From Candidatus Latescibacterota bacterium (GTDB lineage: Bacteria; Latescibacterota; UBA2968; GCA-2709665): a stretch of 64,000 nucleotides of DNA. This document shows positions 1-64,000 of this stretch, one piece after another (position 1 is the first letter of the stretch; every line of letters starts with the position of its first letter). Below the pieces are notes generated by a model, which saw only the letters and a list, made by a program, of their open reading frames with translations, had not been told where the DNA came from and ran no database searches. The stretch lies in contig OZ220733.1 in NCBI GenBank assembly GCA_965116875.1, forward strand, positions 2,208,001 to 2,272,000, given 5' to 3'. Made by a program: the position numbers and the translations under genes.

Positions 1-591
1 CTCCCGCCCTGCTTCGACTATCCTTCCAAATCCGCCGTTGCGAAACTGCTGGACGCCGCGGTCTTCCCCACAGCCCGCGAACGTGGAATTCCCGTGGCCA
101 TGATGGTGGGTGTCAGGCGCGGGGTCAACCCCCTGTTGCGGGACGGGGGCGACGGCATGGGAAAATGGGACGTCGCCTTTCTCGAGAACATCGCCCGGGA
201 ATGGCCCGGGGTGAACTTCCTCGTCACGCTGCTTTCCCGCGAAAACCAGCATGAACTCTGCGTGGCCGCCAGGAAATTCCCCAACGTCACGCCGTTCGGA
301 TGCTGGTGGTTCCTGAACAACCCCAGCATCATCCCGGAAATCACCGCCGAACGCCTTGAACTGCTGGGAACCGGCTTCGTGCCCCAGCACTCGGACGCCC
401 GCGTCCTGGACCAGCTGCTATATAAGTGGACCCATTCCATCAGCGCCATCGCCCCGGTATTCGTCCGAAAGTACGAAGCGCTCAGGAACGCCGGTTGGCC
501 GCTGACAGAACAGGATATCCATAACGACGTCGCACGGATGTTCGGCGGCGGCTTACTCTTTGCGAAGGAACAGGAAGCGGAATCGGAATAA
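1..591 (+). CDS. Uronate (glucuronate) isomerase, Bh0493-type amidohydrolase fold; 5'-truncated by window edge
   Basis: Frame open from base 1; motif GCWWFLNNPSIIxEITxERLELLG..FVPQHSDARVLDQLLYKWxH typical of the divergent uronate isomerase family. Confidence 0.8.
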   Translation, partial: LPPCFDYPSKSAVAKLLDAAVFPTARERGIPVAMMVGVRRGVNPLLRDGGDGMGKWDVAFLENIAREWPGVNFLVTLLSRENQHELCVAARKFPNVTPFGCWWFLNNPSIIPEITAERLELLGTGFVPQHSDARVLDQLLYKWTHSISAIAPVFVRKYEALRNAGWPLTEQDIHNDVARMFGGGLLFAKEQEAESE

Positions 592-1229
592 TGAGAATGA
601 ACGCGGTGACCGCCGCCAGCCTTCTGGCAAATGTCGTCCTGCTCGCCGTTCTGCTGTCGAACGGCGACGTCAGGGAGGACCGATGGCAAACCGTGGAGGG
701 CGACAGCGCGGATCTCTTCGACGGGGAATCGCTGGACGGGTGGCGGCCGCTCTCGGAACAGTGGACCGCCGGGGATGGAGCGATCGAGTGTCCCACTTCC
801 AACGGGATACACTACCTGATCTCCGAAAGGATCGTCGACCGGCCGTTTCGACTCCGCTACCAGGTGATGCTCGTCGAAAGGTCGAGGAACGACGGCAAGA
901 TCGTGGGCTTCGTCGACGACGCGGGCGACAACATGCTGGTGGCGATCGATGACGACAATCCGCACACGATTCAGATCGACAGCGGGCGCAAGGTCTTCGA
1001 CAAATCCGGTATCTACGGCCCCTGGAAGTTCGAGTCCAATGCGGATTTCCGGATCGAAACCGGCCGATGGTACGACGTGGTCTGCACCGTGGACGGGTCG
1101 GACTTTACAGTCGGCGCCGGCGACGTGCAGTTGAGTCATCCATACAGACCTGAGTTTCCCGTATCGATCTGGCTGGAAGTACAGCGCACGGGCGCGAAAT
1201 ACCGAAACATCCGGGTTGAGAAGCTGTAG
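591..1229 (+). CDS. Secreted DUF1080 (3-keto-disaccharide hydrolase-like) protein
   Basis: N-terminal hydrophobic segment; LFDGESLDGW...W...DGAI start and YRNIRV end motifs; TAATG coupling with upstream gene. Confidence 0.7.
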   Translation: MRMNAVTAASLLANVVLLAVLLSNGDVREDRWQTVEGDSADLFDGESLDGWRPLSEQWTAGDGAIECPTSNGIHYLISERIVDRPFRLRYQVMLVERSRNDGKIVGFVDDAGDNMLVAIDDDNPHTIQIDSGRKVFDKSGIYGPWKFESNADFRIETGRWYDVVCTVDGSDFTVGAGDVQLSHPYRPEFPVSIWLEVQRTGAKYRNIRVEKL

Positions 1230-1304
1230 TTGCCCGCGTGCCGGCCCGCCTTCGGGAACGCGCTGGCGGTTTGGCCCACCGTATCGGGTGACCGGGTTGC
1301 CGGT

Positions 1305-2492
1305 TCAACGAAGCCACGACCACCGCGCGGCCACCTCGCCCTCCTCGCCGTGCCGTTCCCGGAGCATCGCTTTTTCGGCAGCTCCCGCCCGGAGCAGGCC
1401 CACCAACCGGTCGCACGTCAGTTCCACTTCCGCGTCCGTCATTTCCATCGCATCCACGGTGAAGTACCCCTCGTCGGTATGGTGCGCGCGAAGACGGATG
1501 GAGGGATCTCCCTCCATCATCTCGAGGTTGATCACGGCGGCGCTCAATCCCGTTTTCTCCGCATCCACGGTCACCCTCGCGCGGCTGAACGGGTTCCCGT
1601 TGGGATCGGGATCCACGCTGAGACCGACCCCGTCTATCCCTTCAAGGCGCGCCATCACCCGGTCCAGTTTCCGGTTCTGCTCCGCCTCCCAACCCGGCAC
1701 GTCCAGACGCATCCGATACTCCAGCGCCGCCATCGCGCCGACGATTCCCTCTTTTCCCACCTTCATCGGCCTCCCGATCCCCCTGTTCTGCAGGTTCAGC
1801 GCCCGCACGAGATCCTCCCGGCCGCAGACCACGCCGGCCGTGGTTCCCGAGAGATATTTATGCCCGCTGCAGACGACCAGGTCCGCGCCCGTGTCCAGGA
1901 TCCTTCTGATGACGAACGATTGCGCCGCCCCGTCAACGATCACCGGGACCCCGTGCTCGTGCGCGATCTCGACCACCCTCGCCAGGGGCAGGGCGCCGTA
2001 CCGGACGGTATGGTGCGACACCACGAAGACCACAGCGGCAGTCCGGTCTCCGATGGCGTGCCTCAGATGCTCCTCGGTGGAGCGGTGTACCGTACCAATC
2101 TCCACGGCCACGGCGCCGGCCAGCCGGATCATCTGCGTTACCGGGGCGCCGAAGTTCACCGCGTGGCCCTTCTGAATCACGACTTCGTTGGCCATCCCGG
2201 TCGTGTCCGGAAGCTGCCAGACCCGTCCGACGTCGTTTCCGGTCATGGACGCGGCGACGCCCAACGTGATGCCGGCCGCGGTACAGGCGGTCACGCACCC
2301 CCACTGCGCGCCCGTGGCGCGTACGATCACCTCTCCCGCGCGCTCCTGGAGCTCATCCAGATCGTAGAAGCAGCCCATCGCGCGCGTCACCTCTTCGACG
2401 ACCTCAGGCAATACGACAGCCCCCGCCAGATGCGTCATCTTCCCGCAGGCGTTGATGACGCGGGTCAATCGGTACTTTTCGTACAGGTCCAT
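1305..2492 (-). CDS. SelA-like PLP-dependent enzyme (DgaE/D-glucosaminate-6-phosphate ammonia-lyase family)
   Basis: RVINACGKMTHLAG, VIVDGAAQ, SGHK (PLP lysine), GIGRPMKVGKEGIVG; ATG at 2492 with GGAGG upstream. Confidence 0.8.
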   Translation of the reverse strand: MDLYEKYRLTRVINACGKMTHLAGAVVLPEVVEEVTRAMGCFYDLDELQERAGEVIVRATGAQWGCVTACTAAGITLGVAASMTGNDVGRVWQLPDTTGMANEVVIQKGHAVNFGAPVTQMIRLAGAVAVEIGTVHRSTEEHLRHAIGDRTAAVVFVVSHHTVRYGALPLARVVEIAHEHGVPVIVDGAAQSFVIRRILDTGADLVVCSGHKYLSGTTAGVVCGREDLVRALNLQNRGIGRPMKVGKEGIVGAMAALEYRMRLDVPGWEAEQNRKLDRVMARLEGIDGVGLSVDPDPNGNPFSRARVTVDAEKTGLSAAVINLEMMEGDPSIRLRAHHTDEGYFTVDAMEMTDAEVELTCDRLVGLLRAGAAEKAMLRERHGEEGEVAARWSWLR

Positions 2493-2579
2493 TTTCGTTC
2501 CTCCGAACTCCACAAGGGGCGGGCGGCGATACCGATCGGTCCTGTTTCTTTCTGCGCTCCGCCAGGGGAACAATTGAAA

Positions 2580-2605
2580 GGGCAGACATGAATGTCCGCC
2601 CCACC
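2580..2605. repeat. REP-like palindrome GGGCAGACAT-GA-ATGTCCGCCC
   Basis: Imperfect intergenic inverted repeat, further flanked by TTGAA/TTCAA. Confidence 0.5.
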
Positions 2606-2721
2606 TTCAATTCGGCTTTCTGAAGGTCTCGACAGGACAATGTGGGCGAAACGACGAATGATTGGCGATCAATGCGGCCTGGATGGCACGCTCCGGAGCG
2701 TTGGGGACGGTCTTCCGCCCG

Positions 2722-4092
2722 TCAACTTCCCAGTGCCTCGTCGACCGACTCGCCCAACACCGCAAGCCCCTCTGCCACGGCTTCCTCGTTGATCGTCAGC
2801 GGCGGCGAGATCTTTACCGTCTGTCCCCAGGACCCCACCGGCGCGAAAAACAGCAGTCCCTTGTGAAAGCAGCGTTCCACCACGTCGAAAGCCAGATCCG
2901 GATCCGGCTCCTTCAGACCCGGCCTGACCATCTGCAACCCCGCAACAAGCCCCCTTCCCGTGCAATTGCCGATCACGCGCGGATGACGCGCCTGAATCGC
3001 GCGCAATCCGTCCATCATCAGAGGCTCCATCCGGGCCGCATTGCCCGCCAGGTCGTCCCCCACGATTTTCTTCAGGCTGGCCAGCGCCGCCGCCGCGCAG
3101 ACCGGGTTGCCGGTATGGGTGCTGGTCATGGATCCGGGCGGATATTGATCCATCACTTCCGTCCGGCCGATCACGCCCGAAAGCGGAAGGGAACTGCTCA
3201 CGCCCTTGCCGAACGTGATCATATCGGGCGTGACGCCGTAGTGTTCGAACCCCCACATGGTTCCGGTCCGTCCGAACCCGGCCTGGACTTCGTCGAAGAT
3301 CAGCAGAGCCGCGTGCGCCCGGCACCATTCGGCCAGGGCCCGGGCGTATTCAACCGGCAGAAAGTCGGGTCCCACGCCCTGGTAGGTCTCCACGATCACT
3401 CCGGCGACGTCGTCGGCCTCAATTCCCCTCTCATTCAGGGTCGTGCAGAAGTGGTCGAAATCGGTATTCCCGGTCCAGTATCCGTCTGGAAAAGCGGCCT
3501 GTACGATGGCGGGATCCTCATTTACGATCCAATCCTTCTGCCCGGGCATGCCGCCGGCCTGCTGCGCCCCGAGCGTCCGCCCGTGGAACCCGCGTTCAAA
3601 GCCCACGATCCCGATCTTTCGGCTCCCGCCCTGTGCGATTCCCCATGTACGCGCCAATTTGATTGCGTTTTCGGTGGCTTCCGAACCCGTTGTCAGCAGA
3701 AACACCTTTTCCAGCCCCTCCGGCGCCAGCCGAACCAGAAACTCGGCGAGCTCAGCCCTCGCGGCGTTGGGAAACACGTAACTGTGCAGAAGTCCGTTGT
3801 TGACCTGATCCAGAATTGCCTTTCTCACCTCCGGCATCCCGTGGCCCGCGTTGGTCACCAGCACCCCGGAACTCCAGTCCAGCCACATATTTCCGTACTT
3901 GTCGTAGACACGGACGTCCTCTGCCCGGTCCCACACGACGGGCGGCTGTCCCCGCATGGAAGTCGGCTCGTACGTTCGCAACGCCTCGAGCACGGGAACC
4001 GACTCCGGATGCGGCAATCCGGAGACGATTCGCCTGTATTTCGTGTTCACGCGGGGAACGTCCCGGGGTGTGATATCGAACTCCCTGCCCAT
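2722..4092 (-). CDS. Class III PLP aminotransferase (GabT/ArgD-like)
   Basis: TGSEATENA, FHGRT, LIFDEVQAGFGRTG, FGKG (PLP lysine), THTGNP, PPLTI. Confidence 0.9.
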   Translation of the reverse strand: MGREFDITPRDVPRVNTKYRRIVSGLPHPESVPVLEALRTYEPTSMRGQPPVVWDRAEDVRVYDKYGNMWLDWSSGVLVTNAGHGMPEVRKAILDQVNNGLLHSYVFPNAARAELAEFLVRLAPEGLEKVFLLTTGSEATENAIKLARTWGIAQGGSRKIGIVGFERGFHGRTLGAQQAGGMPGQKDWIVNEDPAIVQAAFPDGYWTGNTDFDHFCTTLNERGIEADDVAGVIVETYQGVGPDFLPVEYARALAEWCRAHAALLIFDEVQAGFGRTGTMWGFEHYGVTPDMITFGKGVSSSLPLSGVIGRTEVMDQYPPGSMTSTHTGNPVCAAAALASLKKIVGDDLAGNAARMEPLMMDGLRAIQARHPRVIGNCTGRGLVAGLQMVRPGLKEPDPDLAFDVVERCFHKGLLFFAPVGSWGQTVKISPPLTINEEAVAEGLAVLGESVDEALGS

Positions 4093-4189
4093 CGCATCCT
4101 CCTGAGAAGCTTCCTGAATTGAACAGCGGGCCGCAAGCTGCCGTCCGAACCCGTCGGCGCGGCGTCTCACGGCCCGTTGTTCCCTTACC

Positions 4190-5473
4190 TTATATTGGCT
4201 TTTCGTAAATTCGCTGAAAGACCGCTTCCGGTCCTTCGTCTATCCTGCAGGGATCGATGATGGTGATGCCGTCTTCGCCGAATCGGGCCGTCACCGGCGT
4301 CCCCCTGCCTTCCTGCAGATACCTGAAGTTCAGATCCCGCACGCGCCTGGCCGCGTCCACGATCGCAACCGTAATCCGCCCGTCCGCCGCGGTAGGGTAG
4401 ATCCCGTCCACGTCCTCCCGCGTCTCCCCGAGGAATTTGATGCGGCAGGCGGCGACCAGCCCCACCGTGATGCTGTCCACGCCGTAGCCGATATACGCCT
4501 CCGAGCCATCCGGGCGCCTGACGTCGCGCGTCATATGGTTGTTCGCCGTACGGCTGCCGCCCCCGTTGTACCAGAAACGCAGACCCCGGTATTGCTGATC
4601 GGACTCCACCTTTCCGTCGGTACCCACGATCTCATGCCCCTGATTCACCGGTCCCTCGAAATCGTCGGGCGTGATCCAGTTGTTGTGGAAATAGATGCTC
4701 ATTCCATTGTCGAACTCCACCCGCACCTGAACCGCGTCGTAGGCGTCGATGCCCTCGCGAACCAGCCGCTTCTTCTGTCCCACAGCCGAAAGCGCGACCG
4801 GTTTGCTCCTGAAATAGTTGTAAATCAGGTCCGTCCAGTGTGGGCCGACATAGCTGAACGGGTCGCTCTGCTCCGCCCATTTGAACGTACTCGTGGACAC
4901 CTCCAGCGGCTCTTCGAGTACGGCCTGCCCGTAAAGCGGATCACCGATCCGGGTGGAGAGATCGTGCTGGACGCGGAGATGATCGGGATCGTATCGCTTG
5001 TGCATATCCACGCAGACCACCAGCCCTTTCGCGTCGGCAAGTTCGATGATCTCGTCCGCCTCCTCGATCGACAGACACATCGGTTTTTCCATGACCACGT
5101 GCGTTCCGTTCCGCAGCGCGGCCAGCGTCACCTCGGTATGCAGGTGGTCCGGGGTGACTACGGCCATGACGTCCAGATCGGGTACGTCGCGCAGCACGTC
5201 CTCCCACGGCTTTTCACCCCAGTAGGCGCCCGGCTCGCGCCCCGTGGACGCCCTGAAGTTCTCACTTGCCTTTTCCGCGGACCCCCGGGACCGCGTGGCC
5301 ACGGCCACCAGGTCGAATTGTACGTCGGCCAGGTCCCGCGCCCACGGGTCCAGACCGACCCGCCCGAGATTGCCACTGATTCCCATCCGCTGCAGATCGG
5401 CGAATGCCCTGGCGTGTACGTCGCCGCCGAACATCCCCGCGCCGATCAGCGCGATCTTCATCGTGCGCTGCAT
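4190..5473 (-). CDS. Gfo/Idh/MocA family oxidoreductase
   Basis: IALIGAGMFG Rossmann motif, VTPDHLH, EKP, HKRYDP. Confidence 0.85.
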   Translation of the reverse strand: MQRTMKIALIGAGMFGGDVHARAFADLQRMGISGNLGRVGLDPWARDLADVQFDLVAVATRSRGSAEKASENFRASTGREPGAYWGEKPWEDVLRDVPDLDVMAVVTPDHLHTEVTLAALRNGTHVVMEKPMCLSIEEADEIIELADAKGLVVCVDMHKRYDPDHLRVQHDLSTRIGDPLYGQAVLEEPLEVSTSTFKWAEQSDPFSYVGPHWTDLIYNYFRSKPVALSAVGQKKRLVREGIDAYDAVQVRVEFDNGMSIYFHNNWITPDDFEGPVNQGHEIVGTDGKVESDQQYRGLRFWYNGGGSRTANNHMTRDVRRPDGSEAYIGYGVDSITVGLVAACRIKFLGETREDVDGIYPTAADGRITVAIVDAARRVRDLNFRYLQEGRGTPVTARFGEDGITIIDPCRIDEGPEAVFQRIYEKPI

Positions 5474-5588
5474 TCGCTACCTCGCCTTTCCATTTTGCCG
5501 GCACTCTTCCGGCGGCCGACGTGACAGGTTTGTCGCTTCATCGATTCGAGTCGACACGACGGCCACGGGGCCGGAAACGGGCGCGGTG

Positions 5589-6323
5589 TCATCTCGTAAA
5601 GACGGTTCCCCTTACGTAGTCCGCGTCGTCCGAAACCAGAAACGCCAGCACCCTGCCAACGCCCTCGGGCTTTCCCAGCCCCGCTCTCATCTCCTCAAGG
5701 TCCCGCCCCTCCAGGTCCGCCTGTTTTTTCAGGACTTCCATCTTCAGGGGCGTATCGAGGCTCCCGGGACACAGCGCATTCACCCGGATTCCCCTGGAAG
5801 CCAGTTGCTGCGCGAGCACCAGTGAGAGCCCGTGTACGCCCCCTTTGCTCGAACCGTATGCCGCGGACGAACTGCCTCCCCGCACCCCGGCGCCGGAAGA
5901 AACCAGCACCAGCACCCCCCCGCCGGACCGCTCCAGAACCGGCGCCACGTGTTTGCACAGCAGAAAACTGCCCTTCAGATTCACGTCCAGTACGCGATCC
6001 CATGTTTCCGTCTCAAACAGGTCGACCGGTACCAGCGCCCCTTCGAGAATCCCTGCGGAGTGAATCAGACCATCGATGCGTCCGAACGTACCGGCTACGC
6101 TGTCCACCATCGCCCGGACCTCGCCCTCTGCGCGAACGTCAACCTGGAATCCCCGCGCCTCACCCCTCGAACCGTCGATTTCACGAACCGTTGCCGCGAT
6201 GCCGTCCCCGTCACAATCCGCCACCGCAACGCGAGCGCCGGCTCTCGCACAGCAGATCGACGCAGCGCGACCGATGCCCGAGGCCCCCCCGGTTACAAGA
6301 ATCACTCTCTCTTTCAACGACAT
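5589..6323 (-). CDS. Short-chain dehydrogenase/reductase (SDR)
   Basis: TGGASGIG, YGSSK catalytic motif, IRVNALCPG; start re-assigned to ATG 6323. Confidence 0.9.
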   Translation of the reverse strand: MSLKERVILVTGGASGIGRAASICCARAGARVAVADCDGDGIAATVREIDGSRGEARGFQVDVRAEGEVRAMVDSVAGTFGRIDGLIHSAGILEGALVPVDLFETETWDRVLDVNLKGSFLLCKHVAPVLERSGGGVLVLVSSGAGVRGGSSSAAYGSSKGGVHGLSLVLAQQLASRGIRVNALCPGSLDTPLKMEVLKKQADLEGRDLEEMRAGLGKPEGVGRVLAFLVSDDADYVRGTVFTR

Positions 6324-6346
6324 CCTGTGTTGGGTCCCGTCGCGAC

Positions 6347-7774
6347 CTACATGCCTATTGCGTACAGTGTATTGCGTGTCCCGATGTACAGCACGCCGTC
6401 TTTCGCCACGGGCGTTGTGTACACCGCGCTGCCCATATTGACTTCGTTGACCTTCTCGAACTTCGCCGATGCGTTGAATATCATCACGTCGCCGTCTTCG
6501 TCTCCAATGTAAACCTTTCCGTCGGCCACAAAGGGCGAACCCCAGATGGCGGCGTAGGCATCGTAGGTCCAGTGGGGCTTTCCAGTCTTCAGATCCAGAC
6601 AATAGATAAATCCGCTCAGGTCCGCCGCGTACAGCAGCCCGTCGTGGATGGCGACCGTTGACATCGTCCGGTTGAAATCCTTGCCTCCCAGATGCCAGAC
6701 GGCATGGGTGCCGGTGACGTCACCCTTGCCGGTGGCGTCAATCGCCCAGAGATGCCCCACCCCTTCGCCGTGCTCGGGATCCTGTCCCACGCCGATAAAG
6801 ACCTTGTTGTCGTAGATCACGGGCGTGGCGATGATCGCGTTGCGTGTGCCCCGTCCGCCAAGCTCCCAAACGGAGTCCTTCGGATTGCAATCGAACTTCC
6901 AGATCAATTCGCCCGTCTTCGGCGCCACGGAATAAACCCAGCCGTCCCCTCCCGGGAGGATGACCTGCGATTCCCCGTTGATCGTTCCGTAGGCCGGGTT
7001 GGACCACTGCCCGTGCAGGATATTCGTACCGGGATAGGCCTTTTCCCAGACGAGCTCCCCGGTATCCAGGCTGAGTGCGATAAAGCTGGGCGCGAACGGC
7101 GCCGGGATGGCCACGTGGCCTTCATCCACGCCATTGCTGGTGATCACGAACAGCATCCCGTCCGCACCGACAGGCGAACAGGTGGCCAGGTTGTGCGGGA
7201 ACACATCCAGTTCATCCATCATATCGTATTCCCAGACAATATCCGCGCCGTTGGCGCCCGTGACGTCCTCGCTCCGGTACGGCCCGTCGTTTTCCGAGTC
7301 CAGAAAACCCTCGGTATCGGCGCAGACCACCCGACCCTGGTTGGAAACATAGAACAGACGATCGCCCTGGATAAACGGCGTCGAGCAAACTCCCTGCAGC
7401 GGCCAGTCGTTCACCCTTCCCGCGGGCAGCTTCGGGTGGGCCGACTGCCACAGGAATGCCCCGTCGGATTCCCTGAATGCCATCACCACGCCGCGATCAC
7501 CCTTGATATCGGGATTTCGTTCGGCGTGGTTGTTGGTCCCCATAAACACCTTGCCGCCCAGCAGAACGGGTCCGGCGTAGGATTGGGAGCCGAGGGCGGC
7601 CTTCCACTTAACATTCTCTCCCGTCTTCGTATTCCAGTCCGTTGGCAGATTCTTCTCGCCCGATACCAGGTTTCGTGAGGGCGTGAATCCCCACATCGCG
7701 GTCTCCTGGGCGCGTGCGCCCGAAACCGGCCAGAACAACGTAAATGCGACGAAGTATATCCATCCAGATTTCAT
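6347..7774 (-). CDS. Secreted PQQ-binding-like beta-propeller protein (BamB-like repeats)
   Basis: Signal peptide; repeated AxDxxTGxxxW-type motifs, WGSPFVADGKVYIG. Confidence 0.85.
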   Translation of the reverse strand: MKSGWIYFVAFTLFWPVSGARAQETAMWGFTPSRNLVSGEKNLPTDWNTKTGENVKWKAALGSQSYAGPVLLGGKVFMGTNNHAERNPDIKGDRGVVMAFRESDGAFLWQSAHPKLPAGRVNDWPLQGVCSTPFIQGDRLFYVSNQGRVVCADTEGFLDSENDGPYRSEDVTGANGADIVWEYDMMDELDVFPHNLATCSPVGADGMLFVITSNGVDEGHVAIPAPFAPSFIALSLDTGELVWEKAYPGTNILHGQWSNPAYGTINGESQVILPGGDGWVYSVAPKTGELIWKFDCNPKDSVWELGGRGTRNAIIATPVIYDNKVFIGVGQDPEHGEGVGHLWAIDATGKGDVTGTHAVWHLGGKDFNRTMSTVAIHDGLLYAADLSGFIYCLDLKTGKPHWTYDAYAAIWGSPFVADGKVYIGDEDGDVMIFNASAKFEKVNEVNMGSAVYTTPVAKDGVLYIGTRNTLYAIGM

Positions 7775-7853
7775 TTTTGTCTTCTTCTCCGGGTATCATT
7801 GTTCGTGTTGACGCCCATCCGGCGATTTATCGGACGTCCGGCAGGAAGCCCGT

Positions 7854-10028
7854 TCAGTACACGCTGACGTTGTCATAGTAAATGTTCGCCGGCGAGTACC
7901 CATACAGCCCGGGGCTGCCTTCCCGAATGGGAAGCGGGTCCTCCGCCTCGATCGTCCATGCGTCAGGTTCCCTGTCACTCCGCTTCCAGACTTTTCCCCT
8001 GACAATCGCCCGACCGCCCTCGAAATCCACTCGCATCTTCATGGTATACCAGACGTCCGGTTCCCATTCAAAAGCCACGCGGTGAACCATCCTCAAATCA
8101 GACGACCAGGACCGGACTTCCAGTCGCTTGTAGGCGCCCTGCAGATCCAGGATGTACCGGTGAGCGACCAATCCCATGTCCGGCAGCCAGCGCTTGCGTC
8201 TGCCGCCCATCAGATCGGCCTGGACGGTATATCCCGACATTTCAGGCGGCCCGATGTACAGATTGGACCGGTCCAGTCCGCGCGCCGCGGGCGGCTTCAC
8301 CAGGACCTTGTTTCCGTTTTTTTCCTCGACCCTGAACCCCCTGCCTCCCCACACCCAATGGCGCGGGTTCTTGCCCACGGCGACTCCCTCGAAGTCCTCG
8401 GTCCAGGGCGGCTCGGGCGACACCCGTACCCATGCCCGCGCGGTCAGCCCCCCGGTCGCGGCAACCACCCATCCGGCCTGTCCCCGTTTCGCCGGTGAAA
8501 ACCGACCGCTCTCAATCCGTCCGTCCAGCGATTCGAGGGACCACGTCACGTCGACCTCTCCAATCAGCCGGCCCAGGTCGTCGTACGCCCGTGCGCTGAG
8601 TGGCAGCACCTCATCGGGTGTGATTGTAATCTCCGCGGGGACGACAAGGATCGACGCCGGATTGCCTCCCGGCGGCGCCCGGGGGCCCGTTTCAGACGGT
8701 GTGGACGCAGGCGCGAATGCCGCCTCACCGTCGCCCAGACAGAACAGGCCCGCTTCGGTTGCGAAGTAGACCCGGCCGTAGGCGACGGCGACCGAACCGT
8801 AAATCTCCGCGGGCCTCCCGCCGGGCATCATGATCTTCCGGTCATCCAGTACCCGCGCCCCCTCATCCGCCACCTTGAGAATCCGGAATCCGCCGTTGAC
8901 TTCGGTGACGTACAATTTTCCGTCGGCCCAGGTGGGAGAACCCTTGCCCACCGTGCCGATGTTCTGCTCCCAGTATTTCCGCCCGGACTGAGCGTCCAGG
9001 CAGTGTACGTTCGCCGAATTGTCAACGACGTACAGGCGCCCCGCGTGAAGGGCCGGCGAAGCATACCCCGCCGCGATTCCGTCCTGGCGCCAGACCTCTC
9101 TTCCCGTTCCCGCGTCGAGGCAAACAACCCGACCCATCGTGGTGTTGTCCACGTTCTCTTCGCTGTGGGTGGCGTACACGAGATTGCCCGCCGCCACCGG
9201 AGACGTGTTGATCCCCCGCCTGCTCAAGGGGAAGCCCCATACCGCTTCACCCGTCGCGGCCCTGAAGGCGAATATCCCCCCGTTTCCGTTCCCCGCGATC
9301 AACAGCCTCCGGCCGTCGACGGTCGCGGCTACAGGTGTGGAATATACGGTCAGGTCGGCCTGTCCGCCCCCGCCCGGCCGCGCCATCCACACGGTCTCTC
9401 CAGTACGCTTGTCGAAGGCCATGTACCTGTGGGATGGAGGGCGGTCCGCCCAGCCCCGGTTTCCCATGCTGATGACGACCAGGTCACCCTCGACCACAGG
9501 GGTATGCAACCTGCCGCCATAGCCCGAAAACCGGTTGAATTCCTCGGTCAGCGACCGGCTCCAGAGGACCCGTCCATCACCGTCGAAACACAGCAGGAGG
9601 CCGTTCACCAGGTGCGCGTACACATTGCCGGTTTCCCCGTCGCCGCCAAGATTCGCCCAGCCCAGCCGGTTGAACGTGATGGTGGAATGCCACACATTGA
9701 ACTTGCGCTCCCATACCAGCCGTCCGTCCTCCGCGTCGAAACAGGCGACGTGTTCCTGCCTGGTTACCCCTTCGCCTGTTCTTCCGATCACGTAGACCCG
9801 CCCATTCAGCACCACGGGCGTGGACCGGCCGATGAATTCCGACCGCCAGACCAGATTCTCTCCGTCCGGAGACCAGCTGGAAATCAGACCGGTTTCCGGA
9901 GACGCGCCGGTCTGCATCGGCCCGCGCCAGTGCGTCCAGTCCGACGCGGCGCCGGAAGTCGACCAGGCGATTGGAAGGAGACCTGTCAGACAGGCCGTGC
10001 GAAGGTGCGCTTTCAGCCGACTCTTCAT
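7854..10028 (-). CDS. Secreted PQQ-like beta-propeller protein with C-terminal Ig-like and lectin-like (beta-jelly-roll) domains
   Basis: Signal peptide, DWTHWRGP start, multiple propeller repeats, PWTEDFE...YYDNVSVY C-terminal domain. Confidence 0.8.
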   Translation of the reverse strand: MKSRLKAHLRTACLTGLLPIAWSTSGAASDWTHWRGPMQTGASPETGLISSWSPDGENLVWRSEFIGRSTPVVLNGRVYVIGRTGEGVTRQEHVACFDAEDGRLVWERKFNVWHSTITFNRLGWANLGGDGETGNVYAHLVNGLLLCFDGDGRVLWSRSLTEEFNRFSGYGGRLHTPVVEGDLVVISMGNRGWADRPPSHRYMAFDKRTGETVWMARPGGGGQADLTVYSTPVAATVDGRRLLIAGNGNGGIFAFRAATGEAVWGFPLSRRGINTSPVAAGNLVYATHSEENVDNTTMGRVVCLDAGTGREVWRQDGIAAGYASPALHAGRLYVVDNSANVHCLDAQSGRKYWEQNIGTVGKGSPTWADGKLYVTEVNGGFRILKVADEGARVLDDRKIMMPGGRPAEIYGSVAVAYGRVYFATEAGLFCLGDGEAAFAPASTPSETGPRAPPGGNPASILVVPAEITITPDEVLPLSARAYDDLGRLIGEVDVTWSLESLDGRIESGRFSPAKRGQAGWVVAATGGLTARAWVRVSPEPPWTEDFEGVAVGKNPRHWVWGGRGFRVEEKNGNKVLVKPPAARGLDRSNLYIGPPEMSGYTVQADLMGGRRKRWLPDMGLVAHRYILDLQGAYKRLEVRSWSSDLRMVHRVAFEWEPDVWYTMKMRVDFEGGRAIVRGKVWKRSDREPDAWTIEAEDPLPIREGSPGLYGYSPANIYYDNVSVY

Positions 10029-10121
10029 TACAGGAATTCCTCTATTTGATGGTTCGATTCAAGGGTCGAAACTTCACGCCCGGTGGCGCCTCACCGGCTG
10101 ATCATACCACGCCGGCGCGGC

Positions 10122-10580
10122 CTACCGGAACGTCCCTTCCGCAATATCCGATTCACCGGCGAATTGCTTGAGATGCTCTATAGCCCTCGCCAGATCGCTT
10201 CGGACCCACGGATCTCTTTCCGTCCGCATTGCGAACTCCAGAATGGCAATGGCCTCGGGCCGTTCGATATGCATGATTGCGACGGCGGCCTGTTGGCGTG
10301 TCCGACGGCTGCCGTCTCTAAGAAACGGCGCCAGGTCGGGAAGCGCTTCGCCGGCGCCCAGCATCCCCAGCGCCCAGACAGCCTTGGCCCGCACTTCCGG
10401 AACCGTGTCTCGCAGCGCCTGTCGCAAATGGGGAACCGCCCCGGGTACGCGGTGTGCGCCCAGGTATGCCGCCGCATCCTCGCGTTCGCGCGGCGATCCG
10501 GACCGGAGCCGCGTAAAGTGATCGTTGTCGCCGGCGCACGCCGCCAGGCCGAGCGACAATATGAGGATTACGCTACGCAT
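10122..10580 (-). CDS. HEAT-repeat lipoprotein
   Basis: Lipobox LAAC; HEAT repeats ([22 protein letters not shown]); overlaps hemL stop. Confidence 0.75.
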
Positions 10581-11857
10581 TCTTTCAGGGCCTTGTATTG
10601 CGCTTCAACCGTTCGGTCGATATCCTCATCCGTATGCGCCAGCGAGACAAACGTGGCTTCAAACTGGGAGGGCGCAAGATACACGCCCTGTTCCAGCATC
10701 AGACGGAAGTAGCGCGCGAAGGCATCCTGGTCGCAGGCCACGGCGGCTTCGTATCGTGTCACGGCGCGGTCCGTAAAGAACAGGGTCATCATCGACCCGA
10801 CCCGGTTCAGGCGAAAGGGCAATCCGAGCGACTTCAGGTTTTCCCGGAAACCGGCTTCCAGCGCGGCGGACTTTCCTTCGAGCGACTCATAGGCGCCCGG
10901 TTCACGGAGTTGCCTGAGCGTCTCGTAACCAGCCGTCATCGCGAGAGGATTGCCCGAAAGCGTCCCGGCCTGCGATACCCCCCTGCCGAGCGGCGAAATA
11001 TGCGACATGATCTCACGCCGTCCGCCGAACGCGCCCACCGGCAGGCCTCCGCCGATAATCTTCCCGAGCGTGGTCAGATCCGGAGTAATCCCGTACAACC
11101 CCTGGGCGCCGCCCGGATGAATGCGGAAACCCGTAATCACCTCGTCGAAGATCAGCACGATGCCCGAATCGGAGGTGAGGTCGCGCAGCCCCTGCAGGAA
11201 CCCCTCCGCCGGCGGAATCACGCCCATGTTTCCGGCCACCGGCTCGACGATGACCGCCGCGATCTCGTCCGGGTTCTCCGCCACGATCCGCTTGACCGCC
11301 TCAATGTGATTGAAGGGCGCCGTGACGGTACCCGACGCGGTTCCGGCGGTCACGCCGGGGCTGCTGGGCACTCCCATGGTCAGCGCCGACGACCCCGCCT
11401 GAATCAGGAAGCTGTCCGCGTGCCCGTGCCAGCAGCCTTCGAACTTGATCACCTTCTCCCTTCCCGTATACCCCCTGGCCAGACGTACCGCGGACATCGT
11501 GGCTTCCGTGCCCGAGTTTACCATGCGTACCATATCCACGCCAGGCACGAGTTCGGTGACCAGCCCGGCCATTGCAACCTCGATTTCCGTGGGCGCGCCG
11601 AAACTCGTTCCATGTTCGCAGACTTTCCTGATTGCCTCGACGACGACCGGTGGCGCGTGGCCGAGAATCAATGGGCCCCACGAGCAGACGTAGTCGATAT
11701 ATTCCCGCCGGTCCGCATCGAAAACCTTCGATCCGCATCCTCGCGTCACAAAAAGCGGCTGGCCGCCCACCGGGCCGAATGCCCGCGCCGGGCTGTTCAC
11801 CCCCCCGGGAATCACCCGCTGCGCCGCTTCGAATAACGCTGCCGAACGTTCACCCAA
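10568..11857 (-). CDS. hemL: Glutamate-1-semialdehyde 2,1-aminomutase
   Basis: [65 protein letters not shown]; TTG start with GGAGG RBS. Confidence 0.95.
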
Positions 11858-11913
11858 TGAACACCTCCGTTTTCGTGGCGGCTTCGGGATCTTCCGTTGT
11901 TGCACACCAGCCC

Positions 11914-12081
11914 TTAACAGCCCGTTGAGGAAGTCCATCCGGGCTGCGGCCGGCCCTTGCAGCCGAAATACTGCGTTGCGCTCCCTCGCCGAATCGCAGG
12001 ATGGGACTCGGTCGCGCGCCTTGTCTTCGGCCACAATGGCTCGGCCTCGCCTGCAGAGCGACTTTCTCAACGGACTGTTAA
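11914..12081 (+). mobile_element. MITE family 1, full copy A (~166 bp), IS5/IS1182-like ends
   Basis: Terminal inverted repeats TTAACAGCCCGTTGAGGAAGTC / GACTTTCTCAACGGACTGTTAA; closely similar copy at 52717-53046. Confidence 0.8.
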
Positions 12082-12124
12082 TTTTCCGATTTTGACCGTC
12101 AATGTCAAGTGGCGATTTTTGGGC

Positions 12125-12152
12125 TTGCGACGCGGCACCCGCGACGTATATT
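12125..12152 (+). promoter_or_regulatory. Sigma70-type promoter for tRNA-like gene/uvrA
   Basis: TTGCGA-N16-TATATT upstream of the tRNA-like sequence. Confidence 0.5.
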
Positions 12153-12168
12153 TCGGGCGAACGTGTTC

Positions 12169-12234
12169 GCGGCAGCAGCTCACATTTGGCTTCGGACCGG
12201 AAGGTCGGCGGTTCGAGCCCTGTCTGCCGCACCA
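12169..12234 (+). pseudogene. tRNA-Arg(UCG)-like sequence with D-arm deletion (66 nt)
   Basis: Perfect 7-bp acceptor stem GCGGCAG/CTGCCGC plus ACCA; anticodon arm TTTGG-CT-TCG-GA-CCGGA; AGGTC variable loop; GGTTCGAGCCC T-loop; only GCTCA-CA remains of the D arm. Confidence 0.7.
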
Positions 12235-12282
12235 TCCGGAACCCCCGGTCGTCCAGTCGGGGTCTTGCCTCCCGTATCCCGC

Positions 12283-15054
12283 ATGCCACCCGTCAACGAA
12301 GCGATCCGCATTAGAGGCGCCCGCCAGCATAACCTGCGGGGCCTCGATCTCGACATACCCAAGAACCGGTTCGTGGTCATCACGGGTCCGTCCGGCTCGG
12401 GGAAATCCTCGCTTGCGTTCGACACGATCTACGCTGAAGGACAGCGCAGGTACGTCGAGGCGATGTCCGCCCACGCGAGACGGTTCCTCGAGGTGATGGA
12501 AAGACCGGACGTGGACAGCATCGACGGCCTCTCTCCGGCCGTGGCGATTCAACAGCGGCGGGCCGCGGGAAGCGCCAGGTCGACGGTTGGGACCCTTACG
12601 GAAGTCCATGACCATCTCAGAATCCTGTTCGCGCGTGCCGGTATGCCGCATTGCCCGAACTGCGGCAAACGCCTTGCATCCCGGACCGTGGGTGAGATTG
12701 TGGATACCGTGCTGGCGCTGCCCGATGGTGCGCGTCTTCGGATTCTGGCGCCGCGGATTCGAGAACGAAAGGGTCGTTTCGATCAGGAACTGGAACGTCT
12801 CCGGCGCGACGGATACGTGCGCGTGCGAATCGACGGAGAGGAACGCGCCCTGGACGATGAGATTCGCCTGGACCCAACGAAACCGCACACGATCGACGCG
12901 GTTGTCGACCGTCTGGTCGTCCGTCCGAAAATCGAACGCCGGCTGGCCGACTCACTGGAAACCGCCCTTTCCCTTTCCGGGGGTATGGTCGTTCTGGATA
13001 TCCTCGAAGGCCGCGAGTTGCACTTTTCAACCCGGCTGATCTGCCGGGACTGCGACGTCGGCTTTGTGGAACCGTCCCCGCGTCTGTTCTCGTTCAACGG
13101 ACCGTACGGCGCCTGTCCGGCCTGTAACGGAATGGGCGTGAGGACCGATATCGACCCCGACACCGTCGTCCCGGACCCGCACCGTTCCATCGCCGAGGGC
13201 GCCATCGCACCCTGGGGCGTCCCCAAGGGCCGTGCGACGCTCGATCTGCTCCAGAGGCTTGCGGACCGGTATCGTCTCGATCTCGCCGCGCCGTTCGCGT
13301 CTCTGCCGCCCGAGGCGAAGGAGGCCATTCTGTCGGGCGATCGTTCCCTCGGCTTCGACGGCGTAATCCCCTCCCTGAAAAAGCGGCTTGCGGATGCCGG
13401 CTCGGACGACGCGGCATCAAGACGGGATCCGTACGCCCGCACCGTCGACTGTTCCGACTGCGGCGGCGCAAGATTGCGAACGGAGGCCCTCTCGGTCAGG
13501 ATCGAAGGCATGAACATCGCGCAGGTGTCGGCCATGAGCGTCGATGACGCCATTGATTTCATGGATCGCCTGGAGGGCAGGCTTGGGCCCCGTGACGTCG
13601 TTGAACCCGTTCTTCTCGAGATCCGCAACCGGCTTGTCTTCCTGAGGGACGTGGGCGTGGGCTATCTCACCCTGGAAAGAAACGTCGCCTCGCTCTCAGG
13701 CGGCGAAACACAGCGGATCCGCATGGCCACGCAAATCGGCGCCCGCCTGTCCGGAGTACTCTACGTTCTGGACGAACCCAGTGTCGGTTTGCACCCCAGG
13801 GACAACCGGAAGCTGATCCATACGCTCGAAATGCTCCGTGACCACGGCAATACCGTTCTGGTGGTGGAGCACGACCGGGAAACCATGCTGGCGGCGGACC
13901 ATCTGATCGACCTCGGTCCGGGAGCGGGCGAGGAGGGCGGCGAACTGATGGCCGAGGGCGCCGCCCGGGATATCATGACCGCCGGTGAAGGCATCACGGG
14001 CGCGTATCTGTCCGGACGGAAGACCATCCCCCCGCCTCCCGAAAGACGGGAACCCACCGGCCGGATCGAATTGAAGGGCGCGCGAGGACACAATCTCAAG
14101 TCAATCGACGTATCCCTCCCGCTGGGCATACTCGTCTGCGTCACCGGCGTTTCCGGGTCGGGCAAGAGTACGCTGATCAACGGGACGCTTTACGCGGCAC
14201 TGGCGAAGATGCTTCACAACGCCTCCGCCGAACCTCTCGCGCACGACGGTATCGAGGGCATGTCGAAAATCGACAAGATCATTCGTATCGACCAGACGCC
14301 CATCGGCCGCACGCCCAGGTCGAACCCGGCCACCTACACGGACCTCTTCTCGGACATCCGCGATCTCTACGCGCAACTGCCGGAATCCAGGGTTCGCGGA
14401 TATACGCCGGGTCGATTCAGCTTCAACCTGAAGGGCGGCCGATGCGAGCCCTGCCAGGGCGACGGCCTCAGACGGATCGAAATGGACTTTCTTCCGGACG
14501 TCTACGTGACCTGCGACGCATGCGGCGGCAGCCGATACAACAGGGAAACCCTGGAAATCCGTTACAAGGGCTGTACGATCGCAGACGTTCTGGATATGAC
14601 CGCGGAGAGGGCGCTCACCTTTTTCAGGGATATACCGGGCGCAAGCCGGAAGCTGAAGACGCTTTCGGAGGTCGGCCTGGGATACATCCGGCTGGGCCAA
14701 TCGGCAACCGCCCTTTCCGGAGGCGAAGCACAGCGCATAAAGCTGGCCGCTGAACTTTCCCGTGTGGCAACCGGAAAAACGATGTATATTCTGGACGAAC
14801 CGACAACCGGGCTGCACTTCGAGGACATCCGGTCGCTTATCGCCGTTCTCGACCGGCTGGTGGACAGGGGCAACTCCGTCTTTGTCATCGAACACAATCT
14901 GGATGTGGTGAAACGGGCGGACTGGATTGTCGACCTCGGCCCCGACGGCGGCGATTCCGGCGGCCGGATCGTCGCCGAGGGTCCCCCGGAACGCATTGCC
15001 GCGGCGCCGTCCTCCCACACGGGTCGCTTTCTTAAAGAGGTGATCGAATCATGA
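12283..15054 (+). CDS. uvrA: Excinuclease ABC subunit A
   Basis: [11 protein letters not shown], two Walker A ([18 protein letters not shown]), two LSGGE signatures, zinc modules, [12 protein letters not shown]. Confidence 0.97.
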
Positions 15055-15692
15055 TCCGCATCGACTTCGGCACCCTGTACGAATTTGAACGGGAAGACAA
15101 CAGTCGCCGTCGGGAAAACCGGAAGAAGATCCAGGACTTTCTCAGCCTGTGCGAGACGCACAAGGCCACCATTGTCGAGCAGCGGGACTGGAACACACGC
15201 GACCTCATCCATTTCCTGGGTATCTCGCCCAACCTCGTCTTCACCATCACGATTTCGGAAAAATACCTGGGCGTCCAAACCAGCCAGATCCGCGAGAAAT
15301 TCCAGACGTTCAGGGCCGAATACGTTTCCGTGCCCGATCGGCAGGCGATATCTCTCGAGCAGCCTCCGGCGGAAAAACTGGGCCTTCACGACGTTGTGAA
15401 CTGCCCGTCGTGCGGGAAGAACACGCCCTACGACGGATACTTTCAGCACTGTGTGCGTTGCGGCGAAAAGCTGGATACGATGGTGAAGTCATGCAAGACC
15501 TGCACTCACGGCGTCCTTTACCATCCCTCGTATGCCTGCTGCCCCATCTGCGGCAACGAACTCCAACCGGATTACGACAGCCCCCCTCTGAACGAGCTGG
15601 ACCCCCACGGCCTGATCTGGGGCATCTCGAACAAAGAAGAAACCGCCGAAGAAGGCGAAGACCTCTTCGGCGGCGGCGGTCCGCTTGGGTAG
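15051..15692 (+). CDS. Hypothetical protein with double zinc ribbon (4 CxxC) and acidic tail
   Basis: CPSC, CVRC, CKTC, CPIC; ATGA overlap with uvrA stop and GAGGTG RBS. Confidence 0.75.
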   Translation: MIRIDFGTLYEFEREDNSRRRENRKKIQDFLSLCETHKATIVEQRDWNTRDLIHFLGISPNLVFTITISEKYLGVQTSQIREKFQTFRAEYVSVPDRQAISLEQPPAEKLGLHDVVNCPSCGKNTPYDGYFQHCVRCGEKLDTMVKSCKTCTHGVLYHPSYACCPICGNELQPDYDSPPLNELDPHGLIWGISNKEETAEEGEDLFGGGGPLG

Positions 15693-15725
15693 AGTCAGTC
15701 CGAATCCGTCCTTTCCGCTTCCCTT

Positions 15726-16298
15726 TCACACACCCTCGCCCGTATCGTAGACGAAGTTATTTTCGGCGTCGGCGAGTGTGGGGAGTTCGAGGTCCTTCAC
15801 CGAGAGAATTGGATCGGAAACCGGCCAGTCGATGCCAACGGCCGGATCGTTCCACAGGATCCCCCGGTCCAGATCGGGCGCAAACTCCGACGTGACCTTG
15901 TAGACGAATTCGGCCTCATCGCTCAGCACGCAGAACCCGTGGGCAAAACCCTCCGGAACGTAGAACATCCTGAAATTCCCTTCCGACAGCACAACCCCCT
16001 CCCACTTTCCAAAGGTGGGCGCATTCCTGCGGATATCCACGGCAACGTCGAACACCTCGCCCTTCACAACCCTCACCAGCTTGGCCTGTGCCTTCGGATG
16101 CAATTGATAGTGCATTCCCCTCAGAACGCCCCCTGCCGAATGGGAATGGATATCCTGTACGAACTCGGCGGCAATTCCGTTGGCTTCGAAATCCGATTTC
16201 TTGTAAGACTCCATCAGAAAACCGCGACTGTCCTCAAAGACCCGGGGTTCAACCAGAATGAGTCCGGGAATTCCCAATCTTTGGAACCGGAACGGCAT
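15726..16298 (-). CDS. rfbC: dTDP-4-dehydrorhamnose 3,5-epimerase
   Basis: FEDSRGFLMESY, GVLRGMHYQ, QAKLVRV, DVAVDIR, VPEGFAHGF, WNDP. Confidence 0.95.
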   Translation of the reverse strand: MPFRFQRLGIPGLILVEPRVFEDSRGFLMESYKKSDFEANGIAAEFVQDIHSHSAGGVLRGMHYQLHPKAQAKLVRVVKGEVFDVAVDIRRNAPTFGKWEGVVLSEGNFRMFYVPEGFAHGFCVLSDEAEFVYKVTSEFAPDLDRGILWNDPAVGIDWPVSDPILSVKDLELPTLADAENNFVYDTGEGV

Positions 16299-16338
16299 GC
16301 AGTTTCCTTTCCGGGAGAAATACGCACGACGGGGATTG

Positions 16339-16501
16339 GTGTCCTGTCCCAAAAATTCCTCACCATTCGACCGCCGATTCATCCCGTCTCGCTGCTTTCC
16401 CCTCGTTCGCCGACCATACACAGGTCGCCTGCGCTCAGGCGCCTTGCGAGCCGTGCGACTCAGCGGTCGAATTCAGGCAACTTATTTCCGGGACAGAACA
16501 C
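16339..16501 (-). mobile_element. MITE family 2, free-standing copy (~163 bp), IS630-like ends
   Basis: Ends GTGTCCTGTCCCAAAAAT / ATTTCCGGGACAGAACAC(TA); aligns end to end in reverse with 52845-53006. Confidence 0.75.
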
Positions 16502-17535
16502 TATGACCGCGGGGACGAACCCTGCTTCCAGCCCTCTTCGTCCACGTCCAGGCGTTTCAGCAGGGGTTCCCACCATGCGCGGTTGTCCGTGTACCAGAGT
16601 ACAGTCTCTTTGAATCCGCGTTCAAATGAAACTTCCGGACGCCAACCGAGTTGCGTGCGCAGCTTGTTCGAGTCGAGAAGGTATCTTCGGTCGTGTCCGG
16701 GGCGGTCCGGAACGTAGACCTTGTGGGATCCGTCCAGCCCGAGCACGTCCAGAATCGAATCTGCAATCGTCTCCACGTCCACCTCAACGCCGCTCCCAAC
16801 GTTGTACGTCTCCCCGATGGTACCCCTCTTCAGGATCAGGTCGATTGCCCGGCAGTGGTCCTCCACGTGCAGCCACTCCCGCTTGTTCCGGCTGCTCTTG
16901 TAGAGCGTCATCTTCTTTCCGTCGAGCAGGTGCGTGACGAACAGCGGGATTACCTTTTCCGGGAATTGATACGGCCCGTAGTTGTTCGCGCAATTGGAAA
17001 TCGTAACCGGCAGCCCGAACGTGAGATGGAACGCCCGGACCGCCAGATCGGCCGCGGCTTTCGATGCGTTGTACGGCGTACGCGGCTGATATGGGTCGGT
17101 CTCCGAAAAGCTCGCTTCAGAGTCCAGCGGCAGGTCCCCGTAGACCTCGCAGGTGGAAATGTGGTGGAACCTGGGCACTCCGGCGTCGTGAGCCGCCCTC
17201 AGGAGGCGCTGGGTCCCCAGCACGTTGGTTTCGAAGAAGACGTCGGGATTGACAACCGCCCGGCTGTTGTGCGACTCGGCGGCGAAATTCACGATGCAGT
17301 CCGGCTTGTGCCGTTCGAGAAGGTCCCGCGTCAGCCTGTAGTCGCCGATATCCCCCTGAACGAACTCGTACCTGCCGGCACAGGCTCCGGCAACGTCGGC
17401 CAGGTTTTCCGGAATCCCCGCGTACGTGAGCAGATCGTAATTAACGACGGTGTCGTCCGGGTACCTGGACAGCCAGTACCGTATGAAGTTCGATCCGATG
17501 AACCCTGCCCCGCCCGTCACGAATATCCCGCCCAT
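16501..17535 (-). CDS. rfbB: dTDP-glucose 4,6-dehydratase
   Basis: VTGGAGFIGSNF, NFAAESH, HISTCEVYG, PYNASK, NNYGPYQFPEKVIP, DRPGHDRRY. Confidence 0.93.
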   Translation of the reverse strand: MGGIFVTGGAGFIGSNFIRYWLSRYPDDTVVNYDLLTYAGIPENLADVAGACAGRYEFVQGDIGDYRLTRDLLERHKPDCIVNFAAESHNSRAVVNPDVFFETNVLGTQRLLRAAHDAGVPRFHHISTCEVYGDLPLDSEASFSETDPYQPRTPYNASKAAADLAVRAFHLTFGLPVTISNCANNYGPYQFPEKVIPLFVTHLLDGKKMTLYKSSRNKREWLHVEDHCRAIDLILKRGTIGETYNVGSGVEVDVETIADSILDVLGLDGSHKVYVPDRPGHDRRYLLDSNKLRTQLGWRPEVSFERGFKETVLWYTDNRAWWEPLLKRLDVDEEGWKQGSSPRS

Positions 17536-17544
17536 ATTGTACCC

Positions 17545-18522
17545 CTATAAGAACAAGATCCCGGTTAACGCCAGGTACGCGCCGTATATCGCAAGCAACA
17601 CGACTCCCTCGATCCGGGTCAGCCGGTGCCCCGTGCGCATCATGATGAGCATCGCGAAAACGATCACCAGCATCGCCGGGAATGAAAAGTGGATTACCTT
17701 TTGCGTCACCACGAGCGGATTGACCACCGCGGATGCGCCGGCGATCCAGCAGATATTCAGGATATCCGCTCCCAGGATATTGCCGACCACGATCTCGCCG
17801 TGCCCTCTCCTGGCGGCCGTGACCCCGGTGGCGATCTCAGGCAACGACGTGCCAATGGCAATCACCGTGAGCGCAATCACCGCTTCGCTGACGTCCAACG
17901 CCTTGGCGATGACCACGGCGGATTCCACGATAAAATGACTTGAAATCAGCACCCCCACCAGTCCCACGCAGAACCAGAGCATCAATGTCCCGAGACCTCG
18001 ACCCTCGATGGACGCCTCGATCTCCTTGAGATCCTCCATCCGGTTCCCTTCAGCCTCGGATGAACGACTGCGTGTGACGTAGGTAAAGACCGTGTACGCC
18101 ACGAAGAGCAGGAGCAGCACGCCGCCCTCGATCCGGTCCAGCGTGCCGTCGAACGCCATCCCGTAAGCCGCCAGATCTACGACGACCAGAAAGATTCCCG
18201 TCGTCCACAGCAGATACGGATTGATGAGGATGGGCGACCCGGCCACGAGGACGCCCAGCGCGAGCGCGACGCCGTCGTCCACGATCACGGACCCGATGGC
18301 ATTGCCAAGCGCCATCTCGGGATGGCCCTCGAGTGCGGCGAGTACTGAAACCGCCAGTTCGGGTGAGGTCGTCGCTAGGCTCACCAGCACGATGCCGATC
18401 AGCATTTTCGGTACGTTCAGGAATTCGGCAATCCCTACGGCTCCGTCCACAAACCAGGACGCGCATTTGGAAAGCACCGCGAAACACACCGCAAGAACGC
18501 AGACTGCAACCGTTATACTCAT
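17545..18522 (-). CDS. Calcium/sodium antiporter (YrbG/CaCA family)
   Basis: Two alpha repeats ATTSPEL...GNAIGS and GTSLPEI...GNILGADILN; multiple TM helices. Confidence 0.9.
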   Translation of the reverse strand: MSITVAVCVLAVCFAVLSKCASWFVDGAVGIAEFLNVPKMLIGIVLVSLATTSPELAVSVLAALEGHPEMALGNAIGSVIVDDGVALALGVLVAGSPILINPYLLWTTGIFLVVVDLAAYGMAFDGTLDRIEGGVLLLLFVAYTVFTYVTRSRSSEAEGNRMEDLKEIEASIEGRGLGTLMLWFCVGLVGVLISSHFIVESAVVIAKALDVSEAVIALTVIAIGTSLPEIATGVTAARRGHGEIVVGNILGADILNICWIAGASAVVNPLVVTQKVIHFSFPAMLVIVFAMLIMMRTGHRLTRIEGVVLLAIYGAYLALTGILFL

Positions 18523-18607
18523 ATAAAACAATCCTTTATCAGTCTATACAGACGCTCGCCACCTGGCCGGCGCAGCGGGCTTCGACGGCCGTGGCGGAAC
18601 GCGCCGC

Positions 18608-20929
18608 TCATCTGCCGGCCACCCGCGCCACCCAGATGCTGAATTCGTAAAGCAGTACCAGCGGCAGCGCCATCATCAGCTGGGAGATTGGATCCGGCGG
18701 CGTGAGCAGCGCCGCCAGGACAAAGCCCACCACCACTGCATACCTCCTGCCGCGGCGCATCAGTTGCGCGGTCAGCAGGCCGATCCGGCTCAGGAAGAAC
18801 GCCGCCACCGGCAGTTCGAAAACGACACCGAAGGCAACCAGCAGCCTCAACACGAAACCGATGTAGAAGCCGATGTCGAACTGGGGTTCGACTCCGGTCC
18901 CTTCGCCGATCAGAATCAGGAATCGAAACGACAGCGGCACCACGCTCACGTAAGCGATAGCGCCCCCCAGAACAAAACAGATCGAGGATGAAAAGACGAT
19001 AAAAGATACGTACCGCCGCTCGGTTGTCAACAGACCCGGCGCAACGAAGATCCACAGTTGATACAGGAGAACCGGCAACGCCAGGACCGCACCGCCGACA
19101 AGGGCAATCTGAAGTTTGACGAGAAACATCCCCATCGGTTTCAGATAAATCAGCTTGACGGGCGGCTCAACGGGCGCCACCCCCAACAGCTTCATGACCG
19201 GGGTCGCCTCCCGGACCGGCAGCACGAGCCACCCGAGAATTTCGTCAGAAAATATCCCGCAGATTATTGCGCCGACAACAAGCGCCGCCAGCCCCTTCAG
19301 CAGGCGCCAGCGGAGTTCCTCCAGATGGTCCAGGAAGGGCATCGCGCTGTCGTCGGCGCCGGAAGACGGTTCCGGCGCGGGTTCCGCGGACGTGTCGGCG
19401 TCGGGGGGCAGAATGGAATGCTCTGCAACCACCGCGCGACGGCGGAAGGCCATCAATACCAGGACGGCGCCCAGGACCATGCAGATCTGCGCGAAAAGGT
19501 CTCCGTACCTCGTATAGAACGTCTTTGCGGTTCGCGGCGTGACTCCCTGCGTCAAAACTGCCGGATGGAAGATCCCCGTTGTCCCCGACTTCCGTCCCCA
19601 GGCGTCGATAAACGTGGAAACGCCCGTGTTCGCGCAGCGTACCACGGCCCGCCGGTTCTCGATGGCGCGAAACACCGCGGCCTCGGCATGCTGATAGGGT
19701 CCGGAGGTTCGGCCAAACCAGCCATCGTTGGTGATGATCACCAGGAATTCAGCGCCCCGGTCCACAAATGACCTGACGAACCCCGGAAAGACCGAATCGT
19801 AACAGATCAACGCGGAAAACCGGGCGTCGGGACCGTCGAAGACCGTACGGGTCTCTCCGGAGTCCCAGTTGCCCCCAACGAATCCGCCCCCGGTGAACCG
19901 GATTTTTCGCAGGAAAGGGAGTATTGCCGGGAACGGCGCCCGTTCGCCGAAGGGCACCAGGCGAGTCTTGTCGTAGTATCCGGAGATCCCTTTTCCGGGC
20001 ACGAACAGAAAAGAGGAGTTGAACACCTTCACCGGGTCGCCGGCTTCCAGTCTGTACGCGCCCGTGTAGAGGTAGATCCCGAGCGAGTCCACCATTGCCT
20101 GCACCCGCTCGCGGTGGCGCCGGTACAGTTCTCCCTCAAGATAGCCGACCGCTGTCTCGGGCCACACCACAAGCCGTGCCCCCTGGCCCGCGGCTTCCGC
20201 GGTCATTGGCTTCAGTTTGCCGAAATTGTAGTCAAATCCCCGGTATTCCTTGGCCACCGGCGGCATATCCGGCTGGACCAGGCCCACCGCCACGGCCTGT
20301 TCGTCCGGAACGTTCTTCAGCGCCAGGTACCCGTTCGCCGCCGGTCCCGCGAAAAGTACGGCCAATGCGGCTGCCCACACCCGGCGCCGCGCCCGGTTTC
20401 TCCAGAGCATCATGATGCTCAGATTGACAAGCACAATCCAGAACGATACCCCGTACACGCCCGTCACTTCCGCATACTGGATCAGCCACAGATAAGCGGT
20501 CTGCGAGTTTCCCAGCACCACCCAGGGAAACCCCATGTCGCCCAGAGAGTTGAAATACTCGAACCCCACCCAGAGGAACGGCGCGCTCCACGTCCCCGCA
20601 GTGCCGTACCGCCTGACGACGTGGGCGAACGTCCACAGGAACAGACCGCGGAACAGGGACATGTAAATCGCCGCCCCGGCCATGCCCGGCGGCGTGACTG
20701 ATCCGATCCAATAGAGTGTCGTTCCGTAGAAAAAGATCCCCTGGACGAACCCGGCGCCGAAGGCCGCCCGGCCGCGCAGCCGTTCCGCGGAGACCAGCAA
20801 CGGGACCAGCGCGACGTAAGACAGGAAGCCGAGAGGCAGCGGCGGAAACGCCGCGCCGAGGACAAGGCCCGAGACCGCCGGAAACAACGCCAACCATTTC
20901 CAGTCCATACCCTGTCGTGCCTCGGTCAT
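18608..20929 (-). CDS. lnt-tatC: Fused apolipoprotein N-acyltransferase Lnt (N-terminal) and twin-arginine translocase subunit TatC (C-terminal, from Met at 19342)
   Basis: Lnt triad motifs WPETA, YDKTRLVPFGE, LICYDS plus ITNDGWFG; then MPFLDHLEELRWRL, QLWIFVAPGL..TER, FELP, TPPDPISQ of TatC; no stop between them. Confidence 0.9.
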   Translation of the reverse strand: MTEARQGMDWKWLALFPAVSGLVLGAAFPPLPLGFLSYVALVPLLVSAERLRGRAAFGAGFVQGIFFYGTTLYWIGSVTPPGMAGAAIYMSLFRGLFLWTFAHVVRRYGTAGTWSAPFLWVGFEYFNSLGDMGFPWVVLGNSQTAYLWLIQYAEVTGVYGVSFWIVLVNLSIMMLWRNRARRRVWAAALAVLFAGPAANGYLALKNVPDEQAVAVGLVQPDMPPVAKEYRGFDYNFGKLKPMTAEAAGQGARLVVWPETAVGYLEGELYRRHRERVQAMVDSLGIYLYTGAYRLEAGDPVKVFNSSFLFVPGKGISGYYDKTRLVPFGERAPFPAILPFLRKIRFTGGGFVGGNWDSGETRTVFDGPDARFSALICYDSVFPGFVRSFVDRGAEFLVIITNDGWFGRTSGPYQHAEAAVFRAIENRRAVVRCANTGVSTFIDAWGRKSGTTGIFHPAVLTQGVTPRTAKTFYTRYGDLFAQICMVLGAVLVLMAFRRRAVVAEHSILPPDADTSAEPAPEPSSGADDSAMPFLDHLEELRWRLLKGLAALVVGAIICGIFSDEILGWLVLPVREATPVMKLLGVAPVEPPVKLIYLKPMGMFLVKLQIALVGGAVLALPVLLYQLWIFVAPGLLTTERRYVSFIVFSSSICFVLGGAIAYVSVVPLSFRFLILIGEGTGVEPQFDIGFYIGFVLRLLVAFGVVFELPVAAFFLSRIGLLTAQLMRRGRRYAVVVGFVLAALLTPPDPISQLMMALPLVLLYEFSIWVARVAGR

Positions 20930-21074
20930 CGTGCCGGTTCCTCCGAACCCGTCCGCCGGGATTTCACCTGCCCCGGCTTCACGATTCAGGTTGGACGAAA
21001 GAAAAACCGGTTGGACGCAAGCAGTGAGTCCCGCAAACCGGTCTGATTGAACCCCGCCCCATTATCAAAGACAG

Positions 21075-21156
21075 AATATACGCGAACGAACCCTGTTGTC
21101 AAACCAGTACCATTCACGCTCACCCGCTTGACAAGCCAGGGGGATTTCCATAATTT
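21075..21156. promoter_or_regulatory. Back-to-back divergent sigma70 promoters (lnt-tatC on minus, bioF on plus)
   Basis: Plus: TTGACA(21128)-N17-TAATTT; minus: TTGACA(21102)-N16-TATATT. Confidence 0.55.
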
Positions 21157-21206
21157 CCGTCCACCTTTCATCCCCGTTGCGCACGTAATTCATCGGTATC
21201 CTGACA

Positions 21207-22370
21207 GTGCTTCCCCATCTCGACACGGAGCTGGACAGTCTCAGATCCCGCGGGCTCCATCGCAGCCTCCGCCTCGTGGAGGGTGCGCAGGGTCCCAGGG
21301 TCCGAATCGACGGCAAAGAACGCCTCCTTTTCTGTTCCAACAACTACCTCGGGCTTGCAAACCACCCGGCGCTCAAGGACGGCGCGGACGCTGCCCTGCG
21401 TTCGTACGGATTGAGCGCGGCGGCCTCCCGGCTTATTTCCGGAAACATGGAACCCCACCGGATACTGGAACACCGGATGGCGCGTTTCCTGGGTACGGAA
21501 TCCGCACTCTGCTTTCCCACCGGGTACATGGCGAACCTCGGCGCCGTGAGCGCACTCATCGGCGCGGAAGACGCGATTTTCAGCGACCGTCTGAACCATC
21601 GCAGCATTATCGACGCGTGCCGGATCTCCCGGGCGAGGACCTTCGTCTATCGCCACCGGGACGTGGACCATCTGGACGGATTGCTCCGGACAGAACGCGA
21701 GTACCGGCGACGGCTGATCGTCAGCGACGGGTTGTTCAGCATGGACGGAGACCTTGCCCCCCTTCCCGGGCTCGTGGACGCCGCGAACCGGCACAACGCC
21801 ATCCTGATGGTGGATGACGCCCACGGAACCGGGGTCCTGGGCGCTTGCGGCCGTGGGATTCACGAACACTTCGGCATCACTCAGGGTGTCGACGTTCTGA
21901 CAACGTCCGGCAGCAAGGCCCTTGGCGCGTACGGAGGATTCGTCGCCGGGAACGCGGAACTCGTCGACCTGCTGATCAATCGCGCCGCGGCCTTCATCTA
22001 CACCTCGGCCCTGCCGCCCGACGCCTGCGCGGCCGCCACGGCCGCACTGGGGATTGTCGAAAACCGTCCGGATCTCCGTGAAGACCTCCGGCATAACGTC
22101 AAGACCGTACAGGATACCCTGAACAACTTGGGATTCGATACCATGGACTCCCAATCCCAGATTGTTCCGGTCCTTATCGGTGACGCGGCGCGTACCATGG
22201 CGATTTCGGACCATCTCTTCGAGGAGGGCATCTATCTCAGCGGCATCCGGCCGCCAACCGTTCCCGATGGCGAGAGCCGCCTCCGGCTCACGCTCATGGC
22301 CGACCACAGCGAGGAAGACATCAACCTCCTCATCCAGGCGATGGCAGATGTCCGTGCGGCCTTCTATTAA
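21207..22370 (+). CDS. bioF: 8-amino-7-oxononanoate synthase (AONS family)
   Basis: FCSNNYLGLA, ASRLISG, FPTGYMAN, SDRLNHRSIID, DGLFSMDGD, VDDAHG, SKA, IRPPTVP. Confidence 0.85.
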   Translation: MLPHLDTELDSLRSRGLHRSLRLVEGAQGPRVRIDGKERLLFCSNNYLGLANHPALKDGADAALRSYGLSAAASRLISGNMEPHRILEHRMARFLGTESALCFPTGYMANLGAVSALIGAEDAIFSDRLNHRSIIDACRISRARTFVYRHRDVDHLDGLLRTEREYRRRLIVSDGLFSMDGDLAPLPGLVDAANRHNAILMVDDAHGTGVLGACGRGIHEHFGITQGVDVLTTSGSKALGAYGGFVAGNAELVDLLINRAAAFIYTSALPPDACAAATAALGIVENRPDLREDLRHNVKTVQDTLNNLGFDTMDSQSQIVPVLIGDAARTMAISDHLFEEGIYLSGIRPPTVPDGESRLRLTLMADHSEEDINLLIQAMADVRAAFY

Positions 22371-23562
22371 TCTTCTCGCCTGCTTTTTCGCCCTGCACCT
22401 CGTTCCGGCGCCCGCGAACACGGCATCCCTGATCGGCACGGTACGGGACAGCGTGACGCGCGCGCCGTTGCCGTACGCCACGGTCGTTCTGCCGGAACTC
22501 GGACGGGGAGATCTCACCGACCTCTACGGACGCTTCGCGGTTTCAGATCTTCCGACGGGCCCCGTACGCATCCGGATCTCATATGTCGGCTATCGAACGG
22601 TGTCACGCGAGATTGCCTTACGTGAGGCCGCGGATCGAGGACCGGACATCCTGCTCCCCCCGACTCCGGTGACCCTCAAGTCCCACGTTGACATGCCGCG
22701 CCCATCTCTCGAGACCCTTCTGGAAAAAATCGGTCGGGAACCCCGTGAAAACGTCTTCCACGCGCGCTACGCGGACCTCCTGTCCTATCGATTCGCTTTG
22801 AACGGGATCCAGACCCTGTACGCCGACACCCGGGCAGGCACTCACGTCCTGGCGCGGATCGAATACGACGGTCGGGGATTTTATCGGAACCCCGGGAAGA
22901 TCGTCCAGGACATCACGGCGTACCGGTCGCGTCACGCGCCGGCGCAGCAATTCGGCATGCATCCCGGCGTCATCGTCAATATCCGCAGCGGACGACTCAA
23001 CGGCCGTGATTTCGACGTGGGTCCTCTGCCGCTGGAGACGGACGCCAGGAGGGATTACCGCTATCGTCTGGTCAGCACCGTGCAGATGGGAGACGTGGCG
23101 GTACACAAGATTCACGTTGAACCGAAGAAAAAAAGACGCCCCGGACTTGAGGGTGCGATCTGGATATCCGCGAACGACCTCTCGCTGGTGGGCTACGACC
23201 TGCGCCTGAACAAGAGGGTCCGGGGTACGCTCGGCGTCAGGGAACTGCGCACCTATCAGCAGAACGCGCTGTACTACGACCGATACTGGCTGCCGGTTCT
23301 GCAGACCGTGCGCATTACCACCGACTCGGGCGCCATGGCCGAACAGACCACGCGCATCGGCGGCTATGCCCTGAACCCCGCACTACACGACTCCCTCTTC
23401 AAGCGGGACGCTTTTTCGATGCGTCGAGACGCCACCCGGCGAGGCGCAGCCTATTGGGAAGCCCGCGCCGACAGCCTGGAGACCGCGAAGCGGCGGGCAG
23501 TGAAGATGCTGCTGGAAACCAATACCGTTCCCCAGGGGTGGAAACGCCTGTTGAGTCAATAG
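22348..23562 (+). CDS. Secreted protein with carboxypeptidase-regulatory-like N domain and DUF5686-like region
   Basis: Signal peptide, GTVRD..T..PLPYATV...TDLYGRF...ISYVGY; YRYRL...KIHVEPK...EGAIWI. Confidence 0.7.
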   Translation: MSVRPSINLLACFFALHLVPAPANTASLIGTVRDSVTRAPLPYATVVLPELGRGDLTDLYGRFAVSDLPTGPVRIRISYVGYRTVSREIALREAADRGPDILLPPTPVTLKSHVDMPRPSLETLLEKIGREPRENVFHARYADLLSYRFALNGIQTLYADTRAGTHVLARIEYDGRGFYRNPGKIVQDITAYRSRHAPAQQFGMHPGVIVNIRSGRLNGRDFDVGPLPLETDARRDYRYRLVSTVQMGDVAVHKIHVEPKKKRRPGLEGAIWISANDLSLVGYDLRLNKRVRGTLGVRELRTYQQNALYYDRYWLPVLQTVRITTDSGAMAEQTTRIGGYALNPALHDSLFKRDAFSMRRDATRRGAAYWEARADSLETAKRRAVKMLLETNTVPQGWKRLLSQ

Positions 23563-23585
23563 CGGACGGGCGAAAGGAGCAACAG

Positions 23586-24347
23586 ATGTTGCAAAAGACG
23601 ACCGCACCGGAATCGCTCAACCGTATCCGCGTTGTCCTGGCGGGCGCAAAGGAGCCCGGCAACATCGGGTCTGTGGCTCGCGCCATGAAGAACATGGGGC
23701 TCTCGAGGCTCTACCTCGTGGATCCGCCGGACCATACCTGCGGCGACGCTCGAAAGATGGCCCATGGCTCAGGCGACGTGCTCTACGGCGCCACCGTATG
23801 CGAATCGCTCGAAGAGGCCCTGTCGGGAACGGTACTCTCGGTGGGGACGACTCACCGGAAACGGGAGCACTTCGACGTCCTGTACGGCCCGCGGCACGCG
23901 GCGGAAAAGCTGGTCTCCCTGCCCCGTGACGAGGAAGCCGCCCTCGTTTTCGGCCGCGAGGAAAACGGCCTGACCAACAACGAACTGGGCCTTTGCAGCA
24001 TCATCGCCAATATCCCCACCGCACATAGATATCCCTCGCTGAACCTCTCTCAGGCCGTCCTCATCTTCGGATATGAACTCTACCGCGCGGCGGCGACGCC
24101 GGGCGAGCAACCGGAACTGGATCTGCCGACGTTTGAAGAGATGGAATCGCTCTACGCCCACGTCGACTCCGCGCTGGACAAGCTGGGCTTCCCCGCCGAC
24201 TACATGCCCAAGGCCTTCCCCCGGTCCATCCGCCGCCTCTTCGGCCGCACGTCCATGGATCGTCGGGACGTTGCCACGCTGCACAGAATCTTCCGCCAGA
24301 TCGACAAGTTCGTCGCCGTACATAAATCGAACGCGGAATCCGGATGA
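23586..24347 (+). CDS. trmJ: TrmJ/LasT family SPOUT RNA methyltransferase
   Basis: IRVVL...PGNIGSVARAMKNMG, ALVFGREENGLTN, YPSLNLSQAV. Confidence 0.85.
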   Translation: MLQKTTAPESLNRIRVVLAGAKEPGNIGSVARAMKNMGLSRLYLVDPPDHTCGDARKMAHGSGDVLYGATVCESLEEALSGTVLSVGTTHRKREHFDVLYGPRHAAEKLVSLPRDEEAALVFGREENGLTNNELGLCSIIANIPTAHRYPSLNLSQAVLIFGYELYRAAATPGEQPELDLPTFEEMESLYAHVDSALDKLGFPADYMPKAFPRSIRRLFGRTSMDRRDVATLHRIFRQIDKFVAVHKSNAESG

Positions 24348-24439
24348 TCCCGCGTCCCAATGCGTGCTCCCCATGTGCTCCGGATTCCCTTGGGCAACCG
24401 AATGCATGCTGCTCCGTTACGCAGTCGCCCGATTCTCCG

Positions 24440-24934
24440 CTATTTCCCCACCGCCCTGCTGCGCCGTTCCATCAGGACAACGTCCCGCCAGATTCCGTTC
24501 AGCTTCCCCAGTCGCTCCTGCCTGCCGACCTCCCGGAACCCGAACGCCTTCTGGAGCGCAATGCTGGCGGCGTTTTCAGGAAACACCCCGCCCTGAAGGG
24601 TCCAGATTCCTTCGCGCTCCGATGCGTCGACGAGTTCCGCCATGAGGGCCTTGCCCACCCCTCTTCCCCTGAAGCGGGATCCCACGTACACGCTGACTTC
24701 CGCGACGCCCGAGTGGACGCACCGGCTCGAGACCGGACTCAGAGCGGCCCAACCTGCAATCTCTCCCTCTACCCGTGCGACAATTCTGCATGCTTCCAGA
24801 TGGCTCCTGCCCCAGGCGTTCCAATCAGGGACTTCCGTGTCGAACGACGCGTGTCCCGTGGCGATGCCTTCCTCGAGAATCCGGCGCACCGCCTCCCAGT
24901 CTTCCGGAATCATTGGCATGACAATCGGTTCCAT
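24440..24934 (-). CDS. GNAT N-acetyltransferase (YncA/phosphinothricin acetyltransferase-like)
   Basis: GVAEVSVYV, RGRGVG, GIWTLQ..VFPENAASIAL, GIWRDV. Confidence 0.9.
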   Translation of the reverse strand: MEPIVMPMIPEDWEAVRRILEEGIATGHASFDTEVPDWNAWGRSHLEACRIVARVEGEIAGWAALSPVSSRCVHSGVAEVSVYVGSRFRGRGVGKALMAELVDASEREGIWTLQGGVFPENAASIALQKAFGFREVGRQERLGKLNGIWRDVVLMERRSRAVGK

Positions 24935-24959
24935 CGTCGGATTTCCCATCGCGTGAGAA

Positions 24960-25772
24960 TTAAAGAAGATCCGGAAGGTACCTGAAAAGATGCGTCTGCC
25001 ACTGCGACAGAGGGCTCCTGCCCGTCCGCCGGTAGAATGCCAGAGAATCCCGCGCATTCATGGCCTGGGAGCGTCGCAACGGATTGCAGAATTCGTATCC
25101 CAATCCTCCTTTGGTCTCTTCTCTCGCATACACCTTCAGGCAGTTCAGAAGGTCCGTTCGCCGGAGGTCGAAAGGAACGCACGCACTTCTGGCCAGGATT
25201 CCCTCGTGGAAAAACCCGGGGACGTCGCGTTCCAGCCGTGCAATCCTCCGTCTGCCGTATTGATATGAAATGCTCAGGAAGACCCGACCGCCGTCGCGCA
25301 GAAAGTCCCTGGCGCCCCGCAGGACGGTCCGTCTATATCCGAATCCGTCATCATCTTCGCTCGAGATCGGGTTGGCGATCAGGAAATCCGCGCGCCCCTT
25401 GAGCGATTCAAGAAAACGCCTGTCCCCATCCTCGAACGGCGAATATGAATCGGACTGCAGGAAAGCCGCCTTGTCTTCGACGCCGTTCAGTCTGGCGTTC
25501 CGCCTGGCGACGGATACGTTGATTTCGTCGATTTCCAGCCCGACAACGCGGGTTACCCCGGGTGTCCGTGCGGCCAGGATGGACAGGCAGCCGCCGCCGC
25601 TTCCCCAGTCGATGCCGATTCCTTCGAGCAGACGTCCATGGCCGGCGATCGCCTCAACGGAAATCATACTGGCCGGCGTGATGGGTGTCGTACCCGGTGG
25701 ATGCGTGAGCGTGATCTCGCCAAGCCCACCCGTGACCTCGTCTCCCAGCGTCGTCTCATTGCGCTTCGCCAT
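24960..25772 (-). CDS. Class I SAM-dependent methyltransferase (HemK/MTS-like)
   Basis: IDWGSGGG motif I, GLEID, ARRNARLNGV, LIANP. Confidence 0.75.
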   Translation of the reverse strand: MAKRNETTLGDEVTGGLGEITLTHPPGTTPITPASMISVEAIAGHGRLLEGIGIDWGSGGGCLSILAARTPGVTRVVGLEIDEINVSVARRNARLNGVEDKAAFLQSDSYSPFEDGDRRFLESLKGRADFLIANPISSEDDDGFGYRRTVLRGARDFLRDGGRVFLSISYQYGRRRIARLERDVPGFFHEGILARSACVPFDLRRTDLLNCLKVYAREETKGGLGYEFCNPLRRSQAMNARDSLAFYRRTGRSPLSQWQTHLFRYLPDLL

Positions 25773-25819
25773 CGATTCCATCCCCCATGTGAATTCATCC
25801 ATTTGCAGTCAGATTTCGC

Positions 25820-26212
25820 CTAACCCACGGTACCGTCGTCTCGGCGATGGATGCAGAGCAGGTTCCCCCACGGGTCCTTGATCCAGGCCATCCGGCAGCT
25901 TCCGCTATCGGCAGGCTCCATCACAATCCTGACGCCCTTCTCGCGGAGCTCGTCCACCGCCTCGTCCACGTCGTCCACCGCGAGCGCAATCCCGGCTCGT
26001 CCCGCCTCCTCGTCCCACCGCACCAGAGCGAGGCTGACGGGACGCGTATCGAACTCCGTCCACGTGTCCTGCCTTCCGTCCCCCTTGATCACCCCGTCGT
26101 TGATGAAATCCTGATCCAGCCCCAACACGTCCCGGTAGAAACGAACCGCTTCTCTCGTATCGGTCACGTGGGAAATTACGAAATCGATCGCTTTCACTTT
26201 CACGGATCGCAT
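25820..26212 (-). CDS. VOC/glyoxalase family protein
   Basis: VTD..EAVRFYRDVLGL, LAVDDVD, DPWGN; GGAGGAGG RBS. Confidence 0.88.
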   Translation of the reverse strand: MRSVKVKAIDFVISHVTDTREAVRFYRDVLGLDQDFINDGVIKGDGRQDTWTEFDTRPVSLALVRWDEEAGRAGIALAVDDVDEAVDELREKGVRIVMEPADSGSCRMAWIKDPWGNLLCIHRRDDGTVG

Positions 26213-26254
26213 CCTCCTCCCGAGGCATTGCATATCGCAGTACTCAGGCATTCC

Positions 26255-26737
26255 TCAACTGTTCCGTTTCTTTTCCATGATGATGACGTCACGTACGATC
26301 CCGCAGGGCAACCGTTCCGGAGACCGGCCTGCCTCGGTATATCCGTGGGCACGATAAAAGCAAGGCGCTGCAACGTTGTATTACGTATAACACAGCCGGG
26401 AGGTGTGATGTCCGGCGAGTAGAATCTCCTCCTCGGCCACCTGCAACAGCATACTCCCGATTCCGCGCATCTGGAAAGAGGGATGGACCCACAGATCGGC
26501 GACTTCGCAACCGTCGGCGCTCGTCAGACCCAGGATTCGTGTCCCCTGTTCCGCAACCGTGACCTCAGGCCAGATTTCCGGATACCGCGTCCGTTCGAAA
26601 TCATCCTCGAACCAATCGCGCACAGCCTCGATCGGCGCCAGTTCGCAGTTTCCCGAAAGCCAGGACCACTGCGCCAGATCGACGAGCGCCGGTACGTCCG
26701 CCTCAACCGCACGACGGGTTGTAATAGCCAGTCTCAT
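26255..26737 (-). pseudogene. GNAT acetyltransferase interrupted by in-frame TAA (26381-26383)
   Basis: LWVHPSFQMRGIG motif A, then stop, then in-frame YNVAAPCFYRAHGY...IMEK (GNAT motif B) to TGA at 26255. Confidence 0.75.
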
Positions 26738-26879
26738 TTCGTTTATTTCGAGAGGGATGGCAAACAGAAAACTTCCACACCGATGCCATACGCCACATGT
26801 CAAAGGCGGCGTTCGCACCCTGACACGATAACAGTTATCACTGCAATCTTCGTCTCAATACAAGACAACAAGAAAAGGA

Positions 26880-27137
26880 TCAGGCTCCGCGGCAGGAAGT
26901 AGGTGCATCGTCGAAGAGGCGTGCTTTAGCGGCCTCGAGCACAGCTACTGCCGCTTCTCGGGAAACGGAGGGAAAGTCATCCAGAAAGTCATTGAGGGAA
27001 GAAGTTCCCTTCAGATAGCCAAATAAGTTCTGAACCGGAACCCGCGTACCGGCGAAAACGAGATCTCCGCTGTGAATTTCAGGATCACGTGAAACGACTT
27101 TCTGTAGGTCTATCGTGTTTCGTTCTCGATCCGCCAT
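26880..27137 (-). CDS. DUF433 family antitoxin-like protein
   Basis: DPEIHSG..VFAGTRVPV..LF.YL.G..L..FL.DFP.V. Confidence 0.88.
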   Translation of the reverse strand: MADRERNTIDLQKVVSRDPEIHSGDLVFAGTRVPVQNLFGYLKGTSSLNDFLDDFPSVSREAAVAVLEAAKARLFDDAPTSCRGA

Positions 27138-27370
27138 TGCGAAATCTCCGGTTTTAGTCGACTTGATTGCCTGACGTCTAAATTACCCTGAAAATCACCG
27201 CTGTCCAAGAACCGTGGAATTCCTGGAGACGAGGATCGAAAAGTGGATTCGATTGGCGATTATGCACGGGGATGATCCCATGCTGCAGTAGATCCTTCGT
27301 CGGCCTGCTCTGCATGGCAGTGTGCTTTTACGTGTAACGGACGTGTTTCGCCGACGTCGTACGCAGGTCA

Positions 27371-27529
27371 CTTCGACCCTTCGACAATCCTTCGGCAGGC
27401 TTGCTTCGACAGGCTCAGCACAAGCAGGGCAAGTCCTCTTGATGGCAGTTTTGGCGAAGGCGTGGGCTAAACGTTTCACCAGTGGCTATTGCAAAACATG
27501 TCATTCTGAGCGGAGTCGAAGAATCTCCC
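27371..27529. repeat. Cluster of CTTCGAC(N3-4)CTCAG REP-like units in both orientations
   Basis: CTTCGACCCTTCGACAATCCTTCGGCAGGCTTGCTTCGACAGGCTCAGCACAAGCAGGGCAAG and inverted TGTCATTCTGAGCGGAGTCGAAGAATCT. Confidence 0.6.
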
Positions 27530-27819
27530 GTATTCTCGATTGGACGTGTCGCACATGCCCGTTGAAGACGAACCTGTGCGCGGACGTCTGGCCAGCCTTT
27601 CGACCTCCTCTGCATACCATTCGGGCTAACGTGTGAAGGATACATTTCGCTGATGGCCGTGGACGATTTTCCATCCGTACATTTCGCGCATTTTCGCGAC
27701 TTTCGTAGTGAATCAAACCCGTTCTTGGACAGGTGTGCCTGAAAATGTACGTTCGTCGAATCAAGATTCAAGGGTCCAGGAAAGCTATCCGAGAGGAATT
27801 CCGTTCTCCACTCGAAACA

Positions 27820-28560
27820 TTACCAGTGCGAATCCCCGAGGTGGCCCTTCATCGGGAGGCCGAGCGCACCGGCGATTCTTTCCGCGAAGGCGCGAACCCC
27901 CGGCAGTTCGGTATAGTTGTGCGAATACACCAATACGTTGACGTTGTTGTACTTCGCGTACTCCAGCAGGTAAAGATTCGTCTCCCCGGTGACGTAGAGG
28001 TCGATATCGTAACTCAGCGCATCTCTTACAAGCGTTGTATAGATTCCCGCGCCGGTTGCCGCTGCCACCCTCAGCACGGGATGGCCGGCGTCGTGCACTC
28101 TGCAGGGCTCTTCGGTCATCAGATACGAGAGTCTGTCGCGCAACGCCGCCAGGCCGACGGGCTCGCAGAGTTCCCCCACTCTCGCTTCCGCATGAGGCAA
28201 TACCGCCAAAGGCGCACAACCCAGTTCCGACAGCAGCGATGCAGACGTCCCGAAGTCCGCCAGGTCCAGCGGAAGATGCGCCCATACGTGCGTGAGTCCG
28301 CAATCCTTCAACAGGGACTGTACCTCCTCCCGCTGCTCAAACATGAAATCCCACGCGTCGTGATGCGTCACGATGAGGTCCACATTCCGATCGACCGCCG
28401 TCCGAATCGTCTCCGGCGTCATCGTGGTCGCATAGCCCACCGCGGACGGATGTCCACAATGATCGGCAATTCCCCATTCATCCGGGTGGTCGTCGAGCAA
28501 TTCCCTGCCGAACATGCCATCCAGTATTTCGCGGATCATAAGTTCGCCCCGGATGTTCAC
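27820..28560 (-). CDS. Nif3/YbgI-like dinuclear metal-centre protein
   Basis: DLIVTHH, AHLPLD, DLYVTGE, H..TE..G. Confidence 0.85.
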   Translation of the reverse strand: MNIRGELMIREILDGMFGRELLDDHPDEWGIADHCGHPSAVGYATTMTPETIRTAVDRNVDLIVTHHDAWDFMFEQREEVQSLLKDCGLTHVWAHLPLDLADFGTSASLLSELGCAPLAVLPHAEARVGELCEPVGLAALRDRLSYLMTEEPCRVHDAGHPVLRVAAATGAGIYTTLVRDALSYDIDLYVTGETNLYLLEYAKYNNVNVLVYSHNYTELPGVRAFAERIAGALGLPMKGHLGDSHW

Positions 28561-28663
28561 GGGTGAATCGGCTCCGCGCCCGTACTACACGAAACGTCGG
28601 ACGTCGAGCCGGACCGCCATGATCAACACACACAAGTGTGTGTGGTCTTATTTCTCCACTGCG

Positions 28664-29551
28664 TCACAGGACCATCCACACGCCACCCACGCAGAGTATC
28701 ACGCCCGCCACCAGCGGTAACGTCAGCTTCTCCTTCAGAAAGATGACGGACATCATCAGTCCCAGAACGGGTGACACGGACGCCAGCGTGGCCATCTTGG
28801 CGGGCCCGATCCGGGCGATCGCCATCACGTAGAGCAATGACCCGGCGCCCACGCCCACAATTCCGCTGGCGGCCACAACCAGCAGCGCCCGCCGGTCGAC
28901 GTCGCGGATGCGCATCACGGGTCCCGCCCACGCACGGGCGAGAAAGAGAACGGCGGCCGTGAGCGGCACGCGGACGCTGTTGGCCTGTACGGACGTCATT
29001 TGCGCGATCGCCGGTTTGAGCATCACCGTACTCAGGCCCCACAGCAGGCAGGCGAACAACGCGAGGGAAACGCCGAGAGCGAGCCGGTCTGGCCGCTCGC
29101 GCTCAGGTTGTCGAGACCGGCTCGAAAGAAAGACGACCCCCAACGCCACAAGGCAGATGCCAAGGAAGAAGCGCCGGCTGAACGGATTCTGCAGCAGCGC
29201 CCACTCAAAGAAAAAAGTGGACAGGGGGAAGGTCCCCGAGAGCGCCATCGCGCGCGATACCCCGATCTCCTTGATCGCCGCGAGGTACATGGTTTCGCCC
29301 ACGGCCATCCCGATCAGCAGGCCGCCCAGCAGGAGCGCCCACTCCGTTCCGGTTACCAGCGAATAGCTGGAAAGCGGCCGCCCGAACGGAAGCATCGCCC
29401 AGAAGAAGACCGTGGCCACGGCGCACCGGATGCCGTTCATCATCGCCGGCGGAATGGCCTGCGACTGCGTGCGGACCATCAGGCTGTTGACCGCCCAGAC
29501 CAACGAGCAGGACAGTCCGAAGATCTCACCCGCTGAGATTGAGAATCCCAA
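28664..29551 (-). CDS. EamA/DMT family transporter
   Basis: About 10 TM segments in two repeats; AIKEIGVSRA...PL, IGPAK...SPV...FLKEKL; TTG start uncertain. Confidence 0.88.
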   Translation of the reverse strand: MGFSISAGEIFGLSCSLVWAVNSLMVRTQSQAIPPAMMNGIRCAVATVFFWAMLPFGRPLSSYSLVTGTEWALLLGGLLIGMAVGETMYLAAIKEIGVSRAMALSGTFPLSTFFFEWALLQNPFSRRFFLGICLVALGVVFLSSRSRQPERERPDRLALGVSLALFACLLWGLSTVMLKPAIAQMTSVQANSVRVPLTAAVLFLARAWAGPVMRIRDVDRRALLVVAASGIVGVGAGSLLYVMAIARIGPAKMATLASVSPVLGLMMSVIFLKEKLTLPLVAGVILCVGGVWMVL

Positions 29552-29676
29552 TCATGTTCCCAAGAAAGGAAGACGTATCAATATACCTGGCAAGTACGGG
29601 GATGGGGAATCGCCGCAAAGGAAGCGGTGGGCCGGCGGGCCCGGCCAGACGTGGAACCTGTGCCGACCAGTGCCGG

Positions 29677-30084
29677 TCAGACCTCGTATTTGCGACTGAC
29701 GATGGGTACGCCGGGCTCGTTGGCGATCACGTAGAAGACCAGGTCTTCGGTGTCGCTGGCGTTCCGGATTCTGTGCCGGGTGCAGGCCGGCTGCATGAAG
29801 CAGTCTCCGGCGACGGCTTCGGTGGATTGCCCTTCACGATCCACCACGGCGCGGCCCGATACGACGATGAAGAACTCCCACATCCGGTCATGCGAATGTA
29901 CCGGACACGGGCGCGCACCGGGGGGCAGACGCGTCAGTTCCACGTCGAACGGATGCGGCGATTCCGGGGTATTTCCCAGGGCAACCGAGACATGGCGGCG
30001 ATAGCGTTCGTAGTTTCCGGTGCTCCACGTCCACTTCTGATGTTCTTCAGGCACGTCGTCCAGATTGATCTTCCAGGGAGTCAT
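29677..30084 (-). CDS. Cupin domain protein
   Basis: LPPG..PCPVHSH...EFFIVVSG...GD......H.IRN. Confidence 0.85.
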   Translation of the reverse strand: MTPWKINLDDVPEEHQKWTWSTGNYERYRRHVSVALGNTPESPHPFDVELTRLPPGARPCPVHSHDRMWEFFIVVSGRAVVDREGQSTEAVAGDCFMQPACTRHRIRNASDTEDLVFYVIANEPGVPIVSRKYEV

Positions 30085-30339
30085 GAGTCAGACACCTCCA
30101 GGTGTGGTTGGGAGGACAATGCGTATCACTGAGCGTAGGCCTGCCGTCGGACATTCCGGGTAGGTCAACGATTTGATAACGTCATGCGGCGATGCCAGGT
30201 TTGTTTCTCGACGGTGAGTGCGAAATTTCCTGCGGGGATGGAGTTGATGACGTTAATGCGCGAGGAGAGTGAGCCGCTATCAACAATCTGGCGGACGTGT
30301 TAACCCGCGGCTACAAGGTACTGGCGAGGCTGGTAGTAT

Positions 30340-30527
30340 TCAGCCTGCGGTCGACTCTGACTGACCAACGTCTTCGATCCGCTTTCGCAGTAAGGAAGTA
30401 AATTCCCTTCGGCTCGTTTTTTCTCGCTCCGTAGTGTCTCGATATATTGCCGGCAGATTATAGTTGAATTTCCTCGTATCGCCTCGCGTTTCTTCCTGAA
30501 CTCCTCGACAATTGGATCTCGCCACAC
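30340..30527 (-). pseudogene. Frameshifted small antitoxin-like protein (WRDPIVEE type)
   Basis: VWRDPIVEEFRKKREA in one frame continues as RKFNYNLPAIYRD..ERE in another; shift near 30475. Confidence 0.55.
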
Positions 30528-30739
30528 AACGTCATTGTTCCGATGGTACCTGGCCACGGATACGGATCCTTGCTTCCGTGACTGCCACTGATGTGGGAAT
30601 TCAGGATCTAAACACCATCCACGGCTGTACTTATCGGTCTACAACATCAATATGCCTGATTCCTCTGCGAAGTTTCCGCAGTAGTCTCTTCGCCAACTGT
30701 ATGGAGCAACTATACTGAGTCAGCTTACTCTTTGGCAGA

Positions 30740-31162
30740 CTAAGAATCCTCCGACTGCCTCAGGAATTCATCTGGAGTGAGAATCTCCATACCACGAAAG
30801 GGACTCAACGCCAGCATGTCGTCATCGCCACTGATGATAAAATCAGCTGCTCCACTTATCGCAAGTTCGAGGAACTTATCATCTTTGGGATCTCGGCAGA
30901 TCCTGATATGGGCATCAGGCTCAATGAATCTTGCCCGCCGTACCAACGCTTGAAGGAATTCGTCCCGCTCCTCTGCGGACACATATCGCCCAAACTTCGC
31001 CCGACTTATCACTTCGGCTATTTCCTCCAATGCTGGCATGGATAGCAATATCTGACCGTTTTGAAGCGCATTCCGAACCGCTTGACCGGGCTTCGAATTT
31101 TTAAAAATGAGCGCACTGACAAGGACGTTCGTGTCGAAAACATAGCGGGCATTACTGTTCAT
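30740..31162 (-). CDS. PIN-family putative toxin (PIN_3/TIGR00305-type)
   Basis: VFDTNVLVSA, CRDPKDDKFLELA, IISGDDDML, ILTP.EFL. Confidence 0.9.
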   Translation of the reverse strand: MNSNARYVFDTNVLVSALIFKNSKPGQAVRNALQNGQILLSMPALEEIAEVISRAKFGRYVSAEERDEFLQALVRRARFIEPDAHIRICRDPKDDKFLELAISGAADFIISGDDDMLALSPFRGMEILTPDEFLRQSEDS

Positions 31163-31379
31163 TCAGGATGGACTCCAGAATCTCCGACGTCATGCCTCGC
31201 TCCTCTGCCTTGCGACTGATCTCGTCCATAACCACTTCAAGCGGCCGTTGCGCACGTCCCACATCGCTAAGCTTGAGGCTGAGCAGGGCATTCAACTTGC
31301 GTTGTTCCACGTCGCTGGCTGCCTCATAGGTCTGAGCCGCATCAGTGCTGACACGAATTCGAATCACTCTTGTTTCCAT
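31152..31379 (-). CDS. Putative antitoxin of the PIN toxin
   Basis: Small ORF overlapping the toxin start; ISRKAEERGMTSEILESIL C-terminus typical of such partners. Confidence 0.75.
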   Translation of the reverse strand: METRVIRIRVSTDAAQTYEAASDVEQRKLNALLSLKLSDVGRAQRPLEVVMDEISRKAEERGMTSEILESILNEQ

Positions 31380-31620
31380 TCCGTTCTCCATTTCGATTCT
31401 CAATCAAGCGAATCAGAAGAATGCAATCCAAATTTACCCTTACGATCCTCGATCAACAAGGCAAATCCCACGCCAACGGATTTTTCGGGTCCATTTTTGG
31501 CGGACTGCCAGAGTCCCGGGGAAAGGGCGAATGTGCAAATACTCGCTCAACGTCTTGCAAAGTTCGGATTCGAGAAAACAAGGTGACGCTCCACAACCAG
31601 TTACGTAGGTGTCATCCAAA

Positions 31621-32316
31621 TTAGACCGTCGAAGTCTGTTTTCTGTTCAGTTCTGTCAGTGACATCCTTCCATCAGGGTTCCGATACAGCCACATCCGCA
31701 TGTTCTTCTTGACGTTGGGCCACTCGCTGTCCATCAGCGCGTACCAGGCTGTGTCCCGGTTTCGTCCCTTGATGATCATGTGCTGTCTGAAAACCCCCTC
31801 GAACCGGAAGCCTAGACGCAACGCCGCCAATCGGGATCGCTCGTTCAGCGAATCGCACTTCCATTCGACCCGCCGGTATTCCAATCTGTCGAAGGCCTCG
31901 CAAAGCATCAGGTACACGGTCTCGGTGTTGACTCTCGACCGCTGGGAATCCGGCGAATACCAGATATGGCCCAATTCCAGACGTCGCATATCGGAAGCGA
32001 CGTTCAGGAAACTTGCCATCCCGACCCGCCGACCGGATGCACGATGGTGGACGGTCAGGAAGAGCGGGTCGATTGACAAGGCCCCTTCCTCGAGCCACGC
32101 TTGCATGGCGTACACGCTGTCAAATGGACCGTAACCCATGTAAGTCCAGATCTGTTCACACAATTCAGACCCATGGGAGCCCTCGAAGAGTTCCTCGGCG
32201 TCGGCCGACGGGCTGACGGGCGACAGGGTAACGAACTTACCCTCATAGTGAGTCCGTCGGGGGATTTCAACGTTGGCGGCGGTTTCTACGACATATCCGT
32301 GGGGCAGAGACGGCAT
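31621..32316 (-). CDS. RimJ/RimL-type GNAT acetyltransferase
   Basis: LELGHIWYS, YRRVEWKCDSLN, RLGFRFEGVFRQHMIIKGRNRDTAWY. Confidence 0.9.
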   Translation of the reverse strand: MPSLPHGYVVETAANVEIPRRTHYEGKFVTLSPVSPSADAEELFEGSHGSELCEQIWTYMGYGPFDSVYAMQAWLEEGALSIDPLFLTVHHRASGRRVGMASFLNVASDMRRLELGHIWYSPDSQRSRVNTETVYLMLCEAFDRLEYRRVEWKCDSLNERSRLAALRLGFRFEGVFRQHMIIKGRNRDTAWYALMDSEWPNVKKNMRMWLYRNPDGRMSLTELNRKQTSTV

Positions 32317-32387
32317 GTCGATTCCCTTATGTGTGAGACAGATTTGTATAACGACGCTCTAACGAGGGACCACGTCGACCGGGCCAC

Positions 32388-32816
32388 TCAGTCGGACTGC
32401 TCAGAAAACGTCTCCTCGCCCCGTTCCTTCTGTTTCCGTCTGATCTCCGTGATGTCTTCGTCGGTCAGACGCTCCTGGTCAGACACATGTGTCTTTTCGA
32501 TGAATTCCAGTTTCAATTCACGCCTGGTGAGCCACTCCCAGCCATCGACATTCGCCGGATGAGGATGCGGATAGATATCCTCAGGCCCGATCCCCTCGGA
32601 AACGGTATAGAGAAATCCGGGCGTGACGCCATCGTGCTTCACCCGACAATCATCGGACAGCGACTCGCCCGGGCAAGACCTGCTGACAAGCGAGGGTCGG
32701 TGCGAAAACGCTTTCGCCAGGTTCCGGATCTGCGTGATCGAACTGCCAACGCGAAGTTCGGTCAACTTCTGCTGGGAACCATGGTACCAGGTAAGATCGA
32801 AATTGCACTCCGGCAT
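32388..32816 (-). CDS. Hypothetical protein, possible ADP-ribosyltransferase fold
   Basis: WYHGS...S.T...A.AF...GFLYTV...EW pattern; product call is speculative. Confidence 0.55.
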   Translation of the reverse strand: MPECNFDLTWYHGSQQKLTELRVGSSITQIRNLAKAFSHRPSLVSRSCPGESLSDDCRVKHDGVTPGFLYTVSEGIGPEDIYPHPHPANVDGWEWLTRRELKLEFIEKTHVSDQERLTDEDITEIRRKQKERGEETFSEQSD

Positions 32817-32817
32817 G

Positions 32818-33469
32818 TCAATCCTGACATCGTGATCGTGGAACCGAAAGCGCCGGCGATCCCCACGTCCCGTCCTTTCGTCTGTGGATGAAGATCGGAT
32901 TCCCGCCGGTATCGGCGATCATGGCGACGCGGCAGGTGGAGAGTTCGTGCGGACCCCACTCAATCGGCACGCCTTTACGGGACAGTTCATCGAGCGCATC
33001 GTCGAAATCCTCAACAGCGAGGGAAAGACCGGTACCGCCCCTGCCGCTTGACAGTGGCGCGCCGGCGTACGTCCCAAAGAGGACCAGTGTGACGGGCGGA
33101 ATCGAGAACGACGTCGAACCCGCCGGCCGGCAACGAATCCGGATCCAGCGCATCCGCAACCCGGAATCGCGCATCCGCGCCGGCTGCGGAGGAACGTTGT
33201 CTCGCGCGCTCGATGGCAGCCTCCGAGACGTCGATACCCAGGTACCGATATGCCAGCCCGGACAGAAAGATCCCCACCGTACCGTCACCGCAACCCACAT
33301 CCAGTATCCTCGTCTGCGTCGGTGAATGTCGGATTCGTCCGAGCATTCCCTTCAGGCGCCGAAGTTCCCGCTGCGATCCCCCCTCACCAAGGAACGTCAG
33401 GCCTTCTTCATAGGCCACGCGATAGTTGTGATCGTATGCCTTATAGTAGGTACCGTCGTCAAACTTCAT
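32818..33469 (-). pseudogene. Chimeric remnant: N-terminal half of class I SAM methyltransferase joined out of frame to C-terminal half of a VOC protein
   Basis: RILDVGCGDG..GIDVS..FDVVLD in frame 33011-33469; LAVEDFDDALDEL..KGV...CRVAMIAD.GGN...IHRRKDGT in frame 32818-33300; junction near 33100. Confidence 0.7.
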
Positions 33470-33515
33470 CTTTATATGCGACGTCCTGTCGTCAAACGTC
33501 CCGAAATCTATGGCT

Positions 33516-33788
33516 TCATCTATCTCGGCTGGAGTAGGACGTGGATACGCTCCGGTTCCCGATGATCGCTGACAGGATTCCGAGGAACAGGGCCAGCTTC
33601 AGGGATGCAAACCACGAGATTTCACCCGCGATGAGTCCCTGTTCGACCGCCCCGGGGAACAGATCGGGAATCGTCCACGCCCAGAGGATCTTGATGAGAA
33701 ACAGGGCGGCAAAGATGAGCCCTGCCGCCAGCAAAAGAAATCCCTGAAGCGCTGCCGCGAGACCTGCCGCGAGCCATCCTCTTTTCAT
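33516..33788 (-). CDS. Small membrane protein, hypothetical
   Basis: GGAGAGG RBS, two hydrophobic segments, WAWTIPDLFPGAVEQGLIA motif. Confidence 0.65.
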   Translation of the reverse strand: MKRGWLAAGLAAALQGFLLLAAGLIFAALFLIKILWAWTIPDLFPGAVEQGLIAGEISWFASLKLALFLGILSAIIGNRSVSTSYSSRDR

Positions 33789-33971
33789 ATTCCTCTCCGC
33801 TTGAAATGACATCTACCGACATTTTCGACGAGACTTCAACGCAAAAGCGACCTCGACGTGAGGCCGCTCTTTGATCTTACAATCCTCTGAATCCGATCCT
33901 GGCAACGGGACCTGATGCGTATCCTGTTCCACCCGTCTCTGAGGCGGTCCGCCCGGGGTGCCGTCGGTCGC

Positions 33972-36900
33972 TTACAACTCGACCGGCTTCAGGGAGTGGG
34001 TGCGCGTTTCAAACTCACACCCGGTGAGCAACCGCGAAAGCGTGTTGGTCATCCGGACGGCAATTCGGTTTTTCCCCGGTTTCAGCCACTCTGTCCTGGC
34101 CGTCCACTTGAACGGCGCCCATGCCCTCGTCCCAAGGGAGCGGCCGTTGATGGCCACCTCAACGATATCGGTTACGTCCTTGAGTTCCTCCTCGAGCGAG
34201 AAGAGGAACTGCTCTGACTCGGGTAGTTCGGCAAACGTCATATCCTTCGTATAAACAACCGTTCCCGCATAGTATGGCATTTTCTGGTCGTCGAGTTCGC
34301 CCGGGAAACCACGGTCGACCGGAGCGACCATTCGCAGGTTTTGGTTCAGCCAGCGCCTCACGCCGAATTTGCCGAAGAGATAGAAGGCGTCGACCAGACC
34401 CTGATTGAGATCGTCGAGCTCCACCCGGATTGCAAGGACGTTTCTGCCGGTGTTCACGCGACGCACAACCGCGCAGGTGACGTTGTTGTGATCGTAACGA
34501 AACGTGGGACGGAAGGCCTTTCCCGGCAGGCGGACACCGTTCAGAAAGATCTGGTAATCTCCCAGAATTGCGCTGCGGTCCATCACCAGGGAGAGCTTGG
34601 ACGGCACGACGTCGGCTAAAAATGCCGTCCTGAACCAGCAAACCAGTGGAAACTCGATGCCCGGTCCCGCGGTTTTGCCGGGGCCGGCGTTGTTGAACGT
34701 AAAGGGCAGGCCGGAAAGGGACGGCAGATCACCGATATGTTCAACCACCGGTTTGGGGGTTACGGACGTCCACCGGTTGTCCCTGTAGCCGGGGTTGTGC
34801 CAGCCCTGATCGAGCCCCTTGTTTTGCGGATCGAGTTGCATCTGGAACCTGTCCATGCGAAGACAGTTGTCTTCTTCGGCATCGACTTTCCACGCTCCAC
34901 TCATGTCGGGACGCAATACGACCGCCGTTTCCGATTCCGGCAGCGGCTGGGGTTTGTCTTCCGTTACGACAACAAGGTGGGATTGCAGGCGATCGAAGTC
35001 GAGGTTGAACCTTATCCGATCGGCGTCCCGCTCCGCCGTCATCGGGGTCCGCCGGCCGGTTTCCAGGTCCCACCGTTCCACCTTTCGGCGACGAGACGGC
35101 ACCCGTACCGTGACCCGGGACGTAAAGGCGTTTTGATCGGTATTCGTAAAGAAAAACAGATCCTCGTTCGACGTTTCCCTTCTCTGCGACATGACCGCCG
35201 ACCCGTTTTTCTTGTCGGTCTCCACGATCACGTCGGGGGGAAGGATTCGATGGAGAAGATCCGCAAGCATTCGCGCGCCGCGGTTTTTTTCGACGGAACC
35301 TCCCGTACGGATGAAGTAGAGGTCGCCTCTTTGTATAAGATGTACGCCCAGTTCGTGGCCAATATAGTCACGCCTCATTCTGCCGGGTTCCATGTCGGTC
35401 AGACGGGAGAATGCCTCCACTACCGAGGGGCCCTCCTGGATGTCTTCTATGGGAAGCAGACCGAGACAGATGACTTTGCCGCCGGCATTGATAAATTGCC
35501 GGATGCGCTCGAACGCGTCTCGCTCCAGGTTTGTCATGGGCGGCAGGATGAGTACATCGTAGCTGGTTCCCTCGGTCTGAAGTTGGCTTCCGGCGACGTC
35601 GGCCGCCGCGAGGGTTTCCGGATCCAGGGAGTCGAACTCGCGCTGCATTTGACAAAGGGACTCGATGAGATACGCCCAATCCGACGCGAGACGCCCGGTA
35701 AGCTTGGCCTCATCCTCATCGTAACCGATATATTCCCATCCGAGGCCCGGACTGCCGAGGTGCGCCCAAAGGCTCGTTACCGGATCGAGAAGGGCCAGAT
35801 TGGCTCTTCGTCGTCCCTGGCTGAGGGCGTATGAGAGACGGCCGGCGTAGTCCGCCAGCAGCCGGAAATGTTTCCAGTACGGGTTCTGGTGGAAAATTGA
35901 CGGCGGGCTGTGGTGCTTGCGCAGCCCGTCCAGCGTGTAGGACAATCCCCGTGCGTGAAACAGGTTGGCGCCAAGGGCGCCCATCCGGTCGATCGTCCAC
36001 TTCATATCCTGGAGCGTCAGCGACCATCCGGTATCATTGAAACACGTGTTGAACGCGCGACCGCCGTCGTGGGCGGATACCGAGAACCTCGGGTTGCGTC
36101 GGTAAGCGGCGGCATGCGCGTCCCGTTCTTTGAATCCGCCAACCTTTTCCCCGCCTCCGCAGGTACCGGGAATATGGACGTGTCGCCTGTGGGCGTTTCT
36201 GAAGACCGTCACGTCAGAAGCGTGCAGCACGTTGCGTTTCGCGCACCACGTCTCGAATGCCTTATGAAAATTATCTCTGAGCATCTCACTCAGCGTCTGG
36301 AAGTAATCGTACCGGATCCGTGCCGTATTCGGACCGAAATAGGTCATCAGTGCCGGCAGACAGTTGAGGAGGTCATACTGGTTGCGCTCCCGGAATACCC
36401 GGGGCAACGTCGGAGACCAGGGCCATCTGCCCGGCATGGATAACGCCTCGGTGGTCAGAATGCCCTGGATCGCGCCGCCGAAGCTGTCCGACAGCCCGTT
36501 GGCGTACCGTCCGTGGGTGGTCTCGAGATAACAGGCCACGGCTTCGGCGTTGAATGGATCGAAGTGGATTCCATGGGGTTCTTCCGCATCGCTTTCCCTC
36601 TGGATGAAGACAATTACTCTCCAGCGTCCCGGCGGCGCCTTCCAGAAAAGCCGATGCATGAGATGGCGGGCGAGAAATCTCTTGTTGTGGTATCCTGCGA
36701 CGTCAGCGTGTTCCCTGTAGATTTCATGACTCTGGTTTGCGCCTATATATTCTCCGATGTCCTCCACACTCTCCCACAGGCACCGGTCCCGTTTGAGCGG
36801 CACGGCGAGGGCGCGCAATACGGTGCCCCACGGCAGATCCATGTCGACCTGCTGACCTCCCTGAACCGTGATCTCATCGAATGTAAGGTGTTGGCCCCGA

Positions 36901-37214
36901 TACTGGGGATGGCCCAACGATACCTGGCCCCCGCTGATGCCGTGCGGGTGGGGAAATTCATCGTGCAGCCAGACCTGAAGTCCGCACTCACTGGCGGTTT
37001 CCACCGCGAGCCGAACCCGATCGAACCAGATTCTGGAAAGGTACGGGATTCTGAGCCCCGGACCCGCGGAGAGACAGAAACCCCCAAGGCCCTTTTCGCT
37101 CATCTCCCGGATCTGGCGCACGATCTCTCCCTCCTCGATCGTGCTGTTCCATTCCCAGGAAGGCAGGACCCGATATGGCGCCGGAGGATTCAGGAATGTG
37201 CTGGTGTCCATCAT
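33972..37214 (-). CDS. Large glycoside hydrolase, GH106 (alpha-L-rhamnosidase-like) architecture
   Basis: F.NPP..YR..P.W.WN, QIREM...G.GG, YLS..WF, WLHDE, GW..T..DMKW..D, C-terminal V.INGR..G..AWAPF...G.N.I.V..TNTL. Confidence 0.75.
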   Translation of the reverse strand: MMDTSTFLNPPAPYRVLPSWEWNSTIEEGEIVRQIREMSEKGLGGFCLSAGPGLRIPYLSRIWFDRVRLAVETASECGLQVWLHDEFPHPHGISGGQVSLGHPQYRGQHLTFDEITVQGGQQVDMDLPWGTVLRALAVPLKRDRCLWESVEDIGEYIGANQSHEIYREHADVAGYHNKRFLARHLMHRLFWKAPPGRWRVIVFIQRESDAEEPHGIHFDPFNAEAVACYLETTHGRYANGLSDSFGGAIQGILTTEALSMPGRWPWSPTLPRVFRERNQYDLLNCLPALMTYFGPNTARIRYDYFQTLSEMLRDNFHKAFETWCAKRNVLHASDVTVFRNAHRRHVHIPGTCGGGEKVGGFKERDAHAAAYRRNPRFSVSAHDGGRAFNTCFNDTGWSLTLQDMKWTIDRMGALGANLFHARGLSYTLDGLRKHHSPPSIFHQNPYWKHFRLLADYAGRLSYALSQGRRRANLALLDPVTSLWAHLGSPGLGWEYIGYDEDEAKLTGRLASDWAYLIESLCQMQREFDSLDPETLAAADVAGSQLQTEGTSYDVLILPPMTNLERDAFERIRQFINAGGKVICLGLLPIEDIQEGPSVVEAFSRLTDMEPGRMRRDYIGHELGVHLIQRGDLYFIRTGGSVEKNRGARMLADLLHRILPPDVIVETDKKNGSAVMSQRRETSNEDLFFFTNTDQNAFTSRVTVRVPSRRRKVERWDLETGRRTPMTAERDADRIRFNLDFDRLQSHLVVVTEDKPQPLPESETAVVLRPDMSGAWKVDAEEDNCLRMDRFQMQLDPQNKGLDQGWHNPGYRDNRWTSVTPKPVVEHIGDLPSLSGLPFTFNNAGPGKTAGPGIEFPLVCWFRTAFLADVVPSKLSLVMDRSAILGDYQIFLNGVRLPGKAFRPTFRYDHNNVTCAVVRRVNTGRNVLAIRVELDDLNQGLVDAFYLFGKFGVRRWLNQNLRMVAPVDRGFPGELDDQKMPYYAGTVVYTKDMTFAELPESEQFLFSLEEELKDVTDIVEVAINGRSLGTRAWAPFKWTARTEWLKPGKNRIAVRMTNTLSRLLTGCEFETRTHSLKPVEL

Positions 37215-37305
37215 GCGGCTGTCCGGTTGCCGAAGCGAGGACTGCCCGCGCAGGATTCCCGTGCGGATTCCCCGCCGTCCGGTTTGGGTGTACACTACGT
37301 CCGGG

Positions 37306-37596
37306 TCACGTCACTGATACGCAGGTTTCACACAGATACGTTACGGTTCGATAACGTTCCGCGAGGCGGGTGAGTTTGATCCGACCCTCTTTCTCTCCGC
37401 AGCGCTCGCAGGGACGCTCGAGGCGGGTTATCGACCCGGCCTCAGGCGCCGCCTCGCAGACTTCGCAACGATAAGTGACCTGTTTCTCGCCGTTCACGAC
37501 CCGGGTGGAGACCCGTGTGGCGGTACGCGTTTCACACGTTTCACAGAGCACCGGAAATGGCTTCTCCCGAAGCTGGCGCTGCCTGATATTCGACAC
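37306..37596 (-). CDS. Small zinc-binding protein with two tandem McsA-N-terminal-like CxxC...CxxC units
   Basis: LCETC..RTAT...TRVVNGEKQ...RCEVC and PCERC......LTRL......YLCETC; GTG start. Confidence 0.65.
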   Translation of the reverse strand: MSNIRQRQLREKPFPVLCETCETRTATRVSTRVVNGEKQVTYRCEVCEAAPEAGSITRLERPCERCGEKEGRIKLTRLAERYRTVTYLCETCVSVT

Positions 37597-37900
37597 GGTC
37601 GATATTTTAAAGAAATGTAATGTACCATTTAATGTAGAAAAGTCAAGTCAAAGCGTAGTTAAACGGATTTAATTATTTGTTTTTAAATATTTTATGTGTG
37701 ATTGGATTTTGTTCTCGCGGATCTGCGCCTGTGCCCCCGACACCGGTGCGCACTTCCTGTCCGCCGGCCTTTGTTTTCCCTTGACTGTGGTGATTAAGTG
37801 TTTGTTTTTTAACGTGGAGCATCCACCTTCGACCGCATTTGCAGTCGCAGGTCGGAAGTTGTGGTCTCCCCCGCCTTTTTTTATTATACTTGACGTCCAA

Positions 37901-38497
37901 ATGAAAAAACGCATCTGCGCCCTGGTGCCGGCTGCCGGAATGTCGACACGCATGGGGTCTCCCAAACAGCTGTTGCCCTTTGGCGAAAAGACAGTACTGC
38001 AGACCGTGGTCGATACGCTGCTGGAAGCCAATCTGGATGGAGTCCTGGTCGTGCTTGGCCACCGGGCGGATGCCGTGCGGGACAGTCTGGCCGAGCGACC
38101 GGTATTGTTTCATTTGAATCCCGATTATCGCAAGGGGATGTTTTCGAGTATCCTGAGCGGGCTTTCCGCCATGGAAGAATCGGCGGATGCCGCTCTGATC
38201 GCCCTGGGGGATCAGCCGAACGTCCGTGCGAGCGTGGTCACGAAGGTGGCCGCGGCGTATCGAAACGGCAATAAGGGAATCGTCGTTCCGGTCTACCGCG
38301 GAAGACGAGGGCATCCGGCGCTGGTGGATCTGGGTCGTTATTATTGCGAGATCCGGTCTCTATCCGGCGAGGAGGGGCTTAAACCCGTCATGCGGGGGCA
38401 CCCCCTCGACACGCGGGAGGTGGAGGTGGAGGACGAAGGCGTCTTGAGGGATATCGATACGCCGGAGGAATACCGAGAGGAACTGGACCGGCTCTAA
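37901..38497 (+). CDS. MobA/MocA-like nucleotidyltransferase (molybdenum cofactor cytidylyltransferase family)
   Basis: AAGMSTRMGSPKQLL, NPDY..GM.SS, LGDQP, GHP, DIDTPEEY. Confidence 0.88.
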   Translation: MKKRICALVPAAGMSTRMGSPKQLLPFGEKTVLQTVVDTLLEANLDGVLVVLGHRADAVRDSLAERPVLFHLNPDYRKGMFSSILSGLSAMEESADAALIALGDQPNVRASVVTKVAAAYRNGNKGIVVPVYRGRRGHPALVDLGRYYCEIRSLSGEEGLKPVMRGHPLDTREVEVEDEGVLRDIDTPEEYREELDRL

Positions 38498-38559
38498 CAG
38501 TCCGTTGATAAAGCCGCTCTGCAGGCAGGCACCCCCGATGGACTTTTTCAACGGGCTGC
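38495..38559 (-). mobile_element. MITE family 1, internally deleted copy (~65 bp)
   Basis: TAACAGTCCGTTGATAAAGCCGCTCTGCAGGC...GATGGACTTTTTCAACGGGCTG: both ends of copy A with the middle missing. Confidence 0.75.
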
Positions 38560-38595
38560 GAATGGAAGACGCCTCTTGTGCTGTCCCGAACCGGT

Positions 38596-39423
38596 CTACG
38601 CGGGCGAAAGCTGCGCTCCGCCGTCTACACGCAGGATCTGGCCGCTCACGAAGCTTGCCAGTGGAGAAACGAAGAACTGCACGGCGCGCGCGATCTCATC
38701 GGGATACGCGTATCGGATCAGCGTGGGCCGGCTCATCGCTTTCATAAAATCCGGGTCTGCCTGACCCGTGGCAAGAAAACGACCGCTGGGGGAGTCGCCC
38801 GGCGCAACCATGTTCACGGTGACGTTGTGTTGGCGGAGTTGGGCGGCCAGGCAGCGGGTATAGTGGGTCTGTGCCGCCTTGGCCGTAGCGTACACCGGGC
38901 CGCCCCCGGGCTCGCCGGTAAAGCTGTCCACCGAACCGATGTTGACAATCCTGCCTCCCCCGCGTTGAATCATGCCCGGAACGACCGCGCGGCAGCAGTG
39001 CAGGGTTGTGTCGAAGTTTCTCTTGAACACGGCCTCGATATCTTTCAGCGGGATGCCGATCGTATCGTTCGGGTTCGGTTTGCCGCCAGCGGCGGCAATG
39101 TCACCCCCGGCGTTGTTGACCAGAATGTCGATCGGCCCGAGTTCGGATTCGATGCGTCCAACCGCTGCTTCCACCTGCAGCGGATCCGAAACGTCGGCAA
39201 ATACGGTGATCACCGCGTTGCCGGTTTGCGCGATTTCCCTTGCCGCGTGCGTCGTGGAGGGGGCTTCGTCGAATTCGGCCGCCGTCCGGTCGGATCTTGC
39301 GTGAACAGCGATCGAAGCGCCGCAGCGGGAAAGCCGTTCCGCAATCGCCCGGCCAAGGCCCCGCGCCGACGCCGTGACCCAGGCAACCTTGCCGGCCAGA
39401 AGTTCAGGATGTACGTAATCCAT
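38596..39423 (-). CDS. SDR family oxidoreductase
   Basis: TASARGLG, LVNNAG, IVNIGS, YATAK, VSGQILRVDGG. Confidence 0.9.
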   Translation of the reverse strand: MDYVHPELLAGKVAWVTASARGLGRAIAERLSRCGASIAVHARSDRTAAEFDEAPSTTHAAREIAQTGNAVITVFADVSDPLQVEAAVGRIESELGPIDILVNNAGGDIAAAGGKPNPNDTIGIPLKDIEAVFKRNFDTTLHCCRAVVPGMIQRGGGRIVNIGSVDSFTGEPGGGPVYATAKAAQTHYTRCLAAQLRQHNVTVNMVAPGDSPSGRFLATGQADPDFMKAMSRPTLIRYAYPDEIARAVQFFVSPLASFVSGQILRVDGGAQLSPA

Positions 39424-39630
39424 ATCGTTCGTGACCTCCGTTTATGACAGCGAGTCGCGCAACTCACGATGAATGGTGTCATGTTCTGATCGGACGCTCC
39501 GGGTCGACGGACAACGGAACGACCGGAAAAGATACACCGCCCGCGTAATTCGGACAAGCCCGGATGACTCGCCCGCCGAATTCAGCCGGACGGGTTCCGG
39601 GACAGCACAATCCTCCGGGAGGATTCGATT

Positions 39631-40674
39631 ATGGGTAGTCGGACCATCGGTTTTGCAATGATCGGATGCGGCGTGGTGGCGGATTATCACATCGGCGCCG
39701 TGAAGGATACAGACGGGGCGGAACTGGTCGCCGTATACAGTCGAAGCGAGTCGCGCGCCAGGACCACCGGAGAGGCGCACGGCTCGCCCTGGTTTACCGA
39801 TCACCAGGCCCTTCTCCGCGTTCCGGAAGTGGACGTGGTATGTATCTGCACCCCCAGCGGCGTCCGAATTCCAATCGTGACGGATGCGGCCGAAGCGGGA
39901 AAACACCTGATCGTGGAAAAACCGCTGGATGTGTCGATACGGAATATGGATCGGATCATCCGGGCCGCCGAGGATGCGGAAGTGAAGCTCATGGGGGTGT
40001 TTCAGTTGCGGTATGGACATGCCGTACGCAGGGTGCGCGACGCTGTTCAGACCGGCGCGCTCGGTAAAATGGTGCTGGCTGACGCCTATATCAAATGGTT
40101 CCGGCCACAGGCTTACTACGATGCGGACGACTGGCGGGGCAATTGGGCGATGGAGGGCGGCGGGGCGCTGATGACGCAGGGCAGCCACACGGTGGACCTG
40201 CTCCAGTGGATCATGGGCCCCGTTAAACGCGTCTATGCCAGAATGGGCACGTTGATCCACGATATCGAGGTGGAAGATACGGTGGTTGCCACGCTGGAAT
40301 ACGAGAGCGGGGCGCTGGGTGTGATTGAAGCGTCTTCCGCGGCGTATCCCGGGTTGCCGGCACGGATGGAGTTGTCCGGAGACCGGGGTACGGTTGTGGT
40401 GGAAGCGGACCAGATAACCAGATGGGACGTCGAGGGCGAGAGCGTCGAGGAGACGGCGGCCGACACGTCGGACGTGGCCAGAGCGGCATCGGATTCGAGA
40501 ACCTTCGGAACGGAAGGCCACAAGGCGCAGGTCGCGGAGATGGTACGTATTCTGAACGAAGGCGGTGAACCGGAAATCGACGGCCCGGAGTCGAAGCGGG
40601 CGATCGAAATCATCCTGGCGATTTACGAATCCGCGAGGTCCGGCAACCCCGTGACGCTGCCTTTCAACGGGTGA
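39631..40674 (+). CDS. Gfo/Idh/MocA family oxidoreductase
   Basis: IGCGVVA, ICTPSG, VEKP, FQLR, GGGALMTQGSHTVD, EVED. Confidence 0.9.
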   Translation: MGSRTIGFAMIGCGVVADYHIGAVKDTDGAELVAVYSRSESRARTTGEAHGSPWFTDHQALLRVPEVDVVCICTPSGVRIPIVTDAAEAGKHLIVEKPLDVSIRNMDRIIRAAEDAEVKLMGVFQLRYGHAVRRVRDAVQTGALGKMVLADAYIKWFRPQAYYDADDWRGNWAMEGGGALMTQGSHTVDLLQWIMGPVKRVYARMGTLIHDIEVEDTVVATLEYESGALGVIEASSAAYPGLPARMELSGDRGTVVVEADQITRWDVEGESVEETAADTSDVARAASDSRTFGTEGHKAQVAEMVRILNEGGEPEIDGPESKRAIEIILAIYESARSGNPVTLPFNG

Positions 40675-40706
40675 ACCGGGAACGAATATTCTACCGGGAG
40701 CGTTCT

Positions 40707-41696
40707 ATGGAGCCGATCAAGATTGTGGTGACCGACTATATCGAGCCCGACCTGAACTGGGAAGAGGAGGAACTCAGGAAATACGGGCACGTCACCTTTG
40801 AATATCATCAGCTCAAGTTCAGGCCGGAGTCCGAACTGGTCGAGAAGATCGTCGACGCGGATATGGTTCTGGTGAATATGGTAAAGATGACCGCCGGCGT
40901 GATCGATCAGCTGGATAGGTGCAAGCTGATCCTGAGGCACGGCGTCGGATACGACAACGTGGACGTGAGCGCCGCGACAAAGAAGGGAGTACGCGTTGCC
41001 TACGAGCCGGACTATTGTTCGGACGAGGTGGCGGAACACGCGATTACGCTGTTGTTGTCCGGGTGGCGGAAGCTGAACGTGGGACGGAAGATTCTGAATG
41101 CATCGAGTCGGAACGGGATCTGGGACTTCACCGATGTCTATCCAGTCTATTCCGTCAAGGGCAAGACCGTGGGCATCATCGGTTGCGGCCGCATCGGGAG
41201 CCTGACGCTTCGGAAACTCGCCGGGTTCGAGGTGAATATCCTGGTGTGCGATCCGTACCTGCCCGAAGAACGCCGGAAGGAACTGGATGTGCAGGTGGTG
41301 GATTTGGACACGGTATTGAGAGAATCGGACATGATAACGGTTCACGCGTCGCTCGACGACGAATCGTACCATCTCATCGGCGAAAGAGAACTCAAAGCGA
41401 TGAAATCCCACGCCTATCTGGTGAATACGGCCAGGGGCGGCCTGGTGGACGCGGATGCGCTTGCCCGGGCCCTGAGGGAGGGCTGGATCGCCGGGGCGGC
41501 TGTCGACGTATACGAGCAGGAGCCGCCCGATCCGGAGATGGAACTGTTCAATCTGGAGAATGCGCTCCTGGCGCCCCATCTCGCGTGGTATTCCGAAGAG
41601 GCGAACTGGAGTATGCGCGAAAAGGTAATGGAGGACTTCGTGCGTTTCATTGAAGGGCGCCCGCCGCGTTTCCTGATCAACAAGGAACTCTTATAA
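40707..41696 (+). CDS. D-isomer-specific 2-hydroxyacid dehydrogenase (CtBP/SerA-like)
   Basis: GVGYDNVD, VAEH, GCGRIG, VNTARGG, DVYEQEP, PHLAWYS. Confidence 0.9.
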   Translation: MEPIKIVVTDYIEPDLNWEEEELRKYGHVTFEYHQLKFRPESELVEKIVDADMVLVNMVKMTAGVIDQLDRCKLILRHGVGYDNVDVSAATKKGVRVAYEPDYCSDEVAEHAITLLLSGWRKLNVGRKILNASSRNGIWDFTDVYPVYSVKGKTVGIIGCGRIGSLTLRKLAGFEVNILVCDPYLPEERRKELDVQVVDLDTVLRESDMITVHASLDDESYHLIGERELKAMKSHAYLVNTARGGLVDADALARALREGWIAGAAVDVYEQEPPDPEMELFNLENALLAPHLAWYSEEANWSMREKVMEDFVRFIEGRPPRFLINKELL

Positions 41697-41731
41697 GCGG
41701 GTGCCGCAATCACCCTGTCGGGAGATCCGAA

Positions 41732-43069
41732 ATGGCGCTGGTGGCGAACGAGATGACATTGGAAAAGCGAGAGGTTCCGGGACCCCGCTCCGCCGAATTG
41801 CTCGAAGTTTCCAGGGAATACGAGCCGCCCTGTATGGCCGATCAGGTCCCTGTGGTGTGGGATCGCGGTGAGGGCGTCTGGGTGTGGGACGTGGACGGCA
41901 ACCGGTTTCTGGACTTTACTTCCGGTGTCCTGGTAACCAATCTCGGTCACTCGCACCCGCGGCACGTGGAGCGTATCCGGGAACAGGCAGGGCGGCTGAT
42001 GAACTGTTATTCGTTCCCTACGCCGGAGCGGGTGACCCTGTCAAAACGGCTGACTGATCTGCTTCCCGGCAATATCGATCAGACGTTTCTGCTGACAACG
42101 GGCGCCGAGGCCACCGAGGCCGCCATCCGCATTGCCAAACGGTTCACGGGCAAGCACGAAGTGCTGTCGTTCTACGGGGGATTTCACGGACGCACGTACG
42201 GGCCGATGAGCGTTGCCGGAAATATGAACACAAAACGTGCGTTCGGACCCCAGTTGCCGGGTGGAATCCTGGCGCCGTTTCCCTATTTCTATCGGGATTT
42301 CTACAAGAGCAAGACCGAAGAAGAGTGCGCTCGGCGCTGCCTCGACAACCTGGACAGGATTATCGACTCCACGTCCACGGGCGACGTGGGCGCCGTGATC
42401 ACCGAACCCTACCAGGGAGGCGCGGGTTTCATCTTTCCGCCTGCCGGCTGGCTGAAGGGGCTCGAAGCGTGGGCGCGGGAGCGCGGGATGGTCTTCATTC
42501 TGGACGAGGTGCAATCGTCGTTCGGGCGCACCGGAAAGCTGTTCGCGCTGGAGTGGGAGGACCTGCAGCCGAATATGGTCTGTCTGGGCAAGGGCATCGG
42601 CAGCGGAATGCCGGCTTCGGCCCTTGCCGGCGAGAGTCGCATTTTCGAGTGTATGGGAACCGGCGAGATGTCCAGCACGTGCGGCGGAAATCCGCTGGCC
42701 AGCGCCGCGTCCCATGCTGTACTGGACGTCATGGAAGACGAAAGGCTGCCGGAAAACGCGCAACGCGTGGGCGATTACATGATGGCGCGGTTTCAGGCGC
42801 TGAAGGCGAAATACCAGGTGCTGGGCGACGTGCGCGGGCAGGGCCTGGTGATCGGACTGGAGTTCGTACGGGACCCCGAAGAGAGAACCCCCGCGCCGAA
42901 ACTCACCTCCGATCTGCTGCTGCGGGCGGGAGAGCACGGTCTTCTGCTCGGCAAGGTCGGGTTGTACGGAAACGTCGTCAGGATCGCGCCTCCGCTGGTG
43001 ATCACCGAAGCGGAAGCGGGATTGGGCATCGACATCCTCGACCGTGCGCTGGAAGAACTCGCCGGATGA
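41732..43069 (+). CDS. Class III PLP aminotransferase (GabT-like)
   Basis: DFTSGVLVTNLGH, TGAEATE, FHGRT, DEVQSSFGRTG, GKGIGSG, STCGGNP. Confidence 0.9.
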   Translation: MALVANEMTLEKREVPGPRSAELLEVSREYEPPCMADQVPVVWDRGEGVWVWDVDGNRFLDFTSGVLVTNLGHSHPRHVERIREQAGRLMNCYSFPTPERVTLSKRLTDLLPGNIDQTFLLTTGAEATEAAIRIAKRFTGKHEVLSFYGGFHGRTYGPMSVAGNMNTKRAFGPQLPGGILAPFPYFYRDFYKSKTEEECARRCLDNLDRIIDSTSTGDVGAVITEPYQGGAGFIFPPAGWLKGLEAWARERGMVFILDEVQSSFGRTGKLFALEWEDLQPNMVCLGKGIGSGMPASALAGESRIFECMGTGEMSSTCGGNPLASAASHAVLDVMEDERLPENAQRVGDYMMARFQALKAKYQVLGDVRGQGLVIGLEFVRDPEERTPAPKLTSDLLLRAGEHGLLLGKVGLYGNVVRIAPPLVITEAEAGLGIDILDRALEELAG

Positions 43070-43070
43070 C

Positions 43071-43108
43071 CCGGCCGCAGCCCGGATGGACTTTTTCAAC
43101 GGGCTGCT
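43071..43108 (-). mobile_element. MITE family 1, single-end fragment
   Basis: CCGGCCGCAGCCCGGATGGACTTTTTCAACGGGCTG is the reverse complement of the left end of copies A/B. Confidence 0.7.
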
Positions 43109-43157
43109 TACGGTGGATCCGGAGTCACACGCCGCCACGGATCCCGGGAGTGCGCTT

Positions 43158-44393
43158 TTGGATAACCGGCTATTGAAGTCCGCAATCGAGACCCACAAGG
43201 AAGATGCGGTGGAGCTGCTTTGCGATCTGATCCGCATCCCGTCCGTGCGCGGCAGCGAAGGACAGGCGATGCGCACGTTGCACGCCAGGATGGAAGAGAT
43301 TGTCGACGAACGTGAACTTGTGCCCATTCCGGACACGATACAGGAAGACCCCGACTATTCGTTCAGGCTGCCGGATCTCAGTTATGCCGACCGTCCGAAT
43401 ATGAGGGTGGTAAAAAGGGGAACCGGCGGCGGTCGATCGTTGATCGTGAATACCCACCTGGACGTCGTTCCCGCCTCGTCGGACCAGGACCGTCCTTTCG
43501 AGGGGCGCGTGGAAGACGGGGTCGTATTCGGTCGCGGTGCGTGTGACTGCAAGGGACAGGCAGCCATGCTCTACCTGGCGCTCGCCGCCCTGAAAGAGAC
43601 GGGCATGGCGCTCAGGGGAGACCTGATCGGGCACCTGGTGGTCGAGGAGGAATGCGGCGGCAACGGAACGCTCGCGTTCGTGCGTGGAAACGACCGGGCC
43701 GATGCGGCGCTGGTCCTGGAGCCCTCCGAATTGAAAATCCTGCCCTCGATACGCGGTGCGGTCTGGTTCACGGTGAACGTCTATGGTCGGGCGGGCCACA
43801 GCGGACAGGCGGGGCGCACGGTGAGCGCACTGAAGGAGGCCATGCGCGCAATCGAGATTCTGGAGGGATATCACGAAAGACTGTTGGGTGAATCCAAAGG
43901 ACATCCGCTTTACGATGCGTATGAAAACCCGATGCCCATCACGTTCGGCACGCTGGAGGCCGGGGACTGGCCCGCGATGGCGCCGAGAAAAGCGACGTTC
44001 AAGGGCGTTCTGGGATTTCTGCCGAACAGGAACAGGGAGGAAGTGATGCGCGAAATGGAGGGTGCGCTGAAGGCCGCCGGAGGAGACTGGCTCCCCGACC
44101 ATTTCGACATGGAGTTCATGTACCGTCATGACTGCAACGAGGTGCCCCTGGATCATCCGATCGTAAGGACATTGCAACAGGCATGTCTTGCAAGCGGACA
44201 GGCCGCCGAGGTGGCGGCGATGCCCGCGTCGTGCGATGCGTGGTTTTATTCCAATCTGATCGGCGTCCCCGCCGTCGTGTTCGGCGCGGGAACGCTGGGC
44301 GTGGCACACTCAAGCCAGGAACAGATCCCCGTACACGGTCTGGCCGCGGGCGCGGAAGTCCTCGCACGCGCGATCGCGGACTGGTGCGGATAA
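43158..44393 (+). CDS. M20 family metallo-deacylase (ArgE/DapE-like)
   Basis: NTHLDVVP, GRGACDCKG, VEEE, EP, G.AGH, CDA, AH..QE; TTG start with GGGAG RBS inferred. Confidence 0.88.
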   Translation: MDNRLLKSAIETHKEDAVELLCDLIRIPSVRGSEGQAMRTLHARMEEIVDERELVPIPDTIQEDPDYSFRLPDLSYADRPNMRVVKRGTGGGRSLIVNTHLDVVPASSDQDRPFEGRVEDGVVFGRGACDCKGQAAMLYLALAALKETGMALRGDLIGHLVVEEECGGNGTLAFVRGNDRADAALVLEPSELKILPSIRGAVWFTVNVYGRAGHSGQAGRTVSALKEAMRAIEILEGYHERLLGESKGHPLYDAYENPMPITFGTLEAGDWPAMAPRKATFKGVLGFLPNRNREEVMREMEGALKAAGGDWLPDHFDMEFMYRHDCNEVPLDHPIVRTLQQACLASGQAAEVAAMPASCDAWFYSNLIGVPAVVFGAGTLGVAHSSQEQIPVHGLAAGAEVLARAIADWCG

Positions 44394-44458
44394 ACTCACA
44401 CAGCCGTGCGAAGACCGCTGGGAATTTTAAAACAGCATCTAAAGGAGAATGCGATTCG

Positions 44459-45532
44459 ATGAAGAGGCTCGGGGTTGGGATAATCGGATTTCATCACCTT
44501 CATTCGCTGGATTACCTTCCACATTTCGATGCGATCGACAGTACAGAGGTACGGGCGGTTGCGGAAGCGGATCCGGCGGTTCTGGAGCGGGTTTGCGGGC
44601 AGACGGGGATCGACGGACACGGGGACTACAACGCACTTCTATCGCGGGAGGACATCGGCCTTGTGGTGATCCTGCTGCCGCACGCGGAGTGCCCGGACGC
44701 GGTGGATCGGGCGGCGTCCGCCGGCAAGCACGTGATTGTGGAGAAGCCGATGGCGGATACCTCCAGGGGTATCCGGCGCATGATTGCCGCCACTGACAAA
44801 GCGGGCGTGACGCTGTCCTCTCCCTATTGCTGGCGTGCGCATCCGGCTTCCAGAAAGATCAAGGAGCTTGTCGATCGCGGCATACTGGGGCGGATCGTCG
44901 CGCTCGAGGGGCGATGCGCGGCGGGTTCGCCGTTGCGCTACCTGGAGGACGGGATCTCACCCTGGCTGAACAAGAAGGCAGTTGCGGGCGGCGGCCCGAT
45001 GCACAATCTGGGTACGCACTGGATCGATCTGTTCAGGTGGATCCTGAAGGACGAGGTCCAGCAGGCGACAGGCATGGTGAGCCACCTGCAACACCGGCTG
45101 GATATCGAAGACAACAGTTTCGGCATCGTGAAATTCAGATGCGGCGCGACAGCCACGCTCGATATCAGCTATTCCGTACCGAAGGCCTTTCCCGCCGGGA
45201 GGGATCTCTTCATCGGCCTTCGAGGCAGCCTGGGTACGGTGTCGTGGAGCCCGGCGTGGGGGGGAACCGCCGACGAAGTCTTTGTGGTCAGCGACCATCC
45301 CGACTTCGCGGACGGACCCCGGACGACGCTGAGAATCGCTTCCGAAGCCGCAGAAGGATACGGCGGTGTATCCGGCCGGGTGTATCTGAACGAAACGGTC
45401 GACGCCATTCTGGATGGGAAACCCCCCGGAATTTCAGGCGATGACGGGCTGAGGGCCGTGGAAGTCGTGGAAGCGATTTACGCCGCCGCGGAAACGGGCA
45501 GGGTCGTGACGGTGGAAGACTGCCGCGCCTGA
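44459..45532 (+). CDS. Gfo/Idh/MocA family oxidoreductase
   Basis: GVGIIG, VEKPM, GGGPMHNLGTHWID, IED; AAGGAG RBS. Confidence 0.88.
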   Translation: MKRLGVGIIGFHHLHSLDYLPHFDAIDSTEVRAVAEADPAVLERVCGQTGIDGHGDYNALLSREDIGLVVILLPHAECPDAVDRAASAGKHVIVEKPMADTSRGIRRMIAATDKAGVTLSSPYCWRAHPASRKIKELVDRGILGRIVALEGRCAAGSPLRYLEDGISPWLNKKAVAGGGPMHNLGTHWIDLFRWILKDEVQQATGMVSHLQHRLDIEDNSFGIVKFRCGATATLDISYSVPKAFPAGRDLFIGLRGSLGTVSWSPAWGGTADEVFVVSDHPDFADGPRTTLRIASEAAEGYGGVSGRVYLNETVDAILDGKPPGISGDDGLRAVEVVEAIYAAAETGRVVTVEDCRA

Positions 45533-45555
45533 ATGCGCCGGACATCAGAAAAACA

Positions 45556-45598
45556 AAAGGAACAGCCGCACGCGAAACCGGCTGTTCCTTTGTGTTTT
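45556..45598. terminator. Probable bidirectional intrinsic terminator
   Basis: 13-bp stem AAAGGAACAGCCG/CGGCTGTTCCTTT with A- and T-rich flanks between convergent genes. Confidence 0.75.
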
Positions 45599-45615
45599 AC
45601 TTGCCAGGAAGCTGT

Positions 45616-46674
45616 CTACCAGGCGTCCATTACGATTTCCCGTCCGGTCCGGGCGGATTCGTAGATGGCCAGGATCAGGTCCACGGACTTTCGTGCGGAC
45701 TCTCCCGGGATGTACGGCTCGCGGTCTTCCATTACGGCGCGGGTAATGTCGTTTACAAGAAAGCCATGGCCGGGCGCGACGGCGCTGGCGGCGCCCACGT
45801 TGCCCGCCGCGGCGATCTGCCGTGGGGGAAACGCGTCTTCCGCGCGTCCGTCTTCCTCGGTTGCGGTGGCCCATCGTGTAATCTGTGTGCCGCTCATGGT
45901 GATGGTCCCGGAGTTGCCATGAAGTTCGATGCGAGACGCCTCCCCGGGGTTGCAGGACGTGGTGCCGATCAGCGTCCCGAAGGCGCCGCTCCTGTATTTG
46001 ATCGTGGCGACGGCAGTGTCTTCCACTTCGATGTCGCGCACCTTGTTTTCCGCGCGCGCGAACACGGATTCGACGTCGTCATCGATCAGCCACAGCAGCA
46101 GGTCCACCCCGTGCACACCCTGGTTCATCAGCGCGCCGCCGCCATCGTCTCTCCACGTACCGCGCCAGCCCGCACTGTTGTAATACTCCTGAGAGCGGTA
46201 GTTCTTCATCAGGGCATCGGCCAGCACCAGTTTGCCGAGTTCTCCGTTCCTGATGGCGTTCCGAACCTGAATCGCTTCATCGCTGGTTCGGCTTTGAAAA
46301 ATACAGCCGAGCCTGACGCCGGCATCGCGGCAGGCATGGATCATCCGGTCCATCTTTTCGCGTGTGACGTCCAGCGGTTTCTCACACAGGGAGTGTACTC
46401 CCGCCCTGGCGGCCGCAATCACATTGTCGGCGTGCATGCCGGACGGGGTACAGATACCGGCGATGTGCACGTCCGGATCCGCGACCAGGTCCTGATAGTT
46501 CCTGTAATATTTGACTCCTCCGGACTCGGCGGCGAATTTCTTTCCCTTTTCTTCGTTGTAATTGCATACCGCGACCAGTTCCGCATCGGGACATGCTTCG
46601 ATGCCGGACCGGAAGTGGCCCGCGATCATGCCGGCGCCAATGATGCCCCAACCGAGTTTGCTGTTTTTCGCCAT
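45616..46674 (-). CDS. Gfo/Idh/MocA family oxidoreductase (tandem paralog 2)
   Basis: IIGAGMIA, ICTPSGMH, CEKP, WRGTW..DGGGALMNQGVHGVD. Confidence 0.9.
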   Translation of the reverse strand: MAKNSKLGWGIIGAGMIAGHFRSGIEACPDAELVAVCNYNEEKGKKFAAESGGVKYYRNYQDLVADPDVHIAGICTPSGMHADNVIAAARAGVHSLCEKPLDVTREKMDRMIHACRDAGVRLGCIFQSRTSDEAIQVRNAIRNGELGKLVLADALMKNYRSQEYYNSAGWRGTWRDDGGGALMNQGVHGVDLLLWLIDDDVESVFARAENKVRDIEVEDTAVATIKYRSGAFGTLIGTTSCNPGEASRIELHGNSGTITMSGTQITRWATATEEDGRAEDAFPPRQIAAAGNVGAASAVAPGHGFLVNDITRAVMEDREPYIPGESARKSVDLILAIYESARTGREIVMDAW

Positions 46675-46735
46675 TTTTGCATCGTCCCTCTTTGGGAGTT
46701 GGAGAGCGGCGCGCCTTGCGGCGGCCGCGTGGGGT

Positions 46736-47809
46736 TCAGCCCGCGTGCCACACCTCGACTTCCCTGCCCGAACGAGCGGACTCGTAGATTGCCAGAATGA
46801 GGTCAACCGCGCCGCGGGCGGACTCGCCGGTAACGTATGGGTCGCGGTCTTCCCTGATTGCCCGGACGAGGTCGTCGACCAGGAATACGTGGCCCGAGCT
46901 TCCGATGTCCCTTGGGTCGGCAACCGCGCCTTCAATTTCGATTTCCGCTGGCGGTTCGCTGTCTTCGGCGCGGCCGTCTTCCTCAGCGGTGTTCGCCCAG
47001 CGGGTTATCGAACTGCCGCTGACCGTGATCGTGCCGCGGGCTCCGTGCAACTCGATGCGACGGGCCTCGCCGGGGTTGCACGAAGTGGTGCCGATGAGCG
47101 CACCGTACGCGCCGTTCCTGAATCTCAGATTGGCTACGGCCGTATCTTCCACTTCGATGTCGCGCACCTTGTGTTCGGCGCGCGCGAACACGGATTCGAC
47201 GGGGCTGCCCATAAGCCACAAAAGAAGGTCCACGCCGTGTACGCCCTGGTTCATGAGCGCGCCGCCCCCGTCCAGCGCCCAGGTGCCCCGCCATCCCGCG
47301 CTGCGGTAATAGGCCTGGGAACGGTAGTCCTTGAGATAGGCGTCGGCCAGAATCATCCGACCCAGCCGACCGGCCTGAATGGCTTCGCGCGCCCGGATCA
47401 TGTCCGGACTGGTGCGGCTCTGAAAGACGCAGCCGAGTTTCACCCCCGCATCACGACATGCCGCCGTCATTTCCGTCATTCGGCCGGCGTCGATCTCCAG
47501 GGGCTTCTCGCACAGCACGTGCTTGCCGGCCCTTGCGGCCGCGGTCACACCCTCGCAATGAAGGCCGGAAGGGGTGCAGACGCTGACGATGTCGACCTGC
47601 GGATCCTGAACCAACTCTCTGTAGTCTGAATACGTGCGAACGCCGGCGGCGTCCGCATCCATGCCGGCAAGAAACGACCGGATCTGCTTTTCGTCGGTAT
47701 CGCAAACCGCCGCCAGTTCGGCCTCGTCGCATGCATCGATCGCCAGGCGATGCGTGGGCGCGATCACGCCGCAGCCGACGATTCCGAAACCGAATCGTCC
47801 TTCCTTCAT
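46736..47809 (-). CDS. Gfo/Idh/MocA family oxidoreductase (tandem paralog 1)
   Basis: IVGCGVIA, VCTPSGLH, CEKP, WRGTWALDGGGALMNQGVHGVD. Confidence 0.9.
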   Translation of the reverse strand: MKEGRFGFGIVGCGVIAPTHRLAIDACDEAELAAVCDTDEKQIRSFLAGMDADAAGVRTYSDYRELVQDPQVDIVSVCTPSGLHCEGVTAAARAGKHVLCEKPLEIDAGRMTEMTAACRDAGVKLGCVFQSRTSPDMIRAREAIQAGRLGRMILADAYLKDYRSQAYYRSAGWRGTWALDGGGALMNQGVHGVDLLLWLMGSPVESVFARAEHKVRDIEVEDTAVANLRFRNGAYGALIGTTSCNPGEARRIELHGARGTITVSGSSITRWANTAEEDGRAEDSEPPAEIEIEGAVADPRDIGSSGHVFLVDDLVRAIREDRDPYVTGESARGAVDLILAIYESARSGREVEVWHAG

Positions 47810-48206
47810 TCGCTGCCTCCGTATCCAGAAGCGGTTTGAAAATCCCCGGCGGACGCAACGGCAATTTGCAACACCGCGCCGGGAAGATTTCGAGCCGTGT
47901 GCAATGTAGGATATGCCCTTCGGGATGTCAACGGGCATTTTACGCTTTTCGGCAATCGGGCTGTGCATATATTAGCCCCAATTCGAAAAAAACAGCAACC
48001 GGGCGTCGTGATGCACTTTCCCCAAACGGGGCGTAACCGTCGTCCGGACGGACATTTGTTCCGTTCACGTCCATTGACCTGATGTGTCCTGGTAATCAGC
48101 AGTTGAATCGCCTTTATTAACTGGCACTTATTCGAATTAACGTTCTCGAAGAATAACGAATCAAGGTTAGGCGGTCGGCGAATCGCCGTCGTTTGGGGGC
48201 ACGGAT

Positions 48207-49721
48207 ATGGAAGAAAAGAAACCATCCGGCACGAAAATGCAGAGAATCGGTCTGTTCGCCGGACCCGCTCTGGCGATCGCACTTCTCCTGTTCTTCGAAC
48301 TGGAACCGGGACGGCCGGCCGTGACCGGGACGGCTGCCGTGGCCTTGCTGATGGCCGTCTGGTGGATGACGGAAGCCGTGCCGCTCGCGGCAACCGCGCT
48401 GCTCCCGGTCGTGCTGTTCCCGCTGCTGGGGATCATGGACGGAAAGGAAGTTGCGCCCATCTATTTCAACCACGTCATCTTTCTCTTTGTGGGCGGCTTT
48501 ATGGTGGCTCTGGCCATGCAGCGCTGGAATCTGCACCGGCGGATTGCGTTGCGCGTATTGCTCTGGTGCGGCGTTCAACCGCGCCGGATTCTGCTGGGAT
48601 TCATGGTTTCGACGGCGTTTTTGTCGATGTGGATCTCCAATACGGCCACCACGATGATGATGGTGCCAATCGTACTGGCGGTGGTGTTGAAGATCGAGGA
48701 GAATGCGGCGCAAAAAAGACTTGCCACGGGTTTGTTTCTGGGCGTGGCTTACGGCGCCTCCATCGGCGGCGTGGCAACGCTGGTGGGAACGCCGCCGAAC
48801 CTCTCGTTCGCCCGGATTCTGAATATTCATTTCCCCCACGCGCCGGAGATCTCGTTCGCGAGCTGGTTCCTGTTCGCATTCCCGATTTCCCTGCTGTTCC
48901 TGGTCCTGGCCTGGCTCCTGTTGTGCTGCCTTCACACGGGCGGCCGGCACGAGAAGACTTTCGACCGGAGTGTTCTTCGGGATCAGTACAGAGCCCTGGG
49001 GCCCCTCTCCTACGAGGAGGCGGTGGTTCTGGCGGATTTCGTTCTGCTCGCGTTTCTCTGGCTGTTCCGGAACGAGATCCGGATCGGCGCTGCGGTAATA
49101 CCTGGATGGTCGGGGCTGTTTCCGGGCGGTGCGTATCTGAATGACGGCTCCGTCGCGATGGGAATGGCGCTTCTGCTTTTTCTGATCCCGGCGCGCAGCG
49201 CTTCCGCGGAGAAGATTCTGGACCGGCAGACCGTTGGGAAACTCCCCTGGCATATCATACTGCTCTTCGGCGGAGGCTTCGCCCTGGCGACAGGGTTCAT
49301 GGAATCGGGTCTGTCCATGTGGTTTGGTCATCGCCTGGCGGGGCTCAGCGCGGTTCATCCCCTGCTTCTGGTGACCGTCCTCTGCCTGATGATCACATTC
49401 CTTACCGAATTGACGTCGAACACCGCCACGGCCGAGATGTTCCTGCCCATTCTGGCGGCGTTGGGCGTCGCGATTCAGGTGAATCCCCTTTTCTTGATGA
49501 TTCCCGCCACGCTGTCCTGTTCGTTCGCATTCATGCTGCCTGTCGCCACGCCGCCGAACGCAATCGTGTTCGGCACGGACCGCGTCCGGATGAGGGATAT
49601 GGTGCGCGTGGGTCTGATATTGAATCTGACGGGAGTCGCCATCGTCGCCGGCGCCATTGATCTGCTGGGCGGGTCTGCTTTGGGAATCGAGCTGACGGGC
49701 TTGCCCGAGTGGGCGAAATAG
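48207..49721 (+). CDS. SLC13/DASS sodium-coupled di/tricarboxylate or sulfate symporter
   Basis: WWMTEAVP, SMWISNTAT, GTPPN, TELTSNTA, FMLPVATPPNA. Confidence 0.93.
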   Translation: MEEKKPSGTKMQRIGLFAGPALAIALLLFFELEPGRPAVTGTAAVALLMAVWWMTEAVPLAATALLPVVLFPLLGIMDGKEVAPIYFNHVIFLFVGGFMVALAMQRWNLHRRIALRVLLWCGVQPRRILLGFMVSTAFLSMWISNTATTMMMVPIVLAVVLKIEENAAQKRLATGLFLGVAYGASIGGVATLVGTPPNLSFARILNIHFPHAPEISFASWFLFAFPISLLFLVLAWLLLCCLHTGGRHEKTFDRSVLRDQYRALGPLSYEEAVVLADFVLLAFLWLFRNEIRIGAAVIPGWSGLFPGGAYLNDGSVAMGMALLLFLIPARSASAEKILDRQTVGKLPWHIILLFGGGFALATGFMESGLSMWFGHRLAGLSAVHPLLLVTVLCLMITFLTELTSNTATAEMFLPILAALGVAIQVNPLFLMIPATLSCSFAFMLPVATPPNAIVFGTDRVRMRDMVRVGLILNLTGVAIVAGAIDLLGGSALGIELTGLPEWAK

Positions 49722-49793
49722 CGCCCGTGCGGAAACGTTAGACCGGACGGGCCGGAGGGGCTCCGGTATCCGGTTTCAGGAGTGAGGAACGCG

Positions 49794-50792
49794 ATGTACG
49801 AACCCATTGACACGATCATGCTGAAGTCGGGCGAACGCGTGGAAGCCGGAGTCGTGAAAGGGCCGGACCCGGATTGGGCGGAGCGGATCGAAGCGCTTCT
49901 GGAGCACAAGGGCAAAATCTGGCGCTGGGGTAATACGATGGTACTCAGGGAACGCCTGGACGTCGATGCGTACTTTTATATTCTGCATCGCGGCGGGATT
50001 CCTTTTGCCAATATGAGCACGGTCGAAACGCGGGGGGTGGGGATATTCGGACACGTGTATACGAGACCGGAGGACCGGCGGAAGCGGGCGGCGACGGAAT
50101 TGATGCGCGTAATGATGGATCATTTCAGACGGCGGGACGGACGCGCGCTCTACCTCGGGACGGGTTACGACTCGCACCCCTATCACATATACAGGGCGCA
50201 CGGATTTGAAGGCCTGGAACCTCACAGCGGCTATATGGATTACCATACGACTTCGAGGGATGCGTTCGAGGCGGGATATTTCGCGAAAGGACCGGCGGAA
50301 GCGGCTGCGCTGGACTGGCGGGACTGGCCTGCGTCGACGGCCCTGTTCACCGGAGGTTTTCCCGGTGTGACGCGATGCGCCGGAATGCGGATTTTCGGAC
50401 GGCAGTCTACGGAGAGCCCGCTCCTGCCGTTCATTCGGGACGCATGTACGCGCAGGGAAGACGGCAGAAACGCGCGGGTACAGGTGATGCGGCAGAGGGA
50501 GACCGCGGCGGTGACGGGCCTGGCGATGTGGTCATCCGACAGTCTATGGCCGCGAAGCTGTGTGGTGGACGTGTATTGCCATCCCCATTTCTGGGATCGC
50601 TCGCAGGACCTGTTGGGCGCGCTGTCGCTTCCGGACGCGGAAAGGTATCTGGCCTATTGCGACGCGGGATTCGAACCGAAGGCGGAGGCGCTGTCCCGGG
50701 CCGGATTCCGCCCGTCCGTGACGTACGGACGCCGGGTCGCCCGCGACTGCGCGCGAACGGGATACGTCGACGTGACGGCGTGGGAAAAATGA
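49794..50792 (+). CDS. GNAT family protein (two-domain)
   Basis: GHVYTRPEDRRKRAA, LYLGT, IY..HGF; second degenerate GNAT-like half. Confidence 0.7.
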   Translation: MYEPIDTIMLKSGERVEAGVVKGPDPDWAERIEALLEHKGKIWRWGNTMVLRERLDVDAYFYILHRGGIPFANMSTVETRGVGIFGHVYTRPEDRRKRAATELMRVMMDHFRRRDGRALYLGTGYDSHPYHIYRAHGFEGLEPHSGYMDYHTTSRDAFEAGYFAKGPAEAAALDWRDWPASTALFTGGFPGVTRCAGMRIFGRQSTESPLLPFIRDACTRREDGRNARVQVMRQRETAAVTGLAMWSSDSLWPRSCVVDVYCHPHFWDRSQDLLGALSLPDAERYLAYCDAGFEPKAEALSRAGFRPSVTYGRRVARDCARTGYVDVTAWEK

Positions 50793-50855
50793 GCGCGAAC
50801 CGGCCAGGCAAGCGGCAACCGAGAGCGGGGCGTTCCGATGGACCGCCCCTTTTAT

Positions 50856-52619
50856 TCAGTCGGCCGCGTTATTCCTGGCCTGGGGAATACGCCAGCCGCG
50901 TGAAATCTCCTGCGTACGCACCATGCGGGCGTAGAGCCCATCCTGAACCATCAGGTCCTCATGGGCGCCCGACTCAACAATGCGTCCGTCGTTGCAGACG
51001 AGAATCTTGTCGGCATTGCGCACCGTGGACAGCCGATGTGCGATCACAATCGTTGTACGATGGCGCGTCAGGCGTGCGATGGCTTCCTGGATAAGGATTT
51101 CGGTCTCCGCGTCCACGGAGGAGGTGGCTTCATCCAGGATCAGGATCGGGGCGTCTTTCAACACCGCGCGGGCAATGGACAGCCGTTGCTTCTGGCCGCC
51201 GGAAAGCCGGATGCCCCGCTCTCCGACAAGCGTGTCGTAGCCTTCGGGCAGATCCAGGATGAATGCCTCCGCGTTTGCCGTCCGGGCCGCTTCCCGGACC
51301 TCCCGGTCCGTCGCCTCTGGACGACCGACGAGCAGGTTCTCGCGTACCGTCGCATGAAACAGAAAGACATCCTGGAAAACGGTCGCGATGTGTGAGCGCA
51401 GGTGGCCCAGCCGCAGGGTGCGGACGTTGTGCCCGCCAACGAAGACGCCGCCGCGCTGCGGGTCGTAAAAGCGTGGTATCAGACTTGCGACTGTGGTTTT
51501 GCCGGCGCCGGTAGGACCGACGAGGGCGATGATTTCACCGGCCTCAACGTCGAATTCGACCCCATTGAGTACGGGACTTTCCGGGTCGTAACCGAAAGTG
51601 ACGTTCCGGAACCTGATGTCCCAATCCATGGATTTCGGCGCAACGGCGTCGGCGGCGTCATAGATGTCCGACTCGACCTCGAGGAGTTGGAACACGCGGT
51701 CCGTGCTGGCCGCGGCTTTCTGAAGGATGTCGTTGAACGAGGCGAGTTGGAGAAAAGGCTGGTAGATGTGGCCCATGTAGACAATGAAAACAAAAAGGTC
51801 CGCAACCGAAATGACGCCTTCCAGCGCCATATTACCACCGCTCCAGATCACCAGAACAATGCCGATACCGCCGGCGGCTTCAATGATGCCTGCCGGAAGA
51901 AGGGATATGCGGTTGGCGGTTACGCTGCTGTCTCGAAACTTCCGGCTCCGGGCCTGAATCAGGCGGACGCGCCGGGTTTCCTGCGCAAAGGACTTGATTA
52001 CCGGGATGCCCGAAAAGCTGTCCTGAACCAGGGCGATGAGATCGGCCAGATGCGCGCGAACGGCGCTCCAGAGGGCGCGAACCTTCGAGACGTAACGGTA
52101 AACCAGAAAGGCTGTCAGCGGAATGGGAATCAGGGTGATGAGTGCGAGTTCGGGGTTCAGCGTGAACAGCACGACAATCATCGATACGGGTATGATCGCG
52201 GCCAATGCCGTCTCCGGAATACCGTGAGCGACAAAGTCCTCGAGGGCTTCAACGTCGTTGATCGAACGGGAAATGAGGTTGCCGGTACGCTGCGTGTTGA
52301 AAAAGCGATGGGGCAGGCTCTGCAGGTGTCGATAGATCCTCACCATCAGGTCGTGCATCACGCGGTAGGCGGCAATATGGGAAAAGTACCCGTATCCGTA
52401 TCTGGTCGCGCCGCGAAAGAGGTAGACCCCAACAAGAAGCAGACTGATCCGAATCAGATCGGCGCCGGTTGCGCCTTCCGTCAACCAGCGGATGAGTTCC
52501 CTGATCAGTAAGGGCGGCAGGAGGTTTGCGGCGGCAAAGAGGAGCCCGCAGACGACGGCGAGGGCGACAAGCAGGTGTTTGCCCTTCAGAATGCTGTAGA
52601 GTTGACCGGGAAAACTCAT
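50856..52619 (-). CDS. ABC exporter, fused permease/ATPase (MsbA/MdlB-like)
   Basis: N-terminal TM domain; GPTGAGKT, LSGGQKQR, ILDEATS, IAHRLST. Confidence 0.93.
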   Translation of the reverse strand: MSFPGQLYSILKGKHLLVALAVVCGLLFAAANLLPPLLIRELIRWLTEGATGADLIRISLLLVGVYLFRGATRYGYGYFSHIAAYRVMHDLMVRIYRHLQSLPHRFFNTQRTGNLISRSINDVEALEDFVAHGIPETALAAIIPVSMIVVLFTLNPELALITLIPIPLTAFLVYRYVSKVRALWSAVRAHLADLIALVQDSFSGIPVIKSFAQETRRVRLIQARSRKFRDSSVTANRISLLPAGIIEAAGGIGIVLVIWSGGNMALEGVISVADLFVFIVYMGHIYQPFLQLASFNDILQKAAASTDRVFQLLEVESDIYDAADAVAPKSMDWDIRFRNVTFGYDPESPVLNGVEFDVEAGEIIALVGPTGAGKTTVASLIPRFYDPQRGGVFVGGHNVRTLRLGHLRSHIATVFQDVFLFHATVRENLLVGRPEATDREVREAARTANAEAFILDLPEGYDTLVGERGIRLSGGQKQRLSIARAVLKDAPILILDEATSSVDAETEILIQEAIARLTRHRTTIVIAHRLSTVRNADKILVCNDGRIVESGAHEDLMVQDGLYARMVRTQEISRGWRIPQARNNAAD

Positions 52620-52716
52620 GGACAAAAACGATTCCTGCGGGCAAGAGGGATCCTGTGTTCGTGCGGGGCCGGATGCAGGTCTGATCGGGTTCGGACCCTG
52701 ACTTGTGCGGAAGACC

Positions 52717-53046
52717 TAACAGCCCGTTGAAAAAGTCCATCCGGGCTACGGCCGGCCCTTGCGGTCGAAAACCTGCGTTGCGCTCCCTCGCCGAATCGAA
52801 AGATGGGACTCGGTCGCGCGCCTTGTCTTCGACCACAATGGCAAGTGTTCCGCCCCGGAGATAGATTGCCGAAATTCGGCCGCCGAGTCGCCCGGCTGGC
52901 AAGGCGCCTGAGCAAGGCGCCCTGCTTACGGTCACCGAGCGAAGGCAACGCCGCCAGACGGGATGAATCGGCGGATGAATGGTGACATATTTCCGGGACG
53001 GGACACCAAGCCTCGCCTGCAGAGCGACTTTCTCAACGGACTGCTA
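52717..53046 (+). mobile_element. MITE family 1 copy B carrying a nested family-2 MITE
   Basis: Same ends and body as 11914-12081 plus a 162-bp insert. Confidence 0.8.
52845..53006 (+). mobile_element. MITE family 2, nested copy
   Basis: Own inverted ends GTGTTCCGCCCCGGAGATA / TATTTCCGGGACGGGACAC; homologous to 16339-16501. Confidence 0.75.
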
Positions 53047-53359
53047 AACCTAGGTTTCTCCGGGAGTAAAGTCAACTCCTTTGACGACACGGGGGCGTAT
53101 GCACTCCAATTTTCGGTTGTGTAAGAGGAACTTACATTCTATATTGTTGTCCAGTGTACGAAAATTTAGTGTTTTTAATATCTGCGCGCGCATTTTTAAA
53201 ATAAATGCTTATGGAATCCCGGTCGCGGAAGCAAGGGACTTCGTACCCGGTGCACGGACGCCACCGCCGCCGGCCGGAAGCGATGGCGTTACCTGACGAA
53301 GATCGTGCACAACGCCCAATCTATCGGCTGGACGGGGCGCATGCTTTAAAGGAGCGGCG

Positions 53360-54391
53360 ATGGAGACGTCGAAGTTTACCATTGATCCGATAGAGACCGA
53401 AACCGCGCTTGTCGAACGGATGACTGAACCGGTTCCCGAGGTGAGGGATGCGGTATCCAGAATCAACGGCGAGATTATGATACTCGGCATCGCCGGCAAG
53501 ATGGGGTTGACGCTTGGCGAACTCCTTGTGCGTTCCGGCGCAGCCGGCGTCATCGGGGTCTCTCGGTTCTCCAGTCCGGGTGATCGGGAAACCCTTGAAG
53601 CGAAGGGGGTACGGACGGTTCAGTGCGATCTGATCGATGACGATTCGCTTCGCGCCCTGCCCGATGCCGGCCATATTATCCTTCTTGCCGGGCACAAGTT
53701 CGGCTCAACCGGAAACGAACCCCTCACATGGGCAATGAACGCGATGCTTCCCGGCAAGGTGATGCAGCGGTTTCCGGATTCACGAATCGTCTATGTTTCT
53801 TCGGGAAACGTCTACCGGTTTGTTTCACCGGAATCCGGCGGATCGGTGGAGTCGTCGCCCCTGGGACCGGTCGGTGAATACGCGCAGTCCCGCCTTGGGG
53901 GCGAGCGGCTGGCGGCCTACTACGCCGAACGGAACGGTACTCCACTGGCAATTGTCCGGTTGTTCTACGCAACGGAGTTGCGCTACGGCGTATTTCTGGA
54001 TATCGCTCAGCGGGTCTGGACAGGACAACCGATCGATCTGAGCATGGGATATGTAAACCAGATCTGGCAGGGAGACGCGAACGCCTATCTTGCGCGGAGC
54101 TTTCCGTTCTGTGAAAGCCCCGCGCGGATTCTCAACATGACGGGGTCCGAACACCTGGAGATCCGCGACGTCGCATTGAAGCTGGGCGTGCTGATGGGGA
54201 GGACGCCTGTTTTTGAAGGCGAAGAGAGCCACACGGCCCTGCTGGGCAATGCGAGCGCGCTGTTCAACCTCCTGGGACTGCCCAGGGTCTCGTCCGCGGA
54301 GATGATGGAATGGGTGGCCGCCTGGGTGATGAATGAGGGTCCAACGCTGGGCAAGCCCACCAAGTACGAATCCCGGAACGGGCAGTTCTAG
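53360..54391 (+). CDS. NAD-dependent epimerase/dehydratase family protein
   Basis: ILGIAGKMG, AGHKFG, SSGNVY, GEYAQS..G.ER, RYGV, VNQIWQGDA. Confidence 0.85.
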   Translation: METSKFTIDPIETETALVERMTEPVPEVRDAVSRINGEIMILGIAGKMGLTLGELLVRSGAAGVIGVSRFSSPGDRETLEAKGVRTVQCDLIDDDSLRALPDAGHIILLAGHKFGSTGNEPLTWAMNAMLPGKVMQRFPDSRIVYVSSGNVYRFVSPESGGSVESSPLGPVGEYAQSRLGGERLAAYYAERNGTPLAIVRLFYATELRYGVFLDIAQRVWTGQPIDLSMGYVNQIWQGDANAYLARSFPFCESPARILNMTGSEHLEIRDVALKLGVLMGRTPVFEGEESHTALLGNASALFNLLGLPRVSSAEMMEWVAAWVMNEGPTLGKPTKYESRNGQF

Positions 54392-54442
54392 TATCCGGTC
54401 CATGATTAACGGTCTGATCGAGCGGGTTGGGAGATTCCGGCG

Positions 54443-55759
54443 ATGGGTGAACTGAAGGCCGGCGTTGCCGAGGTTACGATTACGCCGCCTGTCGGCATTT
54501 CCGTTTGCGGGTTCGGAAACCGGAAAGGGCCGGCCGAAACCGTATACGACGATCTGTTCGCTCGCGCGCTGGTATTGGACGACGGTCGGACGCGGTTGGC
54601 CATCGTTACATCGGATCTCATCTCCTTCGCACCCGACCTGGTTCAGCGGTTACGGGATCTGGTCGAACGCGATGCCGGAGTGCCGGGCGAGGGTCTGTTG
54701 CTGAACGGATCGCACTCTCATTCCGGACCCACGGTGATGTCGTTCCGCAGCATGGGATCGCGCGACGACGCGTACGAAGACGTCCTGTGCCGGCAGGTCG
54801 CCGGCGCCGTCCGGATGGCGGTGGACCGGCTGGTGCCCGTTTCGCTTCGGATCGGCCGGTCTCCGGTCAGGATCGCCCATAACCGTCGCGCCCGCCGAAA
54901 CGGACGGATGACGATCGGCCATAACCCCGAGGGCGCCGAAGCCCCCTGGGTGGACGTGCTTCGCATCGACGACCGGTCCGGTTCCCCGCTCGGGCTTCTT
55001 TATACGACGGCGGCCCACCCCGTCAATCTTCGTGGCCTGGCGTTCAGCGCGGAATTTCCCGGATATGCGGCACGGAAGATCCGGCGCGAGCTCAAAGGCG
55101 CGCTGCCGATGTTCGCGCAGGCCTGTTGCGGCGACATCAACTGCACGCCGATGGACGGCACCTTGAAGACAACCGTTCGGCAAGGCGAACTGCTGGCGGG
55201 GGCTGCCGTGAACGCCGCCTGTCACGCGGAACCGCTGCAATCGAACGGTCTGGGGGTGGCGCGCCAGGTGGTTTACCTTCCCACGAGAATCCCATCCGTG
55301 GATGAGGCGGAACGCGCCCTGGCAGATCAGAAAACCCGGGTGCGGGAAGCGGAGAGGGACCCCGAAGCAACCGAATATCTTGTCTGCCAGTATCGGGGAC
55401 AGATCGAGTGGGCTGAAGATTATCTTCGTACGGCGCAAAGCCGCCGTCCCCGGCCGGAAGCGTTCGAGATCCAGGCGATGAGAATCGGAGAGGCGGCGCT
55501 GGTGGCGTACCCGGGCGAGATGTTCGTGGATTATCAACTGGAAATGGACCGGACGTCGCCATTCAGGAAGACGTTCACCCTCGCGTACACCAACGGATGC
55601 ATCGGATACGTGCCAACGGCGAAGGCATTTCCCGAGGGGGGTTACGAAGTTGACCACGCATACCGTTACTATGGTACGTTAATGATCACATCGGCGTGCG
55701 AACGGATGATCAAATCCGCGACCGTCGAATTGCTGAACGGATTGAAATGCGACAGCTGA
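54443..55759 (+). CDS. Neutral/alkaline ceramidase N-terminal-domain-like amidohydrolase
   Basis: LKAGVA...ITPP, D.L.ARALVL, SHSHSGP, AAHP, SAEFPG, PGE.F, GYVPT..AF.EGGYE. Confidence 0.8.
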   Translation: MGELKAGVAEVTITPPVGISVCGFGNRKGPAETVYDDLFARALVLDDGRTRLAIVTSDLISFAPDLVQRLRDLVERDAGVPGEGLLLNGSHSHSGPTVMSFRSMGSRDDAYEDVLCRQVAGAVRMAVDRLVPVSLRIGRSPVRIAHNRRARRNGRMTIGHNPEGAEAPWVDVLRIDDRSGSPLGLLYTTAAHPVNLRGLAFSAEFPGYAARKIRRELKGALPMFAQACCGDINCTPMDGTLKTTVRQGELLAGAAVNAACHAEPLQSNGLGVARQVVYLPTRIPSVDEAERALADQKTRVREAERDPEATEYLVCQYRGQIEWAEDYLRTAQSRRPRPEAFEIQAMRIGEAALVAYPGEMFVDYQLEMDRTSPFRKTFTLAYTNGCIGYVPTAKAFPEGGYEVDHAYRYYGTLMITSACERMIKSATVELLNGLKCDS

Positions 55760-56739
55760 TGCCGGACAAGTTTATGCGCTTACTGCTCTTGTGCGGGTTG
55801 GTGTGCGTCTGGACGACACCGGGCGAAGGTGCAAGTATCAAGAAAGAGTCATTCGCCGAAGGGACGAGTTCCGCGGAGGAGGCGTTTGCGAAATATCGCC
55901 CGAAACGGATCGGGCTCATGGTTTTGGCGTCGGACCGGAACCCTGATCCCGGACTCCGATACACGGGTCGGGTTAACCTGGGATTCACGCGCCAGTTGCA
56001 GGGGGACCCGTTTCGGATGCCGCCCAGGTACGAACTTCGCTTATACGAAGCCATCCGTTCGGCGCTGCAGGCCAGGGGATACGAGGTCAGGCACCTGGGC
56101 AACTGGAATGGATTGCGACTTGGAGACGTGATTGACCGGTCAACTGACGTGGACGTGGTGTGTGCGGCCCATTATTATATTAAGCGCAACCACGCCATCG
56201 GCGAATTCGACGGCTTCAGATGGTCGTCTCCTTTCGAGGGAATGCATCTCTTTCTCAATGCCAGGTTCTACCACGTCGCAGGCAGGGAGTCGTTTTACGG
56301 ACTGGATGCGACGGCGCTTGGCACCGAGGAATTATATGAAAATCTGGGAAAAATCGTGGTAGAGGAACCACTCTATCCGGACGGCTACGACGAGCACGGG
56401 AGCCCAAATGCCTACAAGATCGCGGTGTACCAGACCTCACTGCGTGACTTGAAGCTTGCTGAACATCCGGTCCCGATCATACGGACGGCGGAAGGATCGC
56501 TCGACGTCACTTATGACGGCGGATGGATCAATAAGGGTCGGGTTCGGATGAAGAATGTGATGCGACGACTCAATATTCCCATTCCGGTGGAAGTCGCCAG
56601 ACAGAACAGCGTACTTGCGCGGATGCTCGAATACGTACCGTTCCGCCCGGGAAACGATGACAGAGAATATTTCGATCTGCTGGGTGTCACCAGACTCGGG
56701 CGCATCATACAACAGAGAATTCCCGATCAACGTCCGTAA
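55759..56739 (+). CDS. Hypothetical secreted protein
   Basis: Long ORF within operon, TGATG coupling, signal-peptide-like N-terminus; no family recognised. Confidence 0.65.
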   Translation: MPDKFMRLLLLCGLVCVWTTPGEGASIKKESFAEGTSSAEEAFAKYRPKRIGLMVLASDRNPDPGLRYTGRVNLGFTRQLQGDPFRMPPRYELRLYEAIRSALQARGYEVRHLGNWNGLRLGDVIDRSTDVDVVCAAHYYIKRNHAIGEFDGFRWSSPFEGMHLFLNARFYHVAGRESFYGLDATALGTEELYENLGKIVVEEPLYPDGYDEHGSPNAYKIAVYQTSLRDLKLAEHPVPIIRTAEGSLDVTYDGGWINKGRVRMKNVMRRLNIPIPVEVARQNSVLARMLEYVPFRPGNDDREYFDLLGVTRLGRIIQQRIPDQRP

Positions 56740-56797
56740 CAGTCCGTTGAGAGAGTCGCTCTGCAGGCGAGGCCGGATGGACTTTTTCAACGGGCCG
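56737..56797 (-). mobile_element. MITE family 1, internally deleted copy (~60 bp)
   Basis: TAACAGTCCGTTGAGAGAGTCGCTCTGCAGGCGAGGC-CGGATGGACTTTTTCAACGGGC. Confidence 0.75.
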
Positions 56798-56897
56798 GTG
56801 AGGAACGGAATCGGAGGGCGGTGCGTCAGCACAGGGCGATTGCGGGAGTTACGTCCGGCCGTTCGGTCCTTAATTTTGAAACAAAGGATACGAGTCC

Positions 56898-57893
56898 ATG
56901 GCTAAATTCAAACAGGATGAGTTGGAACTTGCGCCGGACATTACCGGAATAAAACTGGACACCGATTGTTTCTCGATGGTTGTTGTTCCGGAATTGGGTG
57001 GAAAGATTACCTCTCTTGTAAACAAGGCGACCGGACGCGAGTTTCTCTCGCGCACCAATATCCCCTACAGGAGGCGAACCTACGCGGACCGTTTCGAGAA
57101 TTACGAACGTGACGGCGCAGACGAGTGTTTTCCCACTGTCGAAGACTGTCCGTATCCCGCCTTTCCGTGGGCGGGAGTGCCGGTTCCCGACCATGGAGAA
57201 GTCTGGACGCTGCCATGGCAGTATGAAGTCAAGCAGGGACGCCTGCGGATGTGGGTGAATGGCGTCCGGTTTCCATACGTGTTTCAACGGGACATCCGCT
57301 TCGAGACACTGGCACGCGGAGAAAAGCCGTATATCCGGTTTTCTTACACCGTTCGGAATGAAAGCCCGTTTGACTTGCCGTTCGTGTATGCGTTCCACCC
57401 GCTTTTTAAGGTGGAAACCCGATCACGGATCCTGATACCTTCCGGTACGGATGTGGTATCCTACATGAGTACAGAAGACCGCCTGGGGCCGCCAATGACG
57501 CGGCATGCCTGGCCCAAAGTGACGGATTTGACGCTCGACAAGGCCTATAACCGGTCCTCGATCCGATCCAGTCGTACCAAAGAGGCGGAGAAGATCTACT
57601 CCACGCGCCTTGAGCAGGGCCGCTGCGCGCTGGTCTACCCGAACGGGGAGTTTATCGGCTTTCTGTTTCCGGCGAAAAAGCTCCCCCATCTGGGCTTATG
57701 GATTAACGAGGGCGGTTGGAACAACCTCCACCACGCGGCGCTGGAGCCCTCCACGTCGCAGGTCGACCGCCTGGATACGGCGTGGGGACTCAAAGCGTGC
57801 GGGGTCGTACCGGCCAACGGCCAGTATGAATGGGATATCAGCCTGATTCTCGGCGAAGGCGAAGAACGTCAGGAATTGCTCGGGGAATTTTGA
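56898..57893 (+). CDS. Galactose mutarotase-like (aldose 1-epimerase fold) protein
   Basis: VVPELGGKITSL, GADECFPT, PDHGEVW..PW, HPLF, LGLWIN.GGW, ALEP. Confidence 0.8.
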   Translation: MAKFKQDELELAPDITGIKLDTDCFSMVVVPELGGKITSLVNKATGREFLSRTNIPYRRRTYADRFENYERDGADECFPTVEDCPYPAFPWAGVPVPDHGEVWTLPWQYEVKQGRLRMWVNGVRFPYVFQRDIRFETLARGEKPYIRFSYTVRNESPFDLPFVYAFHPLFKVETRSRILIPSGTDVVSYMSTEDRLGPPMTRHAWPKVTDLTLDKAYNRSSIRSSRTKEAEKIYSTRLEQGRCALVYPNGEFIGFLFPAKKLPHLGLWINEGGWNNLHHAALEPSTSQVDRLDTAWGLKACGVVPANGQYEWDISLILGEGEERQELLGEF

Positions 57894-57894
57894 G

Positions 57895-59268
57895 TTGCAC
57901 CATCTATGGATCACGGTTCTGGTCGCATTCACTCCGGCGTCGGCGCCCGCCCAATCCCCCGGAGATGAAATGGTCCTGGTACAGTCCGGCCAGGAACGGT
58001 TCTACATGAGCAGGCATGAGGTGACGGTCGAACAGTTCAAGGCGTTCGATCCGGACTATCATCCGGCGTACACCTATTTCGACGATGCCAATATGCCTGC
58101 CACAGCGATTACATTCACGCAGGCGAAAGCGTATTGCGAAGCGCAGGACAAGCGTCTGCCAACGTCCGATGAATGGGTCGTAGCGTGCGGCGGTCTGGAG
58201 GGAACGGCCTACGCCTACGGAAACAATTACGACCCGAACCACGCGCGTGCGGGACGAAAGAACTGGACCGACGGTCCCAGGGCAGTGATGAGCTACGGGA
58301 AAAACTGGGCGGGACTGTTCGATATGTCCGGAAACGTTTGGGAGTGGGTTGAAGACGGCGGCGAAGGCGGTATGCAAAAGGTGTACGGCGGGTCCTGGAC
58401 GGATGGTCCCAGGTTGACACGGTGCGGTTCCGCGAGGCGGGCGAAAGTCGATCTGAAATCGCTGAACTACGGTTTCCGATGCGCCCGCTCCCTGACGGAG
58501 GCCGACCGGATTCGCCTGGCCAGGAAGGAGTCGGAGGCGCGGCGCAGAATCCAGGCGCGTGTCCGCAGGGAGGCCGCCCGCCGAAAGGCCGTGGTCAAAG
58601 CCAAAGAGGCCGCCCGAAGGGCGAAAATCGACGCACAGGCGAAAACGGCCAGAGAGGCCGAACTCGCCGAAGAACAGGCAAGGGCGGCCGAGGCGGAGCG
58701 AAGAGCCGCCGCTTTCGCCAAAAAGGTCGAAGGCATGCTGAAAATTGAGGCCTCCGCTTTCCAGACCTTTTACATCGATCCGCACGAAGTCAGCGTTGAG
58801 GCATATGGGGCGTTTGACTCCGCTTACAGGCCGGATGAGTTCTCTAACGGACCTCGAATGCCGGCCACCGGAATGACTCACGAACAGGCGCGGGAATACT
58901 GTGGTTCTCTCGGCAAGAGGCTGCCGACGTCCGAGGAATGGGTTGCGGCGTGTCTGGGCGAAGCGGGCGATATCTATTCCTACGGAAAGCGCTACGATCC
59001 CGCCAGGTCCCGGACCGGACTGGCCTGGAGTGCCGGGGCCGGAGAAGTGGCCACTGGAGACCCCAACGTCTATGGCGCCAGGGACATGGTGGGCAATGTC
59101 TGGGAGTGGGTGGACGGTTGGTATGGAAACAACAGGAAACTCCGTGCAATATACGGCGGCTCATGGCTTGACGACGAAAAGCGGGCGAAATGCACCGGCG
59201 CAGGATGGGCGAAACCCGATGAAAGGCGGTCGGACGTCGGGTTTCGCTGCGCGGTGGGAGCCGAATAG
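57895..59268 (+). CDS. Secreted protein with two FGE-sulfatase (SUMF1/CLec-fold) domains joined by a charged coiled-coil linker
   Basis: Twice: HEV, KRLPTS.EW..AC, DM.GNVWEWV, GGSW, GFRCA; A/E/K/R-rich linker. Confidence 0.85.
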   Translation: MHHLWITVLVAFTPASAPAQSPGDEMVLVQSGQERFYMSRHEVTVEQFKAFDPDYHPAYTYFDDANMPATAITFTQAKAYCEAQDKRLPTSDEWVVACGGLEGTAYAYGNNYDPNHARAGRKNWTDGPRAVMSYGKNWAGLFDMSGNVWEWVEDGGEGGMQKVYGGSWTDGPRLTRCGSARRAKVDLKSLNYGFRCARSLTEADRIRLARKESEARRRIQARVRREAARRKAVVKAKEAARRAKIDAQAKTAREAELAEEQARAAEAERRAAAFAKKVEGMLKIEASAFQTFYIDPHEVSVEAYGAFDSAYRPDEFSNGPRMPATGMTHEQAREYCGSLGKRLPTSEEWVAACLGEAGDIYSYGKRYDPARSRTGLAWSAGAGEVATGDPNVYGARDMVGNVWEWVDGWYGNNRKLRAIYGGSWLDDEKRAKCTGAGWAKPDERRSDVGFRCAVGAE

Positions 59269-59270
59269 GA

Positions 59271-60752
59271 ATGCGTAACTCAAACTGCAGGCGGCCGCAT
59301 GCGGTTTGGCGGTCTGCCTGGTTCATTCTGATCTGCGTCGGCGCCTGGAGCTGCGGCCCCAGTCGGCAGGAAGTGGAACTGGCCGAAAGTAACGCGTTGA
59401 ATACCGTACTCGGTCTCGTACACAACGGCGAACTGGATGGCGCCCTCGTTGCGGAGGCTGTATCGGTCCTGGCGGGTTTGGATCGCTCCGATGTTCGATC
59501 CGCATTCCTGACCCTGTTGGAACATCCGGATGAAATCGTCGTTCTGCGGGCGGTGGAAGCGCTAGGAAAACACGATGGGCCCGGTGCAGTCGATGCACTC
59601 AGAGGCGTGCTCGAAAAGACCGAAAGCGCTTTCGTGAAGGTGGAGGTTGCGGCAGCGCTGGAGCGACTGAATGCCGGGACAATGGCGCCCTGGCTGGCGG
59701 AAACGCTCGGGAACGGTCAGATGGCCATGGTTCGATCCAAAGCGGCCGCCGCATTCGGTCAACTGGAGAACCCGGCGGCTGTACCTGCGCTCAGACGGGC
59801 GTTTGGAGAAGATCCGGATCCGGTTGTGCGATCTTCCGCGGCATTGGCGCTTGCCAGACTGGCGGATCTTCAGAGTCTGCCTGTCATTGCCGATACCCTG
59901 TTGAATACCCGGCAGCTTTCCACCTCGCTGGTCATGGTAGATGCTCTGGAGGAGTTTGGTACCGCCGACGCGATCGACCATCTTGAGACTGTAGCGAAAC
60001 AGACGTCGTGGCAACATTCACTGCGAATTCGCTGCCTGGAAGCGCTGGGAGGATTGTCCGCCAGGAAAATTGGCGTCTACCTCAAGGAACAGCTGCTGGA
60101 AGAAGGACACCCGATGAACCGGCTGCTGGCGGTGGATGGGTTGGGCTGGATTCAGGACTCAACGGCGGTGGAACTCCTGCGATCAGCCTTTTTCGGCCCC
60201 GATAATCAGCCGCTCCGGCTCAGCGCGGCGTGGTCCCTTGCCCGGCTCGGCCACGGAATGGAGATTTCGGAGGAACTGGAAGACGACCTGAAGAGTACGC
60301 ACGTTCCGTTTCGAAGGCGCGCCGCGGAGATCCTGGGTATCATCGCTGATGAACGACGGATCCCCGCGTTGAGGGACGCGTTCTCGGAAAACAGGGAATT
60401 CTCCGTTCGTCTGGCGGTTGTGCAGGCGCTGGGCAAAATCAATAGCGCAGCGTCGGTCGAGGCACTCGCGTGGGCGTTTCATCAGGACCCGTCGCCGGAA
60501 ATCAGGGAGACCATTATTGACGCTCTTGGACAGATTGCGCTGAAACAGGCGACTGAAGCGCTGAACGATATCCTTGTGGAGAACGAAGAAGCGGTCCTTC
60601 AGGCGGCGGCTTTGAGAGGATTGACGCGATCCGGCGACCTGCGACAGCTGAAGACGCTTCGCACGTACCTCGGAAACGCCGAACCGGGCTTGCGCCTGGA
60701 AGCCGCCAGAGGAATCTTCGAGCTCGCCCGCGGGGAGAATAAGCCGGGTTGA
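59271..60752 (+). CDS. HEAT-repeat protein, probable lipoprotein/secreted
   Basis: Hydrophobic segment ending in WSC; more than 10 HEAT-like repeats (VR..AA.ALG type). Confidence 0.82.
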   Translation: MRNSNCRRPHAVWRSAWFILICVGAWSCGPSRQEVELAESNALNTVLGLVHNGELDGALVAEAVSVLAGLDRSDVRSAFLTLLEHPDEIVVLRAVEALGKHDGPGAVDALRGVLEKTESAFVKVEVAAALERLNAGTMAPWLAETLGNGQMAMVRSKAAAAFGQLENPAAVPALRRAFGEDPDPVVRSSAALALARLADLQSLPVIADTLLNTRQLSTSLVMVDALEEFGTADAIDHLETVAKQTSWQHSLRIRCLEALGGLSARKIGVYLKEQLLEEGHPMNRLLAVDGLGWIQDSTAVELLRSAFFGPDNQPLRLSAAWSLARLGHGMEISEELEDDLKSTHVPFRRRAAEILGIIADERRIPALRDAFSENREFSVRLAVVQALGKINSAASVEALAWAFHQDPSPEIRETIIDALGQIALKQATEALNDILVENEEAVLQAAALRGLTRSGDLRQLKTLRTYLGNAEPGLRLEAARGIFELARGENKPG

Positions 60753-60805
60753 CCCGTAAGTCATTTGATCCACGATTATTGCGGCCATATTGTTGCGAAG
60801 GTAAG

Positions 60806-61996
60806 ATGAGCTTACGCCCCAAAATCCAGGTCTGGTTGTACGCTTTCGGTATCCTTATATCGACCGCGTCGGCGCAGACCACTCCCGATATCGATTTCGA
60901 CGGCAACGATGTTATCGATTTCGGGGATTACGTCCTCCTGGCGGAGGCATTCGGAACCGGGGACACGCGGTTTGATCTCAACGGCGACGGAGCCGTCGAT
61001 CTTCAGGATTTTCTGATATTCGCGCGCCTTTACGACAGGGCTCAACACACGGTGATGCATTCTCACGTAGACGAGGAACTTGCCGTCGGTTCCGTCGATG
61101 TGTATACCGTGCCGACCCTGGGAAGCCAGCCACGGGATATCGTGGTCGACGCCCTGGGCCGGGTCTGGTTCGCGCAGACGGGCGCAAACCAGATCGGCCG
61201 TTTCGATCCATCAACCGAGACATTCGTCGAATATCCGTTGCCAACCCCCGGTGGGCGGCCGGCGCGGCTTGCCGTTGACGGCCGCGGGATCGTCTGGTTT
61301 ACGGATATTGTTGCGAATGCGATCGGCCGGCTCGACCCGATTTCCGTAGAAATCCGGGTGTATTCCGTTCCCACCCCGGGAAGCCGGCCCAAAGGACTGG
61401 TTTTCGACCGTAGGGGTTACCTCTGGTTCACGCAGGAATCCGGAAACCAGATCGGTCGACTCGATCCTGATCGCGGCACGTTCGAAGAGTACCCTGTGTT
61501 CACTCCCTCGGCCGGTCTGGACCAGATACTGGTCGACAGCGAAGGAATACTGGTGTTTTCGGAACGAGCCGTCGGAAAATTCGGCCGGATGAATCCGGAA
61601 ACGAAAGAGATCGCGGAGATCGAGATACCCATCCGGAATCTGACCACAAAACAGTTCGTGCTGGATGCCGGAAATCAAATCTGGTTCGCCGCGAATTCCT
61701 TTCAACTGCACAAGTGGGACCTTCTGGCCACCGGGAACTTCACGAGCTACATCCTGCCTGAAGATGGACCGGATCCATCCTCGCTGTCCGTGGATCTCAA
61801 CGGACGAATCTGGTACGCGGCCGATCAGTCCAGGAATTTCGCCAGATTCGATCCGGAGGCTTCCAGTATCAGGATACTCGAACTGCCGTATTCGGTTTCA
61901 GGAGTGGGAGGCATGGCAAGAGATCGGCTTGGAAGGACCTGGTTTACCGATCCTTCCGGGAACCGGATCGGAAGCGTGGAGGACATCGGGCCTTGA
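60806..61996 (+). CDS. Secreted protein: dockerin/EF-hand-like pair plus Vgb (virginiamycin B lyase)-like beta-propeller
   Basis: DFDGNDVIDFGDY...FG and DLNGDGAVDLQDF; seven ~42-aa repeats with G..WF and IGR.DP. Confidence 0.8.
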   Translation: MSLRPKIQVWLYAFGILISTASAQTTPDIDFDGNDVIDFGDYVLLAEAFGTGDTRFDLNGDGAVDLQDFLIFARLYDRAQHTVMHSHVDEELAVGSVDVYTVPTLGSQPRDIVVDALGRVWFAQTGANQIGRFDPSTETFVEYPLPTPGGRPARLAVDGRGIVWFTDIVANAIGRLDPISVEIRVYSVPTPGSRPKGLVFDRRGYLWFTQESGNQIGRLDPDRGTFEEYPVFTPSAGLDQILVDSEGILVFSERAVGKFGRMNPETKEIAEIEIPIRNLTTKQFVLDAGNQIWFAANSFQLHKWDLLATGNFTSYILPEDGPDPSSLSVDLNGRIWYAADQSRNFARFDPEASSIRILELPYSVSGVGGMARDRLGRTWFTDPSGNRIGSVEDIGP

Positions 61997-62160
61997 ATCG
62001 TCTGCCTGATCGCCTGGCGTGTACGTCTCGATCTTCAGGATTGCGGCGTTTTTTTGTGCGACGATAGAAGGAAATCGACACGTTCGGGCGGCGTCGGTAC
62101 CATTCCGGCTGAAGTCGCAGGCGTGAAATCAACACTCGAGTTGAGACGAATGGACCGGCC

Positions 62161-63576
62161 ATGAAGCTCCGAATTCTGACTTTGTTCTGCTTCTGCATGC
62201 TCCCCGTCACAGCCCCGGCCGCAACAGATCGGCTGGTTCTGATCTCACCGCATCCGGACGGAGTGCAGAATGAGTTTGAAACGGCTTTTAAGTCGCACTA
62301 TTCCAGGCTGACGGGCAGGGAGGTCATCCTGGAATGGCTTGACGTCGGCGGTGGCACGAGCTCGATTCTGAGATACGTCAAATCGGAATTCCGTCGAGCG
62401 CCCGGCGGAATCGGTATCGACGTCTTCTTCGGCGGAGGCATGGACCCTTTTATGGAAATCGCCGATATGGGACTCTGTTCGGCTCATCGCCTGCCTGAGG
62501 CGCTGCTGGATCGATTGCCACGGAGAATCGGGGGCATACCTCTGTACGATCCGGACTATCGCTGGTACGGCGCCACCCTGGCTGGTTTCGGAATCGTGTA
62601 CAACCGGGCCGTTCTCGAGCTTGTGAACCTGCCGGCCCCGCGGACCTGGGCCGACCTTGGGGATCCGAAGCTGTTTTCGTGGGTCGGTTCGGGAGATCCC
62701 AGAAGCAGCGGCAGCGTACACATGGCCTATGAGTTGATCCTGCAGGCATACGGCTGGGAGCGAGGCTGGGAGGTCATCACGACACTGGGCGCCAATGTCC
62801 GCAATTTTACGTCAGGCGGCTCACAGGCGCCCAAGGACGTCGCCGCTGGCGAGGTGGCTTACGGTCTGTCCATCGACTTCTATGCCTGGGCCCAGGCCAG
62901 CCAGGTGGGAGGAGACTATATCGGATTCACGATGCCCGACAACCTGACTATTGTCAATCCTGACGGGGTTGCCATCCTGAAAGGCGCATCCAACCTGCGG
63001 GCGGCACGGAGTTTCGTCGAATTCGTCATGTCGGACTCGGGCCAGAAACTCTGGTTTCTGAAAAAGGGGGTACCGGGCGGACCCCTGGAAACCGCGCTGA
63101 ACCGGTTTACGGTATTGCCCGATCTCTACCGGAGGTACCGCGGTGAGGCCGCCGTTGCGCTGAACCCGTTCGAGTGGACGTCGGACCTCGTCTATGACTC
63201 GGAGAAGGCGTCAACCCGATGGCGCGTGTTGAACGACCTGATCGGCGTCATGGTGATCGATTCCCACCAGCAGCTGCAAAACGCCTGGAAAACGGCGATT
63301 ACGGAAGGAATAACCCCCGAACGTGTTCGACGGATCGCGAAAGTACCCGTCGGCGAAGAAGCCTGCGGCCGCCTGGGCGCCCATTGGCGCGATGCGGAAC
63401 TGCGCAACAGGACCCTGGCGTCATGGACGGAATTCGCACGGAACAAATACGGAGTTTCACAGCCGGCGTTTCGAAGTCGTCTTCTGGACAGGCTGACGCT
63501 CCTGTTCCCATTGGGCCTTGCAGGCGCCATGGTGATCTACCTCGCAAAGACGTCGCTTCGCTCGTTTCGACGGTAA
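62161..63576 (+). CDS. ABC transporter substrate-binding protein (AfuA/Fe3+-type family) with C-terminal hydrophobic helix
   Basis: LISPH, DVFFGGG, GIVYN, P.TW.DL, DPRSSGS, VNPD.VAILKGA. Confidence 0.82.
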   Translation: MKLRILTLFCFCMLPVTAPAATDRLVLISPHPDGVQNEFETAFKSHYSRLTGREVILEWLDVGGGTSSILRYVKSEFRRAPGGIGIDVFFGGGMDPFMEIADMGLCSAHRLPEALLDRLPRRIGGIPLYDPDYRWYGATLAGFGIVYNRAVLELVNLPAPRTWADLGDPKLFSWVGSGDPRSSGSVHMAYELILQAYGWERGWEVITTLGANVRNFTSGGSQAPKDVAAGEVAYGLSIDFYAWAQASQVGGDYIGFTMPDNLTIVNPDGVAILKGASNLRAARSFVEFVMSDSGQKLWFLKKGVPGGPLETALNRFTVLPDLYRRYRGEAAVALNPFEWTSDLVYDSEKASTRWRVLNDLIGVMVIDSHQQLQNAWKTAITEGITPERVRRIAKVPVGEEACGRLGAHWRDAELRNRTLASWTEFARNKYGVSQPAFRSRLLDRLTLLFPLGLAGAMVIYLAKTSLRSFRR

Positions 63577-63633
63577 CTCGTCGCCGGCGCCCCGGAAGCA
63601 GGGAAACGTGAGACGGAAGTGGGGGAGAAAAAC

Positions 63634-63797
63634 GGGTAGACGGGAGACGTAAGACGGGAGAAGATATCCTTGCCGGCGAATTTATCCCTGCTTGCCTCCG
63701 GCACGAAAAGAAGCCTCACAAGGCAGGTAATCTCTACCCTCTACCGGCTACCGGCTCACCGCTTTTGGTCTACCGTCTCACGTCTTGCGTCTACCCG
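63634..63797. repeat. Inverted pair of 7-bp tandem repeat arrays (NNAGACG)n / (CGTCTNN)n
   Basis: GGGTAGACG-GGAGACG-TAAGACG-GGAGA at ~63634 versus TCTAC-CGTCTCA-CGTCTTG-CGTCTACCC at ~63769. Confidence 0.6.
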
Positions 63798-63882
63798 CAT
63801 TCAGGCTCTTGTAGCCAATTTGACCGCTGCCATTTTTCGAATTGAGGCTGAAAACAGCCTCCAGGGGACATGAGGGCGTACC

Positions 63883-64000
63883 ATGGTGCGTGTTTGTCTG
63901 CAGGATGTCACAAAGCGATTCGGCAACGTCGTTGCTGTTGAATGCGTCAATCTCGAAATCGAGAAAGGCGAATTCTACTTTCTGCTGGGACCCTCCGGAT
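63883..64000 (+). CDS. ABC transporter ATP-binding protein (PotA/MalK-like), 3'-truncated by window edge
   Basis: [39 protein letters not shown]; GAGG RBS. Confidence 0.88.

What the first reader, a model, noticed from the sequence alone, without database searches (positions are those of the whole stretch)
18608..20929. Single-chain Lnt-TatC fusion: lipoprotein N-acylation physically linked to the Tat translocase
Seen: one uninterrupted 773-codon ORF encodes a full Lnt (catalytic E-K-C motifs WPETA, YDKTRLVPFGE, ICYDS, final TM helix then RRR), a ~30-aa Pro/Ala/acidic linker (about 19343-19440) and a full TatC (HLEELR, F..PGL...E, FELP, TPPD all intact). No Shine-Dalgarno sequence precedes the internal TatC Met, and no tatA/tatB lies in the window. 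Established: Lnt performs the last step of lipoprotein triacylation and ends in the cytoplasm; TatC is the twin-arginine signal receptor and starts in the cytoplasm, so the topologies are compatible. The Lnt fusion I know of is mycobacterial Lnt-Ppm1; I do not know a described Lnt-TatC. Inference: a dedicated export-and-maturation unit for folded Tat-dependent lipoproteins, or simply enforced 1:1 stoichiometry/co-localisation.
Basis: partly seen in the sequence, partly recalled or inferred. Interest (0 to 1): 0.88.

Follow-up and report, generated by a model that had tools for sequence, protein, structure and literature searches.

The report
Natural Lnt–TatC fusion membrane protein
One gene here really does encode a lipoprotein-acylating enzyme (Lnt) joined by a floppy linker to the Tat export receptor (TatC); the join is conserved across a whole bacterial order but looks like a tolerated merger of two neighbouring genes, not a dedicated machine.

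Summary
Window 18608-20929 (minus strand) is one 773-codon ORF. It holds a complete Lnt (residues 1-497), a 32-residue acidic/proline linker (498-529) and a complete TatC (530-773). Both modules pass curated family cut-offs and keep their key residues. It is the genome's only lnt and only tatC; tatA, lgt and lspA lie far away.

It is not an assembly error. All 53 genomes of the window's order carry the fused frame, and contigs from four sequencing runs cross the junction without indels.

Elsewhere in the class, lnt and tatC are mostly tightly adjacent separate genes. On a tree of 85 loci the fused state falls into four separate clades, and one fused clade is sister to genes with an in-frame stop. 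In other classes of the phylum the two genes are unlinked. Linkers are unconserved and predicted disordered.

My crude screen found about 126 lipobox proteins but only 1-2 credible Tat-lipoproteins.

Best reading: two autonomous modules merged repeatedly by stop-codon loss. A dedicated Tat-lipoprotein unit is not supported. I found no description of this fusion in the searchable literature. Databases simply label it Lnt.

The parts
18608..20929 (-). Whole lnt-tatC fusion ORF, 773 codons plus a TGA stop at 18608-18610
   Evidence: A GGAGGA Shine-Dalgarno-like motif lies about 10 nt before the ATG at 20929.
19439..20929 (-). Lnt module, residues 1-497: the membrane domain, the periplasmic nitrilase-like domain and the last transmembrane helix ending in FRR
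   Evidence: TIGR00546 at 318.6 bits. It aligns to E. coli Lnt chain 5xhq over residues 17-508, E 3.7e-35. AF2 pLDDT is mostly above 90 over 10-495.
20420..20872 (-). LNT_N membrane domain (Pfam PF20154), residues 20-170
   Evidence: E 1e-32.
19586..20284 (-). CN_hydrolase catalytic domain (PF00795), residues 216-448. Triad codons: E258 at 20156-20158, K321 at 19967-19969, C376 at 19802-19804.
   Evidence: The triad aligns to E267, K335 and C387 of E. coli Lnt (residue names from PMC3850990). All three are invariant in 103 fusion proteins. Coordinates checked.
19439..19498 (-). Last transmembrane helix of Lnt (residues 478-497, LFAQICMVLGAVLVLMAFRR), which exits to the cytoplasm
   Evidence: AF2 helix 478-495; aligned to the C-terminal helix of E. 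coli Lnt. The cytoplasmic side is inferred from the RRR and from the known Lnt topology (recalled).
19343..19438 (-). Linker, residues 498-529 (RAVVAEHSILPPDADTSAEPAPEPSSGADDSA): acidic and Pro/Ala-rich, predicted disordered
   Evidence: pLDDT below 50 over 499-528. Not conserved across A1 or A2. Linker length is 16-116 aa in 31 fused loci.
18611..19342 (-). TatC module, residues 530-773, complete from the position of the native Met1 of Aquifex TatC. Signal-binding residues: E538 at 19316-19318; F628..E637 at 19019-19048.
   Evidence: PF00902 covers profile 1-208 of 208. TIGR00945 at 200.8 bits. 4b4a residue 1 aligns to M530. E15, F94, P97, L99 and E103 of chain 9dzz_A align to E538, F628, P631, L633 and E637.
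21075..21102 (-). Promoter-like site (TTGACA, 16 nt spacer, TATATT; 11 of 12 matches) about 145 nt upstream of the ORF start. No such site lies between the two modules.
   Evidence: This is a consensus match only, not evidence of function.

Best explanation
This is a genuine bifunctional inner-membrane protein. It arose when the stop codon between two tightly linked, co-oriented genes (lnt, then tatC) was lost.

The Lnt module has its membrane domain and a periplasmic nitrilase-type domain with the Glu-Lys-Cys triad. It should carry out the third step of lipoprotein maturation, N-acylation. The TatC module should act as the twin-arginine signal-peptide receptor, working with the single unlinked TatA.

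Lnt's last helix ends in the cytoplasm and TatC starts there, so a 32-residue disordered acidic tether can join them without disturbing either fold.

Shown: the ORF is real, both modules are intact, the fusion is fixed in the window's order, the linker is variable, and fused and split forms interchange among relatives.

Inferred: the two modules work independently; the fusion brings at most co-translation, co-insertion and 1:1 dosage; and it is neutral or only mildly useful, with no new chemistry.
For: Both modules are complete and pass curated cut-offs.

Functional residues are kept. Lnt E258, K321, C376, E329 and Y377 align to E267, K335, C387, E343 and Y388. TatC E538, F628, P631, L633 and E637 align to E15, F94, P97, L99 and E103. 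All are invariant in 103 fusion proteins.

This is the sole lnt and sole tatC in a one-contig genome. tatA, lgt and lspA are present elsewhere.

The fusion is fixed in 53 of 53 genomes of the order. In one search, 39 of 41 genomes show one uninterrupted match; the exceptions are G019, split across contig ends, and G029, broken near the Lnt N-terminus.

I classified 85 loci with my own HMMs:
- window's order: 13 of 13 fused;
- sister family f4: 18 fused, 30 adjacent-split (40-220 nt from the lnt stop to the TatC domain), 2 with 1.4-1.9 kb between the genes, 5 with no lnt upstream;
- f3: 2 adjacent-split, 1 with none;
- ten other families: 0 of 14 with lnt upstream.

In 18 genomes of those other families, lnt and tatC lie on different contigs or megabases apart.

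On the tree, the fused state occupies 4 clades, each with support 100*, and needs at least 4 changes. Holding the 18 fused f4 rows together costs 333 lnL, p-AU 6e-6.

The fused clade of genus g25 is sister to four g25 genes with an in-frame TAG or TGA right after Lnt's last helix. In those genes a tatC start lies 1-2 codons after the stop.

The linker has pLDDT below 50. Across 31 fused loci it is 16-116 aa, 67.5% P/E/D/A/G, and unconserved between clades.

No conserved SD precedes M530. One fused relative (L115) has ATA at that codon, and its genome shows only one TatC match.

There is experimental precedent: engineered TatB-TatC fusions joined at TatC residue 2 support Tat transport in E. 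coli (PMC5102672, passages).

There is a natural parallel: Lnt+Ppm is one protein in M. tuberculosis and BCG but two adjacent genes in M. smegmatis and C. glutamicum (PMC3850990, passages).
Against: No protein-level or activity data exist. Everything about function is inferred from sequence.

lnt→tatC adjacency is kept across a whole class, and the fusion has been retained without a single fission in 53 genomes of the order that have diverged to about 55% identity. By 'Rosetta stone' logic that could reflect a real functional link that I cannot see.

The E. coli-essential W237 is replaced by Glu (E228, with Tyr next to it) in the window's order, although relatives in f4 keep Trp. E389 is Asp here. 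Lnt activity is therefore plausible but not certain.

The tree is a 'quick' IQ-TREE run with SH-aLRT support only and long outgroup branches. I named the AU-test group after seeing the tree.

The direction of change (gain or loss) rests on parsimony and on the outgroup state, not on a rooted model.
Confidence: 0.7

Rival explanations
1. The fusion reflects functional coupling. On this reading, the Lnt-TatC protein is a dedicated or preferential station where Tat-exported lipoproteins, or Tat signal peptides more generally, are passed from the receptor to the lipoprotein-maturation enzymes.
For: lnt→tatC adjacency is conserved in most sampled loci of the class: 13 fused plus 50 of 58 loci in f3 and f4 that are fused or adjacent. 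Fusion recurred at least 4 times and has been held in 53 of 53 genomes of the order. At least one credible Tat-signal protein with a lipobox-like cysteine exists, an MsrP homologue (TIGR01409 24.1 bits and PF10518 24.3 bits, LAGC), plus a second plausible one. TatC's cytoplasmic N-terminus, where the tether attaches, cross-links to Tat precursors (PMC3712464, passage).
Against: This is the only Lnt and the only TatC, so it cannot be dedicated. There are about 126 lipobox-only candidates against 1-2 credible Tat-lipoproteins (crude screen). Lnt is the third step, and lgt and lspA are unlinked. Lnt's active site faces the periplasm, while the tether and TatC's signal-binding site are cytoplasmic. 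The linker is disordered, unconserved and 16-116 aa long. Close relatives do without the covalent link.
Confidence: 0.15
2. The fusion exists only at the gene level. On this reading, TatC is also or mainly produced as a separate protein, either by internal translation initiation at the conserved Met530 or by proteolytic cutting of the disordered linker.
For: M530 is invariant in 103 fusion proteins. It aligns with the native start Met of Aquifex TatC, and it is the start in some split relatives (L099 and L101). A long disordered linker is an easy protease target.
Against: The window has no SD-like motif before M530, and 0 of 11 g25 fused genes have one. Yet 48% of this genome's first-ATG starts have such a motif, against 17% at an in-gene control position. 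No promoter-like site lies between the modules. Fused L115 has ATA (Ile) at that codon, and its genome has a single TatC match. In many split relatives tatC starts 20-30 codons upstream and the Met is still conserved, so its conservation does not require a start-codon role. Proteolysis is untested.
Confidence: 0.12
3. The single ORF is an assembly or sequencing artefact, a missed stop or indel between two ordinary genes.
For: Nothing beyond the prior that fused membrane-protein genes in metagenome-derived genomes are sometimes errors. Two singleton read-throughs of that kind were seen elsewhere (L064 TatC+NadA and L149 Fe-S protein+TatC).
Against: The fused frame is present in 53 of 53 genomes of the order. 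119 of the 120 listed database clusters carry CN_hydrolase+TatC. Contigs from four runs in four studies cross the junction without indels.
Confidence: 0.01

Closest known systems
Mycobacterial two-domain Lnt-Ppm protein (Rv2051c / BCG_2070c, 'Ppm1')
   Same: Lnt is the N-terminal module and a second envelope-biogenesis protein follows in the same ORF. Related species (M. smegmatis MSMEG_3860/3859, C. glutamicum) keep the two as adjacent separate genes. Deleting the Lnt domain left Ppm activity intact, so the modules are autonomous (PMC3850990, passages read).
   Different: The partner there is a polyprenol-monophosphomannose synthase, not TatC. No Ppm or glycosyltransferase domain is found here. 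Here the partner is itself a six-helix membrane protein and the core of a translocase.
Engineered E. coli TatB-TatC fusion proteins
   Same: A membrane protein's cytoplasmic C-terminus is joined through a short linker to the N-terminus of TatC (at TatC residue 2). Some of these arose in a mutant screen, and the fusions still support Tat transport (PMC5102672, passages).
   Different: Those are laboratory constructs that join two Tat components. Here the tethered protein is an unrelated enzyme of about 500 aa with several membrane helices and a periplasmic domain, fixed in nature across an order. This genome shows only one TatA/B-family match.
Canonical stand-alone Lnt (E. coli, PDB 5xhq, 5n6h and others) and stand-alone TatC (Aquifex 4b4a/4hts; chain 9dzz_A)
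   Same: Each module aligns end to end with its solved counterpart and keeps the catalytic or signal-binding residues.
   Different: The two are covalently joined. W237 of E. coli Lnt is Glu here, E389 is Asp, and TatC Y100 is Leu.
Other Lnt fusions in the representative library
   Same: Lnt tolerates extra modules at either end: Lnt-SNase (P0188), PAP2-Lnt (P0192), Lnt-LEA_2 (P0249), and two with unassigned C-terminal extensions of about 330-350 aa (P0145, P0153).
   Different: I did not follow up how widely any of these is conserved. None has TatC as the partner.

Membership tests
Apolipoprotein N-acyltransferase (Lnt; TIGR00546, PF20154+PF00795) | N-terminal polytopic membrane domain (LNT_N) | tested here: met
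   PF20154 at residues 20-170, 113.9 bits against a 27.1 cut-off. AF2 places helices through 10-204.
Apolipoprotein N-acyltransferase (Lnt; TIGR00546, PF20154+PF00795) | Nitrilase-superfamily domain with the Glu-Lys-Cys catalytic triad (E267, K335, C387 in E. coli) | tested here: met
   PF00795 at residues 216-448. E258, K321 and C376 align to the triad (triad named in PMC3850990) and are invariant in 103 sequences.
Apolipoprotein N-acyltransferase (Lnt; TIGR00546, PF20154+PF00795) | Other residues essential in E. coli Lnt (W237, E343, Y388, E389) | tested here: inconclusive
   E343 aligns to E329 and Y388 to Y377, both kept. E389 aligns to D378, a conservative change. W237 aligns to E228, not kept in the window's order although f4 relatives keep Trp. 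Functional mycobacterial Lnts also keep only 5 of these 7 residues (PMC3850990), so these four are not strictly family-defining.
Apolipoprotein N-acyltransferase (Lnt; TIGR00546, PF20154+PF00795) | Equivalog-level score and the pathway context (Lgt and LspA present) | tested here: met
   TIGR00546 at 318.6 bits against a 132.9 cut-off. Lgt is at C1:1375413-1376144 and LspA at C1:48266-48670.
Apolipoprotein N-acyltransferase (Lnt; TIGR00546, PF20154+PF00795) | N-acylation of apolipoproteins (enzymatic activity) | not testable with these tools
   This needs lipoprotein mass spectrometry or complementation of an lnt depletion strain.
TatC (PF00902, TIGR00945) | Full-length TatC core | tested here: met
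   PF00902 covers profile 1-208 of 208 at 228.2 bits. TIGR00945 at 200.8 bits against a 132.7 cut-off. The module aligns to Aquifex TatC 4b4a residues 1-231. AF2 places helices through 532-772.
TatC (PF00902, TIGR00945) | Cytoplasmic signal-peptide-binding residues (E15; F94, P97, L99, Y100, E103 of E. coli) | tested here: met
   E538, F628, P631, L633 and E637 are kept; Y100 aligns to L634 (residues named in PMC3712464). All but L634 are invariant in 103 fusion proteins.
TatC (PF00902, TIGR00945) | A TatA-family partner in the genome | tested here: met
   There is one PF02416 match at C1:5005365-5005511, a small TatA-like ORF. No second TatA/B-family match was found with this family model.
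TatC (PF00902, TIGR00945) | Twin-arginine-dependent export (activity) | not testable with these tools
   This needs complementation of a tatC mutant or transport assays. 39 Tat-only signal candidates in my crude screen suggest the pathway is in use.
Lnt-Ppm1-type two-domain proteins | C-terminal polyprenol-phosphate-mannose synthase (glycosyltransferase) domain | tested here: not met
   Pfam finds only LNT_N, CN_hydrolase and TatC, plus a sub-threshold DUF7534 hit. The protein has the same layout as that family but is not a member.

The most novel reading that the evidence does not exclude
The covalent Lnt-TatC link is functional. Tethering Lnt to TatC's cytoplasmic N-terminus, which forms part of the signal-peptide-binding face, would organise a membrane microdomain where the Tat receptor and the lipoprotein-maturation enzymes work side by side. 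Alternatively, the Lnt module could act as a structural scaffold for a TatB-less TatC oligomer. Either would mean this order runs a Tat receptor complex whose architecture differs from the TatBC model, with an acidic tether next to the twin-arginine binding site.
Probability: 0.15. Interest if true: 0.8.

Novelty: new variant of a known kind. Interest (0 to 1): 0.5.

Why it matters
TatC is thought to work as an obligate oligomer (PMC5102672). Here nature supplies a TatC that, as the organism's only copy, must assemble and bind signal peptides with a roughly 500-residue membrane enzyme tethered to its N-terminus.

That makes a useful natural constraint on models of the Tat receptor complex. It also offers a ready-made matched set, because fused, in-frame-stop and split genes occur within one genus. 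With that set one can ask whether covalent linkage changes Tat or lipoprotein function.

It is also a clean example of recurrent gene fusion by stop-codon loss between membrane proteins of compatible topology.

There is an annotation consequence. These proteins are labelled only 'apolipoprotein N-acyltransferase', so genome surveys can wrongly score such organisms as lacking tatC.

If the link proved functional, it would be the first physical connection between the Tat pathway and lipoprotein maturation.

Tried and rejected
**Docking of the two modules.** Complex prediction on Lnt 1-497 against TatC 528-773, each with the 103-row alignment, returned 'no answer': ipSAE 0.00 and 0.00, and the controls were not run. 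I do not count this for or against binding.

**RNA evidence.** No RNA holder was listed for the stretch, so nothing can be said about transcripts or internal 5' ends.

**Literature.** Six full-text searches found no paper describing an Lnt-TatC fusion. I checked passages of PMC3827258, a TatC diversity survey; it lists one Gemmatimonadetes genome as 'C <-> A' and has no occurrence of 'fusion' or 'fused'. I also checked passages of PMC11573676 and PMC13721041. The phylum-level lipoprotein survey of Sutcliffe et al. 2012 (PMC4875425) is the paper most likely to have noticed the fusion. It is not held, so I could not check it. Supplementary tables of PMC3827258 (TatC lengths per genome) were not opened and could bear on prior notice. 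InterPro could not be queried.

**Fusion outside the phylum.** L046 (Ignavibacteriaceae) appeared to match query residues 5-557, but it holds no TatC motif or HMM hit, so I rejected it. Of the 79 named loci, 45 were TatC-only (44 from records labelled Calditrichota, KSB1, Marinimicrobia, Zixibacteria, Cytophagia, Lentisphaeria or just 'bacterium') and 7 were Lnt-only. None of these had the other gene within the 4-kb flanks. Distant fusions scoring below about 395 bits would not have appeared among the 150 rows listed, so absence elsewhere is not shown.

**In-frame stops.** I considered whether in-frame stops are enriched among adjacent-split genes. They are not: 7 of 30 in f4, below the one-third expected by chance. 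Only the four g25 genes that are sister to a fused clade carry weight.

**Long stop-to-stop TatC frames.** The long frames in L049, L069 and L150 are Arg-rich upstream reading frames, not fusions.

**Limits of the Tat/lipobox screen.** It uses a home-made greedy ORF caller (3772 genes) and regular expressions. Two of its four Tat+lipobox hits (L183, L184) are not credible. The counts are rough.
Full report
**1. What is there**

The window holds one uninterrupted 773-codon ORF on the minus strand, 18608-20929.

Pfam finds LNT_N (residues 20-170), CN_hydrolase (216-448) and a complete TatC (534-756, covering profile 1-208 of 208). NCBIfam gives equivalog-level scores for both lnt (TIGR00546, 318.6 bits against a 132.9 cut-off) and tatC (TIGR00945, 200.8 bits against 132.7).

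The Lnt part aligns end to end with E. coli Lnt (5xhq residues 17-508). The TatC part aligns with Aquifex TatC from its very first residue, with 4b4a Met1 on query M530.

An AlphaFold2 model built on 103 homologues has mean pLDDT 82.7 and pTM 0.68. It shows two confident modules, 10-495 and 532-772, separated by residues 499-528 at pLDDT below 50.

A GGAGGA motif precedes the ORF's ATG, and an 11-of-12 promoter-like site lies about 145 nt upstream. Neither an SD-like motif nor a promoter-like site precedes the internal Met530.

**2. Functional residues**

- Lnt: E258, K321 and C376 align to the E. coli triad E267, K335 and C387. E329 and Y377 align to the essential E343 and Y388. E389 is Asp here. 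W237 is Glu (E228) in the window's order but Trp in more distant fused relatives (residue list from PMC3850990, passages).
- TatC: E538, F628, P631, L633 and E637 align to E15, F94, P97, L99 and E103. Y100 is Leu (residues from PMC3712464, passages).
- The triad and the TatC residues are invariant in 103 fusion proteins.

**3. Genome context**

The genome is one 5.45-Mb contig. The fusion is its only TatC match and its only LNT_N match. Other pathway genes are far away:

| Gene | Position on C1 |
|---|---|
| tatA (single small gene) | 5005365 |
| lgt | 1375413 |
| lspA | 48266 |

The immediate neighbours are a Na/Ca exchanger and a sugar dehydratase downstream, and a divergent class I/II aminotransferase upstream.

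**4. It is real**

The whole-protein search over 41 genomes of the order matched all 41. In 39 the match was one frame without stops. G019 is split across contig ends and G029 is broken near the Lnt N-terminus.

With the TatC part alone, all 53 genomes of the two families of the order have the match inside a 713-841 aa open frame; G019, at 506 aa, is cut by a contig end.

In the 5.8-billion-protein collection, 119 of the 120 listed hits to the junction region carry CN_hydrolase+TatC, and 115 of those also carry LNT_N. Where named, they are called 'apolipoprotein N-acyltransferase' or 'hypothetical protein'.

Contigs from four sequencing runs in four studies cross the junction with no indels, though X1 may be the window's own source.

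**5. Distribution and history**

The phylum set holds 168 genomes in 14 families. Public records of fused loci are labelled variously Candidatus Latescibacterota, Gemmatimonadota, Gemmatimonas or Gemmatimonadaceae.

I fetched 85 loci and classified them with HMMs built from my own alignment:

| Group | Fused | Adjacent but split | Other |
|---|---|---|---|
| Window's order (f1, f2) | 13 of 13 | 0 | 0 |
| Family f4 (55 loci) | 18 (g25 11, g31 5, g30 2) | 30 | 2 with 1.4-1.9 kb between the genes; 5 with no lnt within about 2.7 kb (one at a contig end) |
| Family f3 (3 loci) | 0 | 2 | 1 with no lnt upstream |
| Ten other families (14 loci) | 0 | 0 | 14 with no lnt upstream |

In 18 genomes of those other families, the lnt and tatC matches lie on different contigs or megabases apart.

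In the wider listing, 70 of the 73 f4 matches were shown. Of these, 31 sit in frames of 801-983 aa and 39 in frames of 185-521 aa.

A tree of the Lnt and TatC modules, with the linker excluded, puts the fused state in four clades, each with support 100*. At least four changes are needed, and starred branches alone force four. Forcing the 18 fused f4 rows together costs 333 log-likelihood units, p-AU 6e-6; I named that group after seeing the tree. Rows group by genus code, as expected for vertical descent.

The fused g25 clade is sister to four g25 genes in which a TAG or TGA follows Lnt's last helix in the same frame, and a tatC start lies one or two codons later.

The simplest history is an ancestral, translationally coupled lnt→tatC pair in the class that fused several times by stop-codon loss. 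The fusion became fixed early in the window's order.

**6. The linker**

Across 31 fused loci the linker is 16-116 aa; in the order it is 31-50 aa with a median of 33. It is 67.5% P/E/D/A/G and net acidic. It is unconserved between clades, and in g25 it is expanded by DHD.E-type repeats.

Split relatives keep an acidic leader of 20-30 residues on TatC.

**7. Testing the coupling idea**

My crude genome-wide screen gave 126 lipobox-only, 39 Tat-only and 4 Tat+lipobox candidates. Of the four, an MsrP homologue passes the curated Tat-signal models and has LAGC. A heparinase-like protein has TRREFLR...LAAGC but no model hit. The other two are not credible.

This is the sole Lnt and sole TatC, lgt and lspA are unlinked, and Lnt's active site faces the periplasm while the tether is cytoplasmic. 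A dedicated Tat-lipoprotein unit is therefore not supported. A weaker form of coupling cannot be excluded.

**8. Internal initiation**

M530 is invariant, but:
- it lacks a conserved SD, although this genome uses SD-like motifs at 48% of first-ATG starts against 17% at a control position;
- one fused relative has ATA at that codon, and its genome has a single TatC match;
- the Met stays conserved in split genes whose start lies upstream.

**9. Comparison with known systems**

The closest natural analogue is the mycobacterial Lnt-Ppm two-domain protein, which is split into adjacent genes in M. smegmatis and C. glutamicum (PMC3850990).

The closest experimental analogue is the functional engineered TatB-TatC fusion (PMC5102672).

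In the 1.84-billion-representative library, only 2 of the 150 listed hits (out of 59,849 with E ≤ 0.001) match the profile end to end: P0036 and P0102, at about 1190 bits. The next hit is an Lnt-only protein at 604 bits. Both were confirmed as three-domain proteins. Other Lnt fusions also occur: SNase, PAP2 and LEA_2.

I found no paper describing Lnt-TatC. Sutcliffe et al. 2012 could not be read.

**10. Verdict**

The fusion is genuine, ancient in this order and recurrent in its class. The most likely mechanism is two autonomous modules on one chain (confidence about 0.7). The dedicated Tat-lipoprotein reading is not supported.

It is a new variant of known kinds. It is of moderate interest, chiefly as a natural constraint on Tat receptor architecture and as a caution for annotation.

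Noticed in passing
L158, L159 (family f10); also L048, L053, L063: TatC genes of family f10 carry an acidic, low-complexity N-terminal extension of about 175-200 aa before the conserved MPFLDHLEE block. The open frames are 407-430 aa in six genomes (G063, G052, G053, G051, G061, G060). Similar leaders of 100-150 aa appear in KSB1- and Calditrichota-labelled loci. An acidic N-terminal leader on TatC may be a wider trait of this part of the bacterial tree.
   Followed up: partly
L149:127-1785 (-) (G065, family f12): An RnfB-like Fe-S protein (FeS and Fer4 domains) reads in frame, without a stop, straight into a complete TatC, giving a 553-aa frame. Four other genomes of the same genus have TatC frames of 282-291 aa. 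This is probably a singleton read-through or an error.
   Followed up: partly
L064:3956-6013 (+) (record labelled Caldithrix sp.): TatC (residues 24-234) and quinolinate synthase NadA (342-676) lie in one 686-aa open frame. This is a singleton that I did not check in relatives.
   Followed up: no
P0188, P0192, P0249, P0145, P0153: Other Lnt fusions occur among the best library hits: Lnt-SNase, PAP2-Lnt and Lnt-LEA_2. Two further proteins of 826 and 842 aa have C-terminal halves of about 330-350 aa that match no Pfam family.
   Followed up: partly
window 20243-20251 (residues K227-E228-Y229): The Trp that is essential in E. coli Lnt (W237) is Glu in the window's order, with an aromatic residue one position later. 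Fused relatives in family f4 keep 'KW'.
   Followed up: partly
L112, L113, L162, L163, L166 (genus g25 linkers): The linkers contain tandem acidic-histidine repeats (DHD.E / DHE.E type) that vary in number between species: linkers of 16-28 aa have none, and linkers of 45-57 aa have several. His/Asp-rich repeats could bind metal; I did not test this.
   Followed up: no
L127 (G106, g23) and L138 (G104, g21): lnt and tatC are on the same strand but separated by 1.9 kb and 1.4 kb, so something has been inserted between the usually adjacent genes. I did not examine the intervening DNA.
   Followed up: no
G029:C1:5245443-5247709: In this one genome of the order, the fusion gene matches in two overlapping pieces (query 9-95 and 54-771). 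That suggests a frameshift or duplication near the Lnt N-terminus, not at the junction.
   Followed up: no
window 19003-19030 (-): A promoter-like site (TTGACA, 16 nt spacer, TATCTT; 10 of 12 matches) lies inside the TatC coding region, about 470 nt upstream of the Na/Ca-exchanger gene (17545-18531, minus strand). This is a consensus match only.
   Followed up: no
L182 (G000:C1:1564807-1565904, minus strand): An MsrP (methionine-sulfoxide reductase catalytic subunit) homologue has a model-confirmed Tat signal followed by a lipobox-like LAGC. It may be a Tat-exported lipoprotein.
   Followed up: partly
window 18500-21100, runs X3 and X4: Contigs 95-99% identical to this gene occur in runs recorded as coral reef and sponge metagenomes, so close relatives live in such samples.
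   Followed up: partly
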